A DNA stretch of 233 bases. It comes from Escherichia coli (GTDB lineage Bacteria; Pseudomonadota; Gammaproteobacteria; Enterobacterales; Enterobacteriaceae). The number at the start of each line of letters is the position of its first letter. Within the stretch, counting starts at the first letter, position 1. The stretch lies in the NCBI RefSeq assembly GCF_003334315.1, contig NZ_QOWR01000143.1. One strand, written 5' to 3'. The translations under genes and the position numbers were made by a program. The notes beneath the pieces are model-generated. The model searched no databases. It had not been told where the DNA came from and saw only the letters and a list, made by a program, of their open reading frames with translations. Shown here one piece after another: positions 1-233 of the stretch.

Positions 1-132
1 CCAACCTTCTGCACCAGAAATAACGGCACAAATAGTCAACAGTAGAATATCCGATAATTTATGTTCCACTTTCCAGGTTTGTCTGTAATCGGGGATAATA
101 GAAATATGTTCCATCAATTTTTTAAGTTCCAT
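1..132 (-). CDS. ISAs1-family (H-repeat-associated) DDE transposase, N-terminal 44 codons; 5' end complete, 3' end runs off the window at position 1
   Basis: Reverse-complement of 1-132 is an open frame starting at ATG (complement of 130-132) with no stop: [44 protein letters not shown]. The motif D-x-R-x(6)-H-x-L-x-D-I-L-x(3)-I-x-A-x-I-x-G-A-x-x-W is the signature of the DDE_Tnp_1-associated N-terminal domain of ISAs1-family transposases. From memory the peptide closely matches the start of E. coli H-repeat-associated proteins (YhhI-like); this was not verified by search. A strong RBS lies at the correct spacing. Confidence 0.88.
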
Positions 133-138
133 TTTGTT

Positions 139-144
139 CTCCTT
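139..144 (-). promoter_or_regulatory. Shine-Dalgarno sequence (AAGGAG) for the transposase
   Basis: Minus strand reads AAGGAG-AACAAA-ATG: a perfect core Shine-Dalgarno hexamer with a 6-nt spacer to the start codon. Confidence 0.75.
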
Positions 145-158
145 AATTAGGTAAGGAG
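139..158. repeat. Perfect 7-bp inverted repeat (CTCCTTA / TAAGGAG) with 6-nt spacer, overlapping the transposase RBS; potential stem-loop
   Basis: Plus 139-145 ctcctta and 152-158 taaggag are exact reverse complements, separated by attagg (146-151). On the minus-strand transcript this is CUCCUUA-CCUAAU-UAAGGAG, immediately followed by AACAAA-AUG. The stem has 3 G:C and 4 A:U pairs and cannot extend (positions 138/159 do not pair). Confidence 0.55.
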
Positions 159-233
159 TATTTGATCATGTATAAGCAATAAAAAACAGCTTCAGGTAAT
201 AAGGAATATCTCAATTTTTAAACATAAAATGCG

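Follow-up and report, generated by a model that had tools for sequence, protein, structure and literature searches.

The window examined here is a stretch of 233 nt of Escherichia coli DNA, and it is the exact reverse complement of positions 6001-6233 of L001, a sequence from a K-12 derivative. Read on its minus strand, the window holds the beginning of a transposase gene together with most of the leader that precedes it. The features recognised in it are the following.

1..132, minus strand: first 44 codons of the ISEc1 transposase gene (yhhI-type copy), encoding the N-terminal part of the PF13808 domain; these are IS positions 145-276 and residues 1-44 of the 378-aa product, as assigned from the translation, the Pfam match and identity to yhhI.
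130..132, minus strand: ATG start of the transposase gene, in agreement with the annotated yhhI start (L001 6102) and with the starts of 8 family members, which align.
139..144, minus strand: Shine-Dalgarno (SD) sequence AAGGAG, 6 nt (AACAAA) upstream of the ATG, read directly from the sequence.
139..158, minus strand: predicted hairpin with 5' arm CTCCTTA (158..152), loop CCTAAT (151..146) and 3' arm TAAGGAG (145..139), the SD sequence lying in the 3' arm.
160..168, minus strand: TGATCAAAT box, extended -10-like (TGnTCAAAT), with a Dam site GATC at 164-167; it aligns with the TGATCTnAT box of relatives.
133..233, minus strand: 5' untranslated left-end region of ISEc1 (IS positions 44-144), repeated in genomes; the window does not reach the terminal inverted repeat (IS positions 1-13).

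The minus strand of positions 1..132 is open from the ATG through all 44 codons, without a stop. The 44-aa fragment matches the Pfam model PF13808 (DDE_Tnp_1_assoc) with E=1.2e-12, residues 8-44 falling on model positions 2-38 of 88, which is far beyond chance. The NCBIfam model for ISAs1 transposases (NF033564) gives only 10.6 bits (E=0.24) on the fragment alone, because that model begins only at residue 29. At the nucleotide level, many E. coli chromosomes match the whole window at 100% identity (233/233) over the start of yhhI and the DNA before it, and the product there is named by NCBI 'ISAs1-like element ISEc1 family transposase'. Matches to the window are present in 5,334 of 5,426 complete E. 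coli genomes, at a median of 5 places each and at up to 12, some of them on plasmids, and 1,779 records are at least 99% identical to it. A scan against Rfam found no match in the window at E<=1. Taken together, these data agree with the first-pass annotation, which had seen here the 5' end of an H-repeat type ISAs1-family transposase gene and had called it a known element family rather than a novel system. The window is a member of ISEc1 (the H-repeat) and not a variant of it, and we are confident that it lies wholly inside one copy of this ISAs1-family element, the copy whose transposase gene is yhhI. The identification was already known and the feature is an ordinary one, so that the main finding carries little weight in itself; it re-identifies an insertion-sequence gene annotated as yhhI in E. 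coli K-12 and other genomes.

The remainder of the gene was examined on the identical genomic copy in L001, since the catalytic domain PF01609 and the D-D-E residues lie outside the window. The complete yhhI product of the matching genomes is 378 aa long. It scores 412.4 bits on NF033564, for which the cutoff is 70, and contains PF13808 at residues 8-94 (E=1.9e-33) followed by PF01609 at residues 102-343 (E=1.7e-29). When this product is aligned with seven family members (8 sequences in total, 31-50% identity), residues D109, D172 and E306 do not vary. The suggestion that the gene might be intact is thus borne out, as the start in the window belongs to an intact 378-aa open reading frame with both transposase domains in every 100%-identical genome inspected. 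The gene order in L001 is that of MG1655, namely nikR - rhsB - yhhH - a HEAT-repeat pseudogene (yrhC in MG1655) - yhhI - yhhJ. By analogy with other DDE transposases, the protein, with PF13808 as its N-terminal domain (part of which is in the window) and PF01609 as its catalytic domain, would bind the CAGGG-type terminal inverted repeats and would cut and join the ends of the element. Unlike the identity of the element, its ends, the intact frame and the D-D-E residues, all of which were observed, activity of this particular yhhI copy is something that we infer.

To set the ends of the element, both of which lie outside the window, five copies were aligned: yhhI beside rhsB, ydcC in two strains, a copy abutting dkgB, and a left-end remnant in strain UM146. 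Homology among the five begins at CAGGGAAAGATCA (L001 5958) and stops at TAATCTTGCCCTG (L001 7248), giving an element of 1,291 bp, which we take to be the length reported for the H-rpt in the older Rhs literature. The terminal inverted repeats agree at 11 of their 13 positions when CAGGGAAAGATCA on the left is compared with CAGGGCAAGATTA, the right end in reverse complement. On this numbering the window spans IS positions 44-276, with the ATG at IS position 145 and window position 233 at IS position 44, so that another 43 nt of ISEc1 lie between window position 233 and its left end. The stretch of 101 nt before the ATG (133-233) has a GC content of 27.7% and is present at a median of 4 places per genome. 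Since the window is entirely inside the element, this AT-rich DNA is ISEc1's own leader and not target DNA. The earlier view that the sequence marks an insertion into AT-rich DNA does not hold for the window, although the left flank of the yhhI copy, which is outside it, is indeed AT-rich (37% GC, compared with 53% GC on the right). The practical value of this analysis is one of correct annotation, in that the entire window is mobile-element DNA and the element boundary falls outside it.

In sequence, ends (CAGGG...CCCTG), length and rhsB neighbourhood, nothing distinguishes this element from the H-repeat of the E. coli Rhs elements. Other members of the ISAs1 family (ISAs1, ISKpn31, ISPa60, ISKpn9 and further relatives) have the same two-domain transposase at 31-50% identity and share with ISEc1 termini of the CAGGG type that contain a GATC, as well as the -10 box and the hairpin over the SD sequence. 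The left terminal repeat of ISEc1 and of most of its close relatives has GATC at positions 9-12 (CAGGGnnnGATC), as seen at the left ends of L007, L008, L011, L013, L016, L017 and L019, and at the right end of ISEc1 GATT stands in its place. When viral contigs were searched for the pattern of the left terminal repeat, 74 stretches came up, only five of them followed by an ISAs1 transposase, and these yielded just one new leader.

Comparison of the leaders within the close clade reveals a promoter-like arrangement. A TGATCTnAT sequence lies immediately 5' of the hairpin in all clade members, the ISEc1 version being TGATCAAAT at window 168..160. In ISKpn31, L008, L016, L017, L019, L020 and ISAs1, one of the hexamers TTGACC, TTGACT, TTGATT or TTGAAC is found exactly 17 bp before this box, and the 17-bp spacer is fixed in length and freely varying in sequence between the conserved -35 and -10 hexamers. 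Judged by its sequence pattern, this arrangement has the look of a real promoter with a TG-extended -10 element. The distance from the end of the -10 box to the 5' arm of the hairpin is 0-1 nt in most of these elements, 1 nt in ISEc1 and up to 3 nt in ISAs1. ISEc1 and most of its close relatives have one GATC in the -10 box (window 164-167 in ISEc1) and a second in the left terminal repeat; the box of L006 does not contain it.

ISEc1 departs from its close clade at this point. It has no -35 sequence at 16-18 bp from the -10-like box, such as the TTGACC that is found at 17 bp in the clade, and the second position of its -10-like hexamer is C, where the usual base is A. The distance from its left terminal repeat to the ATG is 144 nt, compared with 86-96 nt in the close clade, which amounts to about 50 extra leader bases. 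Because the -35 is missing at this spacing and the leader is longer, ISEc1's own promoter is probably weak or broken. A generic sigma-70 scan of the window found no sense-strand promoter under its criteria, and yhhI is not among the entries in the SMRT-Cappable-seq supplements. In genomic SELEX, the sigma-S holoenzyme gave a weak peak (intensity 3.3) in the interval from yhhH to yhhI, which is too coarse for positioning a promoter (PMC5493296).

Directly downstream of the -10-like box, the leader of ISEc1 is predicted to fold into a hairpin of seven perfect pairs (-8.0 kcal/mol) that is common to the MFE and centroid structures. This bears on the strong, well-spaced ribosome-binding site noted in the first-pass annotation. 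The AAGGAG and its 6-nt spacer are real, but the site is predicted to be buried in the 7-bp hairpin, and on some transcripts access to it may be restricted. Relatives at 45-51% protein identity also carry a hairpin in this position, with arms of other sequence, as listed here (5' arm/3' arm).

ISKpn31: GCTCCT/AGGAGT
L017: GCTCTC/GAGAGC
L019: ACTCTC/GAGAGT
L006: ACCTCCA/TGGAGGT
L008: GCTCTTC/GGGGAGC
ISAs1: GTCTCC/GGAGGC

Within ISEc1 itself the loop differs at one base. At window position 150 the gene strand reads C in the yhhI copy (CCTAAT) and A in the other four aligned copies, including the two of ydcC (CATAAT), a variant that resembles a -10 hexamer more closely than CCTAAT does. Owing to the palindromic nature of the repeat, AAGGAG is also found on the plus strand (153-158), with a 4-codon open reading frame, ATG TAT AAG CAA TAA (169-183), beginning 10 nt further on; this combination at 153-183 is probably due to chance.

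An inverted repeat of this size could be a functionless product of chance that leaves a strong SD sequence freely available, and ISEc1 taken by itself is compatible with such a reading. Compared with composition-preserving shuffles, which keep the C/T-rich composition upstream, the probability that the SD sequence is paired is 0.83 versus 0.69 (p=0.14), and the leader as a whole is no more stably folded than shuffled sequences (z=0.22). The relatives point the other way, since they repeat this arrangement in the same position relative to the -10 box, with arms that differ in sequence but are complementary to each other. Across 40 non-redundant family leaders, pairing of the SD sequence with upstream sequence exceeds that in dinucleotide shuffles (mean 0.59 versus 0.49; Fisher p=9e-6, a family-wide enrichment of p~1e-5). 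As loop lengths differ, MAFFT failed to register the 3' arms, and an anchored arm-swap permutation was used in place of column-pair counting. In this procedure the 5' arm was anchored at the end of the -10 box, independently of pairing, and was paired with the downstream region of its own element or with those of other elements. Cognate 5' arms gave -8.7 kcal/mol and non-cognate arms -5.7 kcal/mol, and none of 100,000 permutations was as good (p~1e-5). The predicted hairpin thus covaries across related ISAs1-family elements, and given the family-wide pairing and the arm-swap result, a chance origin is unlikely; we consider it improbable that the ISEc1 hairpin is without function. A different role for the same repeat was also considered, in which it serves an antisense RNA like the RNA-OUT of IS10. 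Here a plus-strand promoter located within the coding sequence, TTTCCA-18-GATAAT (70-99), would give a short transcript that ends at the hairpin and TATTTG (139-165) and pairs with the transposase translation start. A consensus scan does find a promoter-like site and a terminator-like hairpin on the plus strand, and the latter is in excess of expectation (1 versus 0.1 in shuffles). The promoter-like count is at the level of chance, however (1 found versus 1.2 expected), a promoter-like site on the antisense strand occurs in only 1 of 9 relatives and at a different position, and the run of T is specific to ISEc1. Moreover, the non-Watson-Crick pairs in the stems of the relatives are U.G on the sense strand only; on the opposite strand they would be A.C mismatches, and the stems would not form there. 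This favours a structure of the sense RNA over a DNA palindrome or an antisense RNA. With neither promoter nor terminator conserved in relatives, the RNA-OUT-like transcript was rejected, and we regard it as very improbable.

A sense-strand hairpin that hides the SD sequence recalls the fold-back inhibition and Dam control of IS10 and IS50, worked out in the Kleckner and Reznikoff laboratories in the 1980s. In those elements a stem buries the ribosome-binding site of the transposase, the element's own -10 lies against or inside the 5' arm of that stem, and GATC sites are found in the -10 and in the terminal repeat. The leaders of the ISAs1 family resemble them in having a predicted stem over the transposase SD sequence, a -10 that adjoins the 5' arm, and, in ISEc1 and most close relatives, GATC in both the -10 and the left terminal repeat. 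They differ in that the ISAs1-family transposase is unrelated and there is no sequence homology; unlike in IS10, an antisense RNA is without support in ISEc1. If the parallel holds, a transcript starting about 7 nt downstream of the -10 would begin at the 3' edge of the 5' arm or within the loop. The element's own transcripts would then be without the anti-SD arm and would be translatable, and those reading through from rhsB or yhhH would include both arms and have their ribosome-binding site buried. On the strength of this analogy, we judge the prospects evenly balanced that the ISEc1 leader regulates expression as in IS10 and IS50. More tentatively, and with somewhat less than even confidence, we suggest that ISAs1-family leaders, including window 133-233, form a regulatory module, in which a TG-extended -10 over a Dam site abuts a covarying, SD-hiding hairpin so that only element-started transcripts are translated. 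ISEc1 would have lost the -35 of this module, which could explain why transposition of the H-repeat has gone unseen.

Such a leader module for the ISAs1 family was not found described in the searchable literature. Searches for the regulation of H-rpt, ISAs1 and IS1358 gave nothing specific, and neither a measured transcription start nor a methylation effect was found in the literature for any ISAs1-family element. The matches in PMC10711316 concern ISEc12 and not ISEc1. The leader architecture is a modest, testable addition, and it offers a testable reason why transposases of this family should stay silent when active genes, for instance rhs toxin genes, lie upstream of the element; the lost -35 is likewise a candidate reason for the apparent immobility of ISEc1.

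This apparent immobility raises the question of whether the yhhI copy is anything more than a fixed relic within the RhsB element, in which the reading frame has stayed open and transposition has been lost, the ancestral promoter having been broken by about 50 additional bases that separate the -10 box from the terminal repeat. Both junctions of the yhhI copy are present in about 1,810-1,840 of the 5,426 genomes, about one third of the complete E. coli genomes, a count that agrees with the number of records matching the window at 99% identity or more. It follows that the insertion is an old one, passed on by vertical inheritance. No target-site duplication was found around this copy (L001 5949-5957 and 7249-7257; left GTCAACGGC, right AATACAGGA) or at the ydcC and GF50 copies, which is expected for old or recombined copies and leaves family membership by sequence unaffected. 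According to a genome paper, transposition of the H-repeat has never been observed (PMC3032704). The lack of a -35 at the usual spacing and the long distance from terminal repeat to ATG fit the same picture. Against it stand the intact reading frame with its conserved D-D-E residues, the multiple places that the element occupies per genome, including plasmids, and the copy abutting a truncated dkgB in GF50, which suggests some mobility or recombination within E. coli. Weighing these, we find the case for an immobile relic and the case against it about equally strong. The relic reading qualifies the main explanation, in which the window lies inside an ISEc1 copy, and does not exclude it.

Two of the five aligned copies lie in other surroundings. 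In E. coli GF50 (L004 2458-3748), ISEc1 follows a PAAR-domain gene directly and borders on the truncated dkgB, a context that differs from that in K-12 and hints at past mobility or recombination of ISEc1. In E. coli UM146 (L003, about 2457-2610), a solo left-end remnant of ISEc1, consisting of the terminal repeat, the leader and about the first four codons, is located a short way before the PAAR and VgrG genes of type VI secretion, and homology to the element ends shortly past the ATG.

Follow-up and report, generated by a model that had tools for sequence, protein, structure and literature searches.

The question raised by the window analysed here, a stretch of 233 nt of Escherichia coli DNA, is what it belongs to and whether the DNA around it was horizontally acquired. 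A preliminary description made from the letters alone had seen in it an H-repeat/ISAs1-type element and had proposed an acquired context, either an Rhs-associated locus or a polysaccharide locus. We found that the 5′ end of yhhI, in E. coli K-12 as in many other strains, matches the window at 233 of 233 bases, and that yhhI is annotated in the matching strains as ‘ISAs1-like element ISEc1 family transposase’; the 100% match in NC_000913.3 lies at locus L003 8278–8510. On the minus strand, positions 132..1 give a stop-free translation of 44 residues. Within H-rptB, the ISEc1 copy that carries yhhI, the window takes up the promoter-proximal interior and consists of the leader and the first 44 codons. 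Its features are as follows:

1..233, minus strand: interior of H-rptB/ISEc1, left end (100% match to NC_000913.3)
1..132, minus strand: first 44 codons of yhhI, with the ATG at 132–130, covering the start of the DDE_Tnp_1_assoc N-terminal domain (translation, annotation of the matches, PF13808)
133..233, minus strand: 5′ leader of yhhI, within the IS, 27.7% G+C (composition, repeat search, alignment of the K-12 copies)
139..158, minus strand: 7-bp hairpin that includes the Shine-Dalgarno motif AAGGAG at 144–139 (fold, motif scan)

Two other reading frames, one of 29 aa on the plus strand (61–150, antisense to yhhI) and one of 23 aa on the minus strand (143–214), are mechanical ORFs and were rejected as genes.

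The limits of the element come from an alignment of five K-12 copies (yhhI, ydcC, ybfD, ybfL and ybfQ) together with the terminal repeats, which gives a length of 1,291 bp (L003 8236–9526). Similarity among the copies starts upstream at CAGGGAAAGATCA, 42 bp past window base 233, and stops downstream at TAATCTTGCCCTG, directly after the yhhI stop codon. The terminal repeats of H-rptB (CAGGGAAAGATCA / CAGGGCAAGATTA) are imperfect 13-bp inverted repeats, complementary at 11 of 13 positions, and both termini lie outside the window. Family and domain models were scored on full-length YhhI from the identical K-12 copy (378 aa), the 44 residues in the window being too short to score. YhhI reached 412.4 bits against the NCBIfam model NF033564 ‘ISAs1 family transposase’ (cut-off 70), and Pfam placed DDE_Tnp_1_assoc (PF13808) at residues 8–94 and DDE_Tnp_1 at residues 102–343. 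Of the traits of the ISAs1 family, H-rptB has the single DDE transposase ORF, the length of ∼1.2–1.3 kb and the terminal inverted repeats. In start codon, leader, transposase family, 1,291-bp length and terminal inverted repeats, the window's element is as H-rptB/ISEc1 of K-12 (yhhI, b3484), and we detected no difference between the two beyond the window being a fragment. The identity with yhhI, the NF033564 score and the Pfam domains thus bear out the assignment to an H-repeat/ISAs1-type element.

The window has a G+C content of 32.2% over its 233 bases, with 35.6% in the coding part (1–132) and 27.7% in the leader (133–233). The preliminary description had put it at ∼32%, well below an enterobacterial core genome, and this is accurate: the K-12 core flanks (∼43 kb from three loci) have a mean G+C of 51.7%, so that the host is not uniformly AT-rich, and only 2.0% of the 233-nt windows within them are at or below 32.2%. 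It had further taken the low G+C as a sign of a horizontally acquired context, and this step is weak. The whole element has a G+C of 40.1% and is most AT-rich at its left end, where a 233-nt stretch reaches a minimum of 28.8%. Because the window is wholly internal to the IS and comes from this end, its low G+C stems from the AT-rich 5′ end of the IS itself and does not report on the adjoining DNA, and we rejected it as a signal on the flanking cargo. A short window wholly within a multicopy IS is uninformative in its own composition about what lies next to it. All 233 bases are IS sequence and none of them is rhs sequence, in line with the earlier remark that the neighbours cannot be seen in the window.

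Within the leader, the mRNA strand (minus) can form a hairpin, CUCCUUA-N6-UAAGGAG, with arms at 158–152 and 145–139, whose 3′ arm contains the Shine-Dalgarno motif AAGGAG (144–139), 6 nt 5′ of the ATG. It folds with −8 kcal/mol (z −2.73), a value reached by 2 of 200 shuffles. The arms are retained in most of the ∼25 copies compared; no compensatory changes were seen among them, and these copies are too alike for covariation support. The hairpin may occlude the ribosome-binding site and restrain translation of yhhI. Other IS transposases are known to be restrained in their translation in a comparable way. Folded as a whole, the 134-nt leader shows nothing unusual (z −0.70), an Rfam search of the leader returned no family at E up to 1, and a simple scan of its minus strand showed no sigma-70 consensus promoter. 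A terminator-like match on the plus strand at 139–158 was set aside as the same palindrome as the Shine-Dalgarno hairpin of the minus strand. Taken alone, the 101-nt leader is also a repeat, with 19,115 places across E. coli genomes.

The window is a multicopy repeat. A megablast of the window against 5,426 complete E. coli genomes found 24,316 places, spread over 5,334 genomes at a median of 5 each, and among the matches listed every place was annotated as an ISAs1-family (ISEc1) transposase. The H-repeats of K-12 at RhsE (ydcC) and at RhsC (ybfD, ybfL and ybfQ) are the same element, stand at the distal ends of their Rhs loci and can be aligned across the full window. Unlike yhhI, ybfL is a pseudogene, and ybfD and ybfQ are truncated ORFs. 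Identity to the window is 100% for yhhI, 98.3% for ybfD, 96.6% for ydcC, 91.4% for ybfL and 90.6% for ybfQ, so that in K-12 the RhsB copy alone is identical and the others differ at 4 to 22 positions. Because none of the K-12 copies at the other Rhs loci matches the window exactly, and because the number of records that hold a window copy of at least 99% identity (1,779) is close to the number of genomes in which an RhsB-specific query for the yhhH–yrhC–IS left-end junction is covered to at least 80% (1,812), exact identity of the window seems to mark the RhsB copy. An exact-match look-up can in this way place a multicopy repeat at one locus where its paralogous copies differ at few positions.

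We then opened six copies with 100% identity (two MG1655 records, E2865, 214-4, E. coli C and 99-3165). All six have the gene order rbbA–yhhJ | yhhI (H-rptB) | yrhC–yhhH–rhsB | nikR, with the identical copy directly downstream of rhsB–yhhH–yrhC at the distal end of the RhsB locus and rhsB ∼0.8 kb from the left end of the IS. RhsB of K-12 scored 2,643.8 bits against NF041261 RHS_core (cut-off 2,000) and also matched YD_repeat and Rhs_assc_core. The truncated yrhC, from a yibA-like HEAT-repeat gene, covers residues 1–81 of a 285-residue YibA-type model. The G+C content is a mosaic, with 61.8% in the rhsB core, 36.0% in its tip, 33.3% in yhhH and 40.1% in the IS, between flanks of 48–55%. Beside the identical copies there are, in other words, a YD-repeat/RHS-core ORF and a G+C-rich core followed by an AT-rich tip and a small downstream gene. 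This architecture, a G+C-rich core, an AT-rich tip/immunity region and an H-repeat, is as for Rhs elements in PMC3032704, and the identical H-repeat copies are the terminal module of locus 9 of PMC2935791. The window differs from the RhsB locus in holding no rhs sequence, and the association is drawn from public genomes.

The proposed Rhs association is thus upheld by all six identical copies, which lie beside rhsB–yhhH–yrhC between nikR and yhhJ. The preliminary description had also called for the flanks to be inspected, and in the public identical copies only one side is accessory (rhsB–yhhH–yrhC); on the other, beyond the downstream end of the IS, ordinary core DNA with yhhJ and rbbA starts 153 bp past the element. 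We consider it very probable that the window is H-rptB and that, in K-12-like strains, it is the last module of an accessory, strain-variable RhsB locus between nikR and yhhJ. The order of the locus is nikR, then rhsB (a YD-repeat core and an AT-rich toxin tip), yhhH as a small tip-linked gene, yrhC as a truncated yibA-like HEAT-repeat gene and H-rptB, followed by yhhJ, with the whole locus inserted between two convergent core genes; the source of the window would have the same neighbours as the identical public copies. The Rhs association of this E. coli repeat has been textbook knowledge since the 1990s, and H-rptB/ISEc1 at RhsB is a known element in a known place, already described, so that the significance of the finding is slight beyond correct annotation.

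If the window came from some other ISEc1 copy, identical by coincidence over the 233 bases and located at RhsC, at RhsE, on a plasmid or in a further type VI effector island of the vgrG/PAAR kind, the context would stay accessory while moving away from RhsB. The repeat is multicopy, with its median of 5 places per genome, so that an identical copy elsewhere in some strain is conceivable beyond the six that were opened. Twenty-four of the places in the E. coli genomes are on plasmids, K-12 has relatives at both RhsC and RhsE, and similar islands carry the element in other strains and species. The ydcC copy of O157:H7 comes after vgrG, an RHS core protein and small ORFs, and FY10 has, at the RhsC site, copies that lie amid orphan rhs tips and a toxin gene of the HNH fold. 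Beyond E. coli, a survey by exact 22-mer with one genome per species turned up ISEc1-like copies only in Escherichia (E. albertii, E. whittamii and a further species of the genus) and in two species of Pseudocitrobacter, apart from MAG contigs that look mis-binned; in E. albertii, vgrG and an RHS core gene precede one of the copies, and in Pseudocitrobacter faecalis the copy comes after vgrG and a gene with a PAAR domain. Against such an origin, the K-12 copies at these other loci carry the 4 to 22 differences given above, separate plasmid matches are rare (27 records) and reach 98.7% at best, and six of the six opened 100% copies are at RhsB. We regard another copy as an improbable source.

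A phage origin of the window was rejected. Matches in the phage collection were essentially absent, being limited to an unannotated record of 1.5 kb (91%) and a Salmonella record (78%). The former, OR845860.1 (‘Escherichia phage ECO95 1-6-1’), is 1,547 bp long and has its copy of the window at 1229–1461; this copy looks like host IS DNA, not phage sequence.

The polysaccharide locus, the other context that had been proposed, does exist for this IS family. A new O-antigen cluster from E. coli is reported to contain an ISAs1/H-repeat ORF (EPEC001, PMC9705854), and we found a copy with a shortened transposase ORF and 90.6% identity to the window in E. albertii NBRC 107761 (L008 7607–8571). The latter lies in an O-antigen cluster of 34.7% G+C with ugd, gnd, glycosyltransferases, glf, a flippase-like gene and neuC, and sits between ORFs of 367 aa and 312 aa, neither of which matches any NCBIfam family. 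Although these cluster copies belong to the same IS family as the window, their context differs from that of the identical copies, whose flanks contain no glycosyltransferase, wzx/wzy or nucleotide-sugar genes, which in such clusters classically stand between galF and gnd, in any of the six cases. In addition, the E. albertii cluster copy differs from the window at 22 of 233 positions, and no identical or near-identical copy that we opened was in such a cluster. It is therefore extremely improbable that the window derives from an ISEc1 copy within an O-antigen or capsule cluster, and the polysaccharide alternative fails for this copy; both of the proposed contexts occur with this IS, and the exact sequence points to Rhs.

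To ask whether the RhsB locus is an acquired one, we compared the interval between nikR and yhhJ across strains. A composite query with both genes found them in 5,426 of 5,426 E. coli genomes. They lie within ∼1.5 kb of each other in 1,655 of these (30.5%) and further apart in the rest, and where they are close they are either adjacent or separated by hicAB or by IS1 (the last in one record). In AVS0096 the site is empty, with the stop codons of nikR and yhhJ 8 bp apart (L026 1291–1300), and in FDAARGOS_401 it holds a hicAB toxin–antitoxin pair (L027 1292–2100). The K-12 interval is 6,689 bp long and is taken up by the RhsB/H-repeat block (L003 2991–9679). The interval thus occurs in at least three configurations and shows presence/absence polymorphism at a fixed chromosomal site. 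It is one of the eleven E. coli rhs loci of Jackson et al. (PMC2935791), who describe frequent gain and loss of rhs genes and lateral acquisition of their C-terminal tips (2009, PMC2935791), and who also warn against treating rhs genes as classic accessory elements or as a mobile island (PMC2935791). From the polymorphism and the composition we infer that the RhsB locus was gained by lateral transfer, against which stands the core DNA of the yhhJ/rbbA flank. The variable nikR–yhhJ site and the mosaic G+C would agree with the horizontally acquired context of the preliminary description.

The acquired neighbourhood would fail altogether, and the low G+C would reflect the IS alone, if the window came from a solitary H-repeat with ordinary core genes on both sides. 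Such elements occur: a ydcC copy stands alone between ansP and yddH in Ecol_276 and CMZE120, and the window lies wholly inside the IS, whose left end, with its 28.8% minimum, is the most AT-rich stretch. However, these solo copies are just 98% identical over the leader and are at the RhsE site, not the RhsB site, and every identical copy that we opened has rhsB alongside, which makes a solitary source very improbable. The related copies that are not beside any rhs gene nonetheless count to some degree against the RhsB locus as the source.

In Ecol_276 and CMZE120 the H-repeat between the core genes ansP and yddH is a complete ydcC-type copy (L031/L032 4864–6101), beside which rhs, yncG/yncH and pptA are absent; this copy has the look of a remnant from an RhsE locus since lost. 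In UPEC-774U only a 99-nt stub of the left end is present at the RhsE site (L030 6001–6099), by a type VI effector island of the order PAAR–vgrG–DUF2169–PAAR-like. A further ISAs1-type copy, ∼70% identical, is found at yncI (L004 8594–8711; also in L011, L019 and L021), ∼1.2 kb upstream of the RhsE ydcC H-repeat, and is an older, diverged paralogue.

The junction at the left end of H-rptB provides a view of how the present arrangement came about. In the ISAs1 family the target-site duplication is 8–10 bp. At H-rptB we found no direct repeat between the flanks ...GTCAACGGC and AATACAGGA..., so that the present junction did not come from a simple insertion, a point that weighs against the RhsB reading. 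The yrhC pseudogene of K-12 (L003 7888–8236, which is NC_000913.3 3623887–3624235) is the 5′ part of a yibA-like HEAT-repeat gene and breaks off precisely at the H-rptB left end; EC6622 and 2020N21-110 have the yibA-like gene intact (L028 6189–7031 and L029 6189–7031). Since there is no target duplication and the yibA-like gene is cut at the IS end, the data suggest that the left junction arose by a later deletion or recombination at that end.

Transposition of H-rpt is stated not to have been observed (PMC3032704). The truncated yibA-like gene, the solo H-repeats and the 99-nt stub hint at an active role of the H-repeat in island turnover. Such a role is left open by the cut of the yibA-like gene exactly at the IS end without target duplication, by RhsE sites that lack an rhs gene and retain either a solo H-repeat or, in one strain, the stub beside a vgrG/PAAR island, and by a transposase ORF that is intact in many genomes though transposition is unseen. 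In its strongest form, the H-repeat would be a recurrent distal boundary module of Rhs/type VI effector islands whose ends drive adjacent deletions and the turnover of orphan toxin and immunity genes, which we think unlikely.

Outside these genomes, one exact match of 26 nt to window positions 109–134 was found on a 239-kb contig of a Methanobacteriaceae MAG (L020 10993–11018); the match goes no further, and we discarded it as a chance AT-rich word. Short MAG contigs (L009, L011, L012, L014, L019 and L021) carry copies that are 91–97% identical to the window, several of them in an RhsE-like or RhsC-like tandem arrangement. Their MAGs are labelled Nanosynbacter, Planococcaceae, Streptococcus, Flavobacterium psychrophilum, Bacillota and ‘Proteobacteria’, and these copies are probably mis-binned Escherichia DNA.

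Follow-up and report, generated by a model that had tools for sequence, protein, structure and literature searches.

Occlusion of the ribosome-binding site of the transposase gene is a textbook way in which insertion sequences are kept quiet, and to our knowledge the details are established for only a few elements, namely IS10, IS50, IS200 and ISPpu9. IS50 (Tn5) is reportedly protected from outside transcription, a result associated with the work of Krebs and Reznikoff in 1986 and of Schulz and Reznikoff in 1991. The protection of IS10 (Tn10) from outside transcription is attributed to Davis, Simons & Kleckner (1985, Cell 43:379), as cited in PMC2965389. In these two elements the upstream arm of an inverted repeat lies ahead of the element's own transcription start (+1), so that only RNAs that start outside fold back, and these are poorly translated. 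In IS200, a stem-loop in the tnpA 5′ UTR sequesters a near-consensus Shine–Dalgarno (SD) sequence and inhibits 30S binding, a mechanism confirmed experimentally through 30S binding and mutations (Beuzon et al. 1999; Ellis, Trussler & Haniford 2015; PMC4513863), and in the tnp leader of ISPpu9 a secondary structure occludes the ribosome-binding site (PMC8450116). Among the members of the ISAs1 family are the E. coli H-repeats found with rhs loci, ISKpn31 and related elements carried by resistance plasmids, and ISAs1, an inactivator of Aeromonas salmonicida virulence genes. The literature that we searched on the regulation of IS1358, ISAs1 and H-rpt yielded nothing on expression control in this family, and no transcription start, probing, toeprint or reporter result for any of its members. 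The present analysis concerns a 233-nucleotide stretch of Escherichia coli DNA (the window), in which an SD-occluding hairpin precedes the transposase start codon of an ISAs1-family element; this is a known kind of transposase brake that is new for the ISAs1 family and has not previously been described there.

The ISEc1 leader and its hairpin

The window matches the 5′ end of yhhI of E. coli K-12 with 100% identity. This gene is annotated in RefSeq as 'ISAs1-like element ISEc1 family transposase' and is the transposase gene of ISEc1 ("H-repeat"), an ISAs1-family element. The gene reads on the minus strand, with its ATG start codon at 130–132 in the K-12 annotation, codons 2–44 of the ISAs1-family DDE transposase at 1–129, where the open reading frame runs past the window end, and the internal ISEc1 leader at 159–233. 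Because the left tip of ISEc1, CAGGGAAAGATC, lies 43 nt past window position 233, the entire window lies inside the insertion sequence. The element is 1,291 bp long (L001:2958–4248, as delimited by copy-to-copy homology) and has terminal inverted repeats, the left tip CAGGGAAAGATCATC matching the reverse-complemented right tip CAGGGCAAGATTACG; the CAGGGnAAGATC tip is also present in Vibrio and Alishewanella copies. ISEc1 thus shows the features by which the ISAs1 family is recognized: a single DDE transposase open reading frame, a length of about 1.2–1.3 kb with terminal inverted repeats, and multiple copies. Transposase homologues with 66–98% identity contain PF01609 (DDE_Tnp_1) and PF13808 (DDE_Tnp_1_assoc). 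Copies were located at 24,316 places in 5,334 of 5,426 E. coli genomes, with a median of five per genome, and those of K-12 all lie co-oriented downstream of rhs genes. No demonstration of ISEc1 activity was found in the literature searched. The RpoS genomic-SELEX peaks reported near yhhI and ydcC (PMC5493296) lie ∼330 bp and 1.5 kb upstream of the IS tips and have no bearing on the leader.

Just upstream of the start codon, positions 139–145 and 152–158, separated by 6 nt, form an inverted repeat of 7 bp without mismatch (pair I5). In the mRNA sense, that is on the minus strand from 158 to 139, it reads CTCCTTA-CCTAAT-TAAGGAG, in which CTCCTTA (152–158) is the 5′, anti-SD arm, CCTAAT (146–151) is the loop and TAAGGAG (139–145) is the 3′ arm; the SD AAGGAG (144–139) sits within the latter and is followed by the 6-nt spacer AACAAA (138–133) and the ATG (132–130). 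The initial annotation, which had placed an inverted repeat at 139–158 in the minus-strand sense and had described the transposase SD as the 3′ arm of a perfect 7-bp hairpin, was correct on both points. The stem has an energy of −6.9 kcal/mol alone and −8.0 kcal/mol with dangling ends, and it appears in the minimum free energy (MFE) and centroid structures of both a 101-nt and a 233-nt fold. Its pair probabilities are 0.89–1.00 for modelled transcripts that start 0 to 402 nt upstream of the arm, in agreement with the earlier expectation that any transcript starting upstream of position 158 would fold with its ribosome-binding site paired. The predicted probability that the SD is unpaired is ∼0 in modelled transcripts that contain the 5′ arm, whereas the SD is about half free in those that lack it; the corresponding predicted costs of opening the SD are 7–8.7 and 1.5–1.8 kcal/mol, a difference of 5.5–7 kcal/mol between arm-containing and arm-less RNA. 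By prediction, the SD is therefore paired in a stable local mRNA structure, as SD sequestration implies. The strength of the stem is not exceptional: the opening cost is 7.1 kcal/mol compared with a median of 4.7 kcal/mol in 18 neighbouring E. coli genes, four of which are at or above 7 kcal/mol, and the earlier description of the stem as 'short and only moderately stable' fits these values. AAGGAG is also a strong SD, which may hold its own against a stem of 7 bp.

The position of the hairpin is more unusual than its existence. Any perfect 7-bp stem with a loop of 3–8 nt arises in 13.6% of dinucleotide shuffles of the window, whereas such a stem over a fixed 6-nt site arises in 0.2%, and an equally stable hairpin with its 3′ arm ending at −16 to −2 was obtained in none of 200 shuffles of the 60-nt leader. 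The folding energy of the whole window is unremarkable (z = −0.05 and −0.17 in the two folds), so that only a local, position-specific feature stands out. A search with the Rfam covariance models returned only four chance snoRNA matches, with 10–15 bits against gathering scores of 32–101.

The copies within K-12 bear on whether the stem still has a role. It could be a relic, inherited from an active ancestor by E. coli H-repeat copies that are now inactive or domesticated, without a current role in ISEc1; the absence from ISEc1 of its relatives' TTGAC box and of a credible promoter, the decay of several K-12 copies and the ordinary strength of the stem would all suit such a history. However, the intact genes yhhI and ydcC keep the perfect stem and ybfD keeps it by means of a G·U pair, whereas the stem has been lost from the decayed copies ybfL and ybfQ, both of which carry a 1-nt deletion in the SD–ATG spacer plus an SD mutation. 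The loop is CCTAAT in yhhI and CATAAT in most other copies (ydcC, ybfD and E. fergusonii). The E. fergusonii element, with 81% protein identity, has an identical stem, and the stems of Salmonella, Dickeya and Serratia are kept in remodelled form, which together indicate continuing constraint in the enterobacterial clade. We consider it unlikely that the hairpin is a mere relic.

Conservation of the hairpin across the ISAs1 family

Conservation of the inverted repeat in other ISAs1-family copies had been named in the initial annotation as a test of its proposal, and the result was positive. In a set of 64 unique ISAs1-family leaders, spanning 40–100% protein identity, 32 have a hairpin at the equivalent position that beats 95% of the shuffles of the same leader (p ≤ 0.05), where about three would be expected, and 44% have one of −6.9 kcal/mol or stronger there, compared with 6% of 696 natural windows from the same loci. 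In many lineages the cost of opening the SD is above the shuffled-upstream level. The arms themselves are lineage-specific, with the pairs ATCTCCT/AGGAGAT, ACTGGCT/AGCCAGT, ACTTCC/GGAAGT, GGTCATC/GATGACC, TCCATT/AATGGA and CTCCTGTGTA/TACACAGGAG, and the loop varies from 4 to 20 nt and the stem from 5 to 12 bp across the family. The 3′ arm coincides with the SD in most lineages, and its end always lies 1–10 nt before the ATG. The hairpin is absent from about a third of the family leaders, including those of the cyanobacterial members, L032, L039, L049 and ISKpn9.

The pairing is backed by covariation. Compensatory double changes are found in eight of the nine aligned pairs, and the cells with double changes number 39, against 11.0 ± 3.9 in shuffles. 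The covariation score is 0.537 versus 0.213 in shuffles (0 of 500 reach the observed value) and 0.17 or less in slid registers, and Infernal's own alignment gives 0.524 versus 0.206. Pairing counts from these structural alignments are inflated, since each sequence was aligned on its own hairpin or on the model. The final alignments comprise TGATC-anchored, loop-padded alignments and the Infernal model; the ISEc1 5′ arm is homologous to columns 9–17 of alignments A3 and A4, where covariation with the 3′ arm is seen. Plain MAFFT alignment of 29 leaders followed by RNAalifold predicted no pairs, since the variable loop lengths throw the 3′ arms out of register. When the covariance model was run over 258 kb on both strands, 39 of its 41 matches lay directly 5′ of a transposase ATG, with non-seed loci and also a second IS copy among them. 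Outside the sample, the hairpin was present in four of six additional family members when scored (ISAs1 proper, ISAeme2, ISKpn31 and ISPa60), and an Aeromonas caviae element has an ISKpn31-type stem that was recognized by eye only, using a second candidate start. These computations show that the ISEc1 hairpin is a version of an SD-occluding hairpin that is maintained by selection throughout the ISAs1 family.

The same data bear on whether selection acts on RNA or on DNA. The repeat is a perfect DNA palindrome that adjoins a promoter-like block, and it could be an operator, between the promoter and the start codon, for a dimeric protein (the DNA-binding domain of the transposase or a host factor) that acts on transcription; arms that differ by lineage could in principle reflect co-evolution with an equally lineage-specific protein, and a strand-asymmetry test (G·U versus A·C, and sense versus antisense MFE) detected no asymmetry, with 15 versus 13 (Wilcoxon p = 0.30). 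Nevertheless, it is complementarity and not sequence that is conserved, and the variable lengths of loop and stem fit RNA folding and do not fit a fixed protein footprint. The coincidence of the 3′ arm with the SD in most lineages, at its constant closeness to the ATG, and the G·U pairs inside otherwise perfect stems (ybfD, L030, L074, L010 and L017) further argue against an operator, which we regard as very improbable.

The arms relative to predicted promoters

A −10-like box, AATACT (157–162, minus strand), overlaps the outer end of the 5′ arm; it is the ISEc1 counterpart of a conserved (T/A/G)ATACT hexamer of the family and may serve as a putative −10 element. A GATC (Dam) site is located at 164–167, within the palindrome TGATCA (163–168, I9), 5 nt upstream of the 5′ arm. 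GATC is near-invariant in the gammaproteobacterial relatives (columns 18–22 of alignment A2), and among ISAs1-family relatives it is conserved both beside the −10-like box and in the tip.

A canonical sigma-70 scan found zero sense-strand promoters in the leaders of ISEc1, L040 and L018, so that the promoter assignments derive solely from an approximate sigma-70 weight matrix with spacers of 15–20 bp and a fixed +7 rule for +1. With this model, the top-scoring match sets +1 past the start of the 5′ arm but before that of the 3′ arm in 18 of the 26 lineage representatives, compared with 5.8 ± 2.0 in shuffles (0 of 200), and among matches of 6 bits or more in 15 of 18, against a null fraction of 0.21. 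The clades concerned include the unrelated ISAs1, ISPa60 and Anaerolineales and Dehalococcoidia elements. In most relatives the anti-SD arm is thus flanked by the best predicted −10 element on one side and the predicted +1 on the other. Columns 8, 9 and 12 of alignment A3, which would correspond to the −10 positions A−11 and T−7, are invariant or nearly so. This placement of the predicted +1 in the 5′ arm or loop suggests a block of the IS10/IS50 style, which would act on read-through transcripts only. The predicted arrangement in most relatives lends some indirect support to the analogy with IS10 and IS50 drawn in the initial annotation; for ISEc1 itself the analogy is weaker, because there appears to be no credible internal promoter. 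For ISEc1 the best promoter prediction reaches only 4.5 bits and sits upstream of the stem, outside the zone, and ISEc1 has no counterpart of the TTGAC box that, in its relatives, forms a conserved pair with TATACT at a non-canonical spacer of 20 bp.

These features leave room for a constitutive damper as in IS200, in which the native mRNA would start upstream of the 5′ arm, every transcript would carry the hairpin and basal translation would be low, without discrimination of read-through. The empty canonical scan of the three leaders, the 20-bp spacing of TTGAC and TATACT, the weak ISEc1 match upstream of the stem and the eight of 26 lineages in which the predicted +1 lies outside the hairpin would agree with it, and there is the precedent of IS200, with its start at about nt 40 and its stem at nt 69–138 (PMC4513863). 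On the other hand, the 18 lineages with a predicted +1 in the 5′ arm or loop are far above chance and come from unrelated clades, the 5′ arm never extends past column 18 in the TGATC-anchored alignment, i.e. it stops ahead of the predicted +1, and the most conserved bases adjoining the arm match A−11 and T−7 of a −10 element. A damper of this constitutive kind is possible, and we hold it to be distinctly short of probable.

The hairpin was also considered as a rho-independent terminator and rejected: its sense tail is AACAAAAUGG, its antisense tail UAUUUGAUCA barely passes the scan, the antisense tail is not U-rich in relatives and the stem has only three G–C pairs. A related proposal is that an antisense RNA, like IS10 RNA-OUT or IS200 art200, runs from inside the open reading frame towards the left end and uses the palindrome as a stem or terminator, in which case the conservation would serve the antisense RNA. 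A scan found a promoter-like site on the plus strand of the window at 70–99, but its count is at chance, with one found versus 1.1 in shuffles. The hairpin read on the plus strand is terminator-like, and shuffles give 0.0 terminators; against this, the sequence that follows the antisense hairpin has on average 3.4 T per 10 nt, without a U-tract in relatives, and the stem, with its few G–C pairs and −6.9 kcal/mol, is weak as a terminator. In six lineages the top antisense promoter prediction falls repeatedly at sense +16 to +19. This recurrence is explained by coding constraint, as the recurring hexamers overlap the codons of conserved H-(I/F) and R-Q residues while the synonymous positions on which a promoter would depend are free to vary (CAT 15 versus CAC 13, and CAA 20 versus CAG 8). 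A palindrome can fold as a stem on either strand, and the strand-asymmetry test showed no preference for the sense strand; even so, an antisense RNA is an improbable basis for the conservation.

Proposed function and comparison with known systems

Occlusion of the ribosome site that damps transposase translation is the most likely function of the hairpin. The best overall explanation, to which we assign a probability of roughly 0.7, is that the SD-occluding hairpin keeps translation of the ISEc1 transposase low, within a family layout that would be selective for read-through. In the transposase-sense RNA, the 7-bp stem with its 6-nt loop would pair the yhhI SD with the anti-SD 6 nt upstream, and this pairing would hinder 30S ribosome binding and result in low transposase translation. 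In the usual family layout, the element would have a weak promoter whose −10 box and +1 flank the anti-SD arm. Native mRNA would then be free of the arm and open to translation, and read-through RNA from outside would include the arm and be blocked, following the IS10/IS50 logic of 'protection from outside transcription'. Between a read-through-selective and a constitutive block, we lean slightly towards the former. As ISEc1 has no recognizable promoter and the K-12 copies lie downstream of rhs genes, ISEc1 transcripts are probably read-through transcripts, all of which would contain the hairpin.

The hairpin might instead act across the family as a conditional gate, in which warming or stress weakens the stem, hemimethylation of the adjacent GATC opens the embedded promoter and transposase is made in bursts; we give this only an outside chance. 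Any SD hairpin weakens with temperature, and RNA thermometers (fourU, ROSE) pair the SD in a short hairpin of about −7 to −10 kcal/mol. The predicted cost of opening the ISEc1 SD falls from 10.6 kcal/mol at 20 °C to 6.9 kcal/mol at 45 °C, gradually and with no sharp transition, and the ISEc1 stem differs from RNA thermometers in being perfectly paired, without destabilizing mismatches or a fourU motif. In Aeromonas salmonicida, ISAS1 insertions accompany loss of the A-layer, a phenotype linked to high-temperature culture (PMC3661141). If there were such a gate, it would offer a molecular explanation for the ISAS1 insertions in A-layer-less strains and would link the activity of E. coli H-repeats to transcription of the rhs toxin operons upstream of them.

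In conclusion, what appeared to be a one-off hairpin has become a family-wide signal backed by covariation, for which we offer a layout of −10-like box, anti-SD arm, predicted +1 and SD, in that order. If the proposed block is confirmed, it would explain how ISAs1-family elements tolerate sites downstream of active operons, and the state of the stem, intact or broken, would provide a simple sequence criterion for copies that can still express transposase. Since the class of mechanism is familiar, these findings will be a useful addition for specialists rather than a surprise.

Compared with the known systems, the predicted ISEc1 structure resembles that of ISPpu9 in that a transposase-leader structure occludes the ribosome-binding site; the ISPpu9 UTR is a structured region of ∼245 nt that is opened by the antisense sRNA Asr9 and countered by a second sRNA, and nothing comparable was seen in ISEc1. 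With IS200, ISEc1 shares the (here predicted) sequestration of the SD by a leader stem-loop, and both are small, tightly repressed elements with weak or undefined promoters. IS200, however, is an HUH/Y1 element with a long stem (nt 69–138) within its native mRNA, alongside which a separate left-end terminator, the antisense RNA art200 and Hfq work, whereas the ISAs1-family stem is 5–12 bp long and adjoins a −10-like box, and a terminator or antisense RNA is unsupported. IS10 and IS50 differ from ISEc1 in the transposase family (IS4 or IS50 rather than ISAs1), in their longer-range fold-back in place of the simple local 7-bp hairpin of ISEc1, and in that ISEc1 has no recognizable promoter and an RNA-OUT-type antisense RNA is unsupported by the present scans. 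Nevertheless, IS10 and IS50 have, like the ISAs1 family, an inverted repeat whose downstream arm covers the translation-initiation region; they have GATC (Dam) sites at the promoter and at one element end, as the ISAs1 relatives have them beside the −10-like box and in the tip, and the predicted +1 within the 5′ arm or loop of those relatives would give them a similar overall arrangement.

Structure of the yhhI leader

Over all its 233 nt, the window matches the 5' end of yhhI from E. coli K-12 at 100% identity; the gene, on the minus strand of the window, is named 'ISAs1-like element ISEc1 family transposase' in RefSeq. The element, delimited by homology among the K-12 copies (yhhI, ydcC, ybfL, ybfQ and ybfD), is 1,291 bp long, with its left tip, CAGGGAAAGATC, 144 nt upstream of the ATG; the entire window therefore falls inside the insertion sequence, which belongs to the ISAs1 family by its transposase domains, size, terminal repeats and copy number. 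In the gene sense, the 5' arm CTCCTTA (window 158–152), the loop CCTAAT (151–146), the 3' arm TAAGGAG (145–139) and the spacer AACAAA (138–133) precede the yhhI start codon ATG (132–130), from which the coding sequence continues; the hairpin occupies element positions 119–138. The 9-mer TATGTTCCA is present three times on the plus strand (60–68, 105–113 and 123–131; one copy at 89% identity), corresponding to (A/G)TGGAAC(A/T)T at codons 1–3, 7–9 and 22–24 (M-E-L, M-E-H and V-E-H), possibly by chance or as a small protein-level repeat. At the E. albertii locus the reading frame is open only from the second ATG.

The initial annotation described the Shine–Dalgarno sequence (SD) as the 3' arm of a perfect 7-bp hairpin, and this is borne out: seven pairs enclose a 6-nt loop, with AAGGAG in the arm, 6 nt from the ATG. 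The stem, of −6.9 kcal/mol alone and −8.0 kcal/mol with dangling ends, was found in the minimum free-energy and centroid structures of both the 101-nt and the 233-nt folds. Its expected pairing in transcripts started upstream was likewise recovered in the models, with pair probabilities of 0.89–1.00 for starts between the arm's first base and a point 402 nt upstream of it, whereas the SD was about half unpaired in modelled transcripts starting inside the 5' arm or in the loop. The predicted cost of opening the SD is 7–8.7 kcal/mol with the 5' arm present and 1.5–1.8 kcal/mol with it absent. Among dinucleotide shuffles of the window, 13.6% contain some such hairpin and only 0.2% contain one over a fixed 6-nt site, and none of 200 shuffles of the 60-nt leader equalled the hairpin at its position. 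For yhhI the opening cost is 7.1 kcal/mol; in 18 ordinary E. coli genes nearby the median is 4.7 kcal/mol, with four of them at 7 kcal/mol or above. The stem is thus not unusually strong beside its neighbours, its earlier description as short and only moderately stable is apt, and stability by itself would not make the case.

Conservation across the family

The comparison covered 80 loci encoding transposase relatives, one genome per species, to which enterobacterial relatives and named family members from plasmids were added. In many leaders a hairpin was found with its 3' arm ending 1–10 nt ahead of the start codon, and the arm sequences (5' arm/3' arm) are lineage-specific: TCTCCT/AGGAGA in Salmonella and Dickeya, ATCTCC/GGAGAT in a clade at 82% identity, TCCATT/AATGGA in Serratia and Raoultella, ATCTCCT/AGGAGAT in Enterobacter, ACCTCCA/TGGAGGT in Vibrio, ACTGGCT/AGCCAGT in Alishewanella, ACTTCC/GGAAGT in Parashewanella, GGTCATC/GATGACC in the Halomonas group, CTCCTGTGTA/TACACAGGAG in a planctomycete and GTCTCC/GGAGGC in ISAs1 itself. 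The 12-bp stem of ISPa60 (L099:205–261; GGGCATCCTGAG...CTCAGGATGCCC, −22 kcal/mol) ends 4 nt before the ATG and is far stronger than those of other family members, which would imply near-complete occlusion unless the transcription start falls inside the stem. About one third of the leaders lack the hairpin, including those of cyanobacterial members, ISKpn9 and loci L032, L039 and L049; in Aeromonas caviae a stem was seen by eye from the second candidate start, and the scored run, made on the first candidate only, gave −3.4 kcal/mol.

Two other arrangements were observed. In Halomonas-group leaders (L010:60–102; L009, L014, L017 and L052) the 5' arm GGTCATCTA sits where the TGATC block would be, and a second, small hairpin forms within the 13–14-nt loop; the resulting two-tier structures have −12 to −17 kcal/mol. 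A relative of 67% identity (L094:60–95) has the order reversed, AAGG-acat-CCTT-aa-ATG: its SD, AAGGA, forms the 5' arm, and the complementary CCTT follows it ahead of the ATG.

The hairpin beat 95% of its own dinucleotide shuffles in 32 of 64 unique leaders, compared with about three expected; −6.9 kcal/mol or lower was reached at that position by 44% of leaders, and by 6% of 696 natural 60-nt windows drawn from these loci. In the TGATC-anchored leader alignment (A3), the sequence-conserved TGATC block fixes the 5' half and the 3' half is mirrored. Two-sided changes occur in eight of its nine pairs, and conservation in other ISAs1-family copies, which the initial annotation named as a check, is borne out. 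Double-change cells number 39, against 11.0 ± 3.9 in shuffles, and the covariation score of 0.537 (0.213 in shuffles) was reached by none of 500; every slid register scored 0.17 or less. Infernal's own alignment agrees (0.524 versus 0.206), both alignments being fitted to the structure. A search of both strands of 258 kb with the covariance model built from A3 gave 41 matches at E ≤ 1; 39 immediately precede a transposase ATG, among them matches at non-seed loci and at a second element copy. The only off-target match, at E = 0.16, is in K-12 near dtpD and downstream of phr (L002:13176–13218) and probably reflects chance. No Rfam family matched.

Among the K-12 copies, the stem is perfect in the intact genes yhhI and ydcC and stays paired in ybfD, where a C-to-T change leaves a G.U pair; AAGGTG and a spacer deletion mark the decayed copies ybfL and ybfQ. 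This pattern fits selection, and the stem's persistence in intact copies and among enterobacterial relatives speaks against the hairpin being a relic in ISEc1. A DNA palindrome serving as a protein operator fits poorly, as stem and loop lengths vary and the arms are conserved in complementarity alone. An antisense RNA built on the same palindrome is also suggested: a scan found a promoter-like site, TTTCCA-18-GATAAT, on the plus strand (70–99), which together with a terminator-like plus-strand reading of the hairpin (139–158) could yield an RNA of about 60 nt. However, antisense promoter-like sites occur at chance level, the tail in relatives is not U-rich, and the prediction recurring at sense +19 coincides with conserved H-(I/F) and R-Q codons that vary freely at synonymous sites. 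Comparison of G.U with A.C pairs gave no clear sense-strand bias of the stem. Occlusion of the ribosome-binding site, limiting transposase translation, is the best-supported reading of these comparisons, which thus favour the fold-back mechanism put forward in the initial annotation.

Transcript layout

Gammaproteobacterial elements conserve TT(G/T)AC(C/G)-N20-(T/A/G)ATACT just 5' of the stem, and the best-conserved bases there match positions A-11 and T-7 of a −10 element. When leaders were scored with an approximate sigma-70 weight matrix (15–20-bp spacers, +1 set 7 nt past the −10 box) and the best site of each was kept, the predicted +1 fell between the starts of the 5' and 3' arms in 18 of 26 lineage representatives, against 5.8 ± 2.0 in shuffles, none of 200 reaching 18; for sites of at least 6 bits it did so in 15 of 18 (null fraction 0.21). 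The same holds in the sequence-unrelated clades of ISAs1 (TTGAAC-17-TCTAAT), ISPa60, an Anaerolineales element and a Dehalococcoidia element. The own mRNA of such elements would be free of the anti-SD arm, and RNA arriving from outside would carry it and be blocked. Against this IS10/IS50 layout stand the lack of a sense-strand promoter by canonical scan in three leaders, the 20-bp TTGAC/TATACT spacer and the best ISEc1 candidate, which has only 4.5 bits and lies elsewhere in the leader. The main alternative, a constitutive brake like that of IS200, is the less likely reading. The predicted start positions somewhat favour the IS10/IS50 layout for the ISAs1 family at large.

In ISEc1 and its enterobacterial relatives the leader is 144–150 nt long, compared with 72–100 nt in compact relatives (L001:2958–3101 versus L040:1105–1200, L050 and L035), is without the TTGAC box and has no credible predicted internal promoter. 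Each H-repeat copy in K-12 follows an rhs gene and the small ORFs behind it, co-oriented with them (L001:1–2961, L002:1584–10854 and L003:3891–8953), and read-through into the element is therefore expected. Because of this site and the long leader without a TTGAC box, ISEc1 transcripts are probably read-through RNAs, all containing the hairpin. The loop is CATAAT in most ISEc1 copies (ydcC, ybfD and E. fergusonii; L003:7796–7801 and L002:10072–10077) and CCTAAT in the yhhI copy of the window; CATAAT is a −10-like hexamer with TA(C/T)ACA 17 nt upstream (4.3–4.8 bits) and a predicted start inside the SD.

Relation to known systems

No report on expression control of ISAs1-family elements was found in the searchable literature. 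Active insertion of ISAS1 into vapA and abcA is documented in Aeromonas salmonicida strains whose A-layer loss has been linked to high-temperature culture (PMC3661141). By the folding model, opening the SD becomes cheaper with warming (10.6 kcal/mol at 20 °C, 6.9 kcal/mol at 45 °C), which would be compatible with the stem serving as a conditional gate, though that reading is improbable overall.

The anti-SD arm is preceded, at a distance of 5 nt, by a GATC (Dam) site within TGATCA (window 163–168; GATC 164–167); this site hardly varies among gammaproteobacterial relatives. A second GATC lies outside the window in the conserved element tip CAGGGnAAGATC (L001:2958–2972), and the right tip of ISEc1 has GATT. 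This placement resembles that in IS10 and IS50, which have Dam sites at the promoter and at one element end.

The hairpin is probably a further case of an already known regulatory device. Occlusion of the ribosome-binding site has been demonstrated experimentally for the IS200 leader (PMC4513863) and is likewise described for ISPpu9 (PMC8450116). The ISEc1 hairpin would work like that of the IS200 leader, and probably like those of the IS10 and IS50 leaders, in an element that lies outside the families of those three.

Follow-up and report, generated by a model that had tools for sequence, protein, structure and literature searches.

The window, by which we mean the whole 233-nucleotide stretch of DNA that was analysed, is identical over its entire length to a segment of the chromosome of Escherichia coli K-12 MG1655 and of many other E. 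coli chromosomes (100% identity). In K-12 this segment contains the 5' end of yhhI, which is encoded on the other strand. The first 44 codons of this gene, recognized from their translation and from the RefSeq annotation as those of the ISEc1 transposase, occupy positions 1 to 132 on the minus strand, with the ATG start codon at 132..130, and the gene leaves the window at its left side. The identical K-12 gene is named 'ISAs1-like element ISEc1 family transposase' in RefSeq. Sequences matching the window are found in 5,334 of 5,426 complete E. coli genomes, at a median of 5 places per genome. In K-12, yhhI lies on the minus strand (3,624,378-3,625,514 of NC_000913.3) and is preceded, in the sense of transcription, by a 'lyase'/HEAT-repeat pseudogene, which is yrhC in NC_000913.3, and then by yhhH and rhsB; it is followed downstream by yhhJ. 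The K-12 locus record is referred to below as L001, and a window coordinate equals the L001 coordinate minus 6000; coordinates above 233 are extrapolated window coordinates and lie outside the window.

The element to which the window belongs is almost certainly ISEc1, an insertion sequence (IS) of 1,291 bp of the ISAs1 family, historically known as the H-repeat (H-rpt) of the RhsB element of K-12. It is the element represented in K-12 by the genes yhhI, ydcC, ybfD and ybfL, its sequence here being that of yhhI, and ISEc1 at the RhsB locus of K-12 is an already known element in a known location. The full-length yhhI protein was compared with the NCBIfam equivalog model NF033564 (ISAs1 family transposase), on which it scores 412.4 bits for a cut-off of 70 and covers profile positions 1-314 of 314, in agreement with the family proposed for this DNA in the earlier note. 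Elements of the ISAs1 family have a single transposase ORF and a length of roughly 1.2-1.5 kb according to the ISfinder description, and they carry imperfect terminal inverted repeats that start with CAGGG. ISEc1 fits this description by its size and its single ORF of 1,137 nucleotides, as well as by its imperfect terminal repeats with a CAGGG start; its non-coding margins are 144 nucleotides at the left end and 10 nucleotides at the right end. Insertion was judged by the target-site duplication of approximately 8-10 bp used as a criterion for this family. Such a duplication, of 10 bp, flanks a copy within tssA for which an empty site is also found, whereas none is present at the K-12 yhhI copy. 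Copies of ISEc1 of 1,291 bp with unlike flanks have been tabulated previously (PMC6963479).

The ends of the element were mapped with a 401-base query running from inside yhhI into the upstream DNA, which was searched against the genomes. Other ISEc1 copies (the ydcC, ybfD, T6SS-adjacent, ICE and O-antigen cluster copies) match this query only from position 1 to 196-201, equivalent to window positions 80 to 275-280, and the yibA genes of other strains match it from query position 192-195 on, equivalent to window positions 271-274. In an alignment of eight copies, conservation begins exactly at CAGGGAAAGATCA, the first base of which is L001 6276, or extrapolated position 276. In strain 2018-166, where yibA is intact and occupies the RhsA locus flanked by yibF and yibH, this gene follows the K-12 sequence as far as L001 6277 and departs from it at 6276, and the base immediately outside the left end is variable among 15 copies. 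The element start is the C of CAGGG on the minus strand, 43 bases past the end of the window. At the other extremity, the copies lose similarity after ...CGTAATCTTGCCCTG (CCCTG); this point is L001 4986, 10 nucleotides beyond the stop codon of yhhI. With its ends at L001 6276 and 4986, the element is therefore 1,291 bp long and reads CAGGG...CCCTG; plasmid-borne copies cover query positions 1-1291 exactly. We consider the placement of the left end at extrapolated 276/277 and of the right end at CCCTG as practically certain.

Positions 159 to 233, on the minus strand, correspond to IS positions 44-118 and thus lie within the 144-nucleotide untranslated leader of the transposase gene. With the start of the coding sequence and the end of the IS both mapped, the part of the leader contained in the window extends over positions 133..233 (minus strand, IS positions 44-144), and the remaining 43 bases continue outside the window up to extrapolated position 276 (L001 6234-6276). 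The region is AT-rich, as had been noted earlier: its GC content is 25%, whereas the window has 32%, the complete leader 28% and the complete element 40%. Also as first described, it belongs to the IS without coding for protein; it precedes the transposase ATG, and its ORF content is limited to a 23-codon ORF with a TTG start. Compared to 10 full-length ISEc1 copies, it shows 0-3 mismatches over 75 positions, and eight copies from different genomic contexts are collinear across it. There is hardly any doubt that positions 159 to 233 are an internal piece of the ISEc1 5' untranslated leader, with no terminus or junction among them.

The earlier note, which started from the small non-coding margins of such elements, had expected the terminal inverted repeat and the element/target junction, with its duplication, to fall in or just beyond this region. 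The second half of this expectation was correct, since the terminus is found just beyond, at extrapolated position 276; the first half was not, as the copies remain collinear through position 233. The idea that the inverted repeat and a junction with a target duplication lie inside 159 to 233 has in its favour that short margins are generally expected of IS elements, and the right margin of ISEc1 is indeed only 10 nucleotides. The left margin, at 144 nucleotides, does not conform to it. Moreover, no independent copy loses collinearity within 159-233 or the 43 nucleotides that follow, the CAGGG terminus and the break of yibA homology coincide at 276/277, and the K-12 yhhI copy is devoid of any duplication, so that a junction inside the region is to be regarded as extremely improbable. 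The alignment to other copies that had been proposed as a check gave the outcome that places the terminus outside the window.

The left terminal inverted repeat (IRL), CAGGGAAAGATCATCAAAAG, was located by comparison of the flanks and of the two ends and extends over extrapolated positions 276..257 on the minus strand, outside the window. Retrieval of the other end of the element, as suggested in the earlier note, yielded the matching right repeat (IRR), CAGGGCAAGATTACGAAAGC, without a flanking direct repeat, and the two repeats of the yhhI copy have 14 of their first 18 bases in common. A second class of IRL is found in other copies (…ATCACGTAACGCTGC) and matches the IRR at 19 of the first 30 bases, compared to 14 of 30 for the class of the yhhI copy. 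The yhhI copy thus differs from other ISEc1 copies both by the lack of a target duplication and by an IRL class that is the poorer match to the IRR. The two classes differ at IS positions 14-26 (extrapolated 251-263), where L005 and L007 are distinguished from L001 and L002. The tssA copy, which has a duplication, belongs to the class with the poorer pairing, and this class is therefore still competent. A seed-based repeat search missed this pair of repeats, because IRL and IRR share no exact 6-mer, and the pairs that it returned were at chance level. A subterminal pair of 19 nucleotides with 79% identity (L001 5055-5073 and 6217-6235) was judged not significant among 36 pairs.

Other arrangements of ISEc1 or related ends were observed among the loci compared. 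The ydcC-type copy (L003 and L016) has T as its own first base (TAGGG), and approximately 200 nucleotides upstream of it, tandem partial copies of the left repeat are present (TCAGGGAAAGATCA and CAGGGAAAGATC). In the ICE region of strain 3347558 (L006 2218-2260), two ends of ISAs1-family type are separated by 20 bp (…TCTTTCCCTG - 20 bp - CAGGGAAAG…). These paired ends represent a head-to-tail arrangement of two elements and are located beside a group II intron reverse transcriptase gene.

In strain STW0522-31, tssA is interrupted by an ISEc1 copy that has the same 10 bp, GTCAGTTGAC, on both sides as a direct repeat without mismatch (L002 897-906 and 2198-2207). The empty site, reconstructed by deleting the 1,291 bp of the element together with one of the two repeats, matched intact tssA of other genomes in one ungapped piece over all 400 bases, with 99.3% identity. 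The duplication together with the empty site fixes both termini of the element as well as the 10-bp length of the duplication, and ISEc1 has thus transposed in nature, duplicating 10 bp of its target. According to the E. coli W genome paper, no transposition of H-rpt had yet been recorded (PMC3032704); the tssA case is direct evidence of natural movement, against this description of an event never seen.

The tssA insertion also bears on the view that the H-repeat is a fixed structural module of Rhs elements rather than a mobile one, in which case the search for a junction would be meaningless. Most of the examined copies have no target duplication and adjoin Rhs genes, and both features, like the statement in the E. 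coli W genome paper, are in line with this view. It is nevertheless very unlikely to be right, as it is opposed by the clean insertion into tssA, which duplicated 10 bp and whose empty counterpart is found in many genomes, by the occurrence of copies outside Rhs regions (in an O-antigen cluster, in an ICE and beside nrfB), and by a transposase ORF that is intact and matches the family model.

The flanks of the K-12 copy are of a different nature. The left end adjoins yrhC, a truncated pseudogene that retains the 5' part of a HEAT-repeat gene resembling yibA and lies in the Rhs accessory region that follows rhsB-yhhH. This pseudogene extends from extrapolated position 277 onward (L001 6277-6623), outside the window, as placed by the divergence from yibA at 6277/6276. 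The right end adjoins 64 bp (L001 4922-4985) in which the terminal sequence of annotated IS1397 copies can be recognized with approximately 95-97% identity. This IS1397 stub, which lies 1,015-1,078 bases left of window position 1, is cut exactly at the ISEc1 end, and no mention of it at the right end of the K-12 ISEc1 copy was found in the literature searched. IS1397 belongs to the IS3 family and inserts into the palindromic units of REP/BIME sequences. Like IS1397 copies, the stub adjoins a REP-like sequence, GCCGGATAAGGCG, located after yhhJ; unlike them, it retains only the terminal part, the rest being missing.

No target-site duplication was found at the K-12 yhhI copy, whereas the earlier note had anticipated one at the junction: the left flank, AGTCAACGGC, and the right flank, AATACAGGAC, come from unrelated sources, and comparison with intact yibA shows that this gene does not continue in the right flank. 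The lack of a duplication and the unrelated flanks indicate that the yhhI copy is not a simple insertion, and we infer from these sequences that it was rearranged after insertion. Two ISEc1 copies may have recombined, or the IS may have brought about an adjacent deletion; in either case this secondary event would have removed one of the original flanks of the copy. The reciprocal junctions, consisting either of IRR, duplication and distal yibA or of IS1397 interior, duplication and IRL, are absent from the 5,426 complete genomes, so that either flank may have been the original target and either mechanism may have acted. With its left junction present in 1,806 genomes and its right junction in 2,111, the K-12 arrangement is both old and common.

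The interval between yhhJ and nikR, which in K-12 contains RhsB and ISEc1, is a hotspot of variable islands. A comparison of L017 and L018 showed that it is occupied by a hicAB toxin-antitoxin pair in AR_452 and by a PTS/aldolase/kinase cluster in strain C 237-04. At the RhsA site of strain 2018-166 (L021, between yibF and yibH), an rhsB-type gene with yhhH is followed by an intact copy of yibA, by orphan Rhs tips, by yibG and by a pseudogene of Imm57, which shows that Rhs tips are exchanged between loci.

An autonomous IS has to supply a promoter itself and usually keeps the expression of its transposase low. The sigma-70 consensus scan of L001 6080-6330, comprising window positions 80-233 and the next 97 bases, found 0 promoters compared to 1.0 expected from shuffled sequences, and the initial impression that no convincing sigma70 promoter is present was thereby upheld. 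No promoter attains the usual consensus level of 9 of 12; a relaxed hexamer scan gave two weak candidates on the sense strand, each with 8 of 12. The first is a candidate extended -10 element, TGAGATATT, at 213..205 on the minus strand (IS positions 64-72), with TG at -15/-14. The alternative candidate, also 8 of 12, is the -10 hexamer TATGTT at 226..221 on the minus strand (IS positions 51-56), which is preceded by TTTGCA at extrapolated positions 244-249 with a 17-nucleotide spacer. In an 84%-identical relative carried by pC27A-2, the TGAGATATT motif is kept, whereas the spacer between TTTGCA and TATGTT is 19 instead of 17 nucleotides, which weakens the TTTGCA-N17-TATGTT candidate. Judging from these motifs, the leader probably carries a weak transposase promoter of ISEc1, which would drive yhhI from TGAGATATT at 213..205 or from the TTTGCA-N17-TATGTT pair ending at 221. 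The Cappable-seq supplement contains no entries for the yhhI locus. A weak SELEX peak of the RpoS holoenzyme has been reported between yhhH and yhhI (PMC5493296); it was rejected as evidence for a leader promoter, because after conversion of its coordinates via NC_000913.3 it lies approximately 330 bp upstream of the element.

The sense RNA of the leader contains a predicted hairpin, CUCCUUA-N6-UAAGGAG, at 139..158 on the minus strand, with a 7-pair stem that is present in both the MFE and the centroid folds and a Delta-G of -6.9 to -8.0 kcal/mol. The Shine-Dalgarno sequence of yhhI, 6 nucleotides before the ATG, forms the 3' arm of this hairpin. The stem is invariant in 8 close ISEc1 copies, with no covariation support, and in the 84% relative only its CUCC/GGAG part can still pair. 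The loop contains a C in K-12 and an A in the other copies, and the opposite strand of 139-158 was scored as terminator-like by the scan. The hairpin would occlude the Shine-Dalgarno sequence and could thereby keep the translation of the transposase low, as in other IS elements. The whole leader is predicted to fold no more stably than shuffled sequence (z = -0.63), and a search of L001 5900-6500 on both strands with the Rfam 15 covariance models gave no match at E-values up to 1. While our near-certainty covers the identity and the coordinates of the element, we attach roughly even confidence to the proposed functions of the leader, i.e. a weak promoter and a hairpin masking the Shine-Dalgarno sequence.

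Sequence variation was compared among 11 full-length copies. Variable columns amount to 6 of 75 (8%) in positions 159-233 and to 81 of 379 (21%) at third codon positions (Fisher p = 0.006), and the subterminal IS positions 14-43 are more variable than the 159-233 region. This pattern suggests a modest constraint on the leader, and gene conversion among copies could give the same pattern.

The leader may, on the other hand, be functionless, a neutral spacer kept uniform by recent spread and gene conversion, with yhhI, if expressed at all, being read through from rhsB-yhhH. The missing consensus promoter and the unexceptional fold of the leader would be expected in this case, as would an overall divergence between copies of just 1-5% and the location of the weak RpoS SELEX peak upstream of the element and not within it (PMC5493296). 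However, the leader is less variable than synonymous-like positions of yhhI, to the extent given above, while the subterminal 14-43 nucleotides are more variable, and the hairpin masking the Shine-Dalgarno sequence is kept in every close copy. Furthermore, an autonomous IS that inserts into tssA or into an O-antigen cluster needs its own promoter. We regard a functionless leader as somewhat unlikely, though a serious contender, and favour a leader with a weak promoter and a hairpin covering the Shine-Dalgarno sequence.

Further elements of the leader were considered in this context. The 23-codon ORF with a TTG start, located upstream of yhhI at 214..143 on the minus strand, has its stop codon inside the Shine-Dalgarno hairpin. 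It was rejected as a gene in view of its TTG start, its lack of a Shine-Dalgarno sequence and the indels that break its frame in the 84% relative on pC27A-2, and is probably due to chance. Two GATC (Dam) sites can be read from the sequence, one in the leader at 164-167 and one in the left inverted repeat at extrapolated positions 265-268, outside the window; the right inverted repeat has GATT where the left one has GATC. These two sites may recall the Dam control of IS10 and IS50, or could be a chance occurrence in so short a stretch. In elements of the IS10/IS50 type, the transposase is subject to translational or 'fold-back' control. ISEc1 resembles them in that its predicted stem-loop includes the transposase Shine-Dalgarno sequence and in that GATC is present in the terminal repeat and in the leader. 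It differs from them in that no antisense RNA has been identified for ISEc1 and no Rfam match was obtained; the likeness is no more than a resemblance. A broader role, in which the 144-nucleotide leader with its hairpin, upstream ORF and Dam sites would be a translational control device for ISAs1-family transposases, or would give rise to a small regulatory RNA, appears improbable: the evidence for it is the modest sequence constraint, and the upstream ORF is broken in the 84% relative.

With respect to the stretch that had been singled out, the finding matters little, as it contains nothing new. The analysis removes a false lead, since there is no junction in the window, and it provides exact coordinates for an element long annotated in K-12. 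The copy at the RhsB locus of K-12 is bounded by two truncated sequences, the yibA-like gene on one side and the IS1397 stub on the other, which marks it as the product of a rearrangement.
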